Shown: piece by piece, positions 1 through 64,000 of the stretch
Layout: each line of letters begins with the position of its first letter
How positions within the stretch are numbered: position 1 is the stretch's first letter
Assembly (NCBI GenBank): GCA_963837465.1
Contig: CAWINB010000004.1
Coordinates: forward strand, 650,853-714,852
DNA from: Candidatus Doudnabacteria bacterium
Lineage (GTDB): Bacteria > Patescibacteriota > Doudnabacteria > UBA920
Length of the DNA: 64,000 nt
Direction of reading: 5' to 3'
Notes under the pieces: generated by a model
Database searches by the model: none
The model's input: the letters and a program-made list of their open reading frames with translations, nothing else
What the model was told of the DNA's origin: nothing
Translations under genes and position numbers: made by a program

Positions 1-22
1 AAATTTTCCTACAAAAAGCGGT

Positions 23-1126
23 TTGAGGACTAATTTGGAAGAGGTTGAGTATGTTAGTAAATCAAGGAGTTCTAATTTACTTAATAAGCAAGAAAGAGCA
101 TTTTTATTGCATTTTTTAATGTTACGAGACTTGCTTTTTAATTTGATACAAAAGTATAATTCTCTTCCCGAAACAAATGACGAAAAACAAGCGTTTAAAG
201 ATTTTAATTTATATAATTGGCTACCGGGCCTGGGGGATTCAGAGTATGATAACGAGATTAAATTATCAAGTCCAATAAAAAGTAGAGACACAATTGCTGG
301 TATTGGCGTCGCTCCGATTTCAGGGGCAAATAATTATATTAGTGCTCAAAAGTCTACATTGTCGAATGGAATTTCACAGCCGCCACAAAACACTTCGCCG
401 TCTAGAATATCGGACCCTGCCATATCTTCTGTCACTCCAAAATCAATCCTCTCAAATACCCGCAGTGTTCTGGAAAGCGATAATCAAGACATAGTTAATC
501 TTGGGCCGGGGTTGAGGATGGGTGGTGGCGCGACACAAGTTCCAAGTTCCAAGTTGAAAGTTGAAAGTGGGGAACAGGCTGGTAAAGAGGGACAAATGCC
601 AAATGCCAAATTACCAATTTCAAATGCGGGTTTGCGCGGTGGCAGTGATTTGGGCAACCAATCCAACTACGCCAAGGCTTCGTCGGACAAAATGAAACCC
701 AGCCAAAGGCTGGGTGGTTTGGCAGACTCCAAACTGGAGTTTGAGCCAGGCTTGCTATCCAACAATAGTGTATCAGAAAATAATAAAACCGCCCAGTTAA
801 GGGCGGTTCCAGGGTCTCTACCGGATAATTTAAGACCTGGGTTGACGCTTAACAAAAGCATATCAGAAGCAAAAAATTTGTCAAGTTACCGTTCTTCAGG
901 TGGTGGACCCGGGGGGAGTCGAACCCCCGAAACCTTGGCGTCAACCCAGGCTTCATTCCCGGTACGGGCCCACTCGGATGAATTATACCATAAACAAGGC
1001 AATAATCAAAAATATCCTCAAATTAATGAGGTTTTATTGCCGCCACCTTCAAAGTTGCGGATAAAACAAGCGGATATTGACAGGAAGCTTGAGGAGCTCG
1101 ATAAGAGATTAAGTAAAAATAAGTAA
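23..1126 (+). CDS. hypothetical low-complexity (Ser/Gly/Pro/Asn-rich) protein
   Basis: 367-aa ORF with strong compositional bias and no recognisable catalytic motif. It may be regulated or translated together with the next ORF (28-bp gap). Confidence 0.4.
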   Translation: MRTNLEEVEYVSKSRSSNLLNKQERAFLLHFLMLRDLLFNLIQKYNSLPETNDEKQAFKDFNLYNWLPGLGDSEYDNEIKLSSPIKSRDTIAGIGVAPISGANNYISAQKSTLSNGISQPPQNTSPSRISDPAISSVTPKSILSNTRSVLESDNQDIVNLGPGLRMGGGATQVPSSKLKVESGEQAGKEGQMPNAKLPISNAGLRGGSDLGNQSNYAKASSDKMKPSQRLGGLADSKLEFEPGLLSNNSVSENNKTAQLRAVPGSLPDNLRPGLTLNKSISEAKNLSSYRSSGGGPGGSRTPETLASTQASFPVRAHSDELYHKQGNNQKYPQINEVLLPPPSKLRIKQADIDRKLEELDKRLSKNK

Positions 1127-1154
1127 AATTGTCCAGAGTTAAGTAAAATTACCA

Positions 1155-2330
1155 ATGCAAATGCAACCAGGACAAACAGAAAAACTAAAAATCCTTATCC
1201 AGACTTCCGCTATACTTTCGCCTTCTGAACGCGCGGAATGGCTGGCGCTTTTGGATGTGATGAATGATAAGCAGGTTTTTGAATTGGAAAAGATTCTGAC
1301 AGTGGGTCAGCAGTCATCGGTTAAAGCCGCGGTTCCCGATTTCAGAACAAGCGGGGTTAATTTGCCGCCCCCATCGCTTAGGCAAGTGCCGCATCTGAGC
1401 CATATTTTAAATCTTCCCCAGCACTTAAACCCTTCGGGTGATGCGCTTGCCGCTCCTCCAACTGCTGAGCCTCCCAAAGTTGACAACAAGCCCAAATCGC
1501 GTTTTGGCGAAAAATTAAAATCTATTTTTGCCGAAAAAGAACTGCCGCCCGGCCATGGCGATATTTTGGATTTGCCGGCTCCGCCGACCAAGATTGCGAC
1601 TCCGGGTTCCGCCTTGCCTTCGCGGGATACCGGCGGCGTTGCCGTAGAGAAACCGTCGCTACCCCCGGTTGTGCCAAAGCCAAAAACACCCGCGGCGGCG
1701 CTAAACAATATTTCGGAACCTCCGGTTAAGTTAAATCACCCCGATGTTTTAAATACTACTTTACCCCCGGCAGTGCCTTTGGTGTTTTCCAAACATGCTG
1801 ATAATTCCAAGGTTAATCCCGCGGCAGCCGCCATATTGCAAAAAACGCCGGTTAAGCCTGTTCTGCCCGGGCTTGAGCCTCCGTCCGCCATACCCCCCGG
1901 CCAGAAAAATAATTTGCCGCCCAAAGCCCCGGCGCAAAAGCCCGCGCCCGCGCAGCCCGCGCCGCCGGACGTTTCGGCGCAAAAAAAGCAGACAACGCCG
2001 CAGCCGGCCGTTCACCTTCCGGATGCCAAGCTGGAGCTTGATAAGTTAAGCGACACGGCCTTGTTGGATGTAAAAAATTTGCGGATTTTGGATCCGGAAT
2101 TTTTGGTTAAGCAAATTAAAGCGCTGATTGGCCAAAACGGCTACCACGAGGTCATTTTCAACCTTGAAAAAAGCCCGCTTTACTTAAACTATATCAAGAC
2201 GGGCGCGGAAATTTTAAACGGCCGCGCCGATTTTGAAGCCTTAAGCCAAAAGCCGGAAGCGGAAAGTTATTTAAACAGGCAGGAGTTTGAACGGATGACG
2301 GATTTATTAAGGGCGATTCAAGCGGAGTAA
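1155..2330 (+). CDS. hypothetical proline-rich protein with a small folded C-terminal domain
   Basis: 391-aa ORF. The central region is PPxxP/PAPAQ-rich. No motif recognised. Confidence 0.4.
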   Translation: MQMQPGQTEKLKILIQTSAILSPSERAEWLALLDVMNDKQVFELEKILTVGQQSSVKAAVPDFRTSGVNLPPPSLRQVPHLSHILNLPQHLNPSGDALAAPPTAEPPKVDNKPKSRFGEKLKSIFAEKELPPGHGDILDLPAPPTKIATPGSALPSRDTGGVAVEKPSLPPVVPKPKTPAAALNNISEPPVKLNHPDVLNTTLPPAVPLVFSKHADNSKVNPAAAAILQKTPVKPVLPGLEPPSAIPPGQKNNLPPKAPAQKPAPAQPAPPDVSAQKKQTTPQPAVHLPDAKLELDKLSDTALLDVKNLRILDPEFLVKQIKALIGQNGYHEVIFNLEKSPLYLNYIKTGAEILNGRADFEALSQKPEAESYLNRQEFERMTDLLRAIQAE

Positions 2331-2334
2331 AGAT

Positions 2335-2365
2335 AATATCAAATTACAAATTTCAAATGACAAAT
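2335..2365. repeat. left arm of inverted repeat flanking the 4HB gene (CAAATTACAAATTTCAAAT motif)
   Basis: Reverse-complementary to 2731-2755 (ATTTGATATTTGTAATTTGAAATT). The same motif family recurs at 11382-11488. Confidence 0.6.
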
Positions 2366-2725
2366 GAAAAAAAATTTGACCTTGAAGAGCGGACTGCAAA
2401 ATTCGGGGAATCAACAATTGAGTTTGCGGGATTTATTCCACAAGGGCCTATTACCAACCCCTTAATTAACCAATATGTTAAATCCGGCACCTCAATCGGG
2501 GCAAATTATTGTGAAGCTGATTCAGCAGAATCAAGAAAAGACTTTGAGCACAAAATCGGTATTTGTAAAAAAGAGTCCAAAGAAACCCGCTACTGGTTGC
2601 GTATGATACCAAAAGCCAGACCTGAATTAGACCAAAAGGCCGCGATTCTTTGGAAAGAAGCTAATGAGCTATTATTGATATTTTCCGCGATTATCAAAAA
2701 GTCACGTATTAACGGATCAAAGTAA
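2357..2725 (+). CDS. four helix bundle protein (TIGR02436 / 23S rRNA intervening-sequence protein family)
   Basis: 122 aa with motifs IGANYCEA...SRKDFxHKIGICKKESKETRYWL typical of the family. Flanked by inverted repeats. Confidence 0.7.
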   Translation: MTNEKKFDLEERTAKFGESTIEFAGFIPQGPITNPLINQYVKSGTSIGANYCEADSAESRKDFEHKIGICKKESKETRYWLRMIPKARPELDQKAAILWKEANELLLIFSAIIKKSRINGSK

Positions 2726-2730
2726 TTTAG

Positions 2731-2755
2731 AATTTGATATTTGTAATTTGAAATT
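2731..2755. repeat. right arm of inverted repeat flanking the 4HB gene
   Basis: See left arm (2335-2365). Confidence 0.6.
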
Positions 2756-2781
2756 ATTAATTATGTTATAATTAAGTCGAT

Positions 2782-3237
2782 ATGCAATTTCCCGTGCCAC
2801 AATTTACGGATGTTGAGGATAAAATCATCGGCTCGCTTACGATTAAGCAGTTTGGGATTTTGTTTGGCGTCGGCATTGTCATTTTTTTGGGCTACTCTGT
2901 TTCCAAAAGCATTTTGGTGGCGATATTTTTGTTTTTGTTGTTCGGCGTGCCGGGTCTGGGCGTGGCCTTTGCCAAAATTAACGGCCGGCCCATATACAGC
3001 AGCATAGGCAATTTTATTAAGTTTTTTACCAGTCCCAAAGTCCTGATTTTTCACAAGGAAACTGTAAGTTCGTCGGCATCGACTGCCGCTTTTAAAGACG
3101 CCCAAATGGCCGCGGCCGAAGTAAAAGTCCAGGCTCCTGTTCCGGCCGAAAACACCCAAACGCATCTTAAACAAGTGGAGGAGCTCCTGAGAAAAACATC
3201 AAACCAGGAACAGGAAATGGCTAATAAAATCCGTTAG
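2782..3237 (+). CDS. PrgI-family protein (T4SS/conjugation-associated small membrane protein)
   Basis: N-terminus MQFPVPQFTDVEDKIIGSLTIKQF followed by two TM helices. Matches the PrgI family as found next to VirB4 in Gram-positive and CPR T4SS loci. Confidence 0.6.
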   Translation: MQFPVPQFTDVEDKIIGSLTIKQFGILFGVGIVIFLGYSVSKSILVAIFLFLLFGVPGLGVAFAKINGRPIYSSIGNFIKFFTSPKVLIFHKETVSSSASTAAFKDAQMAAAEVKVQAPVPAENTQTHLKQVEELLRKTSNQEQEMANKIR

Positions 3238-3270
3238 AATCAGGAGTTAGGAATTATGAGTTAGGGTCCT

Positions 3271-3317
3271 CCCTAACCCCTAACCCCTAACCCCTAACCC
3301 CTAACCCCTAACCCCCT
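3271..3317. repeat. tandem heptamer repeat (CCCCTAA)x~6.5, telomere-like, preceded by hairpin GTTAGGG-TCCT-CCCTAAC
   Basis: Direct reading of the sequence. Lies in the 83-bp gap between prgI-like and virB4-like genes. Confidence 0.95.
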
Positions 3318-4004
3318 CTGATGAAACTAGAAATGCAAAAGAAAAATAAGGCGCCCGGGAAAACCACCCAGAGTTTTTTGCGCTTAAGCGAAATTAAAAA
3401 CGATACCGTGGTGGTGGACGACGGCACTTTGCGCGCCATTATTTCCGTTTCCAGCACCAATTTTGATTTAAAAAGCCAGGATGAGCAGAATTCCATCATC
3501 TTTAACTTCCAGCGTTTTTTAAACTCCCTGGATTTTTCCATCCAGATTTTAATGCAGAGCCGCAAAATGGAAGTCGGGAGCTATATTGAAAAACTCCACC
3601 GTTTGGCGGAAAAACAGACTAACGAACTGCTTCGGGTGCAGACGGCCGAATATATAGAGTTCATTAGCCGCCTTATTGAGAATGCCAGCATTATGAACAA
3701 AAATTTTTACATTATTGTTCCGCTTGGCGAAAGCATTTTTCCCAACGCCGCGGGTTTGTTTAGCCGGCTTTTGGGCAACGGGAAATCAAAGGAGATTAGC
3801 CAGAAAATAGAGAACTTTGAAAAGGCCAAGGAAAAATTGGACACCAGGGTGGTGGCGTTAATGTCCAATTTGTCGGGAATAGGCATCCGCGGCCAGCGGC
3901 TTAAAACCGAGGAAATTATCCAGCTCTATTACAACTCCTATAATTTTGAAGAAGCTCCGCTGGTGGATCCTGGGCAGCTTAAAGATATAAAAATCTCCGA
4001 ATAG

Positions 4005-4487
4005 TTATCAGGATACTGATATACCGATATGAATACGAATGATACCAATAATACGGATTCTAACAACCAACGCGGTGAATTAATTCATGGGGATTTAACA
4101 TATAAAATTAACAGTGTATTATTTTCTACCCACAATGAACTTGGTCCTTACGTCAGGGAAAGCAATATGAAGATGTGGCAAAAAGAATATTTAAAGAAAA
4201 AGGCATTGGTTATGAACAACAGGTTTCTATCGGCGATTCAGGTAATATAGTAGACGGCATTATTGATAAAAAGGTTCTTATTGAATACAAGGCCAAAAGG
4301 ATATTAACTAAAGAAGATTATTATCAAACCCAAAGATACCTTCAGGAAACCGGTTTAAAACTCGCTATTTTAGTCAATTTTAGAGATAAATATATTAAAC
4401 CCAAACGGATTATAAAAATAGATAACTGGAAATATTAGAATCAGTATTATTGGTATCATCTGTATCTTATCCGTATATTAGCATCAT
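4005..4487. mobile_element. 483-bp insertion in virB4 carrying the GxxExxY gene, bounded by inverted words GATACCAATAATAC (about 4050) and GTATTATTGGTATC (about 4450)
   Basis: virB4 N- and C-terminal parts are contiguous in homologues. The inverted repeats were read directly. Related repeat words also occur at 52840-52958. Confidence 0.5.
4029..4438 (+). pseudogene. GxxExxY-family protein (PD-(D/E)XK-like) gene, frameshifted, inside the insertion that splits virB4
   Basis: ORF 4029-4250 (LTYKINSVLFSTHNELGPY) and ORF 4175-4438 (YEDVAKRIF...IEYKAKRILTKEDYYQTQRYLQETGLKLAILVNF) together reconstruct the family consensus. The frames differ near 4160-4175. Confidence 0.6.
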
Positions 4488-6359
4488 ATGTCCATATTCA
4501 GTAAAATCAACGAAGAAGAATTAAAGAAAAAGAAGGAGCAGGTCAGCGAGGCCGAGACCGAGCGGAACTTGAGTTCTTCTTTGGGGGATCTGGAAAAAAC
4601 CTATCGCGAAGGCTTGACTACCCTAAAGGATATTATCGCGCCTTCGGCCCTGAAGTTTGAAAGTTCCCACTTTGAAATTAACGGCAAGTTCGGCCGCAGT
4701 TTTTTCGTGCTGGCTTATCCGCGCTTTTTGTCCAGCAATTGGCTGTCGTTTATTATCCAGGCCGAGGGAGCTTTGGATTTGTCCATGTTTATTTATCCCA
4801 TTGATTCCGCCGACATCCTGAAAAAACTCAAGAGCAAAGTCGGTGAAATCGGCTCGCAAATGTCCATTAACCAGGAAAAAGGCATGGTGCGCGACCCGAT
4901 GCTGGAAACCGCTTACAAAGATGTGGAAAGTTTGCGCGACAACCTCATGCAGGGAACGGAAAAATATTTCCGTTTCGCGCTTTACTTTACCATTTACGCC
5001 AACGACTTAAAGGAGCTGGACAAGTTTTCCTCCACTTTGGAAAGTTCTTTGGGAGCCAAACTTATAGTAACCAAGCGCGCGCTTTTGCAAACGCAAAACG
5101 GCCTTAACTCCAGTCTGCCTTTGGGGCTGGATGAACTGGACGTGGCCAACAATATGAACACCGGCCCGCTGTCTTCCTGCTTTCCTTTCGTGTCTTCCGA
5201 TTTAACCAGCAATGACGGAATTTTATACGGCATCAACCGCCACAATAACAGCCTGATTTTGTTCGATCGCTTTGCCATGGAAAACGCCAATTCCGTGGTG
5301 TTTGCCAAGTCCGGGGCCGGTAAATCTTACGCCGTCAAACTGGAAGTTTTGCGCTCGCTTATGGTGGGTACGGACGTTATTATAGTGGACCCGGAAAACG
5401 AGTACCAGCATTTGGCTTCGGCCGTGGGCGGGACTTATTTGAGCGTGTCGCTGAATTCGGAATTCGCGCATCAACCCTTTTGATTTGCCCACGGGCCTTG
5501 AGGGCGAGGACAGCGCCGATATTTTACGCAGTTCCGTCATCAATCTTTTGGGCTTGCTTAGTCTGATGCTGGGAAAACTTGACCCTACGGAAGAAGCGCT
5601 TATGGACAAGGCCATTTGGCAAACCTATGCCAAAAAAGACATTACGCCGCAACTGGAAGATTTTAAAGGCATAGAGCCTCCGACCATGAACGATTTGATA
5701 GAAATTTTAAACGGCATGGTCGGCGCCGAAAGCCTGGCCCAGCGCTTGTTTAAGTTTACCCAGGGTACTTTTGGCGGCTTGTTAAACCAGCCGACCAACG
5801 TGGTGCTGAACAATCAACTTGTAGTATTTAGCATTCGCGATCTGGAAGAGGAACTGCGGCCGATTGCCATGTACATTATTTTAAATTATATTTGGAATAT
5901 TGTGCGTTCGGAATTAAAGCGCCGAATCCTGGCCGTGGACGAGGCCTGGATTTTAATGCAGCACGAAGATTCGGCCAGGTTTTTGTTCGGCATTGCCAAG
6001 CGCGCGCGCAAATATTACCTGGGCCTGACCACCATTACCCAGGACGTGGCCGATTTTCTGGCCAGCCCGTACGGCAAGCCTATTGTCACCAACTCATCCA
6101 TCCAAATGCTGCTTAAGCAGAGTCCGGCGGCCATTAACGTTATCGCGGAAACGTTTTTTTTAACCGAGGGCGAAAAATACCTGCTGCTGGAAAGCGAAGT
6201 CGGCGAAGGCATCTTTTTTGCCGGCCTCAAGCACGCCGCGATTAAAATTTACGCCTCCTACGTGGAAGACCAGATTATCACCACGGATCCCAAACAGTTG
6301 CTGGAGATTCAGGAGAGCCAGGAGAAGTTGAATTAAATTCATGGATATGACAGATGCCA

Positions 6360-6393
6360 CTGTTTTCACAGACGCGCGCGTCTGTGAAAACAG
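6360..6393. repeat. 34-nt perfect palindrome CTGTTTTCACAGACGCGC|GCGCGTCTGTGAAAACAG
   Basis: Direct reading. Lies between virB4 and the giant downstream gene. Confidence 0.9.
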
Positions 6394-6399
6394 GGTTGT

Positions 6400-9300
6400 T
6401 TGTCTGTCCGTGAATTATTTTTTATGGCGGAAGAAGATTCACAATCAAATATAGGCGTAGCCGATGGGCAAGAAGATGCTGTTAGGTCTGACAAACAACC
6501 AGCCGCGTCTAAAAAATTTATCCCATTGTCGGGTAAACCGCAAATTGTCAGATTGGGGGAAAGCTTTTTGGGCGGCCGGGTGTTAATTGTTAATGTTACA
6601 GTTGGCGGCGAGCCTCTTAATAATGGCATCAAGGTTTATAAAGATTCCGAGATTATTTTTACCGGGCGGGGTTTGGATAATTTAGATTTTTGGGAAGTCA
6701 GCCGGGAGGGGCGCGACTCTCTGCCTTTTACCCGTTTTAGAACAAAAAGTCCGTCCTTGGCTGTATTCAGCCCGCAAGACGCGCTTGGCGCTCTGGAAAA
6801 CGGCGAGAGTTTCGGTATTTCTTTTTTTTCCAGCAAGTACGGCGGGACGATGCGCACATTATCGGCGCTTTTTACTTACGAAACCGAGGAAGCGGACGAA
6901 GAAGCCGCCCGGAAGGCTAAAGCCGCGCGGGCGGCGGCGGAGGCGGCGCAGTCGGAGGGCGGAGGCGGAACTTTGGGTATTTCCCAGTTGATTGATGAAA
7001 GCATTGGCGGGGTGGCTAACGCGGTTGGGAGGGGGTTGCGGAGTTCGGCGAGGTCGGCGGTTTCCGGGACCGCAGGGGCTTACGCTGCCGGTTCTCAAAC
7101 TGTCAGCCAAAAATCAACCACGGAAAGTGCCGGAGGTGGAGGGTATGATGAGGAGACAGCCCAAGTCTCAACCGTAAACGTTCCTTCATCTACCATTGAA
7201 GCTTCTTCGGCGGGCACGCGGGTTGTAAGCCAGTCAGGAACTGTGGGCGGGTCACGCGGCGCGGAGATTACTTCTTCGGGTACGGTTTCAGGGTCGGGTG
7301 GCGGTACAATTTCTTCTTCGGGTACGGTTGAACCGCGAACTCGGGTAGGTGCAACTGCCCAGGTTAGTTCAGCGTCCGGCGGCGGACAAACTTTTGGCGG
7401 CGGGACTGTATCTGCCGGTGGTACGGCATCGGCTCAGGCATTTGTGGAAGCCAGGGTTTCGGGATCAGCTTCGGGACAAGCTTCCGGCGGCGGGCAAGTA
7501 TCGGCTTCTGTTTCAGGCGGGGGCGGAGTTTCATCCGGCGGCGGCGGAAATATTTCCGGACAGGCTTCGGTTCAAAGCGGCGGATCCCAAGCCGCATCGG
7601 CGCGGCCGGTTTCGCAAGGTCTCCAGGGAGGGGGAATATCGTCCGGGCGTCAACAGACAGCGCAGGCTCAGTCAGCCGGACAAAACGCCGGCCAGCAGGC
7701 ACAGACAGTGTCTCAAAATCAGGGCGGGCGGGCAGGATCAACAATTTCCGGCACAGCGCAAACAGCCGTTCCTTCTTTTTCATCAGGGACAAACTTAAAG
7801 ACACAAATAGGTGGCGCGGGCGCAACTTCTCCGGCTGTGCCTAAAAGCCGACCTTTGGCATCGGGAGCACCAGCCACGCCTTTGGGTAGTTTACCGCAAA
7901 ATTTTTCGGGTGCCTCGGGAACTTTTCAGCCCGGTTTAAATTTAGGCGCCAGCACACCCGTGGATGGCATCGCGGTAAACCCTCCCGCGGGCATGGAAGG
8001 CACTTTGAATAAGTTTTTTGAAAACCAGTCGGCTTTGGGCAGGTTAGATTTGGGGCCTGCCGAGAATCAAAATCATGAAATTCAGGGTCAGGAAAGTTCT
8101 TTGCCGGACGGGGAGAATGTAACAGAATCATCTGGATCTCCTGCCTCCGATGGCCAGCCGGAAATTTCAGGCTCCCCGGAAACCGAGCCGGATGTCGCGC
8201 CGCCTTTGTCCGAAGCGGGACTTCCGGGCGAAGGCGCGGGTGGCGAAGGTCAGGGTGGTCAGGAAGGCGCGGTCGATTCGGGGGATTCGGGGTCAGGAGC
8301 TCAATCAGGAAATTCGGAGCCGGGAGCGAAAGGGGGATTGAATGGTCAAACAGAAGGCGGCCAGGGAGGCCCGCCGGATAAAAATGCTCCGACCGGAACA
8401 AAGCCGCCGGGGCAAAATCCCGAAGCGACCGGGGCGCCTGACGCTGCCGTTCCGGGACAGCAGCCCGCCGCGGAGGGAGCCGCTCCGGATTCGGCCGAAG
8501 CAGACGCTTTAGCAGGACCTGAAGCAGACGGGGAAGCGGGAGCTGGCGCGGGGCCCGAGGGAGCCGCCGCGGCAGGGGCCGCGCTTTCCGGCGGCGGGCT
8601 TGATGCCGCCGCCGCGTTGGTCAACACGGAAGTAAATAGTCTTCTCACTGCCGCGGCTTTATGGGTCTGGGGATCGGGGATAGTCAGCTGCGGTTTTACC
8701 ATTGTGCTGGGGGCGCTAGTTGGGGATTTTCTCGTGCTGATGAAGAAGCGGTTGGCCAAAAGGGCTGTCAGCGCGCTTTCGGTAACCAGTTTAGGCGCTG
8801 GGATGAAACTGGCTTCATTTTCAAATGACCAACTGGCGGAAAAAATTAAGTTTAATCTGCCGGTTAAGGCCAATATCGCGGCGATGAACGCGGTAGTGGC
8901 AGTTATGATTTTTGGGGCAATATTTTTTTTCGGTGTGGTGTTATACGCCGGCTGTACCTGGCCGTTGGGCCAGTTCATCAGTTCGGCAACCAATTTTAAA
9001 GCCTCCATTATCGGCGGAATGGGTTATTCCAATGTTTGCCAGGATTTTTTATCGTTCCCCGCCGGACTCAGCGGCGCGGCGCAGGGAGCGACTACTGCCG
9101 GACCGGGTGCGCCATCTCCGAGTACTTCGTCTTCCAGGACTTGCAATGTTTTACCTTCCGGCAATGCCAGCGTGGCGCAATTATCTACTACCTGCTTTGG
9201 CGCTAACGCCTACACCGCCGCTGTTGTTGCGGCGCACGAAAGCGGCGGTACTCCGGGTATTGCCAGCGGTACGGATTATTGCCGTAATCCGGATGGTAGT

Positions 9301-9591
9301 CCGGTAATGATAAACGGTAAAATAGCCTCTGTCTCTTTTGGTTTGTTTCAAATTAATATTACCGCGCATCCTCTTGGAAATTTAAATTGCCCCACTGCTT
9401 TTAGCAACCTTTACACCGGCAGTAATAAGCAATGCCAGATTACAAACCCGAACCTTTACAACCAATGTGTTGCCGCGGCTGAAGACCCCCAGCAAAATAT
9501 CCAGGCCGCCTGCCAAATTTCCAACAATGGTACCAAATGGAGCGCTTGGCAGGCCGATATTAATGCCTGCAATATAAATCCAGGTTCATAA
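6400..9591 (+). CDS. giant secretion-system-associated membrane protein: Gly/Ser/Ala-rich low-complexity N-terminal half, TM helices, C-terminal lytic-transglycosylase-like (SLT/VirB1-like) domain
   Basis: 1063 aa. TM segments lie near residues 735-760 and 800-830. The C-terminus reads AHESGGTPGIASG...SVSFGLFQIN, cf. the SLT E-S...G-L-M-Q motif. The true start may be the ATG at 6424. Confidence 0.55.
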   Translation: MSVRELFFMAEEDSQSNIGVADGQEDAVRSDKQPAASKKFIPLSGKPQIVRLGESFLGGRVLIVNVTVGGEPLNNGIKVYKDSEIIFTGRGLDNLDFWEVSREGRDSLPFTRFRTKSPSLAVFSPQDALGALENGESFGISFFSSKYGGTMRTLSALFTYETEEADEEAARKAKAARAAAEAAQSEGGGGTLGISQLIDESIGGVANAVGRGLRSSARSAVSGTAGAYAAGSQTVSQKSTTESAGGGGYDEETAQVSTVNVPSSTIEASSAGTRVVSQSGTVGGSRGAEITSSGTVSGSGGGTISSSGTVEPRTRVGATAQVSSASGGGQTFGGGTVSAGGTASAQAFVEARVSGSASGQASGGGQVSASVSGGGGVSSGGGGNISGQASVQSGGSQAASARPVSQGLQGGGISSGRQQTAQAQSAGQNAGQQAQTVSQNQGGRAGSTISGTAQTAVPSFSSGTNLKTQIGGAGATSPAVPKSRPLASGAPATPLGSLPQNFSGASGTFQPGLNLGASTPVDGIAVNPPAGMEGTLNKFFENQSALGRLDLGPAENQNHEIQGQESSLPDGENVTESSGSPASDGQPEISGSPETEPDVAPPLSEAGLPGEGAGGEGQGGQEGAVDSGDSGSGAQSGNSEPGAKGGLNGQTEGGQGGPPDKNAPTGTKPPGQNPEATGAPDAAVPGQQPAAEGAAPDSAEADALAGPEADGEAGAGAGPEGAAAAGAALSGGGLDAAAALVNTEVNSLLTAAALWVWGSGIVSCGFTIVLGALVGDFLVLMKKRLAKRAVSALSVTSLGAGMKLASFSNDQLAEKIKFNLPVKANIAAMNAVVAVMIFGAIFFFGVVLYAGCTWPLGQFISSATNFKASIIGGMGYSNVCQDFLSFPAGLSGAAQGATTAGPGAPSPSTSSSRTCNVLPSGNASVAQLSTTCFGANAYTAAVVAAHESGGTPGIASGTDYCRNPDGSPVMINGKIASVSFGLFQINITAHPLGNLNCPTAFSNLYTGSNKQCQITNPNLYNQCVAAAEDPQQNIQAACQISNNGTKWSAWQADINACNINPGS

Positions 9592-9602
9592 TTTCAGCTT
9601 TT

Positions 9603-10079
9603 ATGAAAAAATCCTACAAATTTTTAATCGCGATAATAATTATCGGCTTGTTTGCTTACAGCCTGTACTTCGCGCTGACTTCCAAAAAACAGGTTGCCGC
9701 GCCGGTTGTGACCAGCCAAATAAGCGGGCCGACTTTAACCGTGCCTACGCAAAACGGGAGCAGTACCCAGGTTAGTGATATTACCAAAAATCCCCAGGCA
9801 GTTTTGGGCGACACCGATGTCATTGACCAGAACAGCGGCTACAGCATTGTTTATTTTAGCAAAGACCAAAGCTTTTTGATTACCATTCTTTCGGAGCCGG
9901 CGCAGGAAAACCGGGACGCGGCGGAACAGGAATTGCTCACCAAGCTGCAAGTCAGCCAATCCACGGCCTGCGATTTAAAAGTAGCGCTGACCGTGCCCGC
10001 GGATGTAGACGAAGCGTTATCCGGACAGGACTGGGGCTTAAGTTTTTGTCCCATAGGACAGACATTTCCGATTGAATAA
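9603..10079 (+). CDS. hypothetical secreted/membrane-anchored protein
   Basis: 158 aa with an N-terminal TM/signal sequence (KFLIAIIIIGLFAYSLYFAL). Confidence 0.4.
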   Translation: MKKSYKFLIAIIIIGLFAYSLYFALTSKKQVAAPVVTSQISGPTLTVPTQNGSSTQVSDITKNPQAVLGDTDVIDQNSGYSIVYFSKDQSFLITILSEPAQENRDAAEQELLTKLQVSQSTACDLKVALTVPADVDEALSGQDWGLSFCPIGQTFPIE

Positions 10080-10189
10080 GGTCGTAAAACCATCCCCTTG
10101 AAGGCTGCCTTCAAGGGGAATTTTGCCGCCTTGGATTTTTGTGCTATAATATTTTTATTAACGAAGTATTATCATCGAAATAAAAATAA

Positions 10190-11347
10190 ATGAATAAAAG
10201 AGCTATTGCCATTTTAGGCGTTATTTTTCTTCTTATTGTGGGCACTTTGGGTTTTTTGATTTACGCCAAATATTCGGGCGGCAAAGCAAAAACACCGGCT
10301 GCGCCGTCTTTATCCCAAACCGCTACTTCCACCAGCACGCCTAATTCAACTGCTTCCACCACACCGCCATCAACAAGTCAGGGCATCGGGCAACTGACAA
10401 CCGACCAGGTGGTTTCCCCCGCTTTGTTTTTTAACGACAGCGGCATAACTTATTTTGACAATCAGGGCAATTTGTACCAGTCAACCCTGCAAACCAGCAA
10501 CGGCCAGCTTGAGTTAACCGATAAAAAACAGCTGGATATTCCGGTTAAGGCCAACATTACCAAAATTTTATGGCCGCAAAAAGGCAACGATTTTATAGCG
10601 GAAATTACCGACCCGGCGACCCAAAAAATAAGCTGGAGTTATTTTAACAGCAACAGCGGGGCTTACACGGACTTGCCGCCTCAGGTTGAAAGCGTGGATT
10701 GGATGCCCGACGGAACCCGGATAGCCTACGTTTGGCTGGCTAACGGTAAAGCCAGTTTGAGCATGGGCAATCCCGACGCTACCAGCTACAAAACCCTGGC
10801 TCCCATGTGGGAAACAGACGACACTTTGAGCGTCTCCCCCGACGGCTCGCAGATTTTGTATTACGAAACCAACAATACGGGTTTGACCAACGCCATTAAC
10901 TCCGTCAGCATAGACGGCAAGGTTTGGAAAGGCTTGGTTAAAAGCGGCCAGAATTTTGGGGTTTTGTGGAGCCCGGACGGACAAAAATTTTTGTTTGGCA
11001 AAAAAGATCCGGCCACGCTGCAGTACCAGTTGTGGTATTACAACTTAACTTCCGGCGAAACGGAAAATCTCGGCCTGTTTACCACCGTGGATAAAGCAGT
11101 ATGGGCCGGCGACAGCAATATTATTTACGCCGCCGTGCCCAATTCAACTTCTCCGGCCCAGGGTAGTTTAACCAGCGATAGTTTTTACAGCCTTAACACT
11201 TCCACTTTGGCCAAGCAGCAGTACGGCGTTGGCGTAACTACGGCCATTGACGGCCAGGATTTGTTCTTAAACTCCAGCGGCAACGACTTATTTTTTAAGA
11301 ACGCGCAGGATGGGGGCCTTTACTATCTTGATTTAAGCCAGCAGTAG
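10190..11347 (+). CDS. membrane-anchored PD40/TolB-like beta-propeller repeat protein
   Basis: N-terminal TM. Repeats DWMPDGTRIAY, SVSPDGSQILYY and WSPDGQKFLF. An extended -10 (TGCTATAAT) lies about 40 bp upstream. Confidence 0.5.
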   Translation: MNKRAIAILGVIFLLIVGTLGFLIYAKYSGGKAKTPAAPSLSQTATSTSTPNSTASTTPPSTSQGIGQLTTDQVVSPALFFNDSGITYFDNQGNLYQSTLQTSNGQLELTDKKQLDIPVKANITKILWPQKGNDFIAEITDPATQKISWSYFNSNSGAYTDLPPQVESVDWMPDGTRIAYVWLANGKASLSMGNPDATSYKTLAPMWETDDTLSVSPDGSQILYYETNNTGLTNAINSVSIDGKVWKGLVKSGQNFGVLWSPDGQKFLFGKKDPATLQYQLWYYNLTSGETENLGLFTTVDKAVWAGDSNIIYAAVPNSTSPAQGSLTSDSFYSLNTSTLAKQQYGVGVTTAIDGQDLFLNSSGNDLFFKNAQDGGLYYLDLSQQ

Positions 11348-11381
11348 GTCTGGATTTTATATATTCAGGCAGCTCCAGGTT

Positions 11382-11488
11382 AATTTCAAATTTCCAATTA
11401 CAAATTTCAAATTAATGCCGAGTACCCAATTTTGAATTTGATTGTTGGGGTTTGGTTTGAAATTTGATATTTGCAATTTGGAATTTTT
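11382..11488. repeat. solo copy of the CAAATTTCAAAT inverted-repeat element (no internal gene)
   Basis: Arms AATTTCAAATTTCCAATTACAAATTTCAAATT and TTTGAAATTTGATATTTGCAATTTGGAATT are inverted. Same family as the flanks of the 4HB gene at 2357. Confidence 0.6.
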
Positions 11489-11495
11489 TATTTTT

Positions 11496-12815
11496 ATGCC
11501 TAAAACATCAACAATCTTCGTCTGTTCCAACTGCGGCCACAAGAGTCCCCGCTGGCAGGGCAAATGCCCAAATTGCGGGCAATGGAACACTTTGGAGGAA
11601 AAGCACGAAGCAAAAGCCGGAGGCCGGACTTACAAAGCTTCGCGGATTGTGGATTTGTCTTCCGTGGACGTTGACCAGCGGCCGAGAATAATAACCGGCA
11701 TTGGGGAGTTTGACGAGGTCTTGGGCGGCGGCATTGTGCCGGGCAGTTTGGTGCTCCTGGGCGGTGACCCCGGCATAGGAAAATCCACTTTGGCGCTGCA
11801 GCTTTGCATGAAGGTTAAAGACAGCGTGCTGTATGTTTCGGGCGAGGAGTCGGTTAGCCAGATTAAACTGCGGGCGACGCGGCTGGATAAAAACCACCAA
11901 CTGGGAGTTTTGGCGGAGACCGATTTAGCTGCCATTTTGGCCACAATCCAAAACCAGGATCCGGCGTTGGTAATTTTGGATTCCATCCAAACCATTTACT
12001 CGGCCGAAAGCAGCGGCGTGGCAGGCGGCGTGGCCCAGGTTACCGGCGCGGTACAGCAGGTTATGCGTCTGGCCAAGCAAAACCATATTTCTTTTTTGGT
12101 TATTGGCCATGTAACCAAGGAGGGATATTTGGCCGGGCCCAAGACTTTGGAGCATATGGTGGACACCGTTTTGTATCTGGAAGGAGAACGGTTTGCCAAT
12201 TTCAGGATTTTGCGCTGCGTTAAAAACCGCTTTGGCACCACCAACGAAGTCGGAGTGTTTGAAATGCAGGGGCAGGGGTTGGTGGAAGTAAAAAATCCCT
12301 CCCAACTGTTTTTGGGCGAGGAGCAGTTGCAGGCTTCGGGGAACGTGGTAACTTCGGTTATGGAGGGCAGCCGCGCCCTGCTTTTGGAAATTCAGGCGCT
12401 TACTTCAACTACCAGTTTTGGTTATCCCAAGCGCACTACTGCCGGGTTTGATGTCAATCGTTTACAGTTATTAACCGCCATTCTTTCCAAGCGCGCGGGA
12501 CTGAACCTGTCCAACCAGGATATTTACGTCAACGTGGTCGGCGGCATAAAAATAGACGAGCCAGCCGCGGATTTAGCCGTGGCGCTGGCCATTGTTTCCA
12601 GCCTCAAAGATTCCATAATGTCCGAGACCGTGGCCATAGGCGAACTCGGCCTCTCCGGCGAAGTCCGCTTTGTCCCCAACCTGGAAAAACGCATAAAAGA
12701 AGCCGAAAAACTCGGCTTTAAAAAAATAATCTGCCCGAAAACTAAATTAACATCGCAAAATAAAATTGAGGTGGCGCAGGTTAGGACTTTGGCGGAAGCG
12801 ATTGTGAAAATATAA
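11496..12815 (+). CDS. radA: DNA repair protein RadA/Sms
   Basis: N-terminal zinc finger CSNCGHKSPRWQGKCPNCGQWNT, Walker A GGDPGIGKST, KNRFG motif and a Lon-like C-terminal domain. Confidence 0.9.
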   Translation: MPKTSTIFVCSNCGHKSPRWQGKCPNCGQWNTLEEKHEAKAGGRTYKASRIVDLSSVDVDQRPRIITGIGEFDEVLGGGIVPGSLVLLGGDPGIGKSTLALQLCMKVKDSVLYVSGEESVSQIKLRATRLDKNHQLGVLAETDLAAILATIQNQDPALVILDSIQTIYSAESSGVAGGVAQVTGAVQQVMRLAKQNHISFLVIGHVTKEGYLAGPKTLEHMVDTVLYLEGERFANFRILRCVKNRFGTTNEVGVFEMQGQGLVEVKNPSQLFLGEEQLQASGNVVTSVMEGSRALLLEIQALTSTTSFGYPKRTTAGFDVNRLQLLTAILSKRAGLNLSNQDIYVNVVGGIKIDEPAADLAVALAIVSSLKDSIMSETVAIGELGLSGEVRFVPNLEKRIKEAEKLGFKKIICPKTKLTSQNKIEVAQVRTLAEAIVKI

Positions 12816-12825
12816 AAAAAGGGGG

Positions 12826-12860
12826 CATCAGGACTGGCCTAGTCCATCCGCCCCCGGCTT
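12826..12860. terminator. GC-rich hairpin (GGGGGC...GCCCCC with inner AGGACTGGCCTAGTCC) after radA
   Basis: Direct reading. No clear T-run, so it may be a bidirectional terminator or a structural element. Confidence 0.4.
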
Positions 12861-12998
12861 GCTGTAGCCAGAGCATTGTGGTTTGGTTCAGCAAGATCGA
12901 GAAACGAAATACGGTTCGTCAGCCTAATGCTCGCTCAATCATGGGGCGAGGCGGGCAAGATGATTGAGAAAAGTTGGCGATCGACATTTCGCGTCTTG

Positions 12999-13232
12999 TT
13001 AGTCAACAGGTAATTCCTTTTGTTGGGCAACCCACTGCCCAACTGTTTGAGTAGCCGGAAAAAGAGGTATCTGGGAAAGAACCGTAGGTAAATTGCCTTT
13101 GTGTTTGCGCACCCATGATGCGACGATCATGAGTTGCTCATTTCTGGGAATTCCCCAGAAAAATTTTCCCCTACTATCCCAGCAGGGAAATGCTTGCGAT
13201 TCATCGTCGGCGTGTAACATGCTGGTAAACAT
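12999..13232 (-). CDS. small hypothetical protein (77 aa) downstream of recG
   Basis: Strong SD AAAAGGAGAG 6 nt before the ATG (minus strand). No homology recognised. Confidence 0.4.
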   Translation of the reverse strand: MFTSMLHADDESQAFPCWDSRGKFFWGIPRNEQLMIVASWVRKHKGNLPTVLSQIPLFPATQTVGQWVAQQKELPVD

Positions 13233-13338
13233 TGAACTCTCCTTTTAAAATATCCTAAAAGCCTACTGTTGATTATATTTGGCCTCCTCCGAATATTTAG
13301 CGATATTATGGCAGAAGGTTTATAAAAAAGCAAATCTA

Positions 13339-15393
13339 TCATTCAAAATGTACCACTTTATCTTTTATTTTGTCTTGTAGTAAAGGATATTTTTGTAAAT
13401 TTAGATCATCTTTTAACAGCTTTACAGCTTCCTGGCGGGCTGGTTCTATTAAGGCTGTGTAGCTTGGGTCAAAGTATTTAAAGTTCCAGCCGGCTTGGGC
13501 TTGGCCGTAGATTTCGCCGAAGCCGCGGGTTTTTAGGTCGGCTTCGGCCAGGGCAAAACCATCCTGGATTTTGGTAAAGGATGTTAGGCGGTTTATAGTG
13601 TCAGGGTTTTGGTTGTCTGTAAACAGAAAGCAAAAGCTTTGGTGCTCGGCCCGGCCCACGCGGCCGCGGAACTGGTGGAGCTGGGACAGGCCAAAACGGT
13701 CGGCGCCTTCAATCAACATAACCGAGGCGTTGGGTATGTCCACGCCTACTTCCACCACTGAGGTTGAAACTAAAATATTAATTTTATTGGCCAGGAAATC
13801 GGCCATGACGCTTTCTTTTTCTTTGGATTTCATCCGGCCGTGGAGCAGTCCGATGTTAAACCGCGGGAATATTTTTTTCAGGCTTTCCAGTTCTTTTTTG
13901 GCGGATTTGGTTTCCAATACCGCCGATTGCTCCACCAGCGGCGTAATCACAAAAGCCTGTCTGCCCAAAAGCAGTTGTTTTTTTACAAACTCGTAAGCCT
14001 GGCCGCGGTTTTGGGCCAGGACCAGTTTTGTCAGAATGGGTTTTCTGCCCACCGGCTTGGTTTTAATCTGGGAAATTTCCAGTTCGCCAAAAAAAGCCAG
14101 CTGCAGCGTGCGGGGTATGGGCGTGGCCGATAACGAAAGCAGGTGCGGGACTATTTTAGCGTTTTGCATTAACGCCGCCCGCTGCTCCACGCCAAAACGG
14201 TGCTGCTCGTCTATAATTACAAGAGCCGGATTTTTAAATTTGATATTTTTTTGCAGCAAAGCGTGGGTGCCTATGTAGATTCCCGGCATACCTTGGCTTA
14301 TGAGCATTTGCAATTTATCCTTGCTTAAGGATTCGTCGCCTATCTGGTTATAATTTTGAGTCAGCAGTATGATTTTAAGATTTTGACGGCCCTGGGAACC
14401 GGGCAAAAGTTTTTTTGCCACTTCAAAATGCTGGCGGGCCAAAATTTCCGTGGGCGCCAGAAAAACGGCCTGAAGATTCTGGCTGGCCGCTTCTAAAGAC
14501 GCGATTAAAGCCACCACGGTTTTGCCGCTGCCCACATCCCCCTGCAGCAGCCGGTTCATTGGCACGGGTTTTTCCAAATCCCGCAAAATATCCCAGGCCG
14601 CTTTTTTTTGCTCCACGGTAAGTTTAAAAGGCAGACTATCTACAAATTTTTTTACCAATACTTGGTCAAATTTTACAATATGGGATTTCTTGCGGGCCAG
14701 CTCCATTTTATGCCTTTGCGCCGCCAGCTGGCTTAAAAATATTTCTTCAAAAGCCAGACGTTTTTTCGCGGCCGCTAAAACCTGCTCGCTTTCCGGAAAG
14801 TGGGATTGGCGGATGGTTTGGCTTATATCCATCAGGCCTTGATTTTTTATTACGGCCGCGGGCAATTCGTCCGTCACTTCCCCGGCCAGCGGCAAAATAT
14901 TGGCTACCAGGTTGCGGAAAGTTTTTGGGTACAATCCTTGTTTGAGATGATACAGCGGGACCAAACGCGAGGTGTGCACCGGGAAATCGGCGGCTTTTTC
15001 GTAAATCGGGTTGGTAAGCTGCAGGGAAAAATTGTAATAGTCGGGCTGTCCGGCCAAAAATATTTCATCGCCGGTTTTTAAGCTTTGGGCCAGATACGGC
15101 TGGTTGAACCAGACCACCTTTAAAGATCCGGTTTCATCGCTGACTATGGCTTCAGCCAAAGACATCCGTCCCTTAAAGGAAAAACGGCTGCCGATGCTTT
15201 TAATTTGTACTTTCAGGCTGACGCTTTCGCCGGGCCTGATAGCTTTAATATTAACTACTTTGCTAAAATCCAAATAGCGGTAGGGGAAATACAGCAACAA
15301 ATCCCGGACCGTTAAAATTCCGAGTTTTTTTAAAGCCGCTAATTGCGGCTTTTGAAGTCTGGGCAGGTTTTCGATTGTGTCCGTAAGCTTCAT
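13339..15393 (-). CDS. recG: ATP-dependent DNA helicase RecG
   Basis: Motifs DVGSGKTVVAL, DEQHRFGV, SATPIPRTL and the wedge/OB region. The likely start is MKLTDTIENL at 15393; the ORF track extends to 15483, which would overlap the tRNA. Confidence 0.85.
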   Translation of the reverse strand: MKLTDTIENLPRLQKPQLAALKKLGILTVRDLLLYFPYRYLDFSKVVNIKAIRPGESVSLKVQIKSIGSRFSFKGRMSLAEAIVSDETGSLKVVWFNQPYLAQSLKTGDEIFLAGQPDYYNFSLQLTNPIYEKAADFPVHTSRLVPLYHLKQGLYPKTFRNLVANILPLAGEVTDELPAAVIKNQGLMDISQTIRQSHFPESEQVLAAAKKRLAFEEIFLSQLAAQRHKMELARKKSHIVKFDQVLVKKFVDSLPFKLTVEQKKAAWDILRDLEKPVPMNRLLQGDVGSGKTVVALIASLEAASQNLQAVFLAPTEILARQHFEVAKKLLPGSQGRQNLKIILLTQNYNQIGDESLSKDKLQMLISQGMPGIYIGTHALLQKNIKFKNPALVIIDEQHRFGVEQRAALMQNAKIVPHLLSLSATPIPRTLQLAFFGELEISQIKTKPVGRKPILTKLVLAQNRGQAYEFVKKQLLLGRQAFVITPLVEQSAVLETKSAKKELESLKKIFPRFNIGLLHGRMKSKEKESVMADFLANKINILVSTSVVEVGVDIPNASVMLIEGADRFGLSQLHQFRGRVGRAEHQSFCFLFTDNQNPDTINRLTSFTKIQDGFALAEADLKTRGFGEIYGQAQAGWNFKYFDPSYTALIEPARQEAVKLLKDDLNLQKYPLLQDKIKDKVVHFE

Positions 15394-15475
15394 AAATCCG
15401 TCAGTTTGACAGCCCTCCGCAGTCATCCGCTGCCGCGGATTCCGGCGCGGGACACGTTTTCGCGAAGCGAAAACG

Positions 15476-15552
15476 TGGTGCACCCGGCAGGGATCGAACC
15501 TGCGGCCTTTCCCTTCGGAGGGGAACGCTCTAATCCACTGAGCTACGGATGC
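15476..15552 (-). tRNA. tRNA-Arg (anticodon CCG)
   Basis: Cloverleaf folded by hand: acceptor GCATCCG/CGGGTGC, anticodon loop CTCCGAA, T-loop GGTTCGATCC and a 3' CCA. Confidence 0.85.
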
Positions 15553-15564
15553 TTAATATTCCAC

Positions 15565-15670
15565 AGATCACGGATAAGCACAGATTCACAGATTGATTAT
15601 CCGCTTAGTAGTATTGTTGGAAGAATTTAAATTATCAGATAAATAATCTGCGTATCTGTGTCAATCTGTG
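15565..15670. repeat. about 40-bp imperfect inverted repeat (CCACAGATCAC...CACAGATTCACAGATTGA / TCTGTGTCAATCTGTGATCTGTGG)
   Basis: Direct reading. Lies between tRNA-Arg and the downstream membrane-protein gene. Confidence 0.7.
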
Positions 15671-15681
15671 ATCTGTGGACA

Positions 15682-16152
15682 TTAAAATTTAAACCTATGC
15701 GTAATCTTTTGTGCCGGGGTTTCCTGGGTTTCGTGGTGTTCGGGCAGCCGGCGCGCAAGGTAATCCCGGATAGTATCCGGGTTTTGGTCTTCAAGTTCCA
15801 AAATCAGGGTATTGTTAACCAAGGCTGATGTGTGGAAATTTATGGTTTGGTGTCTTTCGTTGTGCACCACCCAGAAATATTTTAACTGTTTGTAGGGGTA
15901 AAATAAATTGCCGAATTTTATGCCACGGTCGTTAAGCTCTATGGTTACCACCCGCGGAATTTGCCGGGAGAACACAATAATTAAAAGGCAGATAATTCCC
16001 AGTGTGACGGAGGCGAAAAGATCGCTTTCCACTATGGCAAAAAAGGCAATCAGCAAAATAAAAACACAAATCAGCGTAACGTACCACCCTATGTTTTTGG
16101 GATAATGCTTAAACTCCGGAGCTTGCCAGGAAATATTGGCTGGGTTAGACAT
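15682..16152 (-). CDS. hypothetical small membrane protein
   Basis: 156 aa with two TM helices near the N-terminus. Confidence 0.4.
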   Translation of the reverse strand: MSNPANISWQAPEFKHYPKNIGWYVTLICVFILLIAFFAIVESDLFASVTLGIICLLIIVFSRQIPRVVTIELNDRGIKFGNLFYPYKQLKYFWVVHNERHQTINFHTSALVNNTLILELEDQNPDTIRDYLARRLPEHHETQETPAQKITHRFKF

Positions 16153-16356
16153 ATTGGCTTGAATTGATTAAAATGTATTGAGAAACCGTATAAAAAGTCC
16201 ATTCCGGCTGAAATCCCGTAATTTCGGCCGTTGTCATAAAAATTTTATCGGCTTGGCTTTAGGCTGAACCTTAAAAATTATTTATGCCAACCGCCACGAA
16301 ATTCTGAAATTTCATCACTAAAGCAACTTTCTGTACCGTTTCCAAGTATTTATCAC

Positions 16357-16448
16357 GGAGAGGTCGCATAGTGGTTTAGTGCACCGGTCTTGAAAACCGG
16401 CAGTAGCTTTATAAGCTCTCGAGGGTTCGAATCCCTCCCTCTCCGCCA
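16357..16448 (+). tRNA. tRNA-Ser (anticodon TGA)
   Basis: GGAGAGG acceptor, anticodon loop CTTGAAA, long variable arm, GGTTCGAATCC and CCA. Confidence 0.85.
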
Positions 16449-16528
16449 GGTTTGGCAAATAAGCCGCTTAAGCCGTTTAAAAGAAATACCGCGCAAATTT
16501 ATTATAACATAAGTTTTATTAAGACAAA

Positions 16529-16561
16529 AACAGCCTTTCTCTAGAAAAGGCTGTTTTGTAT
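16529..16561. terminator. rho-independent terminator AAAAACAGCCTTTCTCTAGAAAAGGCTGTTTTGTATT (bidirectional)
   Basis: Stem-loop with flanking A/T runs. Confidence 0.7.
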
Positions 16562-16670
16562 TCATTCACCCTAACGTTTTTAGGGCGTGGTGGTTATAGC
16601 CTCCACGGCCACTGCCATCATTAAATATATGGTGGAAATGGCAGCGGAGGCTATTTGGCTTGGAAACTGT

Positions 16671-17921
16671 TTAAGGATTAAATTGGGGGCTCGGACTTTC
16701 TAAAATAAACGAACCGGAATCCGAGTTGGGATCAAAATTTAAAACGGGACTGGTGCTGGATGTGCCATTTTTATCAACCGGCTGCGCGGCGTCGGTTTTA
16801 TCCGGTTTTTTGACGTCAGGATACGTGGAAGTGGCCGTAGAAGAAGCGCCGGTTAAGGACGTGCCCGGGACAGAGCCTGTCAAAACAAGTGTGGAGCCGG
16901 CGGTTGTTGAGGCCGAAGATGAAGCAATCTGGCTGGTAACCAGAATCTGCTCGGCAAGGATGGCATTTTTTTGCTGCGTGCCCACCACATTGGCCTGGTC
17001 GCCGGACGACAAATCTTTAATTTGCAAATTGTCGCCATTGGTATCCGTTATGGTTGTCTGGCTGTCAAGCTGAAATGTGGTTTTTTCCACTGTAATTTGA
17101 TCGGCCGAAACCTGGCTAATTTGTCCCAATACGGCTACGGCGGTGGAAGTGGAGTTTAAGTTGGTCAGAGTCTGGTCGCTGTCCGCCACGGCCACCGACT
17201 CCTTAATTTGGGACAATTGTTCGGAATTTTGTCCAAGAGTTTTTAAGGCATTGTTGGTGGCCGCCTGGATTTGGCTGTCCGGTTTTATTTGGGTAAGCAG
17301 GCTTTGCTGCTGCTTGGTAATGTTTTCCAGAGAATTTAAAAGAGGAGGGTTGCTTTGCGATTGCGGGTTGTTTTGGGCAACACTGCCTACAACAGCAACG
17401 GCGCTGCTGGTTTGGCTCGTGAGTTCATTAAGCGCCGCGTTCTTTTCATCCGCCGGGCTTTGGGGATTGCTAAAAACCTCCTGGGCATCGCTTAAGCGGC
17501 TTTGCGCAATGGCAATCTGTAAATTTGCCCTGTTTTGGGCGCTGCCGGCAAAAGCCAGTTGTACCTGCTCGCCGATTTTTTTAACCGCGAATAAGGCCTG
17601 GCCGGGCAGCGAGCCGGCCGCGGCATAGCCGGTGGCGGCGAAAGCCGAGAATACTAAAATCAAACTTAAGCTGGCCGCGGCCAAGCGCGACATTGGCACC
17701 CAGTTCAACCAAAAACTTTTTGTTTTAGCCAGGGCGTATTTGCGGTTCACCATAGGCGTTGGCACAATATTTTTGGGAATTGATAAAAGACTATGGCTTA
17801 AATCCAACAGCGGCTCCAGCTCATTTTTATAATCGGCAAATTTAACCAGGACATCCTGCTGGGAATGCCCTTTTCTCATAAGCTCAATGGCTTGGTCGTA
17901 AATTTCTTCTATGCTGTTCAT
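16671..17921 (-). CDS. putative anti-sigma factor / membrane protein downstream of ECF sigma
   Basis: Lies 16 bp downstream of the sigma gene. Cytoplasmic N-domain, one TM (LAAASLSLILVFSAFAATGYAAA) and a long Q/S/T-rich extracytoplasmic region. Confidence 0.45.
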   Translation of the reverse strand: MNSIEEIYDQAIELMRKGHSQQDVLVKFADYKNELEPLLDLSHSLLSIPKNIVPTPMVNRKYALAKTKSFWLNWVPMSRLAAASLSLILVFSAFAATGYAAAGSLPGQALFAVKKIGEQVQLAFAGSAQNRANLQIAIAQSRLSDAQEVFSNPQSPADEKNAALNELTSQTSSAVAVVGSVAQNNPQSQSNPPLLNSLENITKQQQSLLTQIKPDSQIQAATNNALKTLGQNSEQLSQIKESVAVADSDQTLTNLNSTSTAVAVLGQISQVSADQITVEKTTFQLDSQTTITDTNGDNLQIKDLSSGDQANVVGTQQKNAILAEQILVTSQIASSSASTTAGSTLVLTGSVPGTSLTGASSTATSTYPDVKKPDKTDAAQPVDKNGTSSTSPVLNFDPNSDSGSFILESPSPQFNP

Positions 17922-17937
17922 CTCTGGTAATTGACTA

Positions 17938-18528
17938 TTATTCGCGGTTGCCGGTCTTCTTTATTAATTCCTGGAGTTTTAAAATAGCGCGGTGCTGGAT
18001 TACCCTTATAGCGCCTTCTTTTTTATCCAAAGCCTGGGCGATTTCGGTGTTTTCCAGACCCTCGAAAAATTTTAATTTAATTACAGTTTGCTGCTCGGGG
18101 CCGAGCTCCTTCATCAACTTAAGCAAAGTTTTTTGCTGGTCTCGCAGGCTTAATACGTCAATAATATTGCTTTCGTACTCCAGGGTATTTTCCACATCTT
18201 CCAGGGCCACAGTAAATTTTTTCTGGCGGTAATAATCTATTACCAAATTCCTGGCAATTTGGTAAAGCCAGCCCTCAAACGAGCCGTCTTCGTTAATCCC
18301 GCTGATTTTGCCGAAGGCCTTTAAAAAAACTTCTTCGGCCAAGTCTTCGGCTATTTCTTTGTGGCCGACGCGGAAAAAAATAAACCGGTAAATCTTTTTA
18401 AAATAAAGATCATAAATTTCGCCAAAGGCTTCCTGGTTTCCCTGTTTGGCTCTGGCCAAAAGCCCAAGCAAAATATCATCTTTGCCTAAAGTGGGGGAAC
18501 TGATATTATAGACGGAAGTTGAGTCCAT
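17938..18528 (-). CDS. ECF-type RNA polymerase sigma-70 family factor
   Basis: Region 2 (YDLYFKKIYRFIFFRV...FEGWLYQIARNLVIDYYR) and region 4 HTH (TEIAQALDKKEGAIRVIQHRAILKL). Confidence 0.75.
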   Translation of the reverse strand: MDSTSVYNISSPTLGKDDILLGLLARAKQGNQEAFGEIYDLYFKKIYRFIFFRVGHKEIAEDLAEEVFLKAFGKISGINEDGSFEGWLYQIARNLVIDYYRQKKFTVALEDVENTLEYESNIIDVLSLRDQQKTLLKLMKELGPEQQTVIKLKFFEGLENTEIAQALDKKEGAIRVIQHRAILKLQELIKKTGNRE

Positions 18529-18776
18529 TTGTTACAGGTTGGTATTTATTAAACTATAAACGGCCAATTTCGGTGAAATCAGTAATAATTATACGATTTA
18601 TCGCGAGTTTTTGTTTCAAAGATGATGAGTATGAAAACACTACCGTAATTTTACCTGTAAAACCAAAAACCGCCAAATTGACTGTAGCCGGTTTTTTGGC
18701 TAAAATAGTTAGGATAATCTTAGCGGTGATTCCTGTAGGGGCTGGCCTTGGCCGCCCGTATTAAGTTTGAACATAT

Positions 18777-18868
18777 GGAGAGGTCGCATAGAGGCCTAGT
18801 GCGCTGGTTTGCTAAACCGGTAAAGGAGTCAAATCCTTTCGGGGGTTCGAATCCCCCCCTCTCCGCCA
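18777..18868 (+). tRNA. tRNA-Ser (anticodon GCT)
   Basis: GGAGAGG acceptor, anticodon loop TTGCTAA, long variable arm, GGTTCGAATCC and CCA. Confidence 0.85.
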
Positions 18869-18917
18869 GAAAATTTTATTTTGAAAAATCCAACGACCAT
18901 ATTTTGTGATCAGATAT

Positions 18918-19640
18918 TTAGTCCCTCGCCGCCGTCAAGCAAATCACTTTTGCCGCGCCGTTGCGTTTTAGGATTTTGGCGGCTTCCTGGAGGGTGGAGC
19001 CGGTGGTGGCGACATCGTCTACAAGGATAATATTTTTGCCGCGGACATCCGCTCCGGGTTTTAGCTTAAAGGCATCGCTGACATTTTTTAGGCGCTGCTC
19101 TTTTTTTAAATCTTTTTGCGTTTTCGTATGCTTACAGCGTACTAGTACGCTAGCGCACGCGATACCCAGTTCCCGGCTCAGGCTTCGGCATAAAATTTCC
19201 GCCTGGTTAAAGCCGCGCCAGCGTTCGCGGGATGGATGGAGCGGGACATAGGCTAATTCGTACGAATTAGCAGTCAGATGCGTATGGTCATTTTTAATTT
19301 TTTGCGCCACGGTTTTCCCAAAAATATTATAAACTTCCGATATGAATTTGTATTTTCCGGCGATTATTATTTTAGCGACTTTGTCATCGTGATAATCGTA
19401 AAAACTAATCAATCCGTCGGCTCCGTGAGGCGTTTGGCAGCCGGGATGTGTAAAGCCGAATATCGCCTGTTTTTGGCAGGCAATACAGCGCTGGCGCTCC
19501 AGCACCGTTAAAGATATTTTACATTCAGCGCAAATAAAATTTCCCTCACCGCCACAGCTCACACAGGAAATGGGGAATAAAGTGTCCAGGACGAAAGTTT
19601 TAATATCCAGCCAGAACGGTTTTATAAATGTTTGATACAT
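18918..19640 (-). CDS. comF: ComF family protein (phosphoribosyltransferase domain, competence)
   Basis: N-terminal Cys4 zinc ribbon (CVSCGGE...CAEC...CIAC) and a C-terminal PRTase motif ILVDDVATTGSTL. Confidence 0.75.
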   Translation of the reverse strand: MYQTFIKPFWLDIKTFVLDTLFPISCVSCGGEGNFICAECKISLTVLERQRCIACQKQAIFGFTHPGCQTPHGADGLISFYDYHDDKVAKIIIAGKYKFISEVYNIFGKTVAQKIKNDHTHLTANSYELAYVPLHPSRERWRGFNQAEILCRSLSRELGIACASVLVRCKHTKTQKDLKKEQRLKNVSDAFKLKPGADVRGKNIILVDDVATTGSTLQEAAKILKRNGAAKVICLTAARD

Positions 19641-20014
19641 GGCTTAACTATAACAGGATTTTAGGCAAAAGAAAAAGCGGACACAGTAGTGTCCGCCGCT
19701 CAACATTGCTGAGTAGGGCTATGGGGTTTTGGTTTAGCGACGCGGAGTATTTGCGTATTCGATGCCGGAATTTATCCGACTCCGTTCGTCTTCGCCTATA
19801 TCCGTGCTGGATTTACGCCGTGCTGACACTTTGAGCCTTTTGAGCTCTTGTGGACGCGCTCCGTGTTTTCTTGCGCTTGCGTATTTTTGCCCTGCAAAGG
19901 GTATTGTAGCGTGTGCCAACGCACACCTCCTTTGCAAGGAGGTTATCAAATTCGAGAGAGAGTCAATGGTTGATATAATAAAATGCGGCCGTTGTTTTTT
20001 ATACCAAAATAATT

Positions 20015-20045
20015 AAAAACCCCGCCCTTAAATAAGGGCGGGGTT
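20015..20045. terminator. hairpin AAAACCCCGCCCTTAAATAAGGGCGGGGTTT downstream of the clp gene
   Basis: Perfect GC stem with flanking A/T runs. Confidence 0.75.
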
Positions 20046-20088
20046 TGGTATGTCATCAATTCAATGATGTAGCTGATAAATTGTCGCG

Positions 20089-22656
20089 CTACACCACCAC
20101 AGCCAGTTTTTCCGCCTTGTGCACGCTAAAGGTAATTTTATCGCCTTTTACGTCCGCGGAGATTTTTGCGCCGTCTTTTAGGCCCATACCGGCAATAATT
20201 TTTTCGGCCAAAGGGTCTTCCAAAAACTGCTGGATGTTTTTGCGCACAAAGCGCGCGCCCTGGGCAGGGTCAAAACTTTTTTCCGATATAAATTTAAACA
20301 CCGCCGGAGTCACCTTGAGCTGGATATTCTGGCTAAGCAGTCTTCCCTGCAGCTGGGCGATTTGCAGCTGGGTGATTTTTTTCAGCTCGTCAAACCCCAA
20401 AGGTTTAAAGACGATAATTTTATCTATCCTGTTTAAAAATTCCGGGCGGAATTCCTGCTTAAGTTGTTCCATTACGCCTTCTTTAATGTGCTCGTACTCC
20501 TGTTCCAGCTTGGCTTTGTGGTCTTTTTCCTCGTTGGAACGGTCGGCAAAGCCGATTTTAGCCGCCTGGTTGGTAAGTTCCCTCATGCCCAAATTGGAAG
20601 TCATTATTATTACGGTGTTGCGGAAGTTGACCTTTTTCCCCTCGGCATCTGTCAGCTGTCCATCTTCCAAAATCTGCAAAAAGACGTTAAAGACATCGGG
20701 GTTGGCTTTTTCAATTTCATCAAACAGCACCACGCTGTAAGGTTTTCTGCGCACCGCTTCGGTCAGCCTGCCGCCTTCGCCGTAACCCACGTAACCGGCC
20801 GGCGCGCCAATCAATCTGGCGACATTGTGCCGCTCCATCAGTTCCGACATATCCACCCGAATAAGCGCGTCTTCGTCCTCAAAAATTTCTTTGGCCAAAA
20901 CTTTGGCGGTTTCGGTTTTGCCCACTCCGGTTGGCCCTAAAAATATAAAAGAACCAAGGGGTCGTTTTGGGTCCGTAATGCCGGCACGGGAACGCCTTAT
21001 GGCCCTGCTTATTTCCGAGCAGGCCTCGTTTTGTCCCACAATCTTGGCTTTAAGAGTTTTTTCCAGCAGGGACAGTTTGTTTAAGTCGGTTTTGGCCAGC
21101 TTGTGCAGGGGGATTTTGGTCATCATGGAAACCGTGTGGGCAATGTCCTCTGAACCGATAATGTGTCCGGAGCTTTTTTCTTCCGCGGCCAGGCTTTTCC
21201 CCAAAGTCTCTTTTTGCTTGAGCAGTTTTTCTTCCTGGGCGCGCAAGTGCAAAGCCGTGGTAAAATCCTGGGCCAGCACCGCTCTGGTTTTTTCCTGTTC
21301 CAGGGCGGCCAAATCGCCTTCTATTTTTTTGGCGGCCCGCAAAAATTTGCTGCCGGAATTTATGCTGCGCAAAAACGCGGCTGTTTCATCTATTAAGTCC
21401 ACGGCTTTATCCGGCAAATAGCGGTCCTGGATGTAGCGCGCCGAAAGCTCCACCGCGGACTTTATGGCCTCTTCGGTAATGGTAACGTTGTGGTGTTTTT
21501 CGTAATTCGGCCTAAGCCCGCGTAAAATAGCCATGGTTTCTTCCGGGCTGGGCTCATCAACAACAATGGGCTGAAAGCGCCTTTCCAGCGCCGCGTCTTT
21601 TTCTATGTGCTGTTTGTATTCCGTAAGGGTGGTGGCTCCAATGGCGCGGAGTTCGCCGCGGGCCAGGGCGGGTTTTAGAATGTTGGCGGCATCCAGCGAT
21701 CCGGTGGTGGCGCCGGCCCCGACCATGGTATGCAGTTCGTCTATGAACAATATAACGTCCGCGGAGTTTTTAACTTCATCTATAATTTGTTTCAGCCGGT
21801 TTTCGAACTCGCCCCGGAACATTGAACCCGCGACTATTAAGGCCAGATCCAAAGACAAAATCCTTTTATCCAGCAGGGAGTCGGGGACTTCTCGTTTGGT
21901 AATGGCCAGAGCCAGGCCCTCCACGATGGCGGTTTTGCCCACGCCGGCTTCGCCGATTAAAATAGGATTGTTTTTGGTGCGGCGGTTGAGTATGGAAACC
22001 ATGCGTTCTATTTCCCTTTTGCGGCCTATGACAGGATCAATGGAACCGGCGGCGGCTTTTTTGGTCAGGTCCGTGGTGAAGTAATCAAGCAGGCCCCCCT
22101 TTTTGGCATCCCCAATTTTAGATCCCAGGCTCGGCGGAGGCGGCATTGGGCCTTCCACCGGCGGCATTCCGTGGTCGTGCTGCTCGGGCATTTCCGGAAA
22201 CTTGGAAATATTTTCAAAAACATTGAGCAGGTTTTGTTCCAGCTCGTATGCATCTGTGCCAAGCTTGGAAAGTATGACCTTAGCCTTGTTTTGCGGCACG
22301 GTTAACAGGCCGTACAAAAAATGTTCGGTGCCGATAAACTGGTAACCGTACTGGCTGGCCACGATGGCCGATTTTTCTATGACCGATTTTAAGTTTTCGC
22401 TTAACACAGGCTTCCAGGCCGCCACGGAGTTGTTGCTGTTGACCAAAATTAATTCCTGTTTAATGACTTCCGGAGTCAGTTTGGTCTTTGTCAAAATTTC
22501 CGCGGCAAAAGAACTCTTTTCTGAAATCACCCCGTACAAAAGATGTTCGGTGCCAATATGGTCGTGCTTCAGCTCCTCGCTCACCAGCTGTGCCATTATA
22601 AGCGCGTTTTTGGCGCGCGAGGATAATCGTTCAAGAATGTAAGTGAAATTTGTCAT
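20089..22656 (-). CDS. clpC: Clp/Hsp100 ATP-dependent chaperone (ClpC/ClpB-like, two AAA+ modules)
   Basis: Clp_N repeats, two Walker A motifs (GEAGVGKTAIVEGLA and GPTGVGKTETAKVLA) and a short middle domain. The ATG at 22656 is preferred over the TTG at 22692. Confidence 0.8.
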   Translation of the reverse strand: MTNFTYILERLSSRAKNALIMAQLVSEELKHDHIGTEHLLYGVISEKSSFAAEILTKTKLTPEVIKQELILVNSNNSVAAWKPVLSENLKSVIEKSAIVASQYGYQFIGTEHFLYGLLTVPQNKAKVILSKLGTDAYELEQNLLNVFENISKFPEMPEQHDHGMPPVEGPMPPPPSLGSKIGDAKKGGLLDYFTTDLTKKAAAGSIDPVIGRKREIERMVSILNRRTKNNPILIGEAGVGKTAIVEGLALAITKREVPDSLLDKRILSLDLALIVAGSMFRGEFENRLKQIIDEVKNSADVILFIDELHTMVGAGATTGSLDAANILKPALARGELRAIGATTLTEYKQHIEKDAALERRFQPIVVDEPSPEETMAILRGLRPNYEKHHNVTITEEAIKSAVELSARYIQDRYLPDKAVDLIDETAAFLRSINSGSKFLRAAKKIEGDLAALEQEKTRAVLAQDFTTALHLRAQEEKLLKQKETLGKSLAAEEKSSGHIIGSEDIAHTVSMMTKIPLHKLAKTDLNKLSLLEKTLKAKIVGQNEACSEISRAIRRSRAGITDPKRPLGSFIFLGPTGVGKTETAKVLAKEIFEDEDALIRVDMSELMERHNVARLIGAPAGYVGYGEGGRLTEAVRRKPYSVVLFDEIEKANPDVFNVFLQILEDGQLTDAEGKKVNFRNTVIIMTSNLGMRELTNQAAKIGFADRSNEEKDHKAKLEQEYEHIKEGVMEQLKQEFRPEFLNRIDKIIVFKPLGFDELKKITQLQIAQLQGRLLSQNIQLKVTPAVFKFISEKSFDPAQGARFVRKNIQQFLEDPLAEKIIAGMGLKDGAKISADVKGDKITFSVHKAEKLAVVV

Positions 22657-22789
22657 ATAGATGGTACGAAAATATGGATGATAAACGGACAACGCTGATA
22701 TATGTTATATTTATTATACCACGCAAGTTGATTATATGGCGCATTAGCACTCTTGTCAATAGACTGATAATAAAAAATTTTAAAAGTTT

Positions 22790-23320
22790 GTGTTTAAGGC
22801 AAAAAATAAAACCAAGCAGCCGGAAAACGAGCAAAAGGCCTACGAGTATGCCGTGTTTTTGCTGTCTTTGCAGTTAAGGACTGTTGGTGAGGTTAGAAGT
22901 AAGATGGAAGGTCGCGGTTATTCTCCAGCGGTTATCGAAAACGTAACCGAGCAATTACGTAAACAGCGTTATTTGGATGACGAACGCTATGCCGAAGTTT
23001 TTTTGGAAAATTTAAAGCAATACAAAAATTTGGGCTATTATGGCATAAAGAAAAAATTTATGCTTAAAAAGTTGCCCGCTAACATAATCGAAAGAACTTT
23101 GGCCGATGGTTTATCCGTTGAAGAGGAATTAAAAATCGCCAAAAGGCTTTTAAAAAAAGAAGGGGTTGCGGCGGCTTCGTCCGATTCGGATAATAATCAG
23201 GTCGCGGATAATTCTTACGCCATTTTTAGTGAAGATCAGAGCAAACAAAAACAAAAAATCACCCAAAAATTAAGGGTGAGAGGATTTAGAGGAGAGGTTA
23301 TCGCCAGGCTTGTCTATTAA
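22790..23320 (+). CDS. recX: recombination regulator RecX
   Basis: RecX repeats (EQKAYEYAVFLLSLQLRTVGEVRSKMEGRGYSPAVIE...RYLDDERYAEVFLEN). Confidence 0.7.
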   Translation: MFKAKNKTKQPENEQKAYEYAVFLLSLQLRTVGEVRSKMEGRGYSPAVIENVTEQLRKQRYLDDERYAEVFLENLKQYKNLGYYGIKKKFMLKKLPANIIERTLADGLSVEEELKIAKRLLKKEGVAAASSDSDNNQVADNSYAIFSEDQSKQKQKITQKLRVRGFRGEVIARLVY

Positions 23321-23344
23321 GATTGAGGTTGGGGTAAATAAAAT

Positions 23345-23378
23345 CCGGGCCCGCTTACTGGTAGCGAGGCCCGGTTTT
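23345..23378. terminator. bidirectional rho-independent terminator CCGGGCCCGCTTACTGGTAGCGAGGCCCGGTTTT
   Basis: GC stem with T-run on the plus strand and A-run upstream. Confidence 0.7.
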
Positions 23379-23547
23379 GCGGGCAGTGCAAATACCACTA
23401 CCTGCGGGACGCAATCTCATGCGCGAGTGAGATAAGATTCAGCAAGCATCCAGCGAATTCCGGATTGCTTATTCTTAGAGTCTCAAACACTTCAGGTCCT
23501 CTGGTCAGAAGAGCCTGGATTAGACTTTCGTCGCAGAGACTTAGCCG

Positions 23548-24757
23548 ATACCGTTCGGAAATCCGTTGGTGAAATCAGATGTTCCTGTTAAGCTTAAGCG
23601 ATAAAACCAAGGTTTAACCAGTTAACTAAGAAAGGAATCTAGTCATGCCAAAAAAAACGTCGCCATGTTTGTCCACATTGCAGCAGTTTAAAAACAATTA
23701 AATTTGGTAAGGATGGCAAGAGTCATCGCTACCTCTGCCATTTTTGTAAGCGCACCTTTTCCATTTACCACGGCCAGGATTCTCACAACCTTTGGATAGA
23801 GCATATTGACGGCGTGGGCTTTAGACGCTTAGGCGATGAAAACACCCTGTCAGGGCCCCAGACCTACGCGCGCGTCATCACAGAGCTGGATCAGCTGCCA
23901 AAAAACGACTTTTTGACCAAAACCCTCTGTGATTTGGCCCACTGCCAGGGGATTTTAATCCTTGACGGCAAATACATCGCGGTTAAAGGCTTTGAGCGGA
24001 AGATTCCATTCCTGTTCGGCATTGATTACCTGACTCACGATATTTTACACGGAGAATTGTTCTTTTCTGAGGACGAAGCGGCTTTCTCCCAGTACTTTCA
24101 GAAACTAAAAGACCTGGGCTACAACCTTAAAATAGTTGTCGCCGATGACAGAGCAGGCATAAAACAGGCTCTAAACAAGGTCTTTCCCTACGCGCGGCTG
24201 CAGCTCTGCCATGTCCACTTCCTGGAAAACATCCGCGCTGTGCTTAGGGTTAAAACCGAGGAGCGCTACAGACACTTTTTTAATTCACTTAAGCTCCATG
24301 TGTTTACCGAAGGAGCGGATGAGGAAAAAATTGACGCCGGACTGGAGCATGTCTTAAGAAATCATGCCCAACACAGCCCCAAACTCCAGGATATTATCTG
24401 GGAAGTTAAGCGTAGACGCGAAGCCTTGTTTAATTACCTGAAAGTCAAAGACTGTCCCAACAACACCAACCTCATAGAACTTTTTAATTCCCACTTAAAC
24501 GGCCGCCTTAAAACCATCAAGGGTTTCCAGAGTTTTAAGTCGGCAAATCGCTGGCTTAACGCCTGGATGATTCGGCGCCGCAGCAAGACTTTTACCGATT
24601 GCGACAAAAAATTTAAATATTTAAACAAACACTGCTCCCTGGAATTTACCATTAAAAAACAGGCCCTGTGGCCTGAAACTTTAAAAACTTTAGGAATTAA
24701 CAAAATAAATTTTTTCGAAAAAAGCGATTACTAACAACGGATTCCCGAACGGTAACC
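23548..24757. mobile_element. IS1-family-like insertion sequence (about 1.2 kb) with imperfect terminal inverted repeats TACCGTTCGG(A/G)AATCCGTTG
   Basis: IRL 23548-23568 vs IRR 24735-24757 (19/20 match). Encodes one transposase with an InsA-like zinc ribbon and an InsB-like DDE domain. Confidence 0.65.
23645..24734 (+). CDS. IS1-family transposase (InsA-like Zn-ribbon fused to InsB-like DDE domain); frame broken in an A-run at 23650-23657
   Basis: Zinc ribbon CPHCSSLKTIKFGKDGKSHRYLCHFCKRTFS, cf. IS1 InsA ...[20 protein letters not shown]. DDE region ILDGKYIAVKG / IVVADDRAGIK / IELFNSHLNGRLKTIKGFQSF, cf. InsB MDEQWGYVGAK / WMTDGW / [22 protein letters not shown]. The ATG at 23645 is +1 out of frame with the body. 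The A-run is the only place they can be joined. Confidence 0.6.
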
Positions 24758-24943
24758 TCCAAGCGATCAAACGCCTCGAGCCAGGACTCGGAAACATGAC
24801 TTTGATTCATCATATTCTGTTACCTCCTTCCTCCAGTCAAATTCAATGCACTTTATATTAATAAACTATAACAAAAAAAGCAACCATAAATACTATGATG
24901 GTTGCTTTGTCCGCGTCCTTAGTATAGGAGTTTAGCCGACGAC

Positions 24944-25885
24944 TTATAAATTCATCTCCCGTAACCTCTTAACCCTGTCCTCAATCGGCGGGTGGGTGTT
25001 AAACAGGCTGGCGAACCAGCTGCGCGCGCCGTGGGCGCTGCCTTGTTGGCTGGAAGTGGCTTCCATCCTGTCCTGGTGGAATGGATTGACTATGTAAAAA
25101 TGCGCCGTGGCATTGTTGGCTTCGGCGAGCGGAGCGGAGTCATCTGAAATTTTTTCCAAAGCTGACGCAAGACCTTCGGGGTATCTTGTTAAAAGCGCGC
25201 CGCTGGCATCTGCCAAATATTCCCTTTGGCGGGAAACAGCCAGTTTTATTAAAGTGGCAATGAGCGGTGAAAGGATGGCCAAAAGAATACCAACCGCGAA
25301 AAGTATCATGCCTAAATTGCCATTATTGTTGTTATTGCTCCTGCGGCCGCCGAAAATGGAAAAGCGCAAAAACCAGTTGGACATAAGCGCTATCATGCCC
25401 ACCAAAACCACAACCAGGGTCATTAAACGGATATCGTAATTGCCAATGTGCGAAAGTTCGTGCGCGGTAACGCCTTCCAGTTCGGTTTTGTTCAATTTTT
25501 GCAGAATCCCGCTGGTGTAGCAAATGACCGCGTGCTTTGGGTCGCGGCCCGTGGCAAAGGCGTTGGGAGCGGAGTCTTGAATAATATAGATTTTTGGCGT
25601 AGGAATGCCCGCGGCAATGCACAAATTTTCCACTATGTTATAGAGCTGCTGGTTTGTCGCCCGGTCAACGGCCTGGGCTTTGGAAACCGCTAGCGTGATG
25701 GAGTCGGCAAAATAATAAGAGAATAATGCCGAGAAAACGCTAATAAACACAGCCAAATACAAAATCGCGTCGTCCTGATAAATTTGCGCGAACACCCAGC
25801 CAATAGCCGAAATTACCACTAAAAAGCTGAATATTAATATCCAGCTGTCGCGTTTATTTTTGGCGATAAAATCGTAGGTAAGCAT
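24944..25885 (-). CDS. htpX: zinc metalloprotease HtpX (M48)
   Basis: HELSH zinc motif (TAHELSHIGNYD) and a multi-TM topology. Confidence 0.8.
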   Translation of the reverse strand: MLTYDFIAKNKRDSWILIFSFLVVISAIGWVFAQIYQDDAILYLAVFISVFSALFSYYFADSITLAVSKAQAVDRATNQQLYNIVENLCIAAGIPTPKIYIIQDSAPNAFATGRDPKHAVICYTSGILQKLNKTELEGVTAHELSHIGNYDIRLMTLVVVLVGMIALMSNWFLRFSIFGGRRSNNNNNGNLGMILFAVGILLAILSPLIATLIKLAVSRQREYLADASGALLTRYPEGLASALEKISDDSAPLAEANNATAHFYIVNPFHQDRMEATSSQQGSAHGARSWFASLFNTHPPIEDRVKRLREMNL

Positions 25886-25886
25886 T

Positions 25887-25923
25887 GGGGGTAGGGTATA
25901 GGGGCTAGGGGGTTAGGGGTTAG
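25887..25923. repeat. G-rich flank GGGGGTAGGGTATAGGGGCTAGGGGGTTAGGGGTTAG (GGGGTTA units)
   Basis: Inverted complement of the C-rich flank 26308-26343 on the other side of the 4HB gene. Has at least 4 G-tracts. Confidence 0.85.
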
Positions 25924-25931
25924 AAAAGCAC

Positions 25932-26303
25932 CTAATTGATTGTAGTTGAGCGAAGTTTTTTGATTAGCGCTAGTAGCATTTTTTGTACTTGCAGAAGTAA
26001 TGACTTAGCGATCAAATAATCAAAATTCGGATACAATTTTTCCATCAGTAATATTTGTGTTTCAAGTTCTGCCGTCGATCCAAAAGCTATGCCCAAAAAT
26101 TGAATGAATTCTTTGGTATGGTTCCTCGCGTGGCCTTCTGCTATGTTGGAAGGTATAGAGATGGCAGCTCTTTGTGTTTGTGAACAAAGGCCGTAAAGTT
26201 CGTGTTTAGGAAATTGGCGGGTAATTTTATATATTTCTAATACTAAATCATTAGATTTTTGCCAAACAATTAAGTCTTTGTAGCTTAAGATCTGGTTTTG
26301 CAT
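25932..26303 (-). CDS. four helix bundle protein (TIGR02436 / 23S rRNA IVS protein family), second copy
   Basis: Motifs DLIVWQKS...FPKHELYGLCSQTQRAAISIPSNIAEGHAR...GSTAELETQ, canonical for the family. Confidence 0.8.
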   Translation of the reverse strand: MQNQILSYKDLIVWQKSNDLVLEIYKITRQFPKHELYGLCSQTQRAAISIPSNIAEGHARNHTKEFIQFLGIAFGSTAELETQILLMEKLYPNFDYLIAKSLLLQVQKMLLALIKKLRSTTIN

Positions 26304-26307
26304 ACTA

Positions 26308-26343
26308 TTCCCTAATCTCTATTCCCTAGCCCCTACCATTAGA
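26308..26343. repeat. C-rich flank ATTCCCTAATCTCTATTCCCTAGCCCCTACCATTAG
   Basis: Shares the core AGGGGCTAGGG/CCCTAGCCCCT in inverted orientation with 25887-25923. Confidence 0.8.
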
Positions 26344-26884
26344 ATTTCACCGCCACCGGCTGCGCCTCCGGACCGCTTTCGTCTATCCCAAAGAATTGCT
26401 TAGCCGTAAAACCAAACATGGAAGCGAACAGGTTGGTAGGGAAGACCTGGAGTTTGGTGTTGTAGTCGCGGGCGGTGCCGTTGTAGAAGCGGCGGGCGGC
26501 CTGGATTTTGTCTTCGGTATCGGTTAAATCGCTTTGCAGCTGCAAAAAGTTTTGGTTGGCTTTTAAGTCCGGATAGGCTTCGGCCACGGCAAACAAACTT
26601 TTTAGCGTGCCGGAAAGCGCGTTTTCCTTAGCCAGTTTATCATCAAGCGATCCTGCTCCCATAGCCGCGGTGCGGGCAGCCGTGACTTTTTCAAAAACTC
26701 CGGATTCATGAGCGGCGTAGCCCTGCACGGTACTGACCAAATTGGGGATTAAATCATACCGACGCTTTAACTGAACGTCTATATCGCTCCACGCTTCATC
26801 CACGCGGTTTTTGGAACGGACCAGACCGTTAAATAGCAGGACGGCAATAATCACAATTGCCAAAATTATCCACAAAAATACCAT
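26339..26884 (-). CDS. lemA: LemA family protein
   Basis: N-terminal TM followed by the LemA domain (RYDLIPNLV...). Confidence 0.75.
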   Translation of the reverse strand: MVFLWIILAIVIIAVLLFNGLVRSKNRVDEAWSDIDVQLKRRYDLIPNLVSTVQGYAAHESGVFEKVTAARTAAMGAGSLDDKLAKENALSGTLKSLFAVAEAYPDLKANQNFLQLQSDLTDTEDKIQAARRFYNGTARDYNTKLQVFPTNLFASMFGFTAKQFFGIDESGPEAQPVAVKF

Positions 26885-26987
26885 ATATTTAAGCTTTTCG
26901 TTTAATATTTAAGCTTTTCCATATTATACCATATATACGCAAAATATCATAAAATTGTTGCAAACCCAGGTTTAACCCGTGGCCGCC

Positions 26988-27016
26988 TTGACAAGTTTGG
27001 GGTGATGATATATAAT
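26988..27016 (+). promoter_or_regulatory. sigma70-like promoter TTGACA-17-TATAAT for the yerC-like gene
   Basis: Exact consensus hexamers with 17-nt spacing. Confidence 0.6.
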
Positions 27017-27017
27017 C

Positions 27018-27056
27018 GCTTTAGTTAACTAAAGCGCTTTAGTATGCTAAAGCGAC
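27018..27056. promoter_or_regulatory. two tandem palindromic operator-like sites, CGCTTTAGTTAACTAAAGCG and CTTTAGTATGCTAAAG
   Basis: Perfect dyads between the -10 and the start codon of a TrpR-like regulator gene. A related half-site GCTTTAGTGCACTAGC lies at about 27417-27436. Confidence 0.55.
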
Positions 27057-27065
27057 AACAATTAA

Positions 27066-27404
27066 ATGCTTATGAATAAATCCAACAAATGGGATAACAA
27101 AAAAACGGATGCTTTGGTAAAAACTGTTTTGGCTTTGAAGACCAAAAAAGAAGCCAAAAAGTTTTTGCGCGACCTGTTAACCGAAGACGAAATCCTGGAA
27201 TTCGGCAACCGCTGGCAAGCCGCGCAAATGTTAAGCAAAAAATTGTCCTACACTACCATATCCGGCAAAACCGGCCTGTCCAGCGCCACCATAGCCCGCA
27301 TTTCCAATTGGTTAAAAAACGGCCGCGGCGGATACAAATTAATGCTCAAACGCCTAGCTTTACATCATCACAACTCTCTTCCTGTTGGGAAAGGGTTGCG
27401 TTGA
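27066..27404 (+). CDS. YerC/YecD (TrpR-like) family DNA-binding protein
   Basis: LLTEDEILEFGNRWQAAQMLSKKLSYTTISGKTGLSSATIARISNWLKNG matches the family consensus. Confidence 0.7.
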   Translation: MLMNKSNKWDNKKTDALVKTVLALKTKKEAKKFLRDLLTEDEILEFGNRWQAAQMLSKKLSYTTISGKTGLSSATIARISNWLKNGRGGYKLMLKRLALHHHNSLPVGKGLR

Positions 27405-27575
27405 TAATATTTCGTAAGCTTTAGTGCACTAGCTGCAAGTCCGCCATAGCGCTTTGGCGAAGGCGGATACGCTAGCGTAAAAGGACTTGAAAATATCAAC
27501 TTAACCCGTTCCCAAGAGGAGCGGGTTTTTTGTTTGTCCCAAAACGAGCAAAATTTACAATCAAAAGGATGGAAT

Positions 27576-28193
27576 ATGAGTGATTTTTACCATTGTAGAA
27601 GGGCCCCGTACTTGGAAGAGATTGTTGAGGTTGAAGAAGCGGAACCAAAAAGGATGGTACGTAGATTGCAGATTGGCGTAATGGGAAGCGCTGCTGACCT
27701 CGGATATTCCGAAGCAGTAGCAAAATTGGCCGAAGATATCGGCCGCGAAGTGGCTTTGGCCGGATGCACTTTAGTCTTTGGCGCGGAGAAAGATTGTGAT
27801 TCGCTTTCTACCGCGGCCGGACGAGGCGCTCGAAGTGTCGGCGGCCTGACTGTCGGCGTGACTTATGGCAAGGGGCTGCAAGTTCACGACGATGCTGACG
27901 TTATTATCGCCACCGGCATGGAGCGCGGCGGCGGACGTGAGTTTGTGCTGGCGATTTCCTGCGATGCCATTATCGCCATTTCCGGAGGCAGCGGCACCTG
28001 CAACGAAATCGTTGTGGCTTACCAGGCCAGCATTCCGGTTATCGGAATTGTCGGCTGCGGCGGCTGGAGCGAAGAAATGGCTGGCCGGGCGTTTGATGCT
28101 CGGCGGCAGCACCTAGCGGTTAAGCCAGCTCGCACGGCCAAGGAAGCTGTAATGTTGGCGGTAGAAGCTGCACGTACAGGAGGGGAGCACTGA
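27576..28193 (+). CDS. TIGR00725/LOG-like (SLOG superfamily) Rossmann-fold protein
   Basis: GVMGSAADLGY...GCTLVFGAEKD...ISGGSGTCNEIVVAYQASIPVIGIVGCGGW matches the LOG/TIGR00725 pattern. SD AAAAGGATGG is present. The ORF track extends to 27534. Confidence 0.55.
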   Translation: MSDFYHCRRAPYLEEIVEVEEAEPKRMVRRLQIGVMGSAADLGYSEAVAKLAEDIGREVALAGCTLVFGAEKDCDSLSTAAGRGARSVGGLTVGVTYGKGLQVHDDADVIIATGMERGGGREFVLAISCDAIIAISGGSGTCNEIVVAYQASIPVIGIVGCGGWSEEMAGRAFDARRQHLAVKPARTAKEAVMLAVEAARTGGEH

Positions 28194-28194
28194 C

Positions 28195-28923
28195 ATGAAG
28201 AAGCTCAAGCTGGCCGTTTGCAACGGAACCATGGAACAGCAGATGGTGAATTATTTGGAACAAGCCGGTCTGAGGTTTCAAAAAGAGCCGCGGCGGTTTC
28301 GTTACGTCATCGGGCATGACTTGGTTTCCGAAGTTGTGTTCATGCGCCCGCAGGACATGCCGCGCGAAGTGGCGCATGGCAATTACGACATGGGGATTTG
28401 TGGCTTTGATTTTTTTCTGGAATATGGATCCAGCATTGATCACAATTCCGATAAACAAACTCCGGGCTGTGGAATGCATGGTTCATTCGATACCTCCAAA
28501 GCTGGTGCCCACAGCACGAAGGTGGTGCTCATTGCCCACAAAGACGATCCGGCCTCTTCCAAAGCGGATGTGCCGAAGGGAGCTAAGATCCTTTCTGAGT
28601 ACCCGTGGCTAACCCGGGAAGTGCTATCGCCAAATAAAGTCGAAGGTAGTGACCTGTGGACTTACGACTTAAATCGCAATGCGCATCCTGGAGTGGTTTA
28701 TTCCTGCGGTGCGACCGAAGCCCATATTCCGTGGAATTATCGTTTTGGGGTTTGCCTGGTCGCTTCAGGCCTGACGCTGGCTGCCAACAATCTCAAAATC
28801 GTCGACGTGCTTTGTGAAACCTGCCCGGTTATGTTACATGCGGGGCAGGATAAACAAAAAGAGCAGCGGCAGCTGCGGCATTTGTTCGCCGAAGCTGGGT
28901 TGCTGCGATTGGGGTTGTTATGA
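28195..28923 (+). CDS. HisG-like ATP phosphoribosyltransferase (short form, 242 aa)
   Basis: RPQDMPREVAHGNYDMGICGFDFFLE and SCGATEAHIPWN...SGLTLAANNLKIV resemble HisG catalytic signatures. There is an AGGAGG SD and a 1-nt gap from the upstream gene. Confidence 0.55.
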   Translation: MKKLKLAVCNGTMEQQMVNYLEQAGLRFQKEPRRFRYVIGHDLVSEVVFMRPQDMPREVAHGNYDMGICGFDFFLEYGSSIDHNSDKQTPGCGMHGSFDTSKAGAHSTKVVLIAHKDDPASSKADVPKGAKILSEYPWLTREVLSPNKVEGSDLWTYDLNRNAHPGVVYSCGATEAHIPWNYRFGVCLVASGLTLAANNLKIVDVLCETCPVMLHAGQDKQKEQRQLRHLFAEAGLLRLGLL

Positions 28924-30068
28924 AATACATCGTCGCGTACCCGCCAGTAGATTTTTCTATCCCTTTTTCGGAACTAAAGCCGGAAGATATTGACATCTAC
29001 TTTCACTACACAAACCGCATTGGCGCCGCTACCTGCAAGGCCGCGTGCGCCCATTGTTACTTTCGCAACAAGCCCGAGTTCCATATTCCGGTGGATAAGG
29101 CCCTAGCAATTACCCGTTCGCTTCGGACCCAAGGCTACAACATCGGGATGGCGCCGGCGGACAGCTTTGGCGATGAGGCGTTGTTGGCCGGGGACGCCGG
29201 TTCGGCTTTCCGCCTTAAGCCCATTGGTACGTCGGCTTGGAGCAGTGGAGTGCCGTTGTTTATCGCTGGCTGGCAAGAGCGGCTAAACCGCGCTTGGGAG
29301 ATTGGCTTTCGGTCAATCATAATCACCGCTCACGAAGCGGCCGGAACCCCTGTCCCAATAAAAGGTGTGACCAGGGCCCCGGTAATTTTAGGAGCCGTAA
29401 GCAACATCAAAACCTGGAATAGGATGAACCCAAACAAGCAATTCGCCATTTCCACCACTTTTACCATCCGCGCCGACAACTGCAAGTTGGAGTTGATGCG
29501 TCAAATGGTGCAGTGGGGCGTAGGAGAAGGGATTGATCTTGTTCGGTTCAACTGCTTTGCGAATTTTCAGGGTTTGTCTGAACATCGTCAGTATGAGATG
29601 TCGCGACGGGATATTACCAAGTTTTTCGGCTACCTTGCCTTGTTGCAGGAAGAGTTTTTGGAAACTCCGACTGCGCTGGGTATTTCGGAAGACTGGGGCG
29701 ACGCGGGAATAGAACAAATTTACCCGTACTTGCCGCCGGTCTGGCAAACTCGTACGGCCGGTTGGTGCCGCGCCGGGTATCGGCTATTTGCGATGATTGA
29801 AGTCCGGGGCCAAATTGTATTAACCGGATGCGTGGACAAATGGGAGCCTGAGCTTGGCCTGCTGCATCAAGTCGGCGAAGACAACTACCGCATTCAATGG
29901 CGGTATGATCAAATCGAAACGCTGCGGCAGGCGGTGCTTCAAAACCGAGTCTACGCCTGCTGGGGAGGCGTGGGTTGCGGTCGCGGTAAATCTGCCGGTT
30001 TTGCCACCGGCCAAAAAACAGAACAGCAAATCTTTGGCGGAAATAGTCCGCTTGAGATTTTAGCCTAA
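28920..30068 (+). CDS. radical SAM enzyme of unknown function
   Basis: CKAACAHCY equals CX3CX2C at residues 39-46. Extra C-terminal Cys cluster CWGGVGCG. ATGA start/stop overlap with the upstream gene. Confidence 0.6.
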   Translation: MKYIVAYPPVDFSIPFSELKPEDIDIYFHYTNRIGAATCKAACAHCYFRNKPEFHIPVDKALAITRSLRTQGYNIGMAPADSFGDEALLAGDAGSAFRLKPIGTSAWSSGVPLFIAGWQERLNRAWEIGFRSIIITAHEAAGTPVPIKGVTRAPVILGAVSNIKTWNRMNPNKQFAISTTFTIRADNCKLELMRQMVQWGVGEGIDLVRFNCFANFQGLSEHRQYEMSRRDITKFFGYLALLQEEFLETPTALGISEDWGDAGIEQIYPYLPPVWQTRTAGWCRAGYRLFAMIEVRGQIVLTGCVDKWEPELGLLHQVGEDNYRIQWRYDQIETLRQAVLQNRVYACWGGVGCGRGKSAGFATGQKTEQQIFGGNSPLEILA

Positions 30069-30096
30069 AGGAGGTTTTATCGAAAAGTAAAAGCAA

Positions 30097-30142
30097 GCCG
30101 GCGGTGAAGTTGAGAAATCAATTTTTCCGCCGGTTTTGTTTT
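30097..30142 (+). terminator. rho-independent terminator GCCGGCGG...CCGCCGGTTTTGTTTT
   Basis: 8-bp GC stem plus T-run immediately after the radical SAM gene. Confidence 0.75.
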
Positions 30143-30196
30143 AGGAGGGTTTTATGTTATAATTTAATCAAATTGTAAAAAGTTTTTGAAACAAAA

Positions 30197-32626
30197 ATGC
30201 CGGATTTTTTGGATAATTTAAAAGATAGTGTTGATAGCTATATTGACAATCGCGCTTTGGCGGATTTGCAGTATCGGGTGAAGTTGATTTTAAAGGAGCG
30301 CGAGGAGTTAAGGGACTGGAGCGACAAGGAGCTGCGTCTGGCGGCTTTGGCTTTTAAGGACGATTTGGCCAAAGGCAAGCGGCTGGATACTTTGGTGGTG
30401 CAGGCTTTTGCCGTGGTTAACGAAGCCGCCCGCCGCGTGACCAGGCAAACGCCTTTTCCGGCGCAAATTTTGGCGGGACTGGTCATCAACAGCGGCATTG
30501 TGGCGGAAATGAAGGCCGGCGAGGGTAAGACTTTAACCGAAACTATGCCGGTTTACACTAACGCGCTGCTTGGCCACGGCGTGCATCTGGTTACCACCAA
30601 CGATTACCTGGCCGAGCGCGACGCCGCGCAAAACGGCAAGCTGTTTAATTTTTTGGGCCTGTCCGTGGGCTTTGTGACCTCGACTATGAAGAGCGACGAG
30701 CGCAAAAAATCCTACGCCGCGGACATCACTTACGTCACCAACCAGGAGGTCGGGTTTGATTACCTGCGCGACAACCTGGTATTTTCCAAAAACCAAAGAG
30801 TTTTAAGGGCCGAGCATCCGCTTTATTTTGGCATTGTGGATGAAATTGACAGCATCTTAATAGACGAGTCGCGCACGCCGCTTATTATAGCCGAGCCGGT
30901 TAAGGAAGAGCGGAATTTTTACGATTTGTTCACCCAAATTGCTGAACAGTTAAAAGAAGACGAAGACTATACTGTTGATTACCAAAAAAAACAAATCAGC
31001 ATGACCGACGAAGGCCTTAACAAAGTGGAAAAATTTTTGGGCAGTCCGGTGTTTTCCAAAGACAATCCCATGTACGTGTTTTACCTGGATGTTTGTTTAA
31101 AGGCCAGGGTAATTTTTGAAAAAAACCGCGACTATATTTTAAGCGACGAGGGCGTGGAAATCGTGGATGAATTTACCGGCCGCGTTTTGCCCGGCCGCAG
31201 GTTCACCGACGGCGTGCACCAGGCCATCGAGGCCAAGGAAAAGGTTAAGGTTAAACAGGCGGACAGGATCCAGGCCAGCATCACCTTCCAGAATTTTTTT
31301 CCCATGTACGAAAAACTTTCCGGCATGAGCGGCACCGTTATGCGCGCCCGCGACGAGTTTAAAAAAGTCTACAAACTGGAAGTGGTTCAGATCCCAACCA
31401 ACCGGCCTATCATTCGCGTTGACCACAACGACTTGTTTTTTAAAACCCAAAAAGGCAAGTTTATGGGACTGATGAAAAAAGTCAGCCACCTTAACCAAAA
31501 AGGCCAGCCGGTATTAATCGGCACCCGCAACGTGGAGACCGCGCATTTGGTGGCTGAGCTTTTGGACCAGGCCCGCTATCCCTATCAGATGCTTACGGCC
31601 AGCGACCACCGCGCCGAGGCGGAAAAAATCCAGAAAGCCGGCCAAGACGGCATGATAACCGTGGCCACCAATATGGCCGGGCGCGGCACCGACATTTTGC
31701 TCGGCCCGGGAGTGGAAAATTCCGGCGGCTTGTTTGTGCTGGGTACGGAACGCCACGAATCGCGCCGCATAGACGACCAGCTGGTGGGACGCAGCGGCAG
31801 ACAGGGCGAACCCGGAGAATCGCAATTTTTAATTTCCATGGAAGACGAAATTATGCAGCTGTTCGGCAGCGAAGCGATTATTGACGCCATGGAAGCTTAC
31901 GATATCCCGGAGGACGAATATGTTTCCGGCAACAACCTGACCAAAGCTTTTAAAAAAGCCCAGGATTTTGTGGAAAGCAAAAATCTGGACAGCCGGCTCT
32001 ATCTTTACAAATACGACAGCGTCACCAATTACCAGAGGCGCTATGTTTACGGCCAGCGCGACAGCCTGCTGGAAAACGAAGCCAATTTTTTGGATTTTTT
32101 AACAACTTCCGTCCGCCGCCGCCTGAGGCAAATTTTGGAATTAAAAGATCCGCGGTTAATCGCCGGGGAAATGCTGGCCGTGTTCAGGGTGGAGGCGGCG
32201 CCCGAAGAAATTGCCGCTTCTTTGGGGCTGGAGCCGGATGCCGCCAAAACAACCCGCGCCATAAATGAGTGGCTCAATCCTTTTTACAAAAACCCGAACC
32301 CCCCAAACAATACCTTTAACGCGGCTCAGGAAAAACTGGCTTCGTATTTGGAAAAGTTGGCCTTAAAGATAAAGCGGGAGCCCGAGGTTTACCAGGCCGC
32401 CGGCAGTTTAATTCTGCAAATTATAGACAACCAGTGGAGCCAGCAGCTGGAGCTGATGGAAGCGCTTAAGGAACAGGCGGGACTGTTTTCCTACGTTTCC
32501 CAGGATCCGCTCATAGATTTCGTGCTGGAAGGCCAGAAACTGTTTGACCATAGCCAAAACGAAATGGCGCGCCAGTTTTTATCTGCCATATTTTTGCACT
32601 TGGAGCAAAAGGGGATGATAGAGTAG
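30197..32626 (+). CDS. secA: preprotein translocase ATPase SecA
   Basis: MKAGEGKTLTETMPVYTNALLG...LVTTNDYLAERD and DEAD-like motifs. 809 aa. Confidence 0.9.
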   Translation: MPDFLDNLKDSVDSYIDNRALADLQYRVKLILKEREELRDWSDKELRLAALAFKDDLAKGKRLDTLVVQAFAVVNEAARRVTRQTPFPAQILAGLVINSGIVAEMKAGEGKTLTETMPVYTNALLGHGVHLVTTNDYLAERDAAQNGKLFNFLGLSVGFVTSTMKSDERKKSYAADITYVTNQEVGFDYLRDNLVFSKNQRVLRAEHPLYFGIVDEIDSILIDESRTPLIIAEPVKEERNFYDLFTQIAEQLKEDEDYTVDYQKKQISMTDEGLNKVEKFLGSPVFSKDNPMYVFYLDVCLKARVIFEKNRDYILSDEGVEIVDEFTGRVLPGRRFTDGVHQAIEAKEKVKVKQADRIQASITFQNFFPMYEKLSGMSGTVMRARDEFKKVYKLEVVQIPTNRPIIRVDHNDLFFKTQKGKFMGLMKKVSHLNQKGQPVLIGTRNVETAHLVAELLDQARYPYQMLTASDHRAEAEKIQKAGQDGMITVATNMAGRGTDILLGPGVENSGGLFVLGTERHESRRIDDQLVGRSGRQGEPGESQFLISMEDEIMQLFGSEAIIDAMEAYDIPEDEYVSGNNLTKAFKKAQDFVESKNLDSRLYLYKYDSVTNYQRRYVYGQRDSLLENEANFLDFLTTSVRRRLRQILELKDPRLIAGEMLAVFRVEAAPEEIAASLGLEPDAAKTTRAINEWLNPFYKNPNPPNNTFNAAQEKLASYLEKLALKIKREPEVYQAAGSLILQIIDNQWSQQLELMEALKEQAGLFSYVSQDPLIDFVLEGQKLFDHSQNEMARQFLSAIFLHLEQKGMIE

Positions 32627-32880
32627 AACCTGTTTTAAAAATACTCCGGGCCGCGATTTAAGAATTTTGGCCAAAATCCCAAAAAAATTGTTCCGTTTAA
32701 CTTAGGTTAAACACCAAAATTTATATTGAAATTTTGTCACAAAATTCTTAAATTCCGCCCGCGAATTATTTTTCAAACAGGTTTTAGTGATAAAAATGAA
32801 CAAAAATTAAAAAAATGACAAAAATTAAACGCCCCACGCGGCGCATTGCCAAGTAGGCTTATTTTTAATATAATTGCTCC

Positions 32881-33162
32881 ATGCTTTCCAAAGAAGATGT
32901 TTTAAAAATCGCTGAATTGGCGCGTATAGCTTTAACCAATGCCGAGGTGGAAAAGTTCCAAAAGGACCTTTCCGCGGTTTTGGATTATGTGGACGAGTTA
33001 AAATTGGTTGACGTTTCCGGTTTGGAAGAAGTTTCGCAGGTTACGGGACTGGTTAATGTCCAGCGCGAAGACAAAACCGTAACGGCCGAAAACCACGAAG
33101 CTATTTTTAAAAACGCGCCGGAGATGAAAGACGGGTATTACAAGGTTAAAGCAATATTGTAA
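32881..33162 (+). CDS. gatC: Asp/Glu-tRNA amidotransferase subunit C
   Basis: LSKEDVLKIAELARIALTNAEVEKFQKDLSAVLDYVDEL. Confidence 0.85.
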   Translation: MLSKEDVLKIAELARIALTNAEVEKFQKDLSAVLDYVDELKLVDVSGLEEVSQVTGLVNVQREDKTVTAENHEAIFKNAPEMKDGYYKVKAIL

Positions 33163-33218
33163 TTTACGAAGTCGTGCCATTCGTAAGTTCGTAAATTTTT
33201 CGTACTTCGTAAACTAGA

Positions 33219-34688
33219 ATGAACTTCCAATATCTACAACTAACCGAATTGCGCAAGCTTTTGGATGACAAACAACTCTCCTCCGTTGAACTGACGAAGT
33301 ATTTTTTGGAGCGGATAAAAAACAGCGACCTTAACGCTTTTATTACGGTAACCGAAGATTTGGCTATCCAGCAGGCAAAGCGCGCGGATGATTTTATATC
33401 AAGCCCAGGTGAAAACCCTTTTTTATGCGGTATTCCTTACGCGGCCAAAGATTTGTTTTGCGCAAAAGGCGTCCGCGCCACCGCGGCCAGCAAAATTTTG
33501 GACAACTATATCGCGCCGTACAATGCCACGTCAATTAGCAAAATCAAACAAAATTACGGAGTATTAATCGGCAAAACCAATTTGGACCAGTTCGCGCACG
33601 GCTCAAGCGGCGAGACATCGGCTTACGGCCCCACCAAAAATCCCTGGGACGAAACCCGCATGCCCGGCGGCTCGTCTTCCGGCTCATGCGCGGCCGTTGC
33701 CGCCGGCCTTAGTCCCTGGGCGGTGGCGACCGAAACCGGCGGCAGTATCCGCCAACCCGCCTCGCTTTCCGGCATCAGCGGCTGGAAACCAACATACGGC
33801 CGCGTTTCGCGCTACGGAGTTATTTCCATGGGCTCGTCACTGGATTCCATAGGAGCGGTAGCCTATTCGGTCCGCGATCTGGCGGAAATTGCCAATGTTA
33901 TGTCGGGCATTGACCCCAAAGATTCAACCACCGGCGACCATCCCGCAAACTACAAACTACATCCTACAAACTTGTCCCACATCCGCGTGGGCATCCCCAA
34001 ACAATATTTTGTGGATGGCATGGAAGCGGGCGTAAAGCAGCGCGTAATGGAAGCGATTAAAGAACTGGAAAAGTTGGGCGCAACGCTGGTGGAAGTTGAT
34101 TTGCCGAATACCAAATATGGTTCCTTGGTTTACGCGATTATCTGCCCATCGGAAGTTTCTTCCAATTTGGCGCGCTACGACGGCATTCGCTACGGACATG
34201 TAACCAACGAGGCCAAAGATCTTTTGCAGGTTTACGAAAAATCCCGCGCCGAGGGTTTTGGCAACGAAGCCAAGCGCCGCATTTTAACCGGTACTTACGT
34301 GCTGTCCGCCGGTTATTACGATGCTTACTACAAAAAAGCCCAAAAAGTCCGCAGGCTGATTATTAACGAATTTGCCGAAATTTTTAAACAGGTGGATGTT
34401 TTAGCCTGCCCCTCCACCCCGAATGTGGCCGCAAAGCTTGGCCATGCCGCCGACAACCCGCTTCACGGCTACATTGCCGACCAGTTAAATATTCCCGGCT
34501 CCCTGGCCGGCCTGCCCGCTTTATCGGTACCCTGCGGTTTTGCCAAAGCTCCCGATGCCGATGTTGACCTACCCGTGGGCCTGCAAATAATCGGCCCGCA
34601 ATGGGGCGAGCAAAAAGTTTTTGATGTCGGGCATGCGTACCAGTTGGCTACGGACTGGCATAAAAAACATCCGGACAGTATGAATTAG
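33219..34688 (+). CDS. gatA: Asp/Glu-tRNA amidotransferase subunit A
   Basis: Amidase signature (GGSSSGSCAAVA...ETGGSIRQPAS). Confidence 0.9.
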   Translation: MNFQYLQLTELRKLLDDKQLSSVELTKYFLERIKNSDLNAFITVTEDLAIQQAKRADDFISSPGENPFLCGIPYAAKDLFCAKGVRATAASKILDNYIAPYNATSISKIKQNYGVLIGKTNLDQFAHGSSGETSAYGPTKNPWDETRMPGGSSSGSCAAVAAGLSPWAVATETGGSIRQPASLSGISGWKPTYGRVSRYGVISMGSSLDSIGAVAYSVRDLAEIANVMSGIDPKDSTTGDHPANYKLHPTNLSHIRVGIPKQYFVDGMEAGVKQRVMEAIKELEKLGATLVEVDLPNTKYGSLVYAIICPSEVSSNLARYDGIRYGHVTNEAKDLLQVYEKSRAEGFGNEAKRRILTGTYVLSAGYYDAYYKKAQKVRRLIINEFAEIFKQVDVLACPSTPNVAAKLGHAADNPLHGYIADQLNIPGSLAGLPALSVPCGFAKAPDADVDLPVGLQIIGPQWGEQKVFDVGHAYQLATDWHKKHPDSMN

Positions 34689-34705
34689 GAAGTATGAATT
34701 AGGAA
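34678..34705. repeat. 14-bp tandem duplication GTATGAATTAGGAA x2 spanning the gatA stop codon
   Basis: Direct reading. Confidence 0.9.
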
Positions 34706-34710
34706 TAAGG

Positions 34711-34786
34711 GTGTCATCCCGGAATTTTTACAGCGTCCGACGTAGCTTTAGCGAAGTCGGAAGGGCTGTTAAAATATCCGGGATCC
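34711..34786. repeat. copy D of the dispersed palindromic element family (GTCATCCCGG...GCGTCCGACG...CCGGGAT)
   Basis: Shares words with 53857-53937, 59562-59652 and 62539-62606. Confidence 0.5.
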
Positions 34787-35089
34787 AGAATTAAGTGTGC
34801 CGCGCCGATTCATCGGCTTAATTATTAAAGGTTATAAAATGACAAGCGCAATTGTGTTTATAATTTTGTTAGAAGATGTTTAAAAAGTGCTTTGTAGGCG
34901 AAATTACAGAATTTTGCGCGGATTGACGGAAACAAATTTTGACGTTTAGCCTAAAGCTAAGCGGAAAAATTTTTTTCGGCAAGGCGCCAAACATTCTGGA
35001 ATCGCGGCCCAAATGACTTTTTAAACAGCTTCTTAGATGTTTTGGCTTTAATTACAATAATTTATTATTTTTTACAAAGAAGGTAACTA

Positions 35090-36730
35090 ATGCCTAAAGA
35101 ATTTCCATCATCAACCCAATATCAACCCGTCATTGGCTTTGAAATCCACGTCGAACTTGCCACCAAGAGCAAGATGTTCGGGCCGGCGGCCAATAATCCG
35201 GATGAGAACAGGCCGAATGTAAATATAGACGAGATTGTCACGGCTGAGCCGGGGACTTTACCCGTGGCCAACAAAGAAGCCATACGTTTAGCCGCTATGG
35301 TTGGTTTAGCTTTGAATTGTACGATTGATGAATGGAGCAAGTTTGACCGCAAACATTATTTTTATCCGGACTTGCCAAAGGGCTACCAAATTTCGCAGTA
35401 TGACCAGCCGATATCTAAAGACGGATATTTGGATATTGAGCTTCCTGTTAGTAACGAGTCTGCCTTCGCCAAGGCTACGGCGGATAAATTCGCAGTCTCA
35501 TCGGGCAACGCCTACAAAACATCCAAACTCGGAACTGTAATTAAGCGCGTGGGTATAACACGTGCTCATTTAGAAGAAGACGCGGGAAAAAATATCCATC
35601 CCGAGGGTTTGCCGTATTCGCTTGTGGATTACAACCGCGCCGGCTGCGCTCTTTTGGAAATTGTCACGGAACCGGACATAGAAAGCGGCGAAGAGGCAAA
35701 AGTTTTTTTAACCGAACTCCGCAATATTATCCGCTACCTGGGCGCCAGTGATTGTGATATGGAAAAGGGGACTATGCGCGTGGAGCCGAATATTTCGGTG
35801 CGGATGCCCGGCGAGACCGGTTTGCCGAAATATAAAGTTGAAGTAAAAAATATCAACAGCTTTAAATTTGCCCAAAGCGCGATTGATTATGAAATCGCGC
35901 GGCAGACGGAAATTTTAAAGGAAGGCAAAACGCCTAAGCAGGTGACTATGGGCTGGAACGAAAAAGACAGCATGACGGTTGAGCAAAGAAGCAAGGAAGA
36001 AGCCAACGACTACCGCTATTTTCCGGAGCCGGATTTGCCGGTACTGCAGTTTACAAAAGAATATCTCGATACCTTGCGGGCCGAAATGCCCGAGTTGCCG
36101 GCGCAAAAACGCGCGCGCTTTTTGGAAGAATTTGGCTTGCCCGCGGCCGATGTGGAAAATTTAATCAACTGGAAGGAGCTGGCTAATTATTTTGAGGAAG
36201 TTGTTTCGGAAATTGACGAATGGATAAATCAGGACGCAGGGGCTGGGCTTGCCCGCCCGCTTTTCGACGATGGCGGGCAGCTAAAGCCAGCCCCCACAGA
36301 TCGTCAAATACTAATCAAACAAGCAGCCAACTGGTGCCTGCAGGATTTTTCCGCGGCCTTGAACCAAAAACTAATCAATCCCGCAGATTCCGAAGTAACC
36401 CCGGAAAATTTTGCCGAACTGTTAAAATTAATCCAGCAACAAAAAATTTCCGTCAGCGCGGCAAAAACCGTATTTAAAGTAATGTTTGAAAAAGGCGGCG
36501 AACCTCTGTCTATTGTTTCGGATTTAGGCCTTGAGCAGACATCCGATAGCGATGCCATTGCGTCAGCCATAGACAAAGTCCTTGCCGCCAACCCAAAAGC
36601 CGCCGCTGACTACAAAGGGGGCCTTGAAAAATCTTTCGGCTTTTTGGTGGGACAAACAATGAAAGAGCTAAAAGGCAAAGGCAACCCGCAGGTAATAAAC
36701 GAGTTATTAAGGAAAAAATTATCAGCCTAA
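35090..36730 (+). CDS. gatB: Asp/Glu-tRNA amidotransferase subunit B
   Basis: YQPVIGFEIHVELATKSKMF and the GatB/YqeY C-terminal domain. Confidence 0.9.
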   Translation: MPKEFPSSTQYQPVIGFEIHVELATKSKMFGPAANNPDENRPNVNIDEIVTAEPGTLPVANKEAIRLAAMVGLALNCTIDEWSKFDRKHYFYPDLPKGYQISQYDQPISKDGYLDIELPVSNESAFAKATADKFAVSSGNAYKTSKLGTVIKRVGITRAHLEEDAGKNIHPEGLPYSLVDYNRAGCALLEIVTEPDIESGEEAKVFLTELRNIIRYLGASDCDMEKGTMRVEPNISVRMPGETGLPKYKVEVKNINSFKFAQSAIDYEIARQTEILKEGKTPKQVTMGWNEKDSMTVEQRSKEEANDYRYFPEPDLPVLQFTKEYLDTLRAEMPELPAQKRARFLEEFGLPAADVENLINWKELANYFEEVVSEIDEWINQDAGAGLARPLFDDGGQLKPAPTDRQILIKQAANWCLQDFSAALNQKLINPADSEVTPENFAELLKLIQQQKISVSAAKTVFKVMFEKGGEPLSIVSDLGLEQTSDSDAIASAIDKVLAANPKAAADYKGGLEKSFGFLVGQTMKELKGKGNPQVINELLRKKLSA

Positions 36731-36743
36731 TATTTTTATGTAA

Positions 36744-36787
36744 ATTCGTATGTTTTAGCGTACTAGTACGTTAGCTATTACGAAATC
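36744..36787. repeat. palindromic element (core AGCGTACTAGTACG), copy 2
   Basis: ATTCGTATGTTTTAGCGTACTAGTACGTTAGCTATTACGAAAT, related to 58514-58559 and 19122-19165. Confidence 0.7.
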
Positions 36788-36901
36788 CGAAAATTAATAT
36801 AATTAGGACTTACGCCTTTGACAATATTACCTAAGTTATTGTTTAATCAGCTTTTAAAAAAGCCATAATTTAGACCCCAAAGGCGTAAGTCCTAATAATA
36901 A

Positions 36902-36940
36902 ATCAACGCCGCGCAGGAACTGCAAGTCCTGGCGGCGTTT
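36902..36940. terminator. bidirectional terminator CGCCGCGCAGGAACTGCAAGTCCTGGCGGCGTTTTTG
   Basis: Stem plus T-run. Confidence 0.65.
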
Positions 36941-36947
36941 TTGCTTT

Positions 36948-37172
36948 CTATGCGTGCCTTTCCCAATCTTTCTTAGCTTCCGGTACTGATTCCGAGTAAG
37001 GCGACGGTTGTCGCGGTCTTTCGTGTCTGGATGCGAATAGAGCCTGCGAAGCCTCAAACGACTCATCGGACTCAACAGGTTCGGCGTTAACGGCATCGTT
37101 TTGCTTTTCATAATGCTTGGCTGCGATATTGACTAATTCGTTGTAAAGCCTCTCAGCGTCTTTCTGTTCCAT
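36948..37172 (-). CDS. small acidic hypothetical protein (74 aa)
   Basis: Strong SD AAAGGAGGAG upstream of the ATG. Confidence 0.45.
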   Translation of the reverse strand: MEQKDAERLYNELVNIAAKHYEKQNDAVNAEPVESDESFEASQALFASRHERPRQPSPYSESVPEAKKDWERHA

Positions 37173-37297
37173 GGAATAACTCCTCCTTTCGGAAGAAGTA
37201 TATATATATTGATTAAAAGTTGCAAATAAATAAAGATGAAAAAGCTCAATAGTTTAGACTATCAGGCTTTTTATTTTAATAATTTTACAACCAGCTT

Positions 37298-38224
37298 TTA
37301 CGTTTCAGATAGTTTTGCCACCCAGACAATATCCTTATTCTTTTTCCACCACGTCATCTGCCGTTTGGAGTAGTGCTTAATGGCAAAAGAAAGCTGGGTG
37401 AGCATTTCTTCACGCGACAGTTTTTTTTGCAGGAATAGCGCTATATATTTGTATTCCAGGCCGAATGATTCCAGCCGTTTCCAGGACAGGCCGAGGCTAT
37501 GGAGTTTTCGGACTTCCTTTACTACTCCCGCCTTAAAGCGCAGCTTTAGCCTGACGTCTATTTTTTCATAAAGCTCATCTTGCTCCGGATACAAGCCAAG
37601 CCAAAGAGCGTCATAGCTGACTGCTGACTGCTGATTACTTTTGACAGGCACAGGCTTGCCGGTTGTTATAACAATTTCCAGCGCGCGGATGAGGCGGCGT
37701 TTGTTGTGGCGGTCGATGGTTGTTGCGCGGCTTGGATCCAGTTTTTTAAGTTGCCGGTACAAATCATCGGCCGATTTTTTTTCCAGTTTCGCCCGCAATT
37801 TCAAGTTCGGCTTAACATCTGGAATTTTTTGATCGTAAACAACGGCATCAATCCAGTGCGCCGTGCCGCCGCAGAGGATGGGCAGTTTGCCGCGGCTTAA
37901 AATATCGGCGATGGCTTTTTTGGCGTCTTGCTGAAAAAGCGCGGCGGAATATTGCCTGTTCGGATTTATAAAGTCTATGCAATGGTGCGCGATTTTTTTA
38001 TAAACAAACTGTTTGCATAAATGACGGCCGTCATTTATAGTAACACTCCATTTGCCGGGGACTTTGCCGGTGCCCAGGTCAAGGCCGCGGTAAATTTGCC
38101 GGCTGTCGCAGGAAATTATCTCGCCGTTGAATTTTTTTGCCAGTTTGACGGCAAGTTCCGATTTACCGGACGATGTAGGGCCGACGACGATAATTATCTT
38201 CGGGAGGTTATTTTTTGCCATCAT
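37298..38224 (-). CDS. miaA: tRNA dimethylallyltransferase MiaA
   Basis: P-loop GPTSSGKS and DSRQIYRGLDLGTGK. Confidence 0.85.
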   Translation of the reverse strand: MMAKNNLPKIIIVVGPTSSGKSELAVKLAKKFNGEIISCDSRQIYRGLDLGTGKVPGKWSVTINDGRHLCKQFVYKKIAHHCIDFINPNRQYSAALFQQDAKKAIADILSRGKLPILCGGTAHWIDAVVYDQKIPDVKPNLKLRAKLEKKSADDLYRQLKKLDPSRATTIDRHNKRRLIRALEIVITTGKPVPVKSNQQSAVSYDALWLGLYPEQDELYEKIDVRLKLRFKAGVVKEVRKLHSLGLSWKRLESFGLEYKYIALFLQKKLSREEMLTQLSFAIKHYSKRQMTWWKKNKDIVWVAKLSET

Positions 38225-38471
38225 CGTTTTGTTATCTTTTTCCCGGCGTGCTTTTGCGCAACTATTAAACCCCGTCCGTGGATTTGCATCCGCGGGCGTT
38301 TTTTTAGCTCCCGCTTTTTAGCCCGGGTTACGTATTCGTCTGTAATTTTTTTCTTCATGGCATTATGATTATCATATCATTAGTTGCGATTCCCTTGAAG
38401 GCAGCCTTTAAGGGAAGCCTTGTTTACAGCTGTTTTTGCTCTAACGGCTCCAAAATGTTATAATTAAACCT

Positions 38472-39302
38472 ATGGATTGGCAAACTTTTGGGCATAAGGG
38501 CGTAAAAAATACTTTAGAGCGGCAGCTGTTTTCGGCCAATCTCCCGCAGACCTATCTTTTTACGGGCCCCCGGGGTTTGGGTAAGCAGAGTTTGGCTCTG
38601 GAATTCGCGCGCAAAATTTTGCGCGCCGAGAACTTGCCAACGCATCCCGACTTCGCCCTTTTAAGCCAGGACGGCGAAATTACCATGGAGTCGGCCGTAA
38701 CTTTTATGGCCAAATTGCCGTTTAAGCCTTTTGTCGGGCAAAAAAAAGTCGCTATTATAAACGACGCCCAAAATTTGAACCCGCAGAGCAGTAACGCTTT
38801 GCTTAAAACTCTGGAAGAGCCGTCGCCCAGCGGTGTTATTATCCTTGTGGCCAGCGGCAGACTTTTGCCCACAATTGTTTCGCGCTGCCAGGTTTTAAAT
38901 TTTAGTTTGTTTAGCGCCGGTGATTTATCCGCTTTTGCCCAAAGCCTGGGCCACAAACCCGTGCAGGAAATTTTGGACTTGAGTTTCGGCCGTCCCGCGA
39001 GGCTAAAAAGGTTTTTGGAAGACAGGGATTATTTTTCGGAGCAGCAAAAAATCCTGCGAAAGTACAGGGAAATTACAAAGCTTTCGGTCGGGGAAAAACT
39101 TTTGGCTATCGGTGATTTTGCGGATGTGGAAAGCCAGCAATTATCGGGGCGGTTTGAAAATTGGCTTTTTTGGCAGGCTGGTAACCTGCGCTTTGAACCT
39201 CAGGATTTCCCCAAAGTACGCGCTTTAATGGACGCGGTTTTGGGGCTTAAGATGAATAAGAATAAAAAATTGGTTTTACAGAGTTTGTTTTTAAAAATAT
39301 GA
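38472..39302 (+). CDS. holB: DNA polymerase III subunit delta' (HolB-like clamp-loader subunit)
   Basis: LFTGPRGLGKQSLALEFARKIL, AAA+ delta' type. Confidence 0.65.
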   Translation: MDWQTFGHKGVKNTLERQLFSANLPQTYLFTGPRGLGKQSLALEFARKILRAENLPTHPDFALLSQDGEITMESAVTFMAKLPFKPFVGQKKVAIINDAQNLNPQSSNALLKTLEEPSPSGVIILVASGRLLPTIVSRCQVLNFSLFSAGDLSAFAQSLGHKPVQEILDLSFGRPARLKRFLEDRDYFSEQQKILRKYREITKLSVGEKLLAIGDFADVESQQLSGRFENWLFWQAGNLRFEPQDFPKVRALMDAVLGLKMNKNKKLVLQSLFLKI

Positions 39303-40360
39303 AAAACAAAAAACTTTTTCTAACGGCAGCCTTTATTTTTTTGGCGGCCGGATGCAATCCTTTCAGCAAATCGCTGCCCGCCGGCGTGGTCAAAAGCGTC
39401 AATGGCGGCGTGGACTGGCAGTTTGCCAATACCGCCAGCGGCAGTCCGGTTTCCGGCTTGTCAACTTTAAGCATCTCCAAACTGGCCTTCGACCCGCAAA
39501 ACCGCCAAACTGTCTTCGCCGCCAGTTATACCGGCGGTATGTATAAATCGGAAGACGCGGCCGGCAGTTGGGCCAATATTTTATCCGACATTTATGTTTA
39601 CGATTTTGCCATCAGTCCCATTGACTCCAAAACCATTTACGCCGCTGGCTTTTATAATGCCGATGGCCGCGCGCTAAAAACTACGGACGGCGGCGCCAGC
39701 TGGAACCAAATTTATGACGAAGAAACGCCTTCGGACGCCGTCAGAAGCATCGCCTTAAATCCAGCCAACCCCAATGAATTGGTTATTGGCACTACAGTAG
39801 GCGATGTAATTAAAAGTTCCGACGGCGGTCAAACCTGGCTGCTGCTTAAAAGTTTTAACGACCAGGTTAATAGGGTGCTGTGGCAGGATAATTCTGTTTA
39901 CGTGCTGCTTAAAACCAAGGGCTTGTTTGCTTCCACCGATTCCGGCGCGACTTTTACCCAACTGACTTCGTCCCTGGCCAATGTTTACGGTTTAGGCGGC
40001 CTTTCTTACAGTTCCAGCCCCATAGAAAACTTCAGCCAGGTTTATGTTGATTTTGACAGCCAAGACTTAATTTACATCACCACCAATAAAGGTTTGTATA
40101 AAACCATTGATGGCGGCAAGACCTGGACCTTTTTGCCTCTGCCTGTAAGCGCCCAGGACAGCGCCGCCCGCGCCATTGCCGTGGCCCCGGGCGACAGCAG
40201 CACGGTGTTTACCAGCGTGGGTTCCACTGTATATAAGTCTTTGGATGCCGGCCAAACCTGGCAGACTCAGGGCTTGACCACAGCAGGCTTTATCAATTAC
40301 ATTCTAATAGACCCCCAGTTGCCGCAGATTGTGTACGCGGGAGTGTATAGCACGCAGTAA
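39299..40360 (+). CDS. BNR/Asp-box repeat lipoprotein (Ycf48/sialidase-like beta-propeller)
   Basis: Lipobox LAAGC. SxDxGxTW repeats (TDGGASW, SDGGQTW, IDGGKTW, LDAGQTW). Confidence 0.6.
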   Translation: MKNKKLFLTAAFIFLAAGCNPFSKSLPAGVVKSVNGGVDWQFANTASGSPVSGLSTLSISKLAFDPQNRQTVFAASYTGGMYKSEDAAGSWANILSDIYVYDFAISPIDSKTIYAAGFYNADGRALKTTDGGASWNQIYDEETPSDAVRSIALNPANPNELVIGTTVGDVIKSSDGGQTWLLLKSFNDQVNRVLWQDNSVYVLLKTKGLFASTDSGATFTQLTSSLANVYGLGGLSYSSSPIENFSQVYVDFDSQDLIYITTNKGLYKTIDGGKTWTFLPLPVSAQDSAARAIAVAPGDSSTVFTSVGSTVYKSLDAGQTWQTQGLTTAGFINYILIDPQLPQIVYAGVYSTQ

Positions 40361-40458
40361 CAACAAATTGAGCAAAATTAAATAAAATTAAGTAAAATGG
40401 AACAAAATTTACCGCGGTCAAATTTTACTTGATTTTTTAAATTTTATTTAATAATTCT

Positions 40459-41016
40459 ATGATCGACCAAATCCTGAACGAACACAAAGAAAATTTTGAA
40501 AAAGCCATGGAGCATTTCGCGCATGAACTTTCCGGCGTGCGCACCGGCCGCGCCAACCCGGCTTTGTTAAACAGCGTAACGGTGGAGTCTTACGGATCCA
40601 AAATGCCGCTTGAGCACGTGGCTTCGGTTACGGTTAGCGATGCCAAGACTCTGGTAATTTCGCCGTGGGACAAAGGCCAGATTCCGGCCATTGAAAAAGG
40701 CATCCAAACGGCCAACCTGGGGTTTAACCCATCAAACGACGGAGTTGTCATACGCATAACTTTGCCGGCGCTTAACGAGGAGCGCCGCAAAGAAATGGTT
40801 AAGTTGGTGGGCCAAATAGCGGAAAAAGGCAAAATCGGCATCCGCAACGTCCGCGAAACCATCCACAAAGAAATGAAGAAAGCCGAAAGCGAAAACAGCA
40901 TCAGCAAAGACGATCTCCAGGCAGGCCAAAGAAAACTCCAGGAAGTAGTGGATAAATACAACGAAGAAATCAAGCAACACGCGGAAGCCAAAGAAAAAGA
41001 AGTAATGACGGTTTAA
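40459..41016 (+). CDS. frr: ribosome recycling factor
   Basis: Full-length RRF consensus. Confidence 0.9.
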   Translation: MIDQILNEHKENFEKAMEHFAHELSGVRTGRANPALLNSVTVESYGSKMPLEHVASVTVSDAKTLVISPWDKGQIPAIEKGIQTANLGFNPSNDGVVIRITLPALNEERRKEMVKLVGQIAEKGKIGIRNVRETIHKEMKKAESENSISKDDLQAGQRKLQEVVDKYNEEIKQHAEAKEKEVMTV

Positions 41017-41019
41017 AAT

Positions 41020-41538
41020 ATGCAAGAAAGGCCAGAAGCGAATATTGGTAACCATGAATTGATGTCTGAGCAGGAAGCCTATGATTTGACTAAGCTAATG
41101 TGGGCAAAGATGCGAATGGATCCCCGTAGCGGCGAAATTCGAACAGAAGATCCCAGAACTGAAAGCCAAAAGCAACACAATCAGTTTTTTGGTGTTCCCG
41201 AAGGAGGTTTTGATAACTTGCCTAATGCCGCAGATTATAATCTGGCCTTATCAGCAATAGAAAAATTAAGCCACGCCGCCGCAGAGGAAAGTGATTTTGA
41301 AAAATTAAAATCCCGTGTCGCTGTCATACTTTCATCTTTAAGTTTTAATGTAAAAGAATTAATTGGTTCGATATTTTATTCCCATCCAGAAAATGATCAT
41401 GGGCCTAACAGTAGGTATGCTAGGCAGCAAGTAAAGCAAAAACATCACTCAGTAAAGGTAGAAGGCATTAAAGGCCCAAGCGCAAAATTAGGTGATTTAA
41501 GAAAAGCTGGTAGCAGAATAGAAAAAAACGCAAAGTAG
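41020..41538 (+). CDS. hypothetical protein, AT-rich relative to its neighbours
   Basis: 172 aa with no motif. Lies between frr and rseP. Confidence 0.4.
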   Translation: MQERPEANIGNHELMSEQEAYDLTKLMWAKMRMDPRSGEIRTEDPRTESQKQHNQFFGVPEGGFDNLPNAADYNLALSAIEKLSHAAAEESDFEKLKSRVAVILSSLSFNVKELIGSIFYSHPENDHGPNSRYARQQVKQKHHSVKVEGIKGPSAKLGDLRKAGSRIEKNAK

Positions 41539-41548
41539 ATTATTTACT

Positions 41549-42667
41549 ATGTTTGTCACAATCCTCATCTTCATCCTCATCCTCGCCATCCTCGTGTTCG
41601 TCCACGAGTTTGGTCATTTTATCGTGGCCAAAAAAAGCGGTATGCAGGTGGAGGAGTTTGGGTTTGGGTTTCCGCCGCGGATTGTGGGTTTGCAAAAAAT
41701 TAACGGCAAGTGGAAAGTTGTGGGGGCAAAAAATCAAAATGTAAATCCTAACGCCACGGTCTATTCCATCAACTGGATTCCCCTGGGCGGCTTTGTGCGC
41801 ATCCTGGGCGAAAATAACGAACGCGAAGACCACCCCGGAAGTTTTATCAACAAAGGCTTCTGGCCCAGATTTTTAACATTGGTGGCGGGGGTATGCATGA
41901 ACGTAATTTTAGCCTTTGTTATTTTTTCAGCCGGTTACTTAATCGGCCTGCCGGTGGCCGTAGACAGCCTGGCGGACGTTCCGGCTCACGCCACTTTTAG
42001 CCATCAGCAAACCGGCATTTTAGATGTCCAGAGCGGTTCTCCGGCCGCCAAAGCCGGTGTTGAGCCCAATGACATTTTGCTTTCGATTGATGGCAATGCT
42101 TTTTCCGGGGTTGCTGACATACAAAATTATATTTACAGTCACGAAGGCAAGCAAATAACGTTCGCAGTCCAAAGAGGACGGCAGGATCTATCTTTTAAAG
42201 TAACTCCTTTGGTAAACCCGGGGCCAAACCAGGGACCTACGGGAATTGAGTTGTCGTTGGTCGGCAGGTTAAAATATTCGCTGGTTTTTGCGGTTTGGGA
42301 AGGAGCCAAAACTACCGGCTCCGAACTGGGGGCTATTGTGGCGGGAATTTACCAGCTGTTTTCTCAGCACTTGGGTTTTTCCAGCCTCGGCGGCCCGGTT
42401 CAGATTGAGCGGCTGACCGGACAAGTGGCGGGTTTGGGTTTTGTTTACTTAATGCAATTTGTGGCTTTTTTGTCTTTAAACCTGGCCGTGCTTAACATTT
42501 TGCCGTTCCCGGCCCTGGACGGCGGCCGCGTATTGTTTTTGTTGATAGAAAAAATCCGCCGCAAGCCCAACAACCAAAAAGTTGAGCAGATTATAAACAC
42601 CGCGGGATTCGTGTTTTTAATTTTACTGATGGTAGCGGTAACGATTAATGACATAATCAGGAAATAA
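41549..42667 (+). CDS. rseP: RIP metalloprotease RseP (site-2 protease, M50)
   Basis: HEFGHF zinc motif, a PDZ domain and the LDGG motif. Confidence 0.85.
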   Translation: MFVTILIFILILAILVFVHEFGHFIVAKKSGMQVEEFGFGFPPRIVGLQKINGKWKVVGAKNQNVNPNATVYSINWIPLGGFVRILGENNEREDHPGSFINKGFWPRFLTLVAGVCMNVILAFVIFSAGYLIGLPVAVDSLADVPAHATFSHQQTGILDVQSGSPAAKAGVEPNDILLSIDGNAFSGVADIQNYIYSHEGKQITFAVQRGRQDLSFKVTPLVNPGPNQGPTGIELSLVGRLKYSLVFAVWEGAKTTGSELGAIVAGIYQLFSQHLGFSSLGGPVQIERLTGQVAGLGFVYLMQFVAFLSLNLAVLNILPFPALDGGRVLFLLIEKIRRKPNNQKVEQIINTAGFVFLILLMVAVTINDIIRK

Positions 42668-42949
42668 TATAGGTGATTTTTATAGGGGAACCAGGAGAAT
42701 CACAGAATTATTTGGCAGCGCCAAGATAAAATTGTTCCGCCGACTGTCAAGCCGCTTGAAATTGAGCCAAAAAGCGATATTAAGACAAAATTGCCGCCTA
42801 AGCTTATTAATGGCGTGGAAGTCAAAATTTTACCCCCGGGCGAACAAAGAAGAGAACTGGAATTTGATTATAAGGGTCGTGAATTAAAATCCGATGAAGA
42901 AATAAGAAGAATAACATCTGAGCATCAAAGAAGTAAATAAAATTTAATT

Positions 42950-44640
42950 ATGCGGCAATCCAAATATTTTTTAAAAACTTCCAAAACATTTTCCGAAGAA
43001 GATGTTAAGATTATTTCTTCCAAGCTTTTAAAGCAGGCCGGGTATATTGCCGAGTCGGTGGCCGGACGGTATTATTTTTTGCCGGCCGGACAGCGGGTCC
43101 AGCAAAAGATTATGAAAGTTATTAAGGAAGAAATGGACGCGGCCGGGGCCCAGGAAATGGTCGCGCCGATTTTGCATCCTTTGGAGTTATGGAAAGAGAC
43201 CAACAGGACTTCCACGGCGGGGTTTGAGCTTATGAAAGTCAAAGACCGGCGCGACAGCGAATTCGCCCTAGGCGGCACGGCCGAGGAAATGTTCGTGGAC
43301 TTGGCGCGCAAATACCAGCTCAGCTACAAAGATTTGCCGTTTCAGTTGTATCAGTTTTCTCCAAAATTTCGCGACGAACTGCGCGCGCGCGGCGGACTTT
43401 TGCGCGTCCGGGAGTTTATAATGAAGGACGGTTACTCTTTCCATCGCGACGAACAAGATTTCAGGCTGACTTATGAGCAGATGAAAAAAGTTTACAGCGT
43501 GATTTTTAGCCGCTTGGGACTGAAAACAGATATAGTGGAATCGGACAACGGTTATATCGGCGGCGAATATTGCCATGAATTTGTGGTTGAATCGGAAATC
43601 GGCGAAACCCGCTATTTCGCCGCGGAAGACGGCAGCTACGCGGCGCACGAAGACGTGGCTAAATTTAAAAAATACCGGGACGAACAGGACGAAGCCGGAC
43701 AGGAACGCCGGGATGTGGAAGGCGCGGGAATTATCGGGGTTGAGCAACTGGCTAAATTCTTAAAAATCCCCGTGGAAAAAACCACCAAAACAATTTTGTT
43801 TGAAACCGACAAAGGCCAAGTCGTGGCCGCCGCGGTTAACGGCATGTACGATATTAACGAGACCAAGCTGAAGCATGTTTTGGGCTGTAATGATTTAAAG
43901 CTGGTCAGTCCCGAGACAATAAAAAAACTTACCGGCGCCGAGGTCGGCTATGCCGGAATTTTAAATCTTCCCGAAAGCGTCAGGGTTGTCATGGATGAAT
44001 CGGTAGGCGCGAGGAAAAATTTTGAATGCGGCGCCAATAAAACCAATTACCATTCCATCAACATCAATTTTGGCCGTGATTTGCCGCTGCCGGAAAAATT
44101 TTACGACATCGCCATGGCCAAGGCCGGATATTTGTCGGTGGACGGACGGAATCAGTTAGTGGAGAAACGCGGCATTGAAGTCGGCAATATTTTCCAGCTC
44201 GGCTACCATTACACGAAACTTATGAAGGGCGCCAATTTCCGCGACGAAGACGGCCTGGAAAAACCCTATTACATGGGCTGTTACGGCATTGGCGTGGGCG
44301 CGCTATGGCCACGCTGGTGGAAGTATTCCATGATGAAAAAGGCATTATGTGGCCGGAAAGTTCGGCGCCGTTTAAGGCTCATCTTATTGCCCTTAAGGGA
44401 GCGGAAAAAGAAGCCGAAAAAATTTACCGCAATCTTCTTGAACAAGGCATTGAAGTACTGTATGATGACAGGGAAGCCAGCGCCGGAGTAAAATTCGCGG
44501 ACAGTGATTTAATCGGCATTCCCTGGCGCCTGGTAGTTTCGGCCAAAACTCTGGAAAAAAACAGCGTGGAAGTCAAAAAAAGGGCGGAAAAGGATTTTAA
44601 GCTGGTGGAAATCCCCAAAATCTCAGAAGCAATAAAATAA
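42950..44640 (+). pseudogene. proS: prolyl-tRNA synthetase with an apparent -1 frameshift near 44296-44302 (ORFs 42950-44491 and 44305-44640)
   Basis: Class II motifs are intact. ...GCYGIGVG is followed out of frame by RAMATLVEVFHDEKGIMWP, the anticodon-binding domain. One C appears to be missing in a GGCCGCGC context. Confidence 0.8.
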
Positions 44641-44719
44641 AAAACACAAATTTTTGTTTTTATCACAGGCGATAATTTGTGTTTTTGTTTTATCCTAAAA
44701 TCTATATTAAAAATATTTC

Positions 44720-45772
44720 GTGCTACAAAAATTTTACCAAAAATTCAGCAAAGACATCGGCATAGATTTGGGCACGGCCAATACGCTTGTGTATGTTAAA
44801 GGCAAGGGGATTGTTATTAATGAGCCCAGTGTTGTTGCCATTAACCAGCGCACCAAACAGATTTTGGCCATTGGCAGCGAGGCTCGGAACATGGTCGGCC
44901 GCACGCCGCCGCACATTGTGGCTACCAGGCCGTTGGTGGACGGCGTCATTTCGGATTTTGAAGTTACCGAAGCCATGCTCCGTTATTTTATAGACAAAGT
45001 CCACAACCAGACTTATCCTTTTTTGCGCCGGCCGCGGGTGGTTATAGGAATCCCCAGCGGCGTCACTGAAGTGGAAAAACGCGCGGTTATTGACGCGGCC
45101 ATTAACGCCGGAGCCAGCCGGGCCTACTTGATAGAAGAACCCATGGCCGCGGCCATTGGCGCCAGGTTAAAAGTCCAGGACGCCGCCGGCAGCATGATTG
45201 TTGACATAGGCGGCGGCACCACGGAAATTGCCGTCATCTCTTTGGGAGGCATTGTTATCTCCAAAAGTTTGCGCGTGGCGGGCGACGAAATGAACCAAAA
45301 TATAGTCCAGTACGCCCGCGAACATTTTAACCTGCTGTTGGGCGAGCGCACGGCCGAAGATGTCAAAATAAAAATCGGCAGCGCTTATCCGCTGGAAAAA
45401 CCAATCTACGCCCAAATGCGCGGCCGGGATTTGGTCAGCGGCCTGCCCAAAGAAGTTACAATTTCCGATACCCAAGGCAGGGAAGCTTTAATGCGCAGCT
45501 TGAAAGTTATTGTCAACAGCATTAAAAGCGTGGTTGAGGAAATTCCGCCTGAACTGATATCCGATATTTTGGGCAGCGGCATAGTTCTTGCTGGCGGCGG
45601 CTCGCTTTTGCGCGGCCTGGACAAGCTGGTTTACGAGGCCACCTCCCTGCCGATTAACGTGGCCGAAGACCCGTTAACCTGCGTGGTCCGCGGCACGGGA
45701 GTTATCGTGGAAGACCTGGAGGTTTTAAAGGATGTGTTAGTCCCCACGGAGTTCGCCAAGATCCCGAGATAA
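44720..45772 (+). CDS. mreB: rod shape-determining protein MreB
   Basis: DIGIDLGTANTLVYVKGKGIVINEPSVVAI. Confidence 0.9.
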   Translation: MLQKFYQKFSKDIGIDLGTANTLVYVKGKGIVINEPSVVAINQRTKQILAIGSEARNMVGRTPPHIVATRPLVDGVISDFEVTEAMLRYFIDKVHNQTYPFLRRPRVVIGIPSGVTEVEKRAVIDAAINAGASRAYLIEEPMAAAIGARLKVQDAAGSMIVDIGGGTTEIAVISLGGIVISKSLRVAGDEMNQNIVQYAREHFNLLLGERTAEDVKIKIGSAYPLEKPIYAQMRGRDLVSGLPKEVTISDTQGREALMRSLKVIVNSIKSVVEEIPPELISDILGSGIVLAGGGSLLRGLDKLVYEATSLPINVAEDPLTCVVRGTGVIVEDLEVLKDVLVPTEFAKIPR

Positions 45773-45797
45773 AAGTATTAAAGGTTAAGGATAAAGC

Positions 45798-46598
45798 ATG
45801 AGATTCATCTATACCAAAGCTTTTGCCATGTTCGCTTCGTGTCTGGCGCTGCTGGCGGTACTGGTACTTTTGCAGGTTAAAGGTTTGCTTGGCCCGATAA
45901 GAGTGGCTATTTTAGAGGCGCCGCGGCCGGTAACCAGCCTGGCGGGCGCCGCCGCTTCGCCCGTGAAAAATTTTTTCCTTACCATTTACCAATTAAAAAA
46001 AATCAGCCAGGAAAATTCCCGGTTGCGGGCCCAGGTATCCGCGCTGGAGCAGAATTTGGCGCAGTATCAGGAAGAAAGCCGTGAAAATCAGGCCTTAAGG
46101 ACGGAGCTGGGGTTTGTCAAAAGCAGCCAGATGCAGCTTTCATCCTGCACGGTGCTGTCGGAAAACCCTTTCGGTTTAACTGACGACATAGTTTTGAACT
46201 GCGGCAGCAATGATGGCGTGCAACTGGGGCAGGCCGTGATTTCCCAGGGCTATTTGGTGGGCAAAATTATTTACGCCGGCAGCGACTCCAGCACTGCCCA
46301 ACTTATAACGGCTTCGGATTTTTCCACTGATGCCAGAGTCAGCGAGACCGCGGCCACGGCCATTGTCACAGGTTCCTTTAACTCCGGCATCACCCTGGAC
46401 CAAGTGCCTCAAACATCCGATCTGCGGGCAGGCTGGCTGGCGGTAACGGCCGGCATTAATTCGCAAATCCCCAAAAATATTTTAATCGGCCAGGTCAGCC
46501 AGATTCTTTCTTCCGGCAACGATTTGTTTAAAAAAGCCGCTCTGACAAGCCCCATTGATTTTAATAATTTACAGTTTGTGTTCGTGGTAAAACAGTAG
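45798..46598 (+). CDS. mreC: rod shape-determining protein MreC
   Basis: N-terminal TM, coiled coil and MreC beta domain. Lies downstream of mreB. Confidence 0.7.
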   Translation: MRFIYTKAFAMFASCLALLAVLVLLQVKGLLGPIRVAILEAPRPVTSLAGAAASPVKNFFLTIYQLKKISQENSRLRAQVSALEQNLAQYQEESRENQALRTELGFVKSSQMQLSSCTVLSENPFGLTDDIVLNCGSNDGVQLGQAVISQGYLVGKIIYAGSDSSTAQLITASDFSTDARVSETAATAIVTGSFNSGITLDQVPQTSDLRAGWLAVTAGINSQIPKNILIGQVSQILSSGNDLFKKAALTSPIDFNNLQFVFVVKQ

Positions 46599-46636
46599 TA
46601 GTGAGTAGCGCGCAACCCGCTACCTGCCGGCCTCCC

Positions 46637-47173
46637 ATGAAATACCTCATCTATACAATTTCCATCATCTTGGTGCTTGGGCTTAATGTCGGCTTGTTCG
46701 GCAACCTCCAGATTAACGGTCAAATTCCCGATTTGCCGCTGTTGATGGTCCTGTTTTTTGCCCTGGATAAAAAAAATTGGGATTTTTTTTTCGTGGCTTT
46801 CGCGGGCGGAATTTTTTTGGATTGCTACTCCGCGGGCTTTTTTGGCGGCTTTACCCTGGCGTTCCTGGTGCTGGCGCTTATCTGCCATCTGCTGGTCAGT
46901 AATCTTATGGTTTTGGAATTAACCTGGAAAAATTTGGTTTTGCTGGTTTTTGGCGCTCTGATAGTGGTGGATTTTTGCCTGTGGTTTTACTCGCTGGCGG
47001 CGTTTAAGTTGGGCCTAAGTCCGGATTATTCCGGCTTGAGAGTTTACGCGGACGCGTTTTTACCGCAGTTATTTTATAACTTACTCCTGTTCTATCCCAC
47101 GCGCCTGTTGTGTGATTTTATAAAAAAAACAGTGGAGAATTTTACCATCCGCCGCCGGAGTTTGGTTAGGTAG
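46637..47173 (+). CDS. mreD: rod shape-determining protein MreD (putative)
   Basis: Small polytopic membrane protein sitting between mreC and the PBP2 gene. Confidence 0.5.
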   Translation: MKYLIYTISIILVLGLNVGLFGNLQINGQIPDLPLLMVLFFALDKKNWDFFFVAFAGGIFLDCYSAGFFGGFTLAFLVLALICHLLVSNLMVLELTWKNLVLLVFGALIVVDFCLWFYSLAAFKLGLSPDYSGLRVYADAFLPQLFYNLLLFYPTRLLCDFIKKTVENFTIRRRSLVR

Positions 47174-47248
47174 TCCTAAACTGCGCAGGGCTTCCGAACT
47201 AAGCCTTTAGGTTCTGAATATTTATAGCTAAAACGCGGTAAGTCCTGT

Positions 47249-49198
47249 ATGTACGACCCTTTTGACATTAAAACCGGCTCCAGCGCCCCGGGCAAAAAAA
47301 AACCCCTGGACTGGGAAGAGTCGGCCGTGGACACCAACAGCAGCATCAAAGAGCTGCATGATTCCGATCGCCTAACGCCGACTTTGTGGTGGCTGGGTGG
47401 TTTGCTGCTCCTGACTTTTTTTATTTTAGCCTCCAGGATATTTTTTCTTCAGATTGTCCAGGGGAAAAGTTTCCGCCAGCTGTCGGACAGTAACCGCATC
47501 CGCAGCCAGGCTATCCTGGCGCCGCGCGGGTTAATCGCAGACAGAAACGGCCAGCCTTTGGTGCAGAATGTGGCCAGTTTTAATTTAGTAGCGGTACCTT
47601 TTGACTTGCCCAAAGACAGTTCCGTGCTGCAGTCTGAAATTCAGAGTTTGGCCCAAACTTTTTCCCTGAACGCTTCGGATATCAGCCAAAAATTGGCGGA
47701 CGTAAACCGTGACTCCGTGGATCCGGTGGAAATCAAACAGGGTTTAACCGGCGACCAGAGTATCCTGCTTCAAACCCAGAGCGACCAGTTCGCGGGTTTT
47801 GAGGCGCAGCAGGTTCCCATAAGGCAGTATCTGGACCCGCTGGCTTTTTCCGATATTTTGGGATATACCGGCTTAGTCGGTCCCGGGGACTTAACCGCGC
47901 AAAACCAGGATTTATACAATACGGTTGATTTTATCGGCAAAACCGGCGTGGAAGCTTCCTACGAAAAATACCTGCACGGGCAAAACGGGGAAAATATCAT
48001 AGAGGTGGACGCGACCGGAAAATTTTTAAGCGCCCTGGGGCAGCAAAATCCGGTTGCCGGCGACAAGCTGGTCTTAAATATAGACAAAGGTCTGCAGGAC
48101 CGCTTGTATCAGGATTTGGCGTCGGTTAAGTCCCCCAGGGCCGCGGCCGTTGCTTTGGACCCGCGGACCGGAGCCGTGTTGGCTTTAGTCAGCCTGCCGG
48201 GGTTTGACGACAATCTTTTTGCCGCCGGCATAAGCTCGCAGGACTATCAAAAACTTTTAAACGATCCCAACCTGCCTCTTTTTAACCGCGCCATTGCCGG
48301 GCAGTATCCGCCCGGCTCCACTTCCAAACTTATGACGGCCACGGCCGGACTCCAGGAAGGTGTTATCACTCCGGACACGGTGATAGTGGACAATGGTGAT
48401 CTTATAGTACCCAACGAGTTTGGAGGCACCCCCGCCCAGTTCCACGGCTGGAAGCCCGGCGGTCTTGGCCCGATGACCGTGCGCGGCGCCATCGCCTTAA
48501 GCTCGGACATCTTTTTTTACCAGGTGGCAGGCGGTCCGCCCAACGGTTCCTGGCCCGGGTTGGGCCCAAACAGGCTGGCGGAGTATTTCCGGAAGTTCGG
48601 CCTTGGTAAAGCATTGGGCATAGACATCCCTGGAGAAAAAGGCGGTCTTGTGCCGGACCCTGCCTGGAAAATGCAGTATTACAACAACGACCCGCTTTTG
48701 GGCAAATGGTACTTGGGCGACACCTACCACATGGGCATTGGCCAGGGTGATTTGCTGGTCACGCCGCTGCAAGTGGCGGAGTGGACCGCGATTGTGGCCG
48801 ATGGCGGCACGGGATATGTACCCGAGGTGGCGCAGCAGGCCGTAGACCAAAACGGCCAGGTTGTTTGGCAAAACAAACCCAAGGTCCTGGTTTCCAATAT
48901 TGCCTCGCCGGCAGTGTTTAAAATTGTGCAGGAGGGGATGAGGCAAACGGTCACCGCCGGCACGGCCAAGCCTTTAAATTCCCTGCCCATAACATCCGCC
49001 GGGAAAACCGGAACCTCCCAGTTTGACGGTTCCGACCCAAGCGCGACGCATGCCTGGTTTACGGCCTACGCGCCCTATGAGGATCCGCAGATTGTGGTAA
49101 CCGTCCTGGTTGAGGCCGGCGGCGAAGGCAATGCCGTGGCCGAGCCCGTAGTCAAAGACGCCCTCAACTGGTGGGCGGTTAACAGGATGGGGAAATAA
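47249..49198 (+). CDS. mrdA: penicillin-binding protein 2 (transpeptidase)
   Basis: N-terminal TM. SxxK (PGSTSK) and KTG (GKTGTS) motifs. Confidence 0.8.
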   Translation: MYDPFDIKTGSSAPGKKKPLDWEESAVDTNSSIKELHDSDRLTPTLWWLGGLLLLTFFILASRIFFLQIVQGKSFRQLSDSNRIRSQAILAPRGLIADRNGQPLVQNVASFNLVAVPFDLPKDSSVLQSEIQSLAQTFSLNASDISQKLADVNRDSVDPVEIKQGLTGDQSILLQTQSDQFAGFEAQQVPIRQYLDPLAFSDILGYTGLVGPGDLTAQNQDLYNTVDFIGKTGVEASYEKYLHGQNGENIIEVDATGKFLSALGQQNPVAGDKLVLNIDKGLQDRLYQDLASVKSPRAAAVALDPRTGAVLALVSLPGFDDNLFAAGISSQDYQKLLNDPNLPLFNRAIAGQYPPGSTSKLMTATAGLQEGVITPDTVIVDNGDLIVPNEFGGTPAQFHGWKPGGLGPMTVRGAIALSSDIFFYQVAGGPPNGSWPGLGPNRLAEYFRKFGLGKALGIDIPGEKGGLVPDPAWKMQYYNNDPLLGKWYLGDTYHMGIGQGDLLVTPLQVAEWTAIVADGGTGYVPEVAQQAVDQNGQVVWQNKPKVLVSNIASPAVFKIVQEGMRQTVTAGTAKPLNSLPITSAGKTGTSQFDGSDPSATHAWFTAYAPYEDPQIVVTVLVEAGGEGNAVAEPVVKDALNWWAVNRMGK

Positions 49199-49263
49199 CG
49201 ACCCTTTCTTACTTTCTATGGATCCGCGTGGGCGATAGGGCTGATTTTTGATATAATTGCCCT

Positions 49264-49341
49264 ATGAAACTTGTATTGATAGACGGTGGTCCTGCGTCCG
49301 GGAAAAATACTCTCGGGAATTTATTAGAACCTATTTAAAAA
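49264..49341 (+). pseudogene. remnant of a P-loop nucleoside/nucleotide kinase gene (MKLVLIDGGPASGKNTLG then stop)
   Basis: Walker-A-containing N-terminus of only 25 codons. Confidence 0.4.
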
Positions 49342-49580
49342 ATCCTTTATGGCTGAAGTAGCGGAGTTTCGGCATCCTGCCGCAAAAATTTTTTCCTCTT
49401 AACTTATTGACTTTCCGCATTTAAGTTAATATTGATGCTTGTTAAAAATGTCCGATTTTATTAGGTTTTACCACTATAATGATAGCCAGCTTTTTGACAT
49501 TTATTACATTATAATTTACCATATTATCATGAAGACCGTTACAATTTCCAAAAAAGAATACAATGCTTTAGCCATTACAT

Positions 49581-49832
49581 ATGAGAGACCGAGTTAAAAT
49601 CCGAAGTTATTTTGTCGTATTTGAACCCGCGGAGGAGGGTGGTTTTAATGTTACTTTTCCGGATTTTCCGGGATGCGTGACTTTTGGAAAAAATTTTGAA
49701 CAGGCAAAAAAAATGGCTCAGGAAGTTTTGGAATTGTGGATTGAAGAATTAAATGCCAGTAAACAGGTCATTCCAAAAAAAGTCTTCCGGCCTATCATCG
49801 ACCAAATAAGCGTTTCCGTTCCGTTAAAATGA
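49581..49832 (+). CDS. hicB: HicB-family antitoxin
   Basis: YFVVFEPAEEGGFNVTFPDFPGCVTFGKNFEQAKKMAQEVLELWIEEL matches the HicB/UPF0150 pattern. Confidence 0.7.
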   Translation: MRDRVKIRSYFVVFEPAEEGGFNVTFPDFPGCVTFGKNFEQAKKMAQEVLELWIEELNASKQVIPKKVFRPIIDQISVSVPLK

Positions 49833-50040
49833 AGCCCCTGCCTTATAAAAAACTTATTAAAGTTCTTGAGGCCAGGGTTTTGTAATTGCCAGGCAAAAAG
49901 GGAGTCATGTCATTCTAAAAAATATCCGGACCGGCAAAATGGTTCCGGTTCCTTCGCACGGCAGAAACAAACGCATCTACATCGGGACTTTTTTAGCTAT
50001 CTTAAAACAGGCTAATATTGAACCAAGGGATATAAATTAA
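49829..50040 (+). pseudogene. hicA: HicA-family toxin, frameshifted at a G-run (about 49874-49876)
   Basis: ATGA overlap with hicB. MKPLPYKKLIKVLEAR, then after a 1-nt shift GFVIARQKGSHVILKNIRTGKMVPVPSHGRNKRIYIGTFLAILKQANI. Confidence 0.65.
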
Positions 50041-50080
50041 CCCCCCAAAGCATTGTTAGAAGTTATCTTAAAAATAAATT

Positions 50081-50917
50081 TTGATGAAAATTCTAGACGG
50101 CAGGAAAATTGCGGCAGACATTTTGGATGAGGTAAAATTGGAAGTAGGCAAGCTTCCTTTCCAGCCTGTCTTTTGCGATGTCCTGGTCGGCGGGGATCCG
50201 GCTTCGGCCCAGTATGTAAAGATGAAGGGCGGAACGGCCGAAAAAGTCGGAATAAAGTTTAGGACCGCCAATTATCCGGAAAATATTTCTACCAATGATC
50301 TGGTAGCGGAAATACAAAAAATCGGCCGGGAACAAAGTATGCGCGGCTTGATTGTCCAGTTGCCTTTGCCCCCGTCAATAGACAGGCAGGCCGTGCTTGA
50401 CGCCATTGACCCGAAAATAGATGTTGACTGCACCGGCAGCGTCAATACGGATTTATTTTACGCCGGCAAAGCTTACGTGGAATTCCCCACAGCCGCGGCG
50501 GTTATGAAAATTCTGGACAGCGCCGGGATTAATTTGCGGGGTAAGAATATTTTGGTGGTGGGTTTTGGGCAACTGGTCGGACGGCCGGTAAGTTTTTTGC
50601 TGCGGCAAAGGGGGCTTAAGGTTGAAGTGGCGCGCAGCAAAACGGAAAACATAGATGAGTTGATGAAAAACGCGGACGTGATTATTTCCGCGGTGGGCAA
50701 GCCCAAACTGATTACCGGGGATAAAATTAAGCCCGGTTCCGTAATTATTGATGCCGGGACTTCGGAAAGCCAGGGCGGCATTGTAGGCGATGTGGATTTT
50801 GAAAGCGTAAAAGACGCAGCTGATTTTGTCTCGCCGGTGCCCGGAGGCGTAGGTCCGGTTACGGTGGCGAAGCTGCTGTTTAATGTTCTTAAAACCGCAA
50901 AAATTGATTATGCCTGA
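50081..50917 (+). CDS. folD: bifunctional methylenetetrahydrofolate dehydrogenase/cyclohydrolase FolD
   Basis: ILDGRKIA...GLIVQLPLP...VVGFGQLVGRP...ISAVGKP. Confidence 0.9.
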   Translation: MMKILDGRKIAADILDEVKLEVGKLPFQPVFCDVLVGGDPASAQYVKMKGGTAEKVGIKFRTANYPENISTNDLVAEIQKIGREQSMRGLIVQLPLPPSIDRQAVLDAIDPKIDVDCTGSVNTDLFYAGKAYVEFPTAAAVMKILDSAGINLRGKNILVVGFGQLVGRPVSFLLRQRGLKVEVARSKTENIDELMKNADVIISAVGKPKLITGDKIKPGSVIIDAGTSESQGGIVGDVDFESVKDAADFVSPVPGGVGPVTVAKLLFNVLKTAKIDYA

Positions 50918-51845
50918 AACAAAAATCCCCGCAAATAACGCTCGCCCTTATAAAATAACAACCGGATTTTTCAGCGGTTTTGGCCTTGCTTGCCTGGATT
51001 TTACCAACCGGCTGCTGGTACTTTTTAATTTAAAAGACAGTAAGCGGTTTTGGGGCATTGTTTATGACAGCGTAAGCAAGCAACCTCTGGACCCCGTCAT
51101 AGTTAAACTGGTTTATACCGATGGTTACGAAATAGAACAAGCTATTACGGATTTGGGGGGCGGTTACGGTTTTTTGGCCCGCAAGGGCAAATTTAAAATC
51201 TTTCCCCATAAAAGCAACTATACTTTTCCTTCAAACTATGTCCAGGGCGACAGGGACGGTGTATATGAAAATTTATACCACGGCGAATTCTTTGTCGTTG
51301 ATAATGACGATGGGGACGATGAAGTAGTGGCCCCAAATATCCCCATGGACCCGCAAAATTTTGACTGGAACCAGAAGGACAAGCAGCGGGTTTTAAACAC
51401 TTATCCTTATTTGCGTTTATTTTTCAGGCGCCTGCTGGGCGTGCTGTTCTGGTTTGGCTTTATTTTTACTGCCCTGCGTTTTTGGGCTTCTTATCAGGAT
51501 GTAAGCTGGTACATTTATTTTATACTGGGGGTGTATGTTATTCTTGTATTTTTGGCCGGGGTCCTGCCCGAACCACGGTTATTGGGAAAAATTGTCGTCA
51601 GAAATTCCGACCTGAGCGCGGAAAAATTATTTTTACAACTCCATCGGCCCCAGCTTCCGGGCGTAAGGTTTGGGTCAGCCAGAGTAAGCGAAACGGGAAA
51701 ATTTCTGCTCAGGGCCAATAAAGGCAGTTACGCGCTTTCAGTCAGCAGTTTAGGCCCCAATAAGGAGGAAAACCTTTTGGGTTCCGTAAAAGTAAAAATC
51801 GGCTCAACAGGGGTATTTAACGGTTCGGTAATCATAGATATCTAA
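50910..51845 (+). CDS. hypothetical membrane protein
   Basis: Multi-TM protein. Its start overlaps the folD stop. Confidence 0.4.
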   Translation: MPETKIPANNARPYKITTGFFSGFGLACLDFTNRLLVLFNLKDSKRFWGIVYDSVSKQPLDPVIVKLVYTDGYEIEQAITDLGGGYGFLARKGKFKIFPHKSNYTFPSNYVQGDRDGVYENLYHGEFFVVDNDDGDDEVVAPNIPMDPQNFDWNQKDKQRVLNTYPYLRLFFRRLLGVLFWFGFIFTALRFWASYQDVSWYIYFILGVYVILVFLAGVLPEPRLLGKIVVRNSDLSAEKLFLQLHRPQLPGVRFGSARVSETGKFLLRANKGSYALSVSSLGPNKEENLLGSVKVKIGSTGVFNGSVIIDI

Positions 51846-51861
51846 GAACCTATTGACCAAT

Positions 51862-51891
51862 TTGACAGTTTTTTTGTCCCCGTGGTATAAT
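51862..51891 (+). promoter_or_regulatory. sigma70-like promoter TTGACA-18-TATAAT upstream of secE
   Basis: Exact hexamers. Confidence 0.55.
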
Positions 51892-51960
51892 CCTCAACAT
51901 AAAGGCCTGCGGGGCCTTTTAAAAAAGGCTGATTTATTTTAGGGAAACCCATCAAACCAA

Positions 51961-52134
51961 ATGTTCCAATTCCTAACCCAGGTTAAAAATGAGCTTAGTA
52001 AAGTAGTTTGGCCCACAAGGGCTGAAACCATCAGGTATACCTTTACGGTTATTATTTTTAGTTTGGTTGTGGCTGCCATTTTAGGCGCGTTTGATTTTTT
52101 GCTGCTGACTGTGATTGAGAAAGTCCTGACTTAG
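51961..52134 (+). CDS. secE: preprotein translocase subunit SecE (57 aa, below the ORF-track cutoff)
   Basis: MFQFLTQVKNELSKVVWPTRAETIRYTFTVIIFSLVVAAILGAFDFLLLTVIEKVLT. Canonical position upstream of nusG. Confidence 0.7.
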   Translation: MFQFLTQVKNELSKVVWPTRAETIRYTFTVIIFSLVVAAILGAFDFLLLTVIEKVLT

Positions 52135-52302
52135 AACTTATCTTAAAAATACTTAGGGCCGCAATTCCGTAATTTTGGCGGCTTGCCTGGAAAAACATTT
52201 TTGCTTAATTCAGGTTAAACATCAAAGTTTGTTTGGAGCTAATCCGTCCAAAATTCCGAAATTCCACCTACAAATTATTTTTAAGGCCGGTTCTCATTAA
52301 AA

Positions 52303-52839
52303 ATGTTGCCTCCAGGACATATTGCCGCGGGTTTTTTAACAGCCAAAGCTCTTTTGCGCTACAACCACCGTTCTTTGACCATTCACCAGCAATCCATGCT
52401 TTTATTCTGGGGAGCTTTGTTTGGCTTTAGTCCGGACTTGGATACCTTTGTGAGTTTTGCCCGGGAAAAGGCCTTTGTGGTCAAAAATCGGCAAAACAAC
52501 CACCGTAAGTTTGTCAGCCACGCGCCAATATTATGGCTTTTTGCCGGACTGCTGATTTATTTTTTGGCTAAAACCGCTTACGTTAAGGATATTGGTTTGC
52601 TTTTATGGCTTGCCAGCTGGAGCCATTTCATCCTCGACTCCATAGATTACGGTATTATGTGGCTGTGGCCGTTTTCCAAAAAAGTTTACGCCTTGCGCAA
52701 CCGTGAAGTTAACTTTAAAATAGCGGATAAAACCTTTTTGGGTTACTGGTTTGAATTCCTAAAATATTACTCCAAAACCTGGACATTTTATACTGAAATT
52801 TTAATTCTCGCGCTTTCATTAATAATTTATTTTAAGTAA
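52303..52839 (+). CDS. membrane-bound metal-dependent hydrolase-like protein (DUF457/YdjM-like)
   Basis: His-rich TM protein (HIAAGF...SHAP...SWSHFILD). Confidence 0.4.
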   Translation: MLPPGHIAAGFLTAKALLRYNHRSLTIHQQSMLLFWGALFGFSPDLDTFVSFAREKAFVVKNRQNNHRKFVSHAPILWLFAGLLIYFLAKTAYVKDIGLLLWLASWSHFILDSIDYGIMWLWPFSKKVYALRNREVNFKIADKTFLGYWFEFLKYYSKTWTFYTEILILALSLIIYFK

Positions 52840-52958
52840 TTAATATCATACGGATATACGGATTTAAATACTAATTATACGGATAATCCTGATGCTAAAA
52901 ACGTCAGTATTCGTATTATCGGCATCATCCGTATGTATCAGTATATCGGCATCGTACT

Positions 52959-53504
52959 ATGTCACGACAACAAGTTACCGGGCAGCGCCATTGGTATGTT
53001 TTGCACACTTACAGCGGTTATGAAGACAGCGTGGCTTTTAATTTGAAGCAGCGCATAGAAACCATGAACATGCAGGACAGCATTTTTGACGCCATGGTGC
53101 CCAAGGAAAAGAAAATCAAGATTAAAGACGGCAGGCGCGCAACTTTTGAGGAGAAAATTTTTCCCGGATATGTTTTGGTGGATATGGTCGTAACCGACGA
53201 TTCCTGGTACGTGGTCCGCAACACGCCCAACGTTACGGGTTTTGTGGGCAGCGGCACCGTTCCCACGCCAATCAGCGAAGACGAGCTCAGCTTCCTTAAA
53301 AAGCGTATGGGCGCGGATGAGCCCAAATACAAGGTTGAGTTTATCGCCGGCGATTTGGTTAAAATAAACGACGGGCCGTTTAAGGATTACGAAGGCAAAG
53401 TCGGCTCCCTGGACGAAGCCCACGGCAAAGTCAAAGTCATGGTCACTATCTTCGGTCGCGAAACCCCGGTGGAGCTGGACTTTTTGCAGGTTAAGAAAAT
53501 GTAA
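52959..53504 (+). CDS. nusG: transcription antiterminator NusG
   Basis: NGN domain plus KOW (GDLVKINDGPFKDYEGKV). Confidence 0.9.
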   Translation: MSRQQVTGQRHWYVLHTYSGYEDSVAFNLKQRIETMNMQDSIFDAMVPKEKKIKIKDGRRATFEEKIFPGYVLVDMVVTDDSWYVVRNTPNVTGFVGSGTVPTPISEDELSFLKKRMGADEPKYKVEFIAGDLVKINDGPFKDYEGKVGSLDEAHGKVKVMVTIFGRETPVELDFLQVKKM

Positions 53505-53513
53505 ATTTTTTAA

Positions 53514-53789
53514 ATGCTAATAACAAAAAGTAAAATACCTAGGTATGTAAGTGGTTTTATAATAGGAGTTATATTGGCAGTTTTCGGTTTAGGTAAATTA
53601 TATTATTTGCCTCCTCCAGTTGACTTGGACGCAACACCTAATCAGTTCATTATTGGTTTTGGATTACTCTTTATTATTATAATAGGCTGCTTGATAGCAG
53701 TTATTTGCTTAATAATGATAATTATAGAATCGGTTCAAGCTCATAAAAGAGATGTAGATCAGAATAAAACCGGCGATAAAATCATTTAA
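53514..53789 (+). CDS. hypothetical small membrane protein, strongly AT-rich
   Basis: 91 aa with two TM helices. Lies between nusG and rplK. Confidence 0.4.
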   Translation: MLITKSKIPRYVSGFIIGVILAVFGLGKLYYLPPPVDLDATPNQFIIGFGLLFIIIIGCLIAVICLIMIIIESVQAHKRDVDQNKTGDKII

Positions 53790-53856
53790 TTTTTGAAAGG
53801 CATGGTTGGTCACGGATTCGTCCTGTGATCCCGATCGCGCTAAAAAGCCATAAATT

Positions 53857-53937
53857 GTCACCATTCCGAGGAGCGCGTCCGACGAGGAATCCCTTATCCC
53901 TATGTTTAAGGGATTCCTCGGATGCGCTAGGGATGGT
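53857..53937. repeat. copy A of the dispersed palindromic element (CCATTCCGAGGAGCGCGTCCGACGAGGAATCCCT ... AGGGATTCCTCGGATGCGCTAGGGATGG)
   Basis: Self-complementary arms. Same family as copies B, C and D. Confidence 0.7.
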
Positions 53938-53972
53938 ACAATGAGGGCAGCGGTCTACCATCGTAAAAACAT

Positions 53973-54395
53973 ATGGCAAAGAAAGTTAAAGTTTTAATTA
54001 AGCTCCAGCTTCCGGCCGGAAAGGCCACTCCCGCTCCTCCGGTTGGTACGGCGCTTGGTCCCCACGGTGTGAACATCGCGGCTTTTGTTAAGGAATTTAA
54101 CGACAAAACAGCGGGCGGAGACATGCTTATCCCGGTGGACATGACGGTTTACGAGGACAGGTCATTCAGTTTTGTTTTAAAAACTCCTCCGGCCGCCAAC
54201 CTGATAATGAAGGCGATTGGCCTGGCCAAAGGTTCGGCCAACCCTTTAACCACCAAAGTCGGCAAAATCACCTCCAAACAAATTAAGGAAATCGCGGAAA
54301 AAAAGATGGCGGACTTAAACGCCAACGATTTGGCCGCGGCGGAGAAAACCATACGGGGAACGGCACGGAGCATGGGAGTTGAAGTGATAGATTAA
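53973..54395 (+). CDS. rplK: 50S ribosomal protein L11
   Basis: Full consensus. Confidence 0.95.
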
Positions 54396-54567
54396 TTGAC
54401 CTAATTATACTAATTACCCTAAGTGCCCTAAGAATAACTAATGTCCAATTTCTAATATCCAAGCATCACGAGGTTTTGGGTATTAGACGTTAGATATTGT
54501 TAATTATTTAGAGTACTTGGGTTAATTAGAACAATTAGTATAATTTATAAACTTAATTTTTATTACT

Positions 54568-55326
54568 ATGTCTATACTCTCCATCTTATTCCTCATCCTA
54601 ATCTTCATCATCCTCCCCGGTTTTCGCGTGGTCCAGCAGTACCAAAAAGGCGCGGTGTTTTTGTTCGGTAAAATTACCGGGATTAAGGACCCCGGCTTGA
54701 CTTGGATCGTCCCTTATTTCGCTAACATGCGCAAAGTGGATTTGCGCACCATTACTTTGCCCATCCCTGCCCAGCGCATTATTACCAAAGACAATGTCTC
54801 TTTGGATGTTTCGGCCGTGGCTTACTATAAGGTCGTGGATGTTACCAAAAGTATTGTCGGCATTGAAAACGTCATGTCGGCTATAAACCAGCTTTCTCAA
54901 ACCACTATGCGCAACATTGTCGGCAAGTTCCAATTGGATGAAATTTTATCAGAACGTGACGCCATCAACGGCGAAATCCGCACAACCTTGGACGCTCGGA
55001 CCGAGGAATGGGGAGTTATAGTTTCGGCCGTGGAAATTAAGGATATTGAACTGCCGGAAAATATGCAGCGGGCCATGGCCAAGCAGGCCGAGGCCGAACG
55101 CGAAAAGCGCGCCAAAATAATCGCGGCCGAAGGAGAATTCCTGTCCGCGCAAAAACTGGCGGACGCCGCCGATGTAATCGCGGCGCATCCAATCGCTTTA
55201 CAGTTAAGGAATTTACAGACAATGTCGGAAATTTCCGTGGAAAAAAATTCCACAATAATCTTCCCGGCCCAGTTTATGAGCACTGTTAAGGACATCCAGA
55301 AGTTTATGGAGAGTGAGAGCAAATAG
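54568..55326 (+). CDS. SPFH/band-7 (stomatin/prohibitin-like) membrane protein
   Basis: N-terminal TM. SPFH core plus a C-terminal coiled coil (RAMAKQAEAEREKRAKII). Confidence 0.8.
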   Translation: MSILSILFLILIFIILPGFRVVQQYQKGAVFLFGKITGIKDPGLTWIVPYFANMRKVDLRTITLPIPAQRIITKDNVSLDVSAVAYYKVVDVTKSIVGIENVMSAINQLSQTTMRNIVGKFQLDEILSERDAINGEIRTTLDARTEEWGVIVSAVEIKDIELPENMQRAMAKQAEAEREKRAKIIAAEGEFLSAQKLADAADVIAAHPIALQLRNLQTMSEISVEKNSTIIFPAQFMSTVKDIQKFMESESK

Positions 55327-55439
55327 GCATCCTATAATTTTAACATCATATCAAGCGGCGATGTTAAAATTATAGGACGGTAAAATTAATTGTTTGTGGG
55401 AGATCTTTACGATCGCTTACCACGAAAGGAACCAAGACG

Positions 55440-56120
55440 ATGAAAATTGCCAAGAGAGCTAAAGCCAACAGCGCGCTGGTAGACGCCAATAAAATCTACA
55501 CTCCGGAAGAAGCCATTGAGTTGGCCAAAAAGACGGCCAACACCAAATTTGTTGGCAGTATTGAAGTGCATGTGCATACTTTGGTTGAGGCCAAAAAAAC
55601 CGACCAGGCTGTCCGTGGCACCGTAAGTTTGCCGCACGGAACGGGCAAGAGCAAAAAGGTGGCGGCTTTTGTTACAGAGGGTAAGGAAAAAGAAGCGCGC
55701 GATGCCGGGGCTGTTTTAGTTGGCGGTGAAGATTTAATTAAACAAATTAAGGAAACCGAAAAAACCGACTTTGAAGTGGCCGTGGCCGAACCGGCTTTAA
55801 TGCCCAAGCTGGCACAGATTGCCAAAATTTTGGGTACCCGCGGCCTTATGCCCAACCCCAAAACCGGCACCGTGGGTGTCAACATTGGGGCGATGATTAA
55901 GGAAATTGCCGGCGGCAAAGTCAACTTTAAAAACGACGACAGCGGCAACCTCCACCAAATTATCGGCAAAAGCAGTTTTGAGTCCAAAGCCCTTTTGGAA
56001 AACCTTCGCGCGCTTTACAAAGCCATAACCGAAAGCAAACCCGTTACGGTTAAGGGGCAGTTTATATCCGGCGTCAGCGTAAACTCCACTATGGGACCGG
56101 GGATCAAGGTTAAGATGTAG
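55440..56120 (+). CDS. rplA: 50S ribosomal protein L1
   Basis: Full consensus. Confidence 0.95.
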   Translation: MKIAKRAKANSALVDANKIYTPEEAIELAKKTANTKFVGSIEVHVHTLVEAKKTDQAVRGTVSLPHGTGKSKKVAAFVTEGKEKEARDAGAVLVGGEDLIKQIKETEKTDFEVAVAEPALMPKLAQIAKILGTRGLMPNPKTGTVGVNIGAMIKEIAGGKVNFKNDDSGNLHQIIGKSSFESKALLENLRALYKAITESKPVTVKGQFISGVSVNSTMGPGIKVKM

Positions 56121-56137
56121 TTGTTTTTGATCTTTAG

Positions 56138-56172
56138 AAAAGCGTTCCGCTTAAGGCGGGACGTTTTTTTTG
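56138..56172 (+). terminator. rho-independent terminator CGTTCCGCTTAAGGCGGGACGTTTTTTTT
   Basis: Stem plus T8. Confidence 0.75.
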
Positions 56173-56310
56173 GTAAAATGCTATAATCAACTCAGAGATG
56201 GCGGGATTTTTATCAGCATTTATCCCTAGAGGCTGGCTTTGGCCGCCGCCATCAGAGACACAGGCGGCCAAGGCCAGCCTCCGCACGGACAATCCAGCTT
56301 GTCTTAACCA

Positions 56311-57144
56311 ATGAAACAAAAAACCCTCCTCTACCAACAACTCATTCCCATTCCGCTTACCGTTGTGGTCTTCGCGGGGCTGTCGGCCGCGTTGTTTTTT
56401 CTTATCCGCCTTTTAAACCATTTGCCCGGGCCGCACATGGTTTTGCGACTGCGCTGGACAGATGTCGCGGCCGGGCTGCTGGTTTATTTTAAAACCTCGG
56501 TGGATTTTGCTTTGTTTATCGGCAGGCTGATGCGGTCCAACCAGGGCTGGAAAAAACGCATTGCCATAGAAACCGGCACGGCTTTGGGCAACGCCGTAAG
56601 CACAATGCTTATTCTGTCCCTTTGGGTGATATTTAAACAGCTCCACATTCTGCTGGGGCTGATGACGCTTTTGGCCGCGCTGGTTTTGTTTGAAATGGCC
56701 GCCGAAGGACTAAGCCATTTTGAAGACTGGAACTCGGCCGGAAAATTTAAAAAATCTTTTTATCTGGTTTTGCAGAAATTGCTGAACGCGATTTTAAAAG
56801 TCACCCACCCCGTAACATCGCGCATAATGCCCAATCTTTCCAAAAAATTAAAAGGCGAAGAAACTTTGCCCTGGTTTAGCCTGTTTATATTCGCCCTGTC
56901 CATCCCATTTATTTTAGGTTTGGATGATTTTGCCGGCTACGTCCCGCTATTTTCCTTAGTCAACGTTTTTGGTTTCGCCGTAGGCGTAATGGCCGCGCAT
57001 ATGATTTTAAATCTGGCTTTATTCCTAAAACCCCAAACCACCATAACCTGGGTCCGCAACCAATGGGTCGCCCTGTTGGGTTCTGTGGCTTTTATTGGAT
57101 TGGGGGTGTGGGGAATAATTGAGGCGATTAGGGTTTTGATTTGA
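56311..57144 (+). CDS. hypothetical polytopic membrane protein
   Basis: 277 aa with at least six TM helices. A 5'-UTR hairpin lies at 56228-56281. Confidence 0.4.
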   Translation: MKQKTLLYQQLIPIPLTVVVFAGLSAALFFLIRLLNHLPGPHMVLRLRWTDVAAGLLVYFKTSVDFALFIGRLMRSNQGWKKRIAIETGTALGNAVSTMLILSLWVIFKQLHILLGLMTLLAALVLFEMAAEGLSHFEDWNSAGKFKKSFYLVLQKLLNAILKVTHPVTSRIMPNLSKKLKGEETLPWFSLFIFALSIPFILGLDDFAGYVPLFSLVNVFGFAVGVMAAHMILNLALFLKPQTTITWVRNQWVALLGSVAFIGLGVWGIIEAIRVLI

Positions 57145-57154
57145 GCTTCCGACA

Positions 57155-57269
57155 GCGCGCCCCTCAAGGGCAACCCTCGCGCGGAGGCTTTATATAATTT
57201 AATTATGGCCATATGATTAATTTACTACAAACCTAAACCGGGCGGCGCGAGGGTTGCCCTTGAGGGGCT
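57155..57269. repeat. perfect 24-bp inverted repeat GCCCCTCAAGGGCAACCCTCGCGC separated by 63 nt of AT-rich loop
   Basis: Direct reading. Confidence 0.9.
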
Positions 57270-57592
57270 AACTCCTTAAAATAAAAACATCCCAAACTAC
57301 CAATGTTTGAGGAACTCGGAAGTAAGAAGGTGGGGAGCTTTCTTAAAAAGTTGGTAATATATTACATCATTTTATGCTTATATTGCTAACTGAGGCAAAA
57401 ACCTTTAAATAAGCCGAGTTTGGTCATAATTCTACATTTTTATTGGCGATTTTGGGTGTTTCTCTTGACATCTTTTAAAAACCCTTGATTTTATTAGCTT
57501 TTTTGGGTAATATGTAATTGTTAACTAATAAATTAGCCTACGGATTCCGTCATCTTTAAAGATTGGGGGAAAAGTGGGCAGGAGACAAAAAA

Positions 57593-57865
57593 ATGACAAA
57601 GTCAGAAATCTTGCAGGCCTTGGCCGAAAAAACGGGCATGACCCGCAAGCAGGTTAGTGAATTTATGGATGCTATGGTGGAAATGGCTTACGCCGTAACC
57701 AAAAAAGAAGGCGAATTCGTAATTCCGGGTATGGGCAAGTTGCAGAAAAAGCACCGCGACGCCAGAATGGGCAGAAACCCCGCCACCGGCGCGTCTATTT
57801 CCATTCCTGCCAAAACCGTGCTTAAATTCCGCGTAGCCAAGGCCGCCAAGGATGCTATTCTTTAG
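57593..57865 (+). CDS. hup: HU/IHF-family DNA-binding protein
   Basis: MTKSEILQALAEKTGMTRKQV...GMGKLQKKHRDARMGRNPATGASISIPAKTV. Confidence 0.85.
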   Translation: MTKSEILQALAEKTGMTRKQVSEFMDAMVEMAYAVTKKEGEFVIPGMGKLQKKHRDARMGRNPATGASISIPAKTVLKFRVAKAAKDAIL

Positions 57866-58033
57866 TAATTCGCGGGAATCCGTAATATAGAATTTAGACA
57901 GTAATTAGAAAACCGTCCTTTGGCTTCGCTAAGGGCGGTTTTTTAATTTGGGGACTCTATGTTATAATGGGGTTATAATGGGATTGTAAATTATTTTTTT
58001 TGTGCAGAGTTTAAACCAAGCTTGAAATAAAAT

Positions 58034-58474
58034 ATGCAGAATTACCTAAAAAAAATCCAGCTGGAAACCAAAAAGCAATTTGAAATTATAGATATCACCG
58101 CCTATGCCAAACAGGCTGTTGCCGAGTCTAAGGTTAAAAGCGGATTGGCTGTGGTGGTTTGTCCCCATACTACGGCCTCGGTGCGGCTTAACCACAACGA
58201 GCCGTTGCTTATGCAGGATATTATGAAAGCGCTTTACCGTTTGGTGCCGATTGACAACAGCTACAGCCACGATCTGTTTGAGGTGCGGCAGAACGTGGCG
58301 CCCAACGAGCGCAGTAACGGCCACGCCCACGTTAAAGCTTTTTTAATGGGGTCTTCGGAATCGCTGATTATTGAAAACAGTCAACTTATGCTTGGCGGCA
58401 AGCAAAGCCTGTTTTTTGTGGAGCTGGACGGCGGCCGGAGCAGAGAGGTTTTTGTAAAGGTTTTGGGAGAGTAG
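58034..58474 (+). CDS. YjbQ/UPF0047 family protein
   Basis: ITAYAKQAVAESKVKSGLAVVVCPHTTASV...SHDLFE matches the family. Confidence 0.65.
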   Translation: MQNYLKKIQLETKKQFEIIDITAYAKQAVAESKVKSGLAVVVCPHTTASVRLNHNEPLLMQDIMKALYRLVPIDNSYSHDLFEVRQNVAPNERSNGHAHVKAFLMGSSESLIIENSQLMLGGKQSLFFVELDGGRSREVFVKVLGE

Positions 58475-58513
58475 ACGTTTAGGATAGATAATAGAAAAAC
58501 TGGTTTCCTTTTA

Positions 58514-58559
58514 GGTTTCGTGTGCGCTAGCGTACTAGTACGCTAGCGCACACGAAACC
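58514..58559. repeat. 46-bp perfect palindrome GGTTTCGTGTGCGCTAGCGTAC|TA|GTACGCTAGCGCACACGAAACC (copy 3 of the palindromic element)
   Basis: Direct reading. Contains NheI- and SpeI-type hexamers. Related copies at 36744-36787 and 19122-19165. Confidence 0.9.
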
Positions 58560-58585
58560 CGTTTTAGCCTCTGCGTATCTAAAAA

Positions 58586-59431
58586 ATGGCCAAAAGATTT
58601 TTAATCTGCTTAGTGTTGGTGTTATTGTTTTTTGCCGCGGCAGGAATTTACGGGGCGCTAAAGTACCGCGCCCAAATAAGGCAGGCCAGGCAAACCGCCA
58701 AAGCGCCGCAAACAAGCATTACTTTACTGCCGGGATGGAATAATCAGCAAATCGCCGATTATTTGCAGAAGAATAATATTGTTTCCGCGGCTGATTTTTT
58801 GAGCGCGGAGAAATCTTTTAACCTTTCCGTTTTTAATATGTCATATTATCCCAACCTAACAAGTAAGCCGGCCGCCGCCGACTTACAGGGCTTTATTTTT
58901 CCGGATACTTATTTTATCCCGGCCGCGGCACCCAGCGGTACCAATATTAGCGACATAATTATAGAAAAAGCACTGGATAATTTTTCCCAAAAGATTACGC
59001 CCCAAATAATTGACCAAGCGCAAAGCCAGGGGCTGGATTTGTACCAGCTCATTACTTTGGCATCTATAATAGAAAAAGAAACCGGGGCAAGCCAGGATGA
59101 CAAAAGAATAGTAGCCGGAATTTTTTATAACCGCCTTAACGCCGGTATGCCTCTGCAAAGCGATGCCACGGTAGAATACGCCTTGGGGCAAAGCAACAGC
59201 CATACCAGCGACCAGGACACGCAGGTTAATTCTCCATACAATACTTATTTGCATAACGGCTTGCCTCCGGGGCCGATATGCAACCCCTCCCTGGCTTCCA
59301 TTATGGCCGCGGCAGACCCAATCCAAACCAGTTATTTTTATTTTTTGACAGACCCCAAAACCGGCCAGGCCATTTACGCGCAAACGTACCAGGAGCAGCG
59401 GCAAAACCAGCAAAAATATTTGGGTGATTGA
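58586..59431 (+). CDS. mltG: endolytic murein transglycosylase MltG (YceG-like)
   Basis: N-terminal TM. GIFYNRLNAGMPLQSDATVEYALG. Confidence 0.75.
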   Translation: MAKRFLICLVLVLLFFAAAGIYGALKYRAQIRQARQTAKAPQTSITLLPGWNNQQIADYLQKNNIVSAADFLSAEKSFNLSVFNMSYYPNLTSKPAAADLQGFIFPDTYFIPAAAPSGTNISDIIIEKALDNFSQKITPQIIDQAQSQGLDLYQLITLASIIEKETGASQDDKRIVAGIFYNRLNAGMPLQSDATVEYALGQSNSHTSDQDTQVNSPYNTYLHNGLPPGPICNPSLASIMAAADPIQTSYFYFLTDPKTGQAIYAQTYQEQRQNQQKYLGD

Positions 59432-59561
59432 ATTTTGATAATTATCGTGTGTTTTGTAGGGCTGGCTTTCTTGACCGACGAAGCCTCGGCGAAGTTGGTA
59501 GTCGCCCGTCAAAGGATGGAGGGCTGCTAATCCCCGCACCTACAAACTTTGAATCACAAAA

Positions 59562-59652
59562 CGCCATTCCGAGCGCGGCGAGGAATCCCTTTCCATAAAG
59601 AATTATCCTTAGATAAGGGATCCCTCACTCGGCTGCTACTGTTCGGGATGGC
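59562..59652. repeat. copy B of the dispersed palindromic element (CATTCCGAGCGCGGCGAGGAATCCCT ... AGGGATCCCTCACTCGG...CGGGATGG)
   Basis: Same family as A, C and D. Confidence 0.65.
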
Positions 59653-59695
59653 CAAAATAGTGTTTCGTAATTTAAAGCTACAAAGATGGTTCGAG

Positions 59696-60616
59696 TTACC
59701 CTAAATGGCTACCCACAAAATCCCTATAACCATTTAAAAAATCGTTTATTGCCATTTCATTTTTACCCTCAAGCTTGAGGGTTTTTATTTGGATTATTGT
59801 GCTATTGCCGGAGGACACTTTGCCGCCGGGCATTATTGTCCCCGGGTCGCTAAGCGCAGTCTCGTCCGTTGGCAGGCAATCCAAAATCTGGATTTTTTTG
59901 CCCTGCCAGGTTGTCCAAATTCCCGGCCAAATATAGAAAGCGCGGAACTGGTTGTATATTTCCGCGGCTGTTTTTTGCCAGTTAATCTGCCCATCCTGTT
60001 TGGCTATGATTTTGCTGTAACTGGCGGCGGAATCATCCTGGGGCAGGGGAGTTATTTTGCCGTTCGCGTAGTCATTTAATACTTCGTTAATGATTTTCGC
60101 GGAAAGCCGGGCTAACTTATCTGACAGCGTAAAGAAATTGTCATCGGAGTCTATACCTGTAATTTCCTGGGATAACAGCGGGCCGTCATCAACTTTTTCA
60201 TCCAGCAAAAATATGGAAGTGCCGGTTTGCGCGTCACCGTTAAGCAGCGCGAACTGAATGGGGGATGGGCCCCGGTATTTCGGCAAAACCGAAAAGTGGA
60301 CATTGACGGTTTTAAATTTCGGCAGGTTAATTATCTGGGGCGGCAAAATTTTGCCGTAAGCCACCACTACAAAAATATCAGCGCCTAAATTTCGCAGCTC
60401 TGCCGGAAGTTCCTGGTTATTTTTTACTTTTTCGGGCTTAAAAGTTTTTAAGCTTAAATCTTTGGCCAAAGCCGCAACGGGGCTTTCCCGGGTCAATTGT
60501 TTGCGCCCGACCTTAACATCCGGCGTGGTAACCACAGCCAAAACCTCATGCTGCTTTTTTAAAGCTTCCAAAACCGGCAGTGCCACGTTGGAAGTGCCAA
60601 AAAATATTATTTTCAT
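59696..60616 (-). CDS. fmt: methionyl-tRNA formyltransferase
   Basis: MKIIFFGTS...VVTTPD...SLLPKYRG. Confidence 0.85.
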   Translation of the reverse strand: MKIIFFGTSNVALPVLEALKKQHEVLAVVTTPDVKVGRKQLTRESPVAALAKDLSLKTFKPEKVKNNQELPAELRNLGADIFVVVAYGKILPPQIINLPKFKTVNVHFSVLPKYRGPSPIQFALLNGDAQTGTSIFLLDEKVDDGPLLSQEITGIDSDDNFFTLSDKLARLSAKIINEVLNDYANGKITPLPQDDSAASYSKIIAKQDGQINWQKTAAEIYNQFRAFYIWPGIWTTWQGKKIQILDCLPTDETALSDPGTIMPGGKVSSGNSTIIQIKTLKLEGKNEMAINDFLNGYRDFVGSHLG

Positions 60617-60679
60617 AGAGTTTGCAAAGTACGAAAAATTTACGAGCTCGCGAATCGCCGCGCAGGTCCTTCATAAATT

Positions 60680-61249
60680 CTATTTTAATTGCGACACTAT
60701 TTTTCTTAAAATTTTCGCTTCCAGCCGGCAATCCACCAAAGCGTCGTGGAGTTGATTTTTATCAACTTTTATCTTAAGCATCTTAACCAGACTTTCCAGC
60801 CCAAAACCGGCAAAGTCCTTTTTGGACGTCAGCCGGTTTTTGTTGGCCAGATAAGCGTAGAACAAGCCCCAGATGTTAAAGGTATGGTAGTCAAAGGGAT
60901 AGTTTAGTTTAGTTTTTTTGTAGGCCGTGGATAAAAACAGGATGTCATTAATGCCTACATAATAGGCAAGAATTACATTTTTAAGGTCAAAAATTTTGCC
61001 GAATTTTTGCAGGGCCTGCTTAAGCGTCGGCGCGTCTTTTAGCTGCTCCCAGCTAATTTTGTTCACAGCCATGGATTCCGGGTCGCGATTTTTCCAGTTT
61101 AAGGGCTTGATGTAAGTGTTAAAAGCCTGTTTTTCCTTAAGAGTTTTTTTATCCAGAAGCACGGCCGCCAACTGGATAAGGTCGTGTTTGCCCGCGTCCA
61201 GGCCAGTAAATTCGGTATCAATCAAAAGGATGTCTTTCTTAAAGTTCAT
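60680..61249 (-). CDS. DEDDh-type 3'-5' exonuclease domain protein (paralog 1)
   Basis: Exo I IDTEFTGLD and Exo III HDALVDC. Confidence 0.6.
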   Translation of the reverse strand: MNFKKDILLIDTEFTGLDAGKHDLIQLAAVLLDKKTLKEKQAFNTYIKPLNWKNRDPESMAVNKISWEQLKDAPTLKQALQKFGKIFDLKNVILAYYVGINDILFLSTAYKKTKLNYPFDYHTFNIWGLFYAYLANKNRLTSKKDFAGFGLESLVKMLKIKVDKNQLHDALVDCRLEAKILRKIVSQLK

Positions 61250-61376
61250 AGCGCGCCATTCCGAGGGCAGGCGCAGCCGCCGCCCGGGGAACCCTTTAAA
61301 TTTAATTATTGCGAAACAGTACGGTTAACGTAGTGTCAAGGGTGACCCTTGACACTACGTGGGGTGCCGTGTCCTT

Positions 61377-61913
61377 CTACACTTCCTTGATTATTCTTCT
61401 GAAAATTTCCGCGTCCAGCCTGACTTTTTCCAGAGCGTCGTAAGGATTTTTTTGCTTTAGCCTGAAGTAATCAATAAAAGTATGGAAGCTCGGCATTTTT
61501 TTCAGGCCGTAATTCAGGGTATAAATGTAACCCAGAGTCCATACTTGGATTATGTGCGGATCGTAATCAAATTTGGCCGCGGCTTTTTTAAAAGCGTTTT
61601 TTAAAAACAGCAGATTGTTAAAATTATGGCTGCCCAAAAGTAAATTTGTGCCAAACTTGCCGTGGAAATTTTTCACCGCGTCGTAAATTTTCGGGCTTTT
61701 GCGCAGGGTTTCGTAATCGGTGTGGAGCAATGCCGCGTGTTCGTTTATAATACTGTCCAGATAACTTATGCGGATATAGCTGGTAAAATTGTCTTTTTCC
61801 AGCAGGTTATCTTTATCCAGTAAAACCGCGGACAATTGGATTACCGAATCTTTGTCCGGATCCGGCCCGGTGGTTGTGACTTCAAAAAATAACAAATCTT
61901 TGATGAACTTCAT
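61377..61913 (-). CDS. DEDDh-type 3'-5' exonuclease domain protein (paralog 2)
   Basis: Same architecture as 60680-61249 (FFEVTTTGPD...DALEKVRLDAE). Confidence 0.55.
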   Translation of the reverse strand: MKFIKDLLFFEVTTTGPDPDKDSVIQLSAVLLDKDNLLEKDNFTSYIRISYLDSIINEHAALLHTDYETLRKSPKIYDAVKNFHGKFGTNLLLGSHNFNNLLFLKNAFKKAAAKFDYDPHIIQVWTLGYIYTLNYGLKKMPSFHTFIDYFRLKQKNPYDALEKVRLDAEIFRRIIKEV

Positions 61914-61993
61914 AAAATTTACGAGATACGGAAATTTGCGAACTTACGAATGGCGCGACTTCGTAAGTTCGCACGCGTTCGACGGTTCGCAAA

Positions 61994-62497
61994 CTACAAC
62001 TTTTTTTCTTTCTTCCATTGACTGACAATTTCCTCCCCCTGCGTGTACTTGTTAATCAAATCTATAATCAGCCGGCCGTTAATGTGGTCAATTTCGTGCT
62101 GCGCCACGCGGCTGACCCAGGCCTCATCCGTAAAAGTAATTTTTTCCCCCAGCGCATTTTGCGCCGCAATGGTAACTTTTCGCGGGCGCTTGACCATGCC
62201 AAATACTCCGCGAATGGACAGGCAACCTTCTTCCAGTTCTGTTTTTTTTAGTCCTTTATAAACAACTTTCGGGTTGTAGAGCGCCAGCAGGGGAATGCTG
62301 TTTTTTTCCAGATTAATGATAATCAATTTTACGGATTTTCCAACCTGCGGCGCGGCCAACCCAATGCCGTCAGCCTGCCGCACCGTGTCCATCATGTCTT
62401 TGGTCAATTTTTTTATTTCCGGCGGCAAAGGAAAAATTACCGGCTCGGTCGGTTTGCGCAAAGCTTCGTTGGGATAAGTAAGGATTGGTAGAATCAT
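61994..62497 (-). CDS. def: peptide deformylase
   Basis: GIGLAAPQVG, EGCLS and HEIDH. Confidence 0.9.
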   Translation of the reverse strand: MILPILTYPNEALRKPTEPVIFPLPPEIKKLTKDMMDTVRQADGIGLAAPQVGKSVKLIIINLEKNSIPLLALYNPKVVYKGLKKTELEEGCLSIRGVFGMVKRPRKVTIAAQNALGEKITFTDEAWVSRVAQHEIDHINGRLIIDLINKYTQGEEIVSQWKKEKKL

Positions 62498-62531
62498 ACT
62501 GGTAATGACAAAAATAACAAACCTTAATTTA

Positions 62532-62948
62532 TTATTCAGCTGTCATCCCGAGCGCGTCCGAGGAATCCCTCGCTTTGTCCGGGACGGCAGTAAACTGCCG
62601 TTTTCGCATAATTTTGTCATTTTTGCCCAATTCCTGATTGTTCTTTTTTATCAAATAAGCAAACAGCCGTCCCGGGGTTTTTACGGTTTTGCTTTCCGTT
62701 ATCTGTCCCGCCAGTCCCCGTAGAAAGTCGTGATTATACAAAACCGCCATCTTTAAATAAAACGCGAAGTGTTTCCTGTCGTTCAGTTTTTGGGAAAGTT
62801 CGTCGGCCAAAAGATGGTTGGCAGAATGCAAATGGGGGCTGGGCTTAGGCTTGGCCGCTTTTCTCTGCTCAAATTTGGCGATTTTACCCAAAAGTTCCAT
62901 AAGATTATTATACATTATTTTCTTAAAAAAGGCTATTAAAATAGGCAT
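62532..62948 (-). CDS. hypothetical protein whose 3' end is encoded by repeat-element copy C
   Basis: The likely start is MELLGK at 62898. The last 15 or so codons overlap element C. Confidence 0.35.
   Translation of the reverse strand: MPILIAFFKKIMYNNLMELLGKIAKFEQRKAAKPKPSPHLHSANHLLADELSQKLNDRKHFAFYLKMAVLYNHDFLRGLAGQITESKTVKTPGRLFAYLIKKNNQELGKNDKIMRKRQFTAVPDKARDSSDALGMTAE
62539..62606. repeat. copy C of the dispersed palindromic element (GTCATCCCGAGCGCGTCCGAGGAATCCCT...), followed by hairpin CGGCAGTAAACTGCCG
   Basis: Same family as A, B and D. Confidence 0.65.
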
Positions 62949-62968
62949 TTTTGGGTTATAATTGGTTT

Positions 62969-64000
62969 ATGGAAAAAATGGATATTGCCGGATTAAAAGT
63001 CAATGCCGTTACCAAACGGGAATTTCTGGCCCAATGCCTGGCGCGGGTAAAAGCGGGAGAGAAAACTTTTGTCATCACGCCTTATTCCGAGTTTTTGTAC
63101 CGTGCTTTTAAGAACCCATCGCTTTTGGAAATTTTCAACGCCGCGGATTTTTCCCTGGCCGACGGCATCGGAATTTTTTGGGCCAAAAAATATTTGGGCT
63201 TGCCTTTAACCGCCAAAAGTTTTTACGGAAAAATTTTGCAGAGTTTATGGCAAATGTTTTATAGTTTGGCCGCGATAATTTTTTATCCCGCCTGGATAAA
63301 ATTGGCATTGCCGGAAAAAATCGTAGGCGCGGACTTGGTATGGGATTTGGCAAGACTTGCGGCCAACAACAACCTGTCAATTTATCTTTTGGGCGGGTTC
63401 GGCGACACGGCAAAAATAGCCGCCCATCAACTAACCGCTGTTACTAAAAATGACGGCCGTCATTTAAGCGAACGGTTAAAAATCGCGGGATGGTCAAATA
63501 AAAATCCGGATGACCTCTCGGTTATGAAGGACATTAACAAATCATCAGCGGATATTTTGTTTGTGGCTTACGGCCCGGTAAAACAGGAGAAATGGATAGC
63601 GGAAAATTTAAAAAACCTTAACGTTAAACTGGCCATAGGCGTGGGCGGCAGTTTTGATTACATCGCGGGAGTAAAATCCGCGCCGCCGAAAATCATCAGA
63701 TATTCCGGCCTGGAATGGTTATGGCGGCTGGTTACCCAACCCTACCGTTTTAAAAGAATCGTGAACGCGACTTTTGGGTTGATGACTTATCTTACCCGCT
63801 ACAAAGTTTTTATGAGCTATCCTTATCGTAAAAACGTTGTCAGTATTATTTTAAACTCAAAAAATGAAGTGCTGATATGCCGCCGCAATCCCAACAATCC
63901 CCAAGACATACTCTACGGTTTTCAAAAAAATGACATGGTTAATTATTGGCAGTTTACCCAAGGCGGGATAGATGATGGAGAAACCATTGAACAAACGGCT
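62969..64000 (+). CDS. WecB/TagA/CpsF-family glycosyltransferase fused to a C-terminal NUDIX hydrolase domain (3' end beyond the window)
   Basis: Absent from the ORF track because the frame is open to the window end. DGIGIFWA and DILFVAYGPVKQEKW match TagA. The Nudix box begins GGIDDGETIEQ. Confidence 0.6.
   Translation, partial: MEKMDIAGLKVNAVTKREFLAQCLARVKAGEKTFVITPYSEFLYRAFKNPSLLEIFNAADFSLADGIGIFWAKKYLGLPLTAKSFYGKILQSLWQMFYSLAAIIFYPAWIKLALPEKIVGADLVWDLARLAANNNLSIYLLGGFGDTAKIAAHQLTAVTKNDGRHLSERLKIAGWSNKNPDDLSVMKDINKSSADILFVAYGPVKQEKWIAENLKNLNVKLAIGVGGSFDYIAGVKSAPPKIIRYSGLEWLWRLVTQPYRFKRIVNATFGLMTYLTRYKVFMSYPYRKNVVSIILNSKNEVLICRRNPNNPQDILYGFQKNDMVNYWQFTQGGIDDGETIEQTA

Follow-up and report, generated by a model that had tools for sequence, protein, structure and literature searches.

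The locus at 2333-2757 raises the question of why a gene of the four-helix-bundle (4HB) family, whose members classically sit inside rRNA intervening sequences (IVSs), should be found between two protein-coding genes and enclosed by inverted tandem repeats. The window, i.e. the whole 64,000-nucleotide stretch of Candidatus Doudnabacteria DNA analysed here, comes from a genome with a main contig of about 0.87 Mb and contains no rRNA; an Rfam scan at gathering thresholds returned 3 tRNAs only, none of its hairpins matching a known RNA family. A preceding sequence-only reading had proposed a small cargo-carrying palindromic element. The reading that we favour, with a probability of roughly 0.7, is that 2333-2757 (cassette 1, Table 1) is a selfish, ORF-bearing stem-loop cassette of the IVS type, lodged in a spacer between protein-coding genes.

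The cargo protein of cassette 1 matches PF05635 (E 6.8e-11, 42.8 bits against a cut-off of 33.8) and TIGR02436 (E 4.4e-17, 62.3 bits against a cut-off of 24), so that its initial assignment to the rRNA-IVS family is borne out above the curated thresholds, and it resembles PDB 2RLD (E 3.7e-12), a structure with 5 chains. The adjoining genes encode PrgI and a protein of 391 aa without a family assignment. An inverted-repeat search of the window gives arms of 33 nt, 85% complementary, with 359 nt between them, and thus a unit of 425 nt; the arms recognised by the sequence-only reading (2335-2365 and 2731-2755) both fall within these limits. The start codon (2357) lies inside the left arm, and both arms are resolved by Tandem Repeats Finder as period-7 arrays of 3.6-4.6 copies. 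RNA folding, which had been suggested as a check, puts the arms in a closing stem both here (-98.5 kcal/mol, z -2.9) and in the gene-less copy described below; given this stem and the 85% complementarity, the concern that the arms might fail to pair was not realised.

Table 1. Cassettes, hairpins and repeat arrays of the window (columns: feature; positions; strand; description)
4HB cargo gene, cassette 1	2357-2725	+	122 aa, 23S-rRNA-IVS protein family
Left arm, cassette 1	2333-2365	+	about 4 tandem heptamers, CAAATTA CAAATTT CAAATGA CAAATG
Right arm, cassette 1	2725-2757	+	heptamer complement; begins on the final base of the stop codon
Solo (gene-less) hairpin	11382-11486	+	arms 11382-11413 / 11456-11486, about 42 nt between
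Unpaired direct heptamer array	593-625	+	CAAATGC CAAATGC CAAATTA CCAATTT CAAATGC; period-7
Second 4HB cassette	25887-26337	-	ORF 25932-26303; PF05635 by local HMM search
Arm, second 4HB cassette	26305-26337	-	TAGGGGC TAGGGAA TAGAGAT TAGGGAA
Arm, second 4HB cassette	25887-25923	-	CTAACCC CTAACCC CCTAGCC CCTATAC CCTACCC
Solo hairpin	3233-3315	+	between PrgI and VirB4 N-part gene; GTTAGGN / CCCTAAC heptamers
GxxExxY cassette	4012-4486	+	arms about 4012-4063 / 4435-4486; ORF 4029-4438 broken by a frameshift
Solo hairpin, GxxExxY-arm style	15553-15685	+	CACAGAT CACGGAT ... / ... ATCTGTG

That the same arm pair also occurs without a gene, as noticed at the outset at 11382-11488, is confirmed by the inverted-repeat search, the fold and an alignment of the four arms. 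Genes for a PD40-repeat protein and a RadA-like protein flank this solo hairpin. The core of its arms (11388-11413 / 11461-11486) is 26 nt long and 85% complementary, and can be extended to 51 nt at 71%; its fold (-29.2 kcal/mol, z -2.9) was equalled by none of 200 shuffles. In the alignment the left arms of cassette 1 and of the solo both read CAAATTTCAAAT, and the right arms, as reverse complements, both read CAAATATCAAAT. Because the same imperfection is present in both, the arms are copies by descent rather than chance AT-rich palindromes, and their similarity score is 36 against a between-genome median of 11. Judged from these arms, the pair is of common descent with that of cassette 1, which is as far as the alignment speaks to the origin of the solo; inspection by eye revealed no recognisable ORF remnant within it. 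The arm word CAAATTACAAATTTCAAAT, allowing up to 3 mismatches, has 9 matches in the window against 0.21 expected, a number reached in 0 of 100 shuffles, and every match is in the arms of cassette 1, in those of the solo or, with 1 mismatch, at 607-625. The last belongs to the unpaired direct array, possibly a relic arm, within a doubtful low-complexity ORF.

The closest parallel to cassette 1 is found in rRNA genes. The IVS in the 23S rRNA of Coxiella is 428-444 nt long, has a 28-bp terminal stem with an S23p (4HB) ORF in the loop, and is cut by RNase III; rRNA IVSs are there regarded as selfish elements whose origin is unknown (Coxiella paper). Cassette 1 is of similar size, the stems of the two being about 28-33 bp, and like the ORF-bearing 23S IVSs of Coxiella, Leptospira, Brucella and Haemophilus it carries a PF05635 protein in its loop. 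The likeness extends to the sequence ahead of the ATG, where the Coxiella IVS has 3 tandem GACAGAT heptamers and a degenerate fourth, and cassette 1 has CAAATTN x4; copy number is variable in both, i.e. among strains of Coxiella and among the orthologous cassettes of the window and three relatives (L010, L025 and L073). By contrast with 23S IVSs, cassette 1 has protein-coding genes as neighbours, within an operon or at an operon's edge, and does not lie in an rRNA helix, and whereas the Coxiella ORF has been judged to be decaying, the cassette ORFs considered here are under purifying selection. Excision by RNase III has been shown for rRNA IVSs and may be proposed for cassette 1 by analogy only. 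A gene-less stem-loop is also known alongside the ORF-bearing form in rRNA, namely the ORF-less IVSs of Salmonella, Yersinia and Campylobacter, and most non-intron insertions in the rRNA genes of CPR bacteria are either shorter than 200 bp or contain an ORF of the 23S_rRNA_IVP or GIY-YIG type (CPR study); unlike the solo hairpin of the window, however, these are defined by their position in rRNA. The proposal of a cargo-carrying palindromic element is thus supported, by the arms, the solo and the come-and-go sites described below, but it understates the case, in that by its sequence features (size, stem, loop ORF and heptamers ahead of the ATG) cassette 1 is a classical ORF-bearing 23S IVS outside rRNA.

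Cassette 1 is not alone in the window. The second 4HB cassette has genes for LemA and for an M48 peptidase on its two sides, all three on the minus strand, with arms that reach the stop codon and the ATG of its neighbours; its protein matches PF05635 (E 2.2e-34, 118.3 bits), and its arms, also a period-7 array, show weaker pairing (19 nt at 79%, 13-bp closing stem). The same heptamer family makes up the solo at 3233-3315 (CCCTAAC x6.4, 100% matches), the 25-nt arms of which pair at 80% in several possible registers (z 6.1). The GxxExxY cassette fills the spacer between the genes for the N-part and the ATPase part of VirB4, and its arms are not heptameric but of the form (N3-5 [AC][CG][GA]AT)n; they pair over 31 nt at 90% (z 25.8 when taken as 52-nt arms), with a long closing stem in the fold. 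Its ORF matches TIGR04256 (E 3.5e-10), of the PD-(D/E)XK fold family. The solo in the same arm style has 59-nt arms of 73% complementarity (z 9.7), such that the second 4HB cassette and the GxxExxY cassette are each matched by a solo hairpin of like style within the window. A scan for promoter and terminator consensus sequences around the cassettes reported nothing at the arms. The possibility that the GxxExxY cassette splits a single VirB4 gene was considered and rejected, because the stop codon and the ATG are 1-40 nt apart in all insert-less relatives, the N-part and the ATPase part being separate genes.

The comparison set comprised 80 syntenic Candidatus Doudnabacteria loci (about 100 other genomes in all), the relatives being nearly all metagenome-assembled genomes. 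One operon of the syntenic loci has four spacers that are either empty or occupied by a solo hairpin or by a 430-570-nt cassette, and spacer lengths fall into three groups, i.e. <60, 70-260 and 430-570 nt. The cargo is a 4HB (PF05635), GxxExxY (PF13366, PDDEXK_3) or GIY-YIG (PF01541) protein, and most cassette-sized spacers have arms, with z from about 4 to 39. Comparison of empty with filled sites, another of the checks proposed for this locus, revealed come-and-go behaviour at the spacer of cassette 1 itself: across 38 related genomes this spacer is found empty (14-54 nt), with a solo hairpin, or with a 4HB cassette, at least three distinct ones occurring there. The same sites carry different cassettes together with scars of earlier arms. 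Between the VirB4 parts (B4N|B4M), which are 70-92% identical among relatives, the genomes with an empty spacer have junctions of 1-20 nt or overlapping stop and start codons. Since orthologous spacers are empty, hairpin-only or filled with varied cargo, the sequences indicate that cassettes appear, disappear and are exchanged for others over the time in which species diverge, movement being read from presence and absence between species, with no insertion or excision caught between strains. In three of the sequences compared (L081, L084 and L087) a direct repeat of 45-60 nt flanks the cassette.

The association of arms with cargo can be put in numbers. Of 20 4HB ORFs, 16 reach an arm score of >=30, as do 1.7% of the 860 ORFs used as controls; 17 of the 20 4HB cassettes have arms with a period of 7, and for intact GxxExxY cassettes the period is mostly 8-11. 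One earlier worry was that the arm word is merely abundant. This holds in part: among the matches listed, metagenome contigs bearing CAAATTNCAAATTNCAAAT have an adjoining 4HB gene in only 2 of 120 cases, 118 of 120 being without one, and the arm-word arrays are unpaired in 85 of about 120. The 19-nt arm word is therefore not diagnostic outside its source genome, and the association runs from the 4HB gene to heptamer arms, for which the 16 of 20 arm-flanked 4HB ORFs stand. With respect to selection, dN/dS is 0.07-0.14 where dS can be estimated, i.e. in two GxxExxY groups and one 4HB subfamily; dS is saturated in all other pairs, including the same-site orthologues of the window's own 4HB gene (L010, L025 and L073), for which dN is 0.15-0.26. 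On these substitution rates, the 4HB cargo gene is under purifying selection, with dN/dS estimable in one 4HB subfamily only.

How gene-less hairpins come about is illustrated by one relative (L001), the solo of which still has the two arms and the 3'-terminal part of the GxxExxY ORF found in L010. By this sequence evidence it is demonstrably an internal-deletion derivative of a cassette, and gene-less hairpins can thus arise through internal deletion of cargo, as shown for this one relative's solo. High-scoring arm likeness between junctions is more frequent within genomes (8/38 pairs) than between them (44/1057 pairs; p 2.4e-4), and the top-scoring within-genome pairs are cargo-solo pairs; over all scores the difference is marginal (Mann-Whitney p 0.056), the signal residing in the high-score tail.

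The architecture recurs in other phyla. Contigs of Cloacimonadota-like and Eisenbacteria origin have 66-74% identical 4HB genes with heptamer arms and the same ending, ...tttcaaatgacaaATG, which indicates that arms and 4HB gene travel together, between phyla too. In Xanthomonas, a 4HB gene of the XCC0516 type lies between accB and accC with GGGAATC / CCCATTC arrays on its flanks, XCC0516 (2GSC) being a solved member of the classical 4HB subfamily. Inverted heptamer arrays bracket 5 of 8 plasmid 4HB genes (Nostoc, Anabaena, Geminocystis and Riemerella); among the cyanobacterial-plasmid cases, 2 of the 8 are antisense to both neighbours and one is without arms. The CGGAT core recurs beside GxxExxY genes in Treponema and Gemmatirosa, and of the three plasmid matches for GxxExxY, one has a short bracket, one a hairpin beside it and one neither. 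Two homology searches with 4HB proteins each returned >5,000 relatives.

It may be asked whether the hairpins, rather than the cargo, came first. In such a scenario, which we consider unlikely, hairpins native to host spacers, e.g. terminators, RNA-stability elements or regulator sites, would act as landing pads, the loops of which are entered by selfish genes. There are precedents for insertion into loops, since IS1397 and ISKpn1 insert in the loops of REP sequences. The rRNA IVSs themselves took the place of tetraloops in pre-existing helices (Coxiella paper). After the solo at 11382-11486 comes a T-run, TTTTTTATTTTT, as after an intrinsic terminator, but its stem is long and AT-rich rather than short and GC-rich, and the hairpins of the B4N|B4M spacer in four relatives (L022, L025, L027 and L073) are inside the operon, where a terminator would be harmful. 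Native hairpins might also be expected from the PD40|RadA spacer, in which most of 56 genomes have a hairpin with significant arms and none has cargo; one solo, however, is clearly the product of deletion from a cassette. Similarly, L001 and L073 share their outer arms, which enclose unrelated cargo, the GIY-YIG gene of L001 having its own nested inner inverted repeat, yet in general the cargo family predicts the period and core of the arms, the ORFs extend into the arms at both ends, and arms and ORF are conserved jointly across phyla, down to the last heptamers, which contain the ATG.

A relationship to MITEs or other non-autonomous transposons, in which the arms would be terminal inverted repeats for a transposase encoded elsewhere, the ORF a passenger and the solos internally deleted MITEs, is improbable to a greater degree. 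MITEs and REP/REPIN sequences are likewise short intergenic palindromes, present several times per genome and with gene-less forms akin to a gene-bearing form, and the terminal inverted repeats, the solo and cargo forms with the same arms, the deletion origin of a solo and the AT-rich intergenic sites would all be in keeping with them. Of the features by which MITEs are recognised, inverted repeats are present in the cassettes, but a target-site duplication was not seen by eye at the inspected junctions of about 35 cassettes, there is no transposase or recombinase gene in the cassettes, and neither a RAYT nor a cognate transposase was identified for the gene-bearing forms examined. In addition, the arms are internally repetitive tandem arrays of variable unit number, unlike the fixed-end inverted repeats to which transposases bind; the cargo is a 4HB or small nuclease-fold protein rather than a transposase, comes from one of only three families and shows strong purifying selection. 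The 64-kb window contains no fewer than four unrelated arm sequences (CAAATTN, CCCTAAC, ACGGAT-type and CTAATTA-type), each of which would need its own transposase.

The seg and mob genes of phage T4 are free-standing homing endonuclease genes and, like the cassettes, are small, lie in spacers between conserved genes and are patchy among relatives; they are, however, without enclosing inverted arms, and 4HB is not a nuclease, though two of the three cargo families (PF13366 and PF01541) have nuclease folds. Intronless homing of this kind, in which a nuclease cargo would cut the empty allele and repair would copy the cassette in, with 4HB cassettes moved by a nuclease in trans or by flank recombination and the arms only insulating host expression, would agree with those folds, with polymorphic occupancy of a few spacers between highly conserved genes by differing cargo, with the absence of seen target duplications and with the GIY-YIG and 23S_rRNA_IVP ORFs of CPR rRNA insertions, but is very improbable, since 4HB, the commonest cargo, has neither a nuclease motif nor a known catalytic activity, in the CPR study the rRNA GIY-YIG insertions are regarded as outside a homing context, and the cargo-dependent period of the arms and the spread of solos to other spacers of the same genome are left unexplained.

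If the IVS-type reading is correct, the paired arms would allow an insertion to be tolerated in tight operon spacers: the stem would begin at the stop codon of the upstream gene and end shortly ahead of the next start codon or promoter, and the insert would be looped out of the transcript and could, by analogy with rRNA IVSs, be excised by RNase III. In 73 arm pairs G.U-type and A.C-type mismatches are equally frequent (122 versus 115, p 0.70), i.e. there is no RNA-strand signature and decay is as in neutral DNA palindromes, such that the looping-out and RNase III step is proposed by analogy only. The tandem repeats would double as recognition sites of the cargo protein, because each cargo family has its own repeat period and core (7 nt for 4HB, N3-5 CGGAT for GxxExxY). 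Avd of the diversity-generating retroelements, a pentamer that binds nucleic acid, belongs to the same fold family as the 4HB cargoes. Homology between Avd and PF05635 has been noted (PMC10053308), and classical 4HB cargoes also match PF22296 (bAvd), below threshold; the first 4HB protein of the window matches PF05635 only. Neither a reverse transcriptase nor template/variable repeats are present beside either 4HB gene of the window, where the spacers have no room for more genes. Binding of heptamers by 4HB proteins might be likened to that of triplet repeats by the ring protein TRAP.

Inverted tandem-heptamer arrays have been reported in many bacteria for decades without explanation, and IVSs in rRNA genes have been a curiosity lacking one since 1990. 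Tandemly repeated heptanucleotides, which we take to be those known as STRR, were reported in Calothrix PCC 7601. Intergenic heptamer repeats have been described in Xanthomonas (GGGAATC) and Nostoc (GGGGA(C/T)T) (Rehm et al. 2015, PMC4692102), with arrays of about 3-14 units, close to the upstream ORF and differing in length between species, and with 70-75 convergent (inverted) array pairs in each Xanthomonas genome (PMC4692102). Geobacter metallireducens has 8 inverted pairs of MTYCTGA x5, one of them in the proB|proA spacer, and in the two pairs with coordinates examined the arms are about 100 nt apart (PMC2700814). The published readings of these four sets of repeats, as G-quadruplex formers or as binding sites of regulators, have so far been unrelated and ad hoc for the heptamer microsatellites of Xanthomonas, Nostoc and Geobacter, in the genomes of which, unlike the 4HB cassettes, most arrays enclose no gene. 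The passages on heptamer repeats in PMC4692102 and PMC2700814 mention neither 4HB genes nor IVSs, and in the open full-text literature no link was found between heptamer arms and 4HB genes outside rRNA; a prior description elsewhere is possible.

It is conceivable, although we regard this wider proposal as speculative, that the intergenic inverted heptamer arrays (STRR, Xanthomonas GGGAATC and Geobacter) are arms and relics of one widespread selfish class of IVS type, with a 4HB gene in the complete form, and that a pentameric 4HB protein would bind its own array of about 4-5 heptamers and so control stem formation, processing or copying, GxxExxY and GIY-YIG cassettes being parallel classes with repeat codes of their own. 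Many small bacterial proteins that are as yet uncharacterised belong to the 4HB, GxxExxY and small GIY-YIG families; were the proposal true, many 'hypothetical' genes and 'regulatory repeats' would share one testable explanation, culturable hosts would be at hand, e.g. for the accB-4HB-accC locus of Xanthomonas with its solved XCC0516 and for the Nostoc plasmids, and annotation pipelines could recognise cassettes and solos.

Cassettes and solos inside operons, including type IV secretion-like, acc, cas6|cas4 and nrd operons, may affect operon expression. The presence of 4HB genes in cas or other loci is, with due caution, no proof of functional association; a PADLOC scan of the cargo gave no match for 4HB or GIY-YIG, and a marginal match to Cas4 for GxxExxY (E 0.0074).

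The gene at 2357-2725 and the inverted arms around it (cassette 1) constitute a unit that is horizontally mobile over evolutionary time. Such cassettes are concentrated in a small number of spacers within conserved operons, where they turn over and decay to solos, i.e. gene-less hairpins with cassette-style arms. The product scores above the curated cut-offs of both PF05635 (23S_rRNA_IVP) and TIGR02436 (four helix bundle protein, 4HB), in agreement with the sequence-only reading, which had placed it in the family of rRNA intervening sequences (IVSs); its nearest solved relative is 2RLD (five chains in the deposit). That reading had also proposed that the gene is bracketed by inverted arms and that the same arm pair recurs near 11382-11488; both pairs were recovered by repeat search, with no ORF between those of the solo, and in RNA folds they form the closing stem of each structure (z -2.9 each), bearing out the pairing expected of them.

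The start codon lies inside the left arm and the right arm opens at the final base of the stop codon. Each arm is, by Tandem Repeats Finder, a period-7 array of 3.6-4.6 copies (heptamer stack CAAATTA CAAATTT CAAATGA CAAATG). A 19-mer from the arm, with ≤3 mismatches allowed, has 9 matches in the window against 0.21 expected, in the arms of cassette 1, the solo arms and at 607-625, and nowhere else. In a four-arm alignment both left arms have CAAATTTCAAAT and both right arms, as reverse complement, CAAATATCAAAT, an asymmetry that marks the two pairs as copies by descent.

Cassettes, solos and other palindromes in the window
Feature	Position	Strand	Remarks
4HB cargo ORF, cassette 1	2357-2725	+	122 aa, read from sequence
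Inverted arms, cassette 1	2333-2365 / 2725-2757	+	Repeat search: 33 nt, 85% complementary, 359 nt apart
Solo arms	11388-11413 / 11461-11486		26 nt, 85% complementary; 51 nt at 71% when extended
GxxExxY gene	4029-4438		TIGR04256, PD-(D/E)XK fold; frameshifted near 4150-4180
GxxExxY cassette arms	4012-4063 / 4435-4486		~52 nt each
Second 4HB gene	25932-26303	-	Local HMM; PF05635 E 2e-34
Solo hairpin	3233-3315		CCCTAAC x6.4; heptamer family common to second 4HB cassette flanks
Solo hairpin	15553-15685		CACAGAT/CACGGAT; GxxExxY-arm style
Palindromic intergenic element, TTTAAAAATACTCCGGGCCGCGATTTAAGAATTTTGG...	16178-16345, 32624-32786, 34871-35033, 52142-52285		Four copies, ~145-170 nt
Gene-less hairpin, GTCACCATTCCGAGGAGCG... 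type	53854-53942		

The second 4HB gene, with LemA on one side and an M48 peptidase on the other, is preceded by TAGGGNN heptamers and followed by CCCTAAC-type ones; these abut the neighbours' stop codon and ATG, and pair less well (19 nt, 79%). The arm styles of the solos at 3233-3315, 15553-15685 and 11382-11486 give one style-matched solo per cassette, so that all three cassettes in the window have a gene-less counterpart of like style.

Cassette 1 is located in a type IV secretion-like operon, its neighbours being a gene for a 391-aa protein without known family and PrgI, the latter followed by the genes for the VirB4 N-part (B4N) and ATPase part (B4M). Between the right arm and PrgI, ~7-12 nt ahead of its ATG, lies a TGnTATAAT motif (2762-2781), conserved at the same position in five compared loci (L073, L010, L025, L008 and L009) and probably a promoter, whose PrgI transcript would have almost no leader; if so, the cassette in this spacer (A–PrgI) has the end of a gene on one side and a promoter on the other. 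The VirB4 ATPase gene (4488-6336) is in two pieces in the window (4488-5483 and 5485-6336, with a frameshift shortly before 5461) and is one unbroken ORF in 10/10 relatives checked; the frameshifts in this and the GxxExxY gene reflect either errors of sequencing or genuine decay.

Empty and filled sites were compared at 80 syntenic loci, mostly from Candidatus Doudnabacteria, obtained by using the VirB4 ATPase part as query against species-representative genomes, and onto which 11 window proteins were mapped. At four junctions the spacers form three length classes, <60, ~70-260 and ~430-570 nt; many of the second are hairpins with tandem-repeat arms, and most of the third have terminal inverted arms of 20-55 nt (z ~4 to 39 versus shuffles) and ORFs of PF05635 (several subfamilies), PF13366 (PDDEXK_3, GxxExxY type) or, once, PF01541 (GIY-YIG). 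The A–PrgI spacer comprises only 14-54 nt in 13 genomes, a solo in L002, orthologous 4HB genes (68-74% identical) with CAAATTN arms differing in unit number in L010, L025 and L073, and 4HB genes of different subfamilies, with different heptamers (ATCCTTN, ATTTAGC), in L008 and L009. At B4N–B4M, the same spacer holds a 4HB or a GxxExxY cassette depending on the genome, with scars of an earlier arm of other type in several (L007, L026, L030 and L005). In most of these cassettes the arms start at the upstream stop codon or within ~10 nt of it, and in 12/16 they finish 0-9 nt ahead of the downstream ATG. Interruption of a VirB4 gene by the GxxExxY cassette is ruled out by insert-free genomes, in which the N-part and ATPase part are separate genes, 1-40 nt apart from stop to ATG. 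All cargo ORFs in the 80 loci and the window are co-directional with their neighbours, and purifying selection acts on the cargo genes (dN 0.09-0.34; dN/dS 0.07-0.14 in pairs with estimable dS, dS being saturated in most pairs, including every pair of window 4HB orthologues). The PD40–RadA spacer (56 loci; 11348-11495 in the window) has a cargo gene in none and a tandem-repeat hairpin in most genomes, its sequence varying from genome to genome; this could reflect rapid solo turnover or a host need for some hairpin there.

The 202-nt solo at B4N–B4M in L001 aligns to the GxxExxY cassette of L010 at both arms and at the 3' end of the ORF (the stretch encoding ..IKPKRI..), which identifies it as an internal-deletion derivative of a cassette. 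Arm pairs from different junctions score ≥24 in 8/38 comparisons within a genome versus 44/1057 between genomes (Fisher p 2.4e-4), the top-scoring within-genome matches being cargo–solo pairs (L074, L013, L073, L036 and the window). At PrgI–B4N, L001 and L073 have common outer arms (82% and 97% identity) with unrelated interiors: L001 has a GIY-YIG gene accompanied by an inner inverted repeat of its own, L073 a GxxExxY gene. Thus, an existing arm pair can have its cargo replaced or nested inside it.

Across all ORFs of the 80 loci and the window, a flank-to-flank inverted-repeat score of ≥30 was reached by 16/20 4HB genes versus 1.7% of the 860 controls. In 17/20 4HB cassettes the arm repeats have 7 as their dominant period, with a median of ~3.5-4 heptamers per arm; in intact GxxExxY cassettes the period is mostly 8-11 and the arms are of form (N3-5 CGGAT)n. 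Repeat period and core track the cargo family, 7 nt for 4HB in six phyla and a CGGAT core for GxxExxY in CPR, Treponema and Gemmatirosa, such that the arrays are likely recognition sites of the cargo proteins. An objection foreseen from the sequence, that the arm motif is simply an abundant AT-rich word, is false within this genome and half true globally: scanning of metagenome contigs for CAAATTNCAAATTNCAAAT gave at least 120 loci, with a 4HB gene at the motif in 2/120 among the matches listed. These divide into ~27 short-loop inverted pairs, ~85 unpaired sites and 9 whose loops are 250-700 nt long, a 4HB lying in one of them. The arm word does not mark 4HB cassettes.

Paired arms would restore the stop/start geometry of the empty spacer and, by analogy with rRNA IVSs, would give RNase III a substrate, which would explain the tolerance of inserts inside operons. 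The sequences lend this no support: 73 arm pairs have 122 G.U-type versus 115 A.C-type non-Watson-Crick positions (p 0.70), as expected of a DNA palindrome with strand symmetry and unlike a selected RNA stem. The cassettes contain no recombinase, and no target duplication was seen by eye at their junctions.

Many independent assemblies show like architecture, as do complete records of Xanthomonas, Nostoc and Riemerella; the cross-phylum evidence comprises ~15 loci checked by hand, and the relatives are nearly all metagenome-assembled genomes. Cloacimonadota-like and Eisenbacteria contigs encode proteins 66-74% identical to the cassette 1 4HB which, with AT-rich heptamer arms around them and the same ...tttcaaatgacaaATG at their end, take up the spacer between two co-directional genes. 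In L081, L084 and L087 a direct repeat of 45-60 nt (AAAGGTTAAATATGATTTTnTTAAGTAATTTC...) stands on both flanks of the 4HB cassette (~130 nt on either side), and is either a long insertion duplication or a host repeat that received the cassette. The Coxiella 23S rRNA IVS (428-444 nt, RNase III-cut) fits the cassette pattern, with a 28-bp terminal stem, an S23p ORF of the 4HB family in the loop, and a strain-variable number of tandem GACAGAT heptamers (three, and one degenerate) ahead of the ATG. The Xanthomonas XCC0516-type 4HB (PDB 2GSC), between accB and accC, has GGGAATC-type heptamers to its left and complementary CCCATTC heptamers to its right; these belong to the published 'G-quadruplex-forming' family, with 70-75 convergent pairs per genome and no 4HB link drawn (PMC4692102). 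For Geobacter metallireducens, the genome paper describes spacers, e.g. proB–proA, that contain inverted pairs of tandem repeats with units of 7, 8 and 8/9 nt; its authors guessed the repeats to be regulator sites (PMC2700814).

Plasmid 4HB genes have inverted heptamer arrays on both sides in 5/8 cases, i.e. in Nostoc edaphicum (TAGGGAG), N. punctiforme (GGGTGTR), Anabaena sp. 90 plasmid pANA02 (L216; (AGGTGAC)n / (GTCACCT)n, between cas6 and cas4), Geminocystis (AAGGGAA) and Riemerella (GGTTYAA), and on one side only in 2/8. It may be that selfish operon-spacer insertion, rather than CRISPR function, lies behind the reported '23S_rRNA_IVP genes in cas loci' (PMC3936711). Unlike all Doudnabacteria cases, where cargo is co-oriented with its neighbours, the 4HB is antisense between two genes of one operon in L212 (N. 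edaphicum plasmid, nrd subunits) and L214 (Calothrix plasmid, toxin-secretion genes).

ORF-bearing IVSs are already known as an element type, and non-intron insertions with 23S_rRNA_IVP or GIY-YIG ORFs occur in CPR rRNA genes. The full-text literature searched (subscription papers and database family notes aside) has no description of ORF-bearing IVSs in mRNA spacers outside rRNA, of repeat arms specific to each of three interchangeable cargo families, or of a link between cassettes and the long-known heptamer microsatellites.

Upstream of the secretion-like operon, a low-complexity ORF (23-1126, 367 aa) that may not be a real gene contains unpaired direct heptamer arrays at 536-568 (CAAGTTC/AAGTTGA) and 593-625 (CAAATGC...CAAATTA), the latter of the cassette 1 arm family; both may be relic arms. 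Within the same ORF, 71 nt match the two ends of the tmRNA model, i.e. the tRNA-like domain only (901-971, minus strand; RF00023, 41.6 bits versus a gathering score of 47, E 6.6e-15), a segment for which ARAGORN made no call and which could be a tmRNA fragment or integration-site relic just 5' of the operon. The four-copy TTTAAAAATACTCCGGGCCGCGATTTAAGAATTTTGG... element is unrelated to the cassette arms and looks like a separate MITE-like family. The hairpin at 53854-53942 resembles the inner inverted repeat of the L001 GIY-YIG cassette and the L074 solo at PD40–RadA, and may represent GIY-YIG cassettes in solo form.

Follow-up and report, generated by a model that had tools for sequence, protein, structure and literature searches.

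A chromosomal type IV secretion locus of the Patescibacteria kind in Candidatus Doudnabacteria, with a variable predicted hydrolase head

A 64,000-nt stretch of DNA from Candidatus Doudnabacteria (class ABY1), hereafter the window, carries a genuine type IV secretion-like cluster of a known kind, the chromosomal type IV secretion system (T4SS) of the Patescibacteria clade; all features described are on the forward strand unless stated otherwise. The main part (2782-11347) codes in order for PrgI, a separate TrsD/TraC-like protein, VirB4, a 1055-1063-aa membrane protein, a 158-aa protein (p158), and a PD40 propeller protein, and very probably represents the 3' two-thirds of a locus derived from the conjugation machinery of monoderms (MPF-FATA), from which the conjugation functions have been lost. 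The layout is of the class-ABY1/Doudnabacteria type, adjoining radA (11442-12815) and recG (13339-15483, reverse strand), both recognized from the annotations of relatives; ABY1-class T4SS loci are described as adjoining radA, recG, and comF (PMC12102498). The new details are swappable hydrolase heads, an SLT_3-p158 module, and intervening-sequence-like cassettes in the operon spacers.

In the ultra-small Patescibacteria at large, these systems have TrsD, PrgI, VirB6, VirB1-like hydrolases, and pilins, with relaxase absent (Quiñonero-Coronel et al. 2025, PMC12102498), and both effector export and nucleic-acid import have been proposed as their role. The T4SS is essential in Southlakia epibionticum, a member of the Saccharibacteria, according to the account of Wang et al. 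2023 given in PMC12857230. The suggestion in the initial annotation that the cluster forms the cell-surface apparatus of an episymbiont agrees with these published systems (PMC12102498, PMC12857230).

The order TrbL_3 - ORFb - PrgI - TraC-like - VirB4 - variable protein - PD40 - RadA (- RecG) recurs in three related loci (L004, L006, and L007) as well as in 80 species-level loci, and about 70 related species use the same chromosomal site beside radA/recG. The gene for a TrbL_3/VirB6-like polytopic protein is found in relatives directly 5' of the position at which the window starts; it lies outside the window, its presence here being deduced from relatives only. Two low-complexity ORFs had been noted upstream within an interval beginning at 2782; they do lie upstream, but at 23-1126 and 1155-2330, outside that interval. 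Neither has a Pfam match. ORFa (23-1126, 367 aa) occupies the place between ORFb and the TrbL_3/VirB6-like gene of relatives and has weak homologues at the equivalent position in nine related loci (phmmer); ORFb (1155-2330, 391 aa) is Pro-rich with a conserved C-terminal part, and is a conserved unannotated member of the locus, with a homologue immediately 5' of PrgI in 64 related loci.

Profile searches uphold the earlier PrgI and VirB4 assignments. The small membrane protein encoded at 2782-3237 belongs to the VirB3-like PrgI family (PF12666, E=1.9e-10, 41.5 bits against a Pfam gathering score of 27), found in 73 related loci. It is followed by a spacer (3237-3319) containing GAGTTAGG/GAGTTAGGG and then a (CCCTAAC)x7 tandem repeat, where a hairpin is possible; some relatives have a PDDEXK_3 or GIY-YIG gene in this spacer. 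The next ORF (3321-4004, 227 aa) corresponds by homology to the VirB4 N-terminal domain: it matches VirB4 profiles at positions 9-136 and NCBIfam TrsD (E=2.3e-7), and its counterparts in relatives carry PF26593 TraC-like. All 77 related loci spanning this gene have it as an ORF of its own, 224-255 aa long when complete; it stands as an independent gene, no fragment of virB4.

The virB4 gene itself (4488-6336) codes for an MPF-FATA/CD1110-type T4SS ATPase, 615 aa once repaired, the two halves of which match NF045971 with E=1.6e-55 and E=2.8e-41. The ORFs at 3321-4004, 4488-5483, and 5485-6336 are collinear with the 752-position CD1110-type VirB4 profile (9-136, 176-475, and 488-728), and the best 120 VirB4 homologues, several of them named Candidatus Doudnabacteria, are intact proteins of ~615 aa with 83-93% identity that span only the second and third of these ORFs. 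The ATPase gene had been called doubly broken, which is half right. The break near 5453-5483 is a real frameshift, a net gain of one nucleotide in GAATTCGGAATTCG, at 5459-5464, leading to a TGA stop at 5481-5483; the extra nucleotide was located by DNA comparison against LNS-xS-RINPF of relatives. The supposed first break, the gap at 4005-4487, we rejected, as it is the normal boundary between the TrsD/TraC-like gene and virB4, two genes in 77 related loci, here filled by a GxxExxY cassette.

The extra nucleotide is missing from 78 related loci and from the best 120 protein clusters, and the 78 related loci that encode VirB4 all do so in one uninterrupted ORF. Logan contig L008 (run ERR10755945) carries the extra base and stops 3 nt beyond it, although the window assembly and this contig may derive from the same reads. 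VirB4 is also the most conserved protein of the locus, 86-93% identical between genomes versus 73-78% for RadA and 66-72% for RecG, and once repaired it has no private substitution at an otherwise invariant column (full invariance holds at 314 of the 625 columns). Given this lack of decay, the extra base, as judged from sequence comparison, either arose very recently as an inactivating mutation, or varies among strains, or is a sequencing/consensus error; the frameshift may leave the sampled strain without a working machine. The spacer between virB4 and the large gene contains a perfect 15-bp GC-rich hairpin (6360-6393), which could be a terminator, an attenuator, or an mRNA-stabilizing hairpin.

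The large membrane protein is encoded at 6424-9591 (ATG, 1055 aa) or 6400-9591 (TTG, 1063 aa), in a reading frame open throughout; the proteins of relatives begin MA(D/E), so ATG 6424 is the likely start. The low-complexity region, hydrophobic segments, and C-terminal transglycosylase-like domain originally attributed to it are all there, with the low-complexity region (~550 aa, rich in Gly/Ser/Ala/Thr/Gln/Pro) in the middle. AlphaFold2 predicts an N-terminal Ig-like beta-sandwich (aa 38-153 from ATG 6424, pLDDT 88-96) and a helix (aa 155-179). In TTG 6400 numbering, the hydrophobic segments are at aa 748-782 and 820-856, with helices within aa 736-856, and a Cys-rich, lysozyme-like SLT_3 domain is at aa 934-1050 (nt about 9199-9549). 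No signal peptide was found in the protein, and the transmembrane region has no T4SS_pilin match at E<=1 and none with a pilin profile built for the analysis. Such a combination, an Ig-like domain and a long Gly/Ser-rich region, would be expected of a surface protein more than of a tail in the cytoplasm.

Against PF18896 (gathering score 27), the SLT_3 domain scores 32.6 bits (E=1.1e-7) when searched alone and 28.3 bits within the full-length protein. An alignment of seven sequences shows no variation in Glu-Ser, GLxQIN, and eight Cys; over 86 sequences, this still holds for Glu-Ser, G-L-x-Q-x-N, and three Cys. AlphaFold2 predicts the domain with pLDDT 96-98; Foldseek gave no match in the PDB, and the BFVD matches, an SLT-domain protein and a lysozyme, have only E=0.1-0.7. 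A PDB profile match to human lysozyme (E=0.047) was gone with a deeper alignment, and the probability from hhalign against C-type lysozymes was 38%. The lysozyme-like assignment holds by profile and motifs, and the large protein is the predicted cell-wall hydrolase of the locus, analogous to VirB1/PrgK.

Between genomes in which VirB4 is 86-93% identical, the large protein is only 21-37% identical. Its transmembrane-region family comprises 45 clusters, mostly of 800-1250 aa, and the equivalent proteins in sister species end in SLT_3, canonical SLT (PF01464, E down to 5e-18), or Peptidase_M15 (E=9e-28), or are headless. Because many sister species lack a hydrolase head, wall cutting is not the sole or core role of the protein. 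DsbA-like genes come next in three loci.

Directly downstream lies the p158 gene (9603-10079), coding for a membrane-anchored protein with about 110 predicted extracellular residues and no family match in profile searches. It accompanies SLT_3: p158 is present in 11 of 11 SLT_3-headed loci (ten related loci and the window), in one canonical-SLT locus, and in no headless locus, and it follows the pilin-SLT_3 genes in four of four unrelated contigs (E=3e-28 to 3e-40). The last conserved gene before radA codes for a membrane-anchored PD40/TolB-like beta-propeller protein (10190-11347; PF07676 and TolB profile, each E=1.1e-7), found in 69 related loci. The initial annotation had correctly recognized the propeller but had it upstream; it is 3' of the large gene.

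Two spacers hold cassettes resembling intervening sequences. One (2333-2757) codes for a four-helix-bundle, 23S rRNA intervening-sequence protein (2357-2725; TIGR02436 E=4.4e-17, PF05635 E=6.8e-11), and is flanked by 33-nt inverted repeats (2333-2365 and 2725-2757, 85% complementary) on whose stem the RNA fold closes; it is also found in two related loci (L001 and L004). The other, a GxxExxY (PD-(D/E)XK, PDDEXK_3) cassette (4012-4487), fills the TraC-like-VirB4 spacer and is closed by a ~50-bp stem pairing 4012-4063 with 4435-4487, including a 31-nt inverted repeat (90%; fold z-score -2.9). Its ORF (4029-4438; TIGR04256 E=3.5e-10 on 4175-4438) has a frameshift at about 4150-4175, a lesion shared with Logan contig L008, and a single-base repair gives one 136-aa ORF.

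We propose that a VirB4 hexamer would dock on PrgI and the VirB6-like channel and power macromolecule transfer between epibiont and host. The large protein would act as a VirB1/PrgK-type wall hydrolase, anchored by two or three helices and exposing a disulfide-rich, peptidoglycan-cutting SLT_3 head outside the membrane, where it could open the wall of the epibiont or that of its host. The head appears to be modular, and SLT_3 and p158 may have been gained together from pilin-SLT_3/p158 operons.

Other readings differ in whether the machine still works and in what it handles. The locus could be a decaying, non-functional remnant, with the frameshift real and fixed and the machine lost in the lineage, which we regard as unlikely though deserving of some weight. 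The frameshift cuts VirB4 short after the Walker A region and occurs in both the window and Logan contig L008, the adjacent GxxExxY gene is frameshifted too, and the long housekeeping genes for ClpB, SecA, GatA, GatB, ProRS, PBP2, and RecG are intact in the window, so that indel errors are not general. However, the two assemblies possibly share reads, and the contig's end 3 nt past the extra base fits a polymorphic site; PrgI, the TraC-like gene, the 1063-aa ORF, p158, and PD40 are all open with no further lesion seen, and the conservation of VirB4 and its intactness in relatives also argue against loss. It is somewhat more doubtful that the cluster is a DNA-uptake machine, a ComB- or Ced-like use of a T4SS, feeding DNA to the adjacent RadA and RecG. 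These genes flank the locus in the window and about 60-70 relatives, the ABY1 association extends to comF (PMC12102498), both VirB4 halves have weak profile matches to CedB, an archaeal DNA-import protein (E=3.6e-4 and 4.6e-5), and import of nucleic acids has been considered as a role of the T4SS in Patescibacteria (PMC11665869; preprint 10.64898/2026.06.21.733656). RadA and RecG are nonetheless housekeeping proteins, making adjacency alone weak, and the CedB matches are far under the family cut-off; moreover, in S. epibionticum the T4SS is essential and the ComEC competence system is dispensable, so that essentiality does not come from transformation (PMC12857230).

We likewise doubt that the 1063-aa protein serves chiefly as a fibre or adhesin on the surface, pilin-like in being N-out/C-out with two helices, its Ig-like domain and Gly/Ser-rich stalk outside the cell and its hydrolase head an accessory. 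The confidently predicted Ig-like domain and the ~550 aa of Gly/Ser/Thr/Ala/Gln low complexity after it suit such a fibre, as do the KKRLAKR after the first hydrophobic segment, which fits a cytoplasmic loop between two helices, the sequence divergence expected of a host-facing protein, and the absence of the head in many relatives. Yet a 740-aa N-terminal tail lacking a signal peptide has no known export route, AlphaFold2 gives three helices, i.e., N-in/C-out, and the transmembrane region matches neither pilin profile. It is highly improbable that the cluster belongs to an integrative conjugative element or an island of plasmid origin. Homology does link VirB4, PrgI, and TrsD to conjugation proteins of Gram-positive bacteria, and there is a Mutator-family transposase fragment at 23814-24734, but the scanned ORFs of the window, which include all those of at least 450 aa but not 17 of 150-306 aa, yielded no integrase, relaxase, or coupling protein. 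The absence of relaxase and coupling protein from the scanned part, together with the fixed position beside radA/recG, indicates that the cluster is not a conjugative element, and its initial description as conjugation-like is not supported if taken to mean a mobile element. Composition matches that elsewhere in the window, apart from a higher GC over low-complexity coding sequence, and VirB4 divergence follows that of housekeeping genes.

The locus resembles the Patescibacteria-clade T4SS (PMC12102498) in its MPF-FATA-type VirB4, separate TrsD-like protein, and PrgI/VirB3, in the upstream VirB6-like gene (here seen in relatives), in a peptidoglycan hydrolase directly 3' of virB4, and in being chromosomal, without relaxase, and associated with radA/recG as in class ABY1. 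Unlike in those systems, the hydrolase here is the C-terminal head of a ~1060-aa protein that also has ~550 low-complexity residues and an Ig-like domain, and the head family, SLT_3, would probably have been missed by the VirB1 profiles of PMC12102498. No VirB2-like pilin genes were found in the window, and virB4 is frameshifted.

In the enterococcal plasmid pCF10, VirB6-like PrgH, VirB3-like PrgI, VirB4 PrgJ, the hydrolase PrgK, and a small membrane-anchored protein (the PrgL position) are encoded in this order. This order in Prg/Pcf, an MPF-FATA prototype, parallels TrbL_3 ... PrgI, VirB4, the hydrolase-headed protein, and p158. In the other prototype, staphylococcal pGO1/pSK41 Trs, the split of pGO1 into TrsD (as described in PMC12102498) and TrsE parallels that into TraC-like and VirB4. 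Unlike these plasmid systems, the locus has no relaxase, coupling protein, oriT, or adhesin and is fixed in the chromosome, and its hydrolase has a single SLT_3 head, versus SLT+CHAP or LytM, and a huge low-complexity N-terminal part.

The pilin-SLT_3 proteins of Patescibacteria (PF18895 + PF18896) have an SLT_3 domain 48-58% identical to that of the window, with a p158-family gene next. Those proteins are of ~290 aa, with a signal peptide, a VirB2-like pilin domain, and SLT_3, in pilin arrays beside gyrA, whereas in the window protein, whose gene adjoins virB4, no pilin domain is detectable. The two cassettes, in turn, recall the 23S rRNA intervening sequences that code for S23p/four-helix-bundle proteins, such as that of Coxiella burnetii (PMC4990558): each cassette is of ~420-480 nt with a long terminal stem, and they encode a PF05635 or a GxxExxY protein, families named after rRNA intervening sequences. 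Unlike the rRNA elements, they sit between protein-coding genes of an operon.

The window carries, all on the forward strand, two low-complexity ORFs (ORFa, 23-1126, and ORFb, 1155-2330), a gene for a "23S rRNA intervening-sequence protein" of the four-helix-bundle type (2357-2725), a gene of the PrgI family (2782-3237), three ORFs matching a VirB4 profile (3321-4004, 4488-5483, and 5485-6336), an ORF of 1063 aa coding for what we call the large protein (6400-9591), a 158-aa ORF (p158, 9603-10079), and a PD40/TolB-like gene (10190-11347), followed by radA and, on the opposite strand, recG. The initial annotation was correct in recognizing a type-IV-secretion-like cluster, and its PrgI and VirB4 assignments hold in profile searches: PrgI, next to virB4, exceeds the gathering score of PF12666 (E=1.9e-10), and the three VirB4-profile ORFs are collinear on a CD1110-type VirB4 profile, at positions 9-136, 176-475, and 488-728. 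The PD40 gene had been placed upstream of the giant protein and in fact sits downstream of it, at 10190-11347. An Rfam search of the region returned no families, and the GC content of 0.54-0.55 at 6-10 kb reflects the Gly/Ala/Ser-rich coding stretch of the large ORF.

Comparison of 80 species-level loci from GTDB genomes, together with three long contigs, reveals a conserved order of TrbL_3, (ORFa), ORFb, PrgI, TraC-like, VirB4, a variable protein, PD40, RadA, and RecG, in which TrbL_3 (VirB6-like) has 1000-1400 aa, the TraC-like protein 224-255 aa where complete, and VirB4 ~615 aa. No TrbL_3 homologue is present in the window; in relatives it lies ~2.5-4 kb upstream of PrgI, before the window start. 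The window thus begins just past the VirB6-like position, and the cluster as initially delimited spans only part of the locus. The chromosomal site, adjoining radA and recG, is fixed in ~70 species. Many of the contigs compared (L010-L083) are titled 'uncultured Candidatus Saccharibacteria bacterium', yet by VirB4 and synteny they cluster with Doudnabacteria metagenome-assembled genomes, and the titles resemble a default label from a pipeline more than a taxonomic assignment.

Judged by its genes and their order, the locus is a predicted Patescibacteria type IV secretion system (T4SS) in the layout published for class ABY1, where the system is reported beside radA, recG, and comF (PMC12102498). 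The same study lists PrgI/VirB3, VirB6, VirB1-like hydrolases, and VirB2-like pilins among the parts, finds relaxases to be absent, and describes TrsD, a protein of its own homologous to the VirB4 N-terminus, as the commonest VirB4-associated component (PMC12102498). The locus belongs to a known system and leaves the general understanding of the Patescibacteria T4SS unchanged; few other systems have been demonstrated to be essential to the epibiotic lifestyle. Two reports describe the T4SS as required for epibiotic growth of Southlakia epibionticum (PMC12857230, PMC11665869), and a 2026 preprint reports tubular structures, possibly T4SS pili, at a parasite-host interface and proposes RNA uptake (10.64898/2026.06.21.733656). 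The new value here is modest, and lies in modular hydrolase heads, the pairing of one head type with p158, and cassette-filled spacers.

The description of the cluster as conjugation-like does not carry over to a mobile element. No relaxase, VirD4-type coupling protein, integrase, or boundary repeats were found in the scanned part of the 64-kb window, from which 17 ORFs of 150-306 aa were left out, and ~70 species have the locus at the same site, so that a conjugative element (integrative or plasmid-borne) is rejected. All ORFs of at least 450 aa are housekeeping genes, save the large protein, and the rest of the annotated window is made up of housekeeping genes, for ClpB, SecA, GatA/B, ProRS, MreB/C, PBP2, FolD, RseP, and MiaA. 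A Mutator-family transposase ORF at 23814-24734 (region 22790-24734), with a 176-aa ORF just upstream, matches profile positions 158-367 of 379 only, and the copy has probably been truncated or disrupted.

Searching with the VirB4 pieces joined end to end returned over 7,500 matches, the best 120 of which have ~615 aa, are 83-93% identical, and cover 73% of the query, corresponding to the second and third fragments; they include proteins named VirB4/TraC in Doudnabacteria, and several carry the name Candidatus Doudnabacteria. NF045971 matches one half at 188.7 bits (E=1.6e-55) and the other at 141.6 bits (E=2.8e-41), each falling short of the 325-bit cut-off that their sum (~330 bits) would reach, and the protein is predicted to be a monoderm (FATA/CD1110-like) type ATPase. 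The first fragment is something else: the 227-aa product of 3321-4004 matches the TrsD profile (E=2.3e-7), its relatives carry PF26593, and it is an ORF of its own in 77 of the 77 related loci covering that gene. It also matches PHROGs phrog_2666, a family annotated as terminase large subunit, over that family's N-terminal 90 positions (E=1.7e-8). The ATPase gene had been described as doubly broken; the first supposed break (4005-4487) is the spacer between two genes, and only the second is a lesion. An intron or intein in virB4 was considered for the insert at 4005-4487, and is set aside because the Rfam search is empty and relatives show an intergenic spacer there. Separate TrsD-like and VirB4 genes are the normal state and not a pseudogene, which is why the correction matters for annotation.

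The second break is truly present in the sequence, as one surplus base inside GAATTCGGAATTCG (5453-5466; doublets at 5459-5464), leading to a TGA at 5481-5483. A 7-nt tandem duplication (GAATTCG GAATTCG) was considered and rejected: relatives, with ...SLNS-xS-RINPFDL... at this site, have two extra codons in their DNA (LNS-xS-R), so that only one base is in excess. The frameshift is seen in 0 of 78 related VirB4-encoding loci and 0 of 120 protein clusters. Between the same genomes (the window against L004, L006, and L007), identity is 86-93% for VirB4, 73-78% for RadA, and 66-72% for RecG, so that no gene of the locus is better conserved than VirB4, which is more tightly constrained than either RadA or RecG. 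Once repaired, the window's VirB4 has no private substitutions at columns that are otherwise invariant (109 sequences; 314 of 625 columns fully invariant). Taken together, its absence from relatives, the conservation of VirB4, and the lack of private substitutions suggest that the lesion is very young. General indel error in sequencing was also considered and appears less probable: the long housekeeping genes of the window are intact, and a Logan contig from run ERR10755945, ending 3 nt past the extra base, has both this base and a second frameshift in the GxxExxY gene lying in the spacer, although the two assemblies may share reads. The virB4 lesion may have inactivated the gene recently, may be a variant at strain level, or may come from an error in the local consensus. 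Neither the 331-aa VirB4 fragment nor the 1055-aa form of the large protein had an exact sequence match. Overlong VirB4 ORFs of 750-1100 aa, extended at the N- or C-terminus, occur in some relatives (L083 8510-11836, L030 2212-4644, L072 5369-7987, and proteins P0106, P0117, and P0118), and could be fusions or artefacts of longest-ORF choice.

The large protein likely starts at ATG 6424, since its relatives begin MA(D/E). Residues 38-153 (from ATG 6424) are predicted to form a beta-sandwich (pLDDT 88-96), after which comes a helix; a fold search returned generic Ig-like/IPT matches only. About 550 aa of low complexity follow, and then hydrophobic segments at aa 748-782 and 820-856 (from TTG 6400) with KKRLAKR in between; AlphaFold2 places three helices in this region, whose family is small, with 45 clusters in a set of 1.84 billion representative proteins, mostly of 800-1250 aa. 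Homologues of the C-terminal domain include fusions of a pilin to SLT_3, and we accordingly considered that the membrane region is a VirB2-like pilin domain; it has no PF18895 T4SS_pilin/TrbC match at E<=1, a profile made from 89 pilin sequences matches nowhere in the window, and the alignment is poor, so we do not adopt this reading. PHROGs, Pfam, and NCBIfam gave nothing for the N-terminal domain, p158, ORFa, or ORFb.

The SLT-type C-terminus that had been proposed stands as a family assignment: the gathering score of SLT_3 (PF18896), 27, is exceeded both by the full-length protein (28.3 bits) and by the isolated domain (32.6 bits), and PF01464 SLT gives a sub-threshold match over the same motifs (E=0.022). 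A first homology search with aa 700-1063 found only six matches, the list of candidates having probably filled up with low-complexity words; the domain has 181 homologues, the majority annotated PF18896. Glu-Ser, GLxQIN, and eight cysteines are all invariant in a seven-sequence alignment, and E213-S214, G247, L248, Q250, and N252 in 86 sequences. Independent evidence for the fold is weak. The domain is modelled at pLDDT 96-98 (AlphaFold2), and Foldseek gave no match in PDB and weak ones in BFVD, at E=0.1-0.7, among them a lysozyme and a protein with an SLT domain; human lysozyme was matched by profile, with the Glu-Ser and G(I/L)FQIN motifs in register, but this match was marginal and unstable. 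On profile and motif evidence, we regard membership of the SLT_3 family as established and the lysozyme-like fold as putative.

The protein encoded next to VirB4 on its downstream side is without a signal peptide in each of the 80 loci and has an acidic N-terminus, low complexity, and one to three hydrophobic segments, with ~250-430 aa in the distant clade and 800-1218 aa in the near clade. It is 21-37% identical between genomes whose VirB4 is 86-93% identical (L004, L006, and L007). Its C-terminal tail, or head, is of four types: SLT_3 (the window and 10 loci), canonical SLT (PF01464; L080, E=5e-18; L009, 7e-6; L036, 5e-7; and ~10 further loci with a QKESGG...GIGLTQ-type tail), Peptidase_M15 (L039, E=9e-28), and nothing. 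This distribution supports a putative wall-hydrolase role for the large protein. Loci with a head carry an additional gene ahead of PD40, for a small membrane-anchored protein, and this gene is missing from those without one. The p158 family pairs with the SLT_3 head in all 11 loci, and QKESGG-type canonical SLT heads pair with a different family of ~180 aa; L080 is an exception, with a canonical SLT head and yet a p158 homologue. We rejected a relationship between p158 and the ~180-aa family, as the membrane anchors alone align. In three loci, the gene for the hydrolase-headed protein is succeeded by one for a DsbA-like thioredoxin (L039 13856-14674, L041 14034-14810, and L080 14605-15420), consistent with disulfide-rich extracellular heads.

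Homologues of p158 also lie directly 3' of pilin-SLT_3 genes on four unrelated Patescibacteria contigs (E=3e-28 to 3e-40), from which it appears that the window lineage grafted an SLT_3-p158 module onto the VirB4-adjacent membrane protein. These gene pairs (L002 7628-9245, L003 3950-5381, L089 4001-5403, and L090 4001-5432) sit in a VirB2-like pilin array beside gyrA and a solute-binding protein gene. Candidate roles for p158 are those of a structural subunit in the PrgL/VirB8 position, of a chaperone, or of a protein that inhibits the head or confers immunity to it. The 80-species comparison yields testable points, namely heads that are interchangeable or absent, the SLT_3 pairing, and a constraint on VirB4 above that on RadA and RecG; together these help to tell host-facing parts from the conserved motor. 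A more far-reaching proposal, which taken as a whole we think improbable, is that the protein after VirB4 is a host-directed, fast-evolving 'breaching arm' whose peptidoglycan-cutting head passes between species as a cassette along with a cognate small membrane-anchored partner, which would serve as its immunity protein, inhibitor, or chaperone (SLT_3 with p158, canonical SLT with the different 180-aa family); if true, head swapping would track host range.

The operon spacers hold small gene cassettes of their own. The four-helix-bundle gene (cassette 2333-2757) is surrounded by 33-nt inverted repeats, and a ~50-bp stem closes the whole TraC-like/VirB4 spacer around a GxxExxY (PDDEXK_3) gene (cassette 4012-4487; TIGR04256, E=3.5e-10), itself frameshifted by one base between ~4150 and 4175. 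In related loci, flanking inverted repeats accompany 12 of 16 GxxExxY cassettes and seven of nine four-helix-bundle cassettes, versus ~6 of 520 other genes. The spacers used vary by genome (after TrbL_3, after ORFb, PrgI/TraC-like, and TraC-like/VirB4), and cassettes occur only in the clade with VirB4 at least 82% identical to that of the window; L004 has two (7674-8145 and 8618-9195) and others are within L009-L078, with repeats of 30-50 nt. L006/L034 carries a GIY-YIG gene instead of a cassette gene, without inverted repeats. PF05635 proteins resemble the Avd proteins of DGRs. The window's PrgI/TraC-like spacer (3237-3319), whose equivalent houses a cassette gene in some relatives, contains GAGTTAGG..GAGTTAGGG and then seven tandem CCCTAAC units, which might fold into a hairpin or, on the opposite strand, a G-quadruplex. 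The interval between virB4 and the large gene has a perfect 15-bp GC-rich hairpin at 6360-6393 (CTGTTTTCACAGACGCGCGCGTCTGTGAAAACAG), with a weak T tail only.

In size, stem, and gene families, the cassettes resemble intervening sequences of 23S rRNA, one example being the Coxiella element of 428 nt (PMC4990558). Those elements are sited in rRNA, whereas the cassettes lie in mRNA spacers where no rRNA or Rfam family was found. By this analogy they look like rRNA intervening sequences moved into mRNA spacers, and could be both mobile and subject to RNase III processing.

Follow-up and report, generated by a model that had tools for sequence, protein, structure and literature searches.

In the window (the whole 64,000-nt stretch of Candidatus Doudnabacteria DNA that was analyzed), a prgI-like gene and the gene for the N-terminal domain of VirB4 (virB4N) lie on the same strand and are separated by a gap of 83 nt, from the prgI-like stop at 3237 to the virB4N start at 3321, most of which is filled by a tandem array of the heptamer CCCTAAC. 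The array is perfect (6.4 copies at 3271 to 3315, period 7, 100% matches, no indels by TRF); read directly, it consists of six CCCTAAC units plus CCC, preceded by TCCT at 3267 to 3270 and a single GTTAGGG at 3260 to 3266, and its 3' end lies 5 nt from the virB4N ATG. On its other side, the prgI-like stop codon TAG (3235 to 3237) falls within the first heptamer of a degenerate, inverted array that begins inside the last prgI codons, with which the perfect array can form a hairpin. The features of the junction are as follows:

2782 to 3237, plus strand: prgI-like gene (Pfam PrgI, E = 1.9e-10; ORF list)
3233 to 3266, plus strand: 5' arm of the hairpin, made of degenerate heptamers (sequence; TRF period-14 row at 3233 to 3265; fold)
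3267 to 3270, plus strand: apical loop TCCT, 4 nt (RNA fold)
3271 to 3315, plus strand: 3' arm of the hairpin, the perfect (CCCTAAC)x6.4 array (TRF; fold)
3321 to 4004, plus strand: virB4 N-terminal domain gene (virB4N), 227 aa (NCBIfam VirB4-like matches)

The product of the 3321 to 4004 ORF matches the N-terminal part of VirB4/TraC-type ATPases. Within the window, the 14-mer CCCTAACCCCTAAC occurs seven times with at most two mismatches, against 0.52 expected, a count that none of 100 shuffles reached; the single heptamer CCCTAAC is not enriched (9 occurrences versus 7.2 expected in 64 kb). One further array of a CCCTAAC-related unit is present in the window, at 25887 to 25923 (TRF period 7, 5.1 copies, 77% matches).

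The units of the 5' arm read GTTAGAA, TCAGGA, GTTAGGA, ATTATGA and GTTAGGG, and their departures from GTTAGGG are nearly all G-to-A. Folded as RNA, the region 3225 to 3335 reaches −27.5 kcal/mol (z = −4.9), with 0 of 200 shuffles as stable; in the predicted stem the apical 7 bp are perfect, the lower heptamers are partly paired, and about the last 2.5 units of the array stay unpaired. A preliminary description of this DNA had reported a tandem heptamer array in the prgI-virB4 gap, a hairpin adjoining it, and the same GGGGTTA unit at 25887 to 25923 beside a second 4HB gene, and all three are borne out: the first by TRF and direct reading of the 83-nt gap, the second by the inverted GTTAGGG and TCCT loop before the array together with the fold, and the third by TRF. 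A consensus scan of 3233 to 3320 gave no promoter-like or terminator-like match, the array is followed by CCCCTCTGATG and not by the U-tract of an intrinsic terminator, and an Rfam scan of the whole window returned three tRNAs only, with no match at the array and no rRNA gene. Sixteen bases of the 5' arm (positions 3243 to 3258, GGAGTTAGGAATTATG) recur unchanged where a solo array of 12 (AGTTAGG) copies ends, at a different locus in the closest relative (L004, 3410 to 3494), which indicates that unit classes recur between genomes. Since such solo direct arrays exist, not every heptamer array is the arm of a hairpin.

The array had also been likened to eukaryotic telomeric repeats (TTAGGG/TTGGGG), with which it shares a G-rich TTAGGGG strand and the potential to form G-quadruplexes (G4). 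Unlike these, however, it is internal to a bacterial operon, counts 6.4 units and is paired with an inverted arm; it does not mark the terminus of a linear replicon but is bordered on either side by genes that are syntenic in more than 50 genomes. Because the array sits inside a syntenic operon, nothing about it is telomeric, and the likeness is a coincidence, a by-product of the heptamer that this particular copy happens to use.

The same synteny bears on the suspicion that the array is an artefact of assembly or a chimeric join, as the preliminary description allowed for, or else comes from contaminating eukaryotic telomeres. Two observations lend it some color, namely that k-mer contigs end within the array and that metagenome contigs matching (CCCTAAC)x4 carry mostly eukaryote-like mixed telomeric repeats. 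Against it, more than 50 related genomes have prgI followed by virB4N, with synteny of both flanks, and each junction is present in independent Logan contigs: in each of L001 and L002, both from run ERR10755945, one unique flank continues into more than four repeat units, L001 ending at window position 3300 and L002 beginning at 3286. In addition, the array is 45 nt long, below typical read length, and the inverted GTTAGGG unit and degenerate 5' arm belong to one structure with it. Synteny and the presence of both flanks in Logan contigs thus rule out a chimeric join, and the artefact or contamination reading is for practical purposes refuted. As the two contigs break inside the 45-nt array, the copy number of 6.4 is that of the source assembly only. 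Such a break is as expected for a k=31 assembly; heptamer arrays break short-read k-mer assemblies and can pass for telomeric contamination.

The metagenome contigs that match (CCCTAAC)x4, more than 120 in number, are mostly eukaryote-like mixtures of CCCTAA, CCCTAAA and CCCTAAC and uninformative, and inverted partners were found in 40 cases versus 34 for the reverse-only control, which is compromised by nearby direct arrays. One contig, L160, has (GTTAGGG)x13, a 4HB ORF and then CCCCTAATCCCTAACC, with the same polarity as at the window array, and is the only clear prokaryotic 4HB cassette with the array's unit among these matches; in another, L152, a 4HB ORF lies about 1.9 kb from its array.

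Heptamer arms are not restricted to the prgI/virB4N gap, and the window holds several sibling elements:

2333 to 2757, plus strand: element around the first 4HB gene (gene 2357 to 2725), with inverted CAAATNA and TNATTTG arrays
4033 to 4465, plus strand: degraded PDDEXK_3 (GxxExxY) cassette between virB4N and virB4C (domain match; inverted arms)
11381 to 11496, plus strand: ORF-less heptamer hairpin with AATTTCA and TGAAATT arrays and a 40-nt loop, between co-directional ORFs
15560 to 15679, no strand assigned: ORF-less hairpin of CACAGAT-type units with 59-nt arms, adjoining a tRNA gene
25887 to 26337, minus strand: element around the second 4HB gene (gene 25932 to 26303), of the same heptamer class as the window array

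Both 4HB genes and the PDDEXK_3 pseudogene of the window therefore bear heptamer arms, the unit class of the second 4HB gene being NNTAGGG/CCCTANN. The inverted arms of the first 4HB gene are 33 nt long and 85% complementary, and those of the PDDEXK_3 cassette (4033 to 4063 and 4435 to 4465) are 31 nt long and 90% complementary around an ORF that is frameshifted and split into 4029 to 4250 and 4175 to 4438. Read on its coding strand, the second 4HB gene is preceded on the 5' side by a G-rich NNTAGGG-type array and followed on the 3' side by one of CCCTANC type; the array at 25887 to 25923 thus has an inverted CCCTANC-type partner at 26307 to 26337, across the gene, which was absent from the preliminary description. 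The elements at 11381 to 11496 and 15560 to 15679 are examples among the ORF-less heptamer hairpins of the window.

A homology search with VirB4N gave 2,435 homologues, of which the best 120 are about 223 to 237 aa long, except one of 286 aa; those carrying a taxon name are mostly Doudnabacteria. In this lineage, two genes natively encode VirB4, one for an N-domain of ~227 aa and one for the C-terminal ATPase. A native division of virB4 into three pieces was considered and rejected, with virB4C forming one ORF in relatives and carrying a 1-nt insertion in the window. With a VirB4N profile we fetched 55 loci and mapped prgI, virB4N and virB4C in each.

Across these 55 loci the prgI/virB4N spacer is found in three states. 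Many loci have an empty spacer of 0 to 22 nt, many others have an inverted pair of heptamer arrays of 80 to 190 nt, with its own unit in each genome, and seven have a spacer of 460 to 575 nt in which similar arms surround a PDDEXK_3 or GIY-YIG ORF. The locus L027, for instance, carries GCATTTA x4 and GCTAAMT x5 within 86 nt, and other units are ACGAATN (L003), CGGATNN (L005 and L013) and CATGAAG/TATGAAT (L031). Among the 26 prgI/virB4N spacers of 40 to 200 nt, 18 fold with z below −2 (median −3.0). Variability is as great in the virB4N/virB4C gap and upstream of prgI as it is between prgI and virB4N. The nearest relatives, with VirB4N identities of about 85 to 86%, have entirely different inserts or none at the prgI/virB4N site, and the loci L004 and L011 have near-identical outer arms around different cargo (GIY-YIG versus PDDEXK_3), so that outer arms can persist while the cargo differs. 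The orthologous site is thus polymorphic for presence and absence, with spacers from 0-22 nt to 575 nt, and at the prgI-virB4N junction both insertion and the turnover of cargo have a genuine hot spot. The preliminary description had proposed a recombination hotspot, which fits the junction (empty, ORF-less hairpin or ORF cassette across the 55 loci) more than the repeat sequence itself.

These comparisons also bear on a role in virB4 expression. The preliminary description had suggested a phase-variable or attenuating element, in which the copy number of a simple-sequence repeat would tune virB4. The array is perfect and so prone to slippage, it ends 5 nt from a virB4N start codon without a visible Shine-Dalgarno sequence, and heptamer number does vary elsewhere, among Coxiella strains and, by 7-nt steps, among Cyanothece strains. 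The tract is intergenic, however, and lies neither in an ORF nor in a promoter spacer as in contingency loci, overlapping no promoter-like site; no terminator-like U-tract follows it; and the closest relatives either lack the insert or have unrelated sequence in its place. With the array outside ORFs and the nearest relatives bearing other inserts or none, nothing indicates a conserved role in attenuation or phase variation, and we regard this reading as very unlikely. For the same reason, that the closest relatives carry unrelated inserts, the element is not a conserved regulatory part of the operon.

Family statistics were computed over the window and the 55 loci, 635 kb in total. Tandem segments at lag 7 number 86 in this data set, compared with 0 to 11 for the other lags among 4 to 12, and perfect runs of at least three copies number 15 at period 7, all with different units, compared with 0 to 1 at periods 5, 6, 8 and 9; among the perfect period-7 runs, the window array ranks third in length. 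An inverted partner is present within 900 nt for 64 of 118 lag-7 segments versus 3 of 118 in a reverse-only control. We catalogued 47 paired elements, with loops of either 0 to 110 nt without an ORF or about 350 to 430 nt with one of about 120 to 140 aa. Loop ORFs of 104 to 139 aa are on the operon strand in nearly all cases, and the ten that were scanned against Pfam matched 23S_rRNA_IVP, PDDEXK_3 or GIY-YIG. These data establish that the family exists, and the window element, with two inverted 7-nt arrays in a junction of co-directional genes, has its architecture and occupies a variable insertion hot spot. A universal polarity of the arms (G-rich 5', C-rich 3') was rejected, as it fails for the common AATTTCA-class arms of Doudnabacteria; it holds for GGGTTAG-class copies and for cyanobacterial 4HB cassettes.

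With respect to the two strands, the sense strand folds better in 32 of the 48 ORF-less elements and the antisense strand in 16 (Wilcoxon, P = 0.008), and G.U pairs amount to 167/1,731 in the sense folds versus 109/1,660 in the antisense folds. This sense-strand bias in folding and G.U pairing points to selection on the transcript. The window copy does not follow the family tendency for the sense hairpin to be at least as stable as the antisense one and is the strongest outlier in the strand test (sense RNA −23.4 kcal/mol, antisense −44.1 kcal/mol), because at every deviation of its 5' arm the sense strand has A.C and the antisense strand G.U. A sense/antisense asymmetry like that of the window hairpin is also seen in the arms of the second 4HB gene. 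We infer that the weak sense fold of the window copy reflects decay: its homogenized 3' arm now places A.C against an older, G-to-A-diverged 5' arm, which suggests a copy that is decaying as a sense-strand RNA hairpin. The window copy may also have an antisense or DNA-level function.

A DNA-level role can be put more generally, with the inverted repeat as a landing pad that extrudes a cruciform or slipped structure, into whose loop small nuclease or 4HB genes home or exchange; the ORF-less window copy would then be an empty or vacated site and not an RNA element. The common outer arms and different cargo of L004 (GIY-YIG) and L011 (PDDEXK_3) fit this idea, as does the variable occupancy of three junctions of one operon. 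Of the three cargo families, two (PDDEXK_3 and GIY-YIG) have nuclease folds of the sort that homing endonucleases use; a strand-symmetric DNA view also avoids the difficulty of the weak sense RNA fold in the window copy. What a pure DNA-level role does not predict is the family bias towards the sense strand in stability and G.U pairs; moreover, 4HB proteins are not nucleases, and neither target-site duplications nor conserved termini were identified in these elements. We therefore hold the landing pad to be possible but rather unlikely as the explanation of the window array; it and the IVS-like (intervening sequence-like) hairpin that we favor below are not mutually exclusive.

The composition of the window array also invites readings that involve G4 or Rho. 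Its minus strand, (GGGGTTA)6, satisfies the G4 motif of at least four G3+ tracts with 1- to 7-nt loops, having six GGGG tracts with 3-nt loops, and ViennaRNA with the gquad option favors the G4 (−60.1 versus −48.5 kcal/mol), so that the G4-forming potential earlier ascribed to the complementary strand holds in silico. A G4 on the template strand, an i-motif or, since the 45 nt of the sense RNA arm contain 60% C and no G, a C-rich, G-free Rho-utilization site could in principle act on transcription through the junction. However, the elements of the family and of the orthologous sites mostly use AT-rich heptamers without G-runs, which at the orthologous sites are unrelated, so that the potential to form a G4 or i-motif does not characterize the class; as modelled, the G4 potential is real in silico and incidental to the class, and we consider it, or a Rho site, highly improbable as the explanation of the array.

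Among known systems, the closest resemblance is to the intervening sequences (IVSs) of 23S rRNA genes. The 23S IVS of Coxiella burnetii is 428 nt long, has a 28-bp stem of terminal inverted repeats that is cut by RNase III, carries an S23p (4HB) ORF within its loop and, upstream of this ORF, repeats the heptamer GACAGAT in tandem, two or three times depending on the strain (PMC4990558). In rRNA genes of CPR bacteria, insertions that encode 23S_rRNA_IVP occur alongside short ORF-less ones, the latter at classical IVS sites (PMC11270868). As in these IVSs, the terminal inverted repeats of the window element form a stem, the sibling elements of genes 2357 to 2725 and 25932 to 26303 hold a 4HB (S23p/23S_rRNA_IVP) ORF in the loop, and tandem heptamers are present, which in Coxiella are the two to three copies of GACAGAT at the stem/ORF boundary. 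Unlike them, the window element lies between protein-coding genes of an operon resembling those of type IV secretion systems (T4SS-like) and not in an rRNA gene, has no ORF and a loop of only 4 nt, and has both arms made up wholly of heptamer arrays, and the cargo of its siblings can also be PDDEXK_3 or GIY-YIG.

Intergenic direct heptamer repeats with 7-nt indels and of unknown function have been described in Beggiatoaceae, cyanobacteria and Bacteroidetes (PMC4679880). These STRR-type or TAACTGA repeats (MacGregor 2015, PMC4679880) share with the present elements a tandem 7-nt unit, an intergenic position that often abuts start or stop codons, 7-nt length steps, lineage specificity and an unassigned function. 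Their description, however, is of direct repeats built from one unit or a few that occur genome-wide, whereas the Doudnabacteria elements each have their own unit, mostly form inverted pairs and are associated with small cargo genes. REP/BIME, ERIC and MITE elements are likewise small hairpin insertions in operon junctions, presumably co-transcribed and present or absent between close relatives; in contrast to these, the Doudnabacteria elements conserve no sequence across copies, have arms with 7-nt periodicity, and show neither an association with RAYTs or transposases nor target-site duplications. A literature search, most subscription journals being outside its reach, found no description of heptamer-array inverted repeats with such cargo outside rRNA, and outside rRNA the element class appears to be undescribed in the searchable literature.

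Taken together, we favor, with a probability of roughly 0.7, a reading in which the array forms the 3' arm of an IVS-like hairpin that lacks an ORF and has partly decayed, one of a family that colonizes the operon junctions of Doudnabacteria and, with 4HB cargo, also occurs in cyanobacteria and Bacteroidota. An 83-nt element would have been inserted into what is otherwise a stop/start junction of 0 to 22 nt between prgI-like and virB4N. Members of the family consist of two inverted arrays of 7-nt repeats, in which the heptamer varies by element and the period and layout remain constant; in the full form the loop contains a small gene that runs in the direction of the operon (4HB, PDDEXK_3/GxxExxY or GIY-YIG), and the reduced form is a bare hairpin, as at the window array. 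By analogy with rRNA IVSs, the element is likely to be co-transcribed with the operon and to fold as an RNA stem-loop, a probable RNase III substrate that would separate or stabilize the flanking cistrons. The window element most likely acts, if at all, as such a co-transcribed stem-loop, and it would be selfish or neutral, not a dedicated regulator of virB4. Its perfect array would have arisen by recent slippage or homogenization of the loop-proximal unit in one arm, as the perfection of the array suggests.

Within its class, the array alone is ordinary and says little about virB4 regulation; the class is the interesting part. It ties rRNA IVSs and the enigmatic 4HB/S23p proteins to small-gene cargo and heptamer repeats, it covers the high-copy small GxxExxY and GIY-YIG genes of CPR bacteria, cyanobacteria and Bacteroidota, and it touches intergenic heptamer repeats, which have been a puzzle in origin and function ever since the first account of the STRR repeats. 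The T4SS-like operon of Doudnabacteria offers dozens of orthologous junctions that are empty, hairpin-only or cargo-bearing, and with junctions in these three states, origin, mobility and cargo exchange become testable by comparative genomics, just as RNA processing of the heptamer hairpins is testable by simple biochemistry.

More tentatively, and with some doubt on our part, heptamer-array hairpins could be a widespread, unrecognized class of mobile or recombinogenic scaffold. If so, this scaffold would underlie the STRR-type intergenic heptamer repeats of cyanobacteria, Bacteroidota and others, and would host interchangeable 4HB/S23p, PDDEXK_3/GxxExxY and GIY-YIG genes in operon junctions and rRNA IVSs; its ORF-less form would live on as a signal for the processing or stability of polycistronic mRNAs, which it would cut into pieces, and the prgI/virB4N/virB4C operon would display, as a natural time series, the empty, hairpin-only and cargo-bearing states. 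An extension of heptamer arms to PDDEXK_3 cargo in other phyla is not consistent among the four genes sampled, which have heterogeneous flanks (inverted repeats in 2/4, a direct 22-nt repeat in 1/4). For 4HB genes on cyanobacterial and Bacteroidota plasmids, five of the eight sampled have inverted heptamer arms and one more has 8-nt units. The arms of the Nostoc edaphicum 4HB gene are (TAGGGAG)n and (CTCCCTA)5, with lag-7 identities of 0.93 and 1.0, and the plasmid 4HB genes occupy tight operon gaps, as in cas6-4HB-cas4 and cas10-4HB-cmr3.

VirB4 is natively encoded by two genes in Doudnabacteria, as observed in the window and in the orthologous loci of related genomes (L003-L057), with an N-domain gene (virB4N; approximately 227 aa, window 3321-4004), the product of which matches the TraC-like Pfam family PF26593, and a C-terminal ATPase gene (virB4C; window 4488-6336). 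Across these loci and the window, the gap between the two genes ranges from 5 nt to approximately 1,500 nt, and it is a second hot spot for cassettes in which inverted heptamer arms surround a small 4HB (S23p/23S_rRNA_IVP) or PDDEXK_3 ORF. The window carries one such gene here:

4005-4487, between virB4N and virB4C: PDDEXK_3 (GxxExxY) gene, frameshifted, with fragments at 4029-4250 and 4175-4438

A pair of 31-nt arms with 90% complementarity encloses this gene, and an intact orthologue of 136 aa is found at the corresponding virB4N/virB4C site in the related locus L027.

With respect to virB4C itself, a 1-nt insertion in the window (GGAATTC versus GGATTC) causes a frameshift and splits the gene into 4488-5483 and 5485-6336, whereas in all relatives virB4C is a single ORF that reads ...S-R-I-N-P-F-D-L-P... 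at this site (window 5455-5490). The independent Logan contig L002 (run ERR10755945) stops essentially where the frame shifts. This points to a variant bubble or sequencing error more than to a settled pseudogene.

Comparison of two related loci, L004 5533-6000 and L011 5428-6000, reveals near-identical outer arms (TAATCGCGAAnATACAAA... / ...ATTTGTATATTnGCGATTACT) around different cargo, a GIY-YIG gene (94 aa) in L004 versus a PDDEXK_3 gene (132 aa) in L011. Judged from these sequences, the combination implies that the hairpin persisted and would have had its cargo replaced inside it.

Heptamers of the class used by the window's ORF-less element between prgI and virB4N recur in other genomes. 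L004, from the closest relative, has a solo direct array, (AGTTAGG)x12.1, at 3410-3494 directly after a stop codon and lacking an inverted partner in the vicinity. At its 3' end this array shares a stretch of 16 identical nt with the 5' arm of the window element (3243-3258). In a JGI metagenome contig of 57% GC (L160 1-560), (GTTAGGG)x13 is followed by a 125-aa 4HB ORF on the minus strand and then by CCCCTAATCCCTAACC. This cassette matches the window element in heptamer and polarity, with the expanded array, that of CCCTAAC, on the 3' side with respect to the coding strand, and its source is an unrelated organism of higher GC content.

4HB/S23p genes are also squeezed between operon genes on cyanobacterial and Riemerella plasmids (L178-L185), in settings that include:

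Anabaena sp. 90: cas6-4HB-cas4
Picosynechococcus: cas10-4HB-cmr3
Nostoc edaphicum: flanked by nrdB and nrdA, with the 4HB gene on the opposite strand

Inverted heptamer arrays surround five of the eight plasmid genes, each with a purine-rich, Shine-Dalgarno-like 5' arm on the coding strand, and a link of these arms to STRR-type repeats is possible.

Elsewhere in the window, GACAGAT/CACAGAT-type units, the heptamer reported in the Coxiella IVS (PMC4990558), build ORF-less hairpins at 6349-6404, after the virB4C stop codon, and at 15560-15679, adjoining a tRNA gene (15479-15552, minus strand). The junction after virB4C is a third variable one in relatives. Direct heptamer arrays at 532-625 (CAAGTTC x3, AAGTTGA x2.6 and CAAATGC x2.7) lie within a predicted 367-aa ORF (23-1126) that matches nothing in Pfam or NCBIfam. 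The explanation is either an ORF call that runs through an intergenic array or a tolerance of the heptamers in coding sequence. Two perfect GC-rich inverted repeats in intergenic gaps, one at 57159-57268 (24-nt arms of 100% complementarity, separated by 62 nt) and one at 58514-58559 (a perfect palindrome of 46 nt), are of a different kind from the heptamer-array hairpins.
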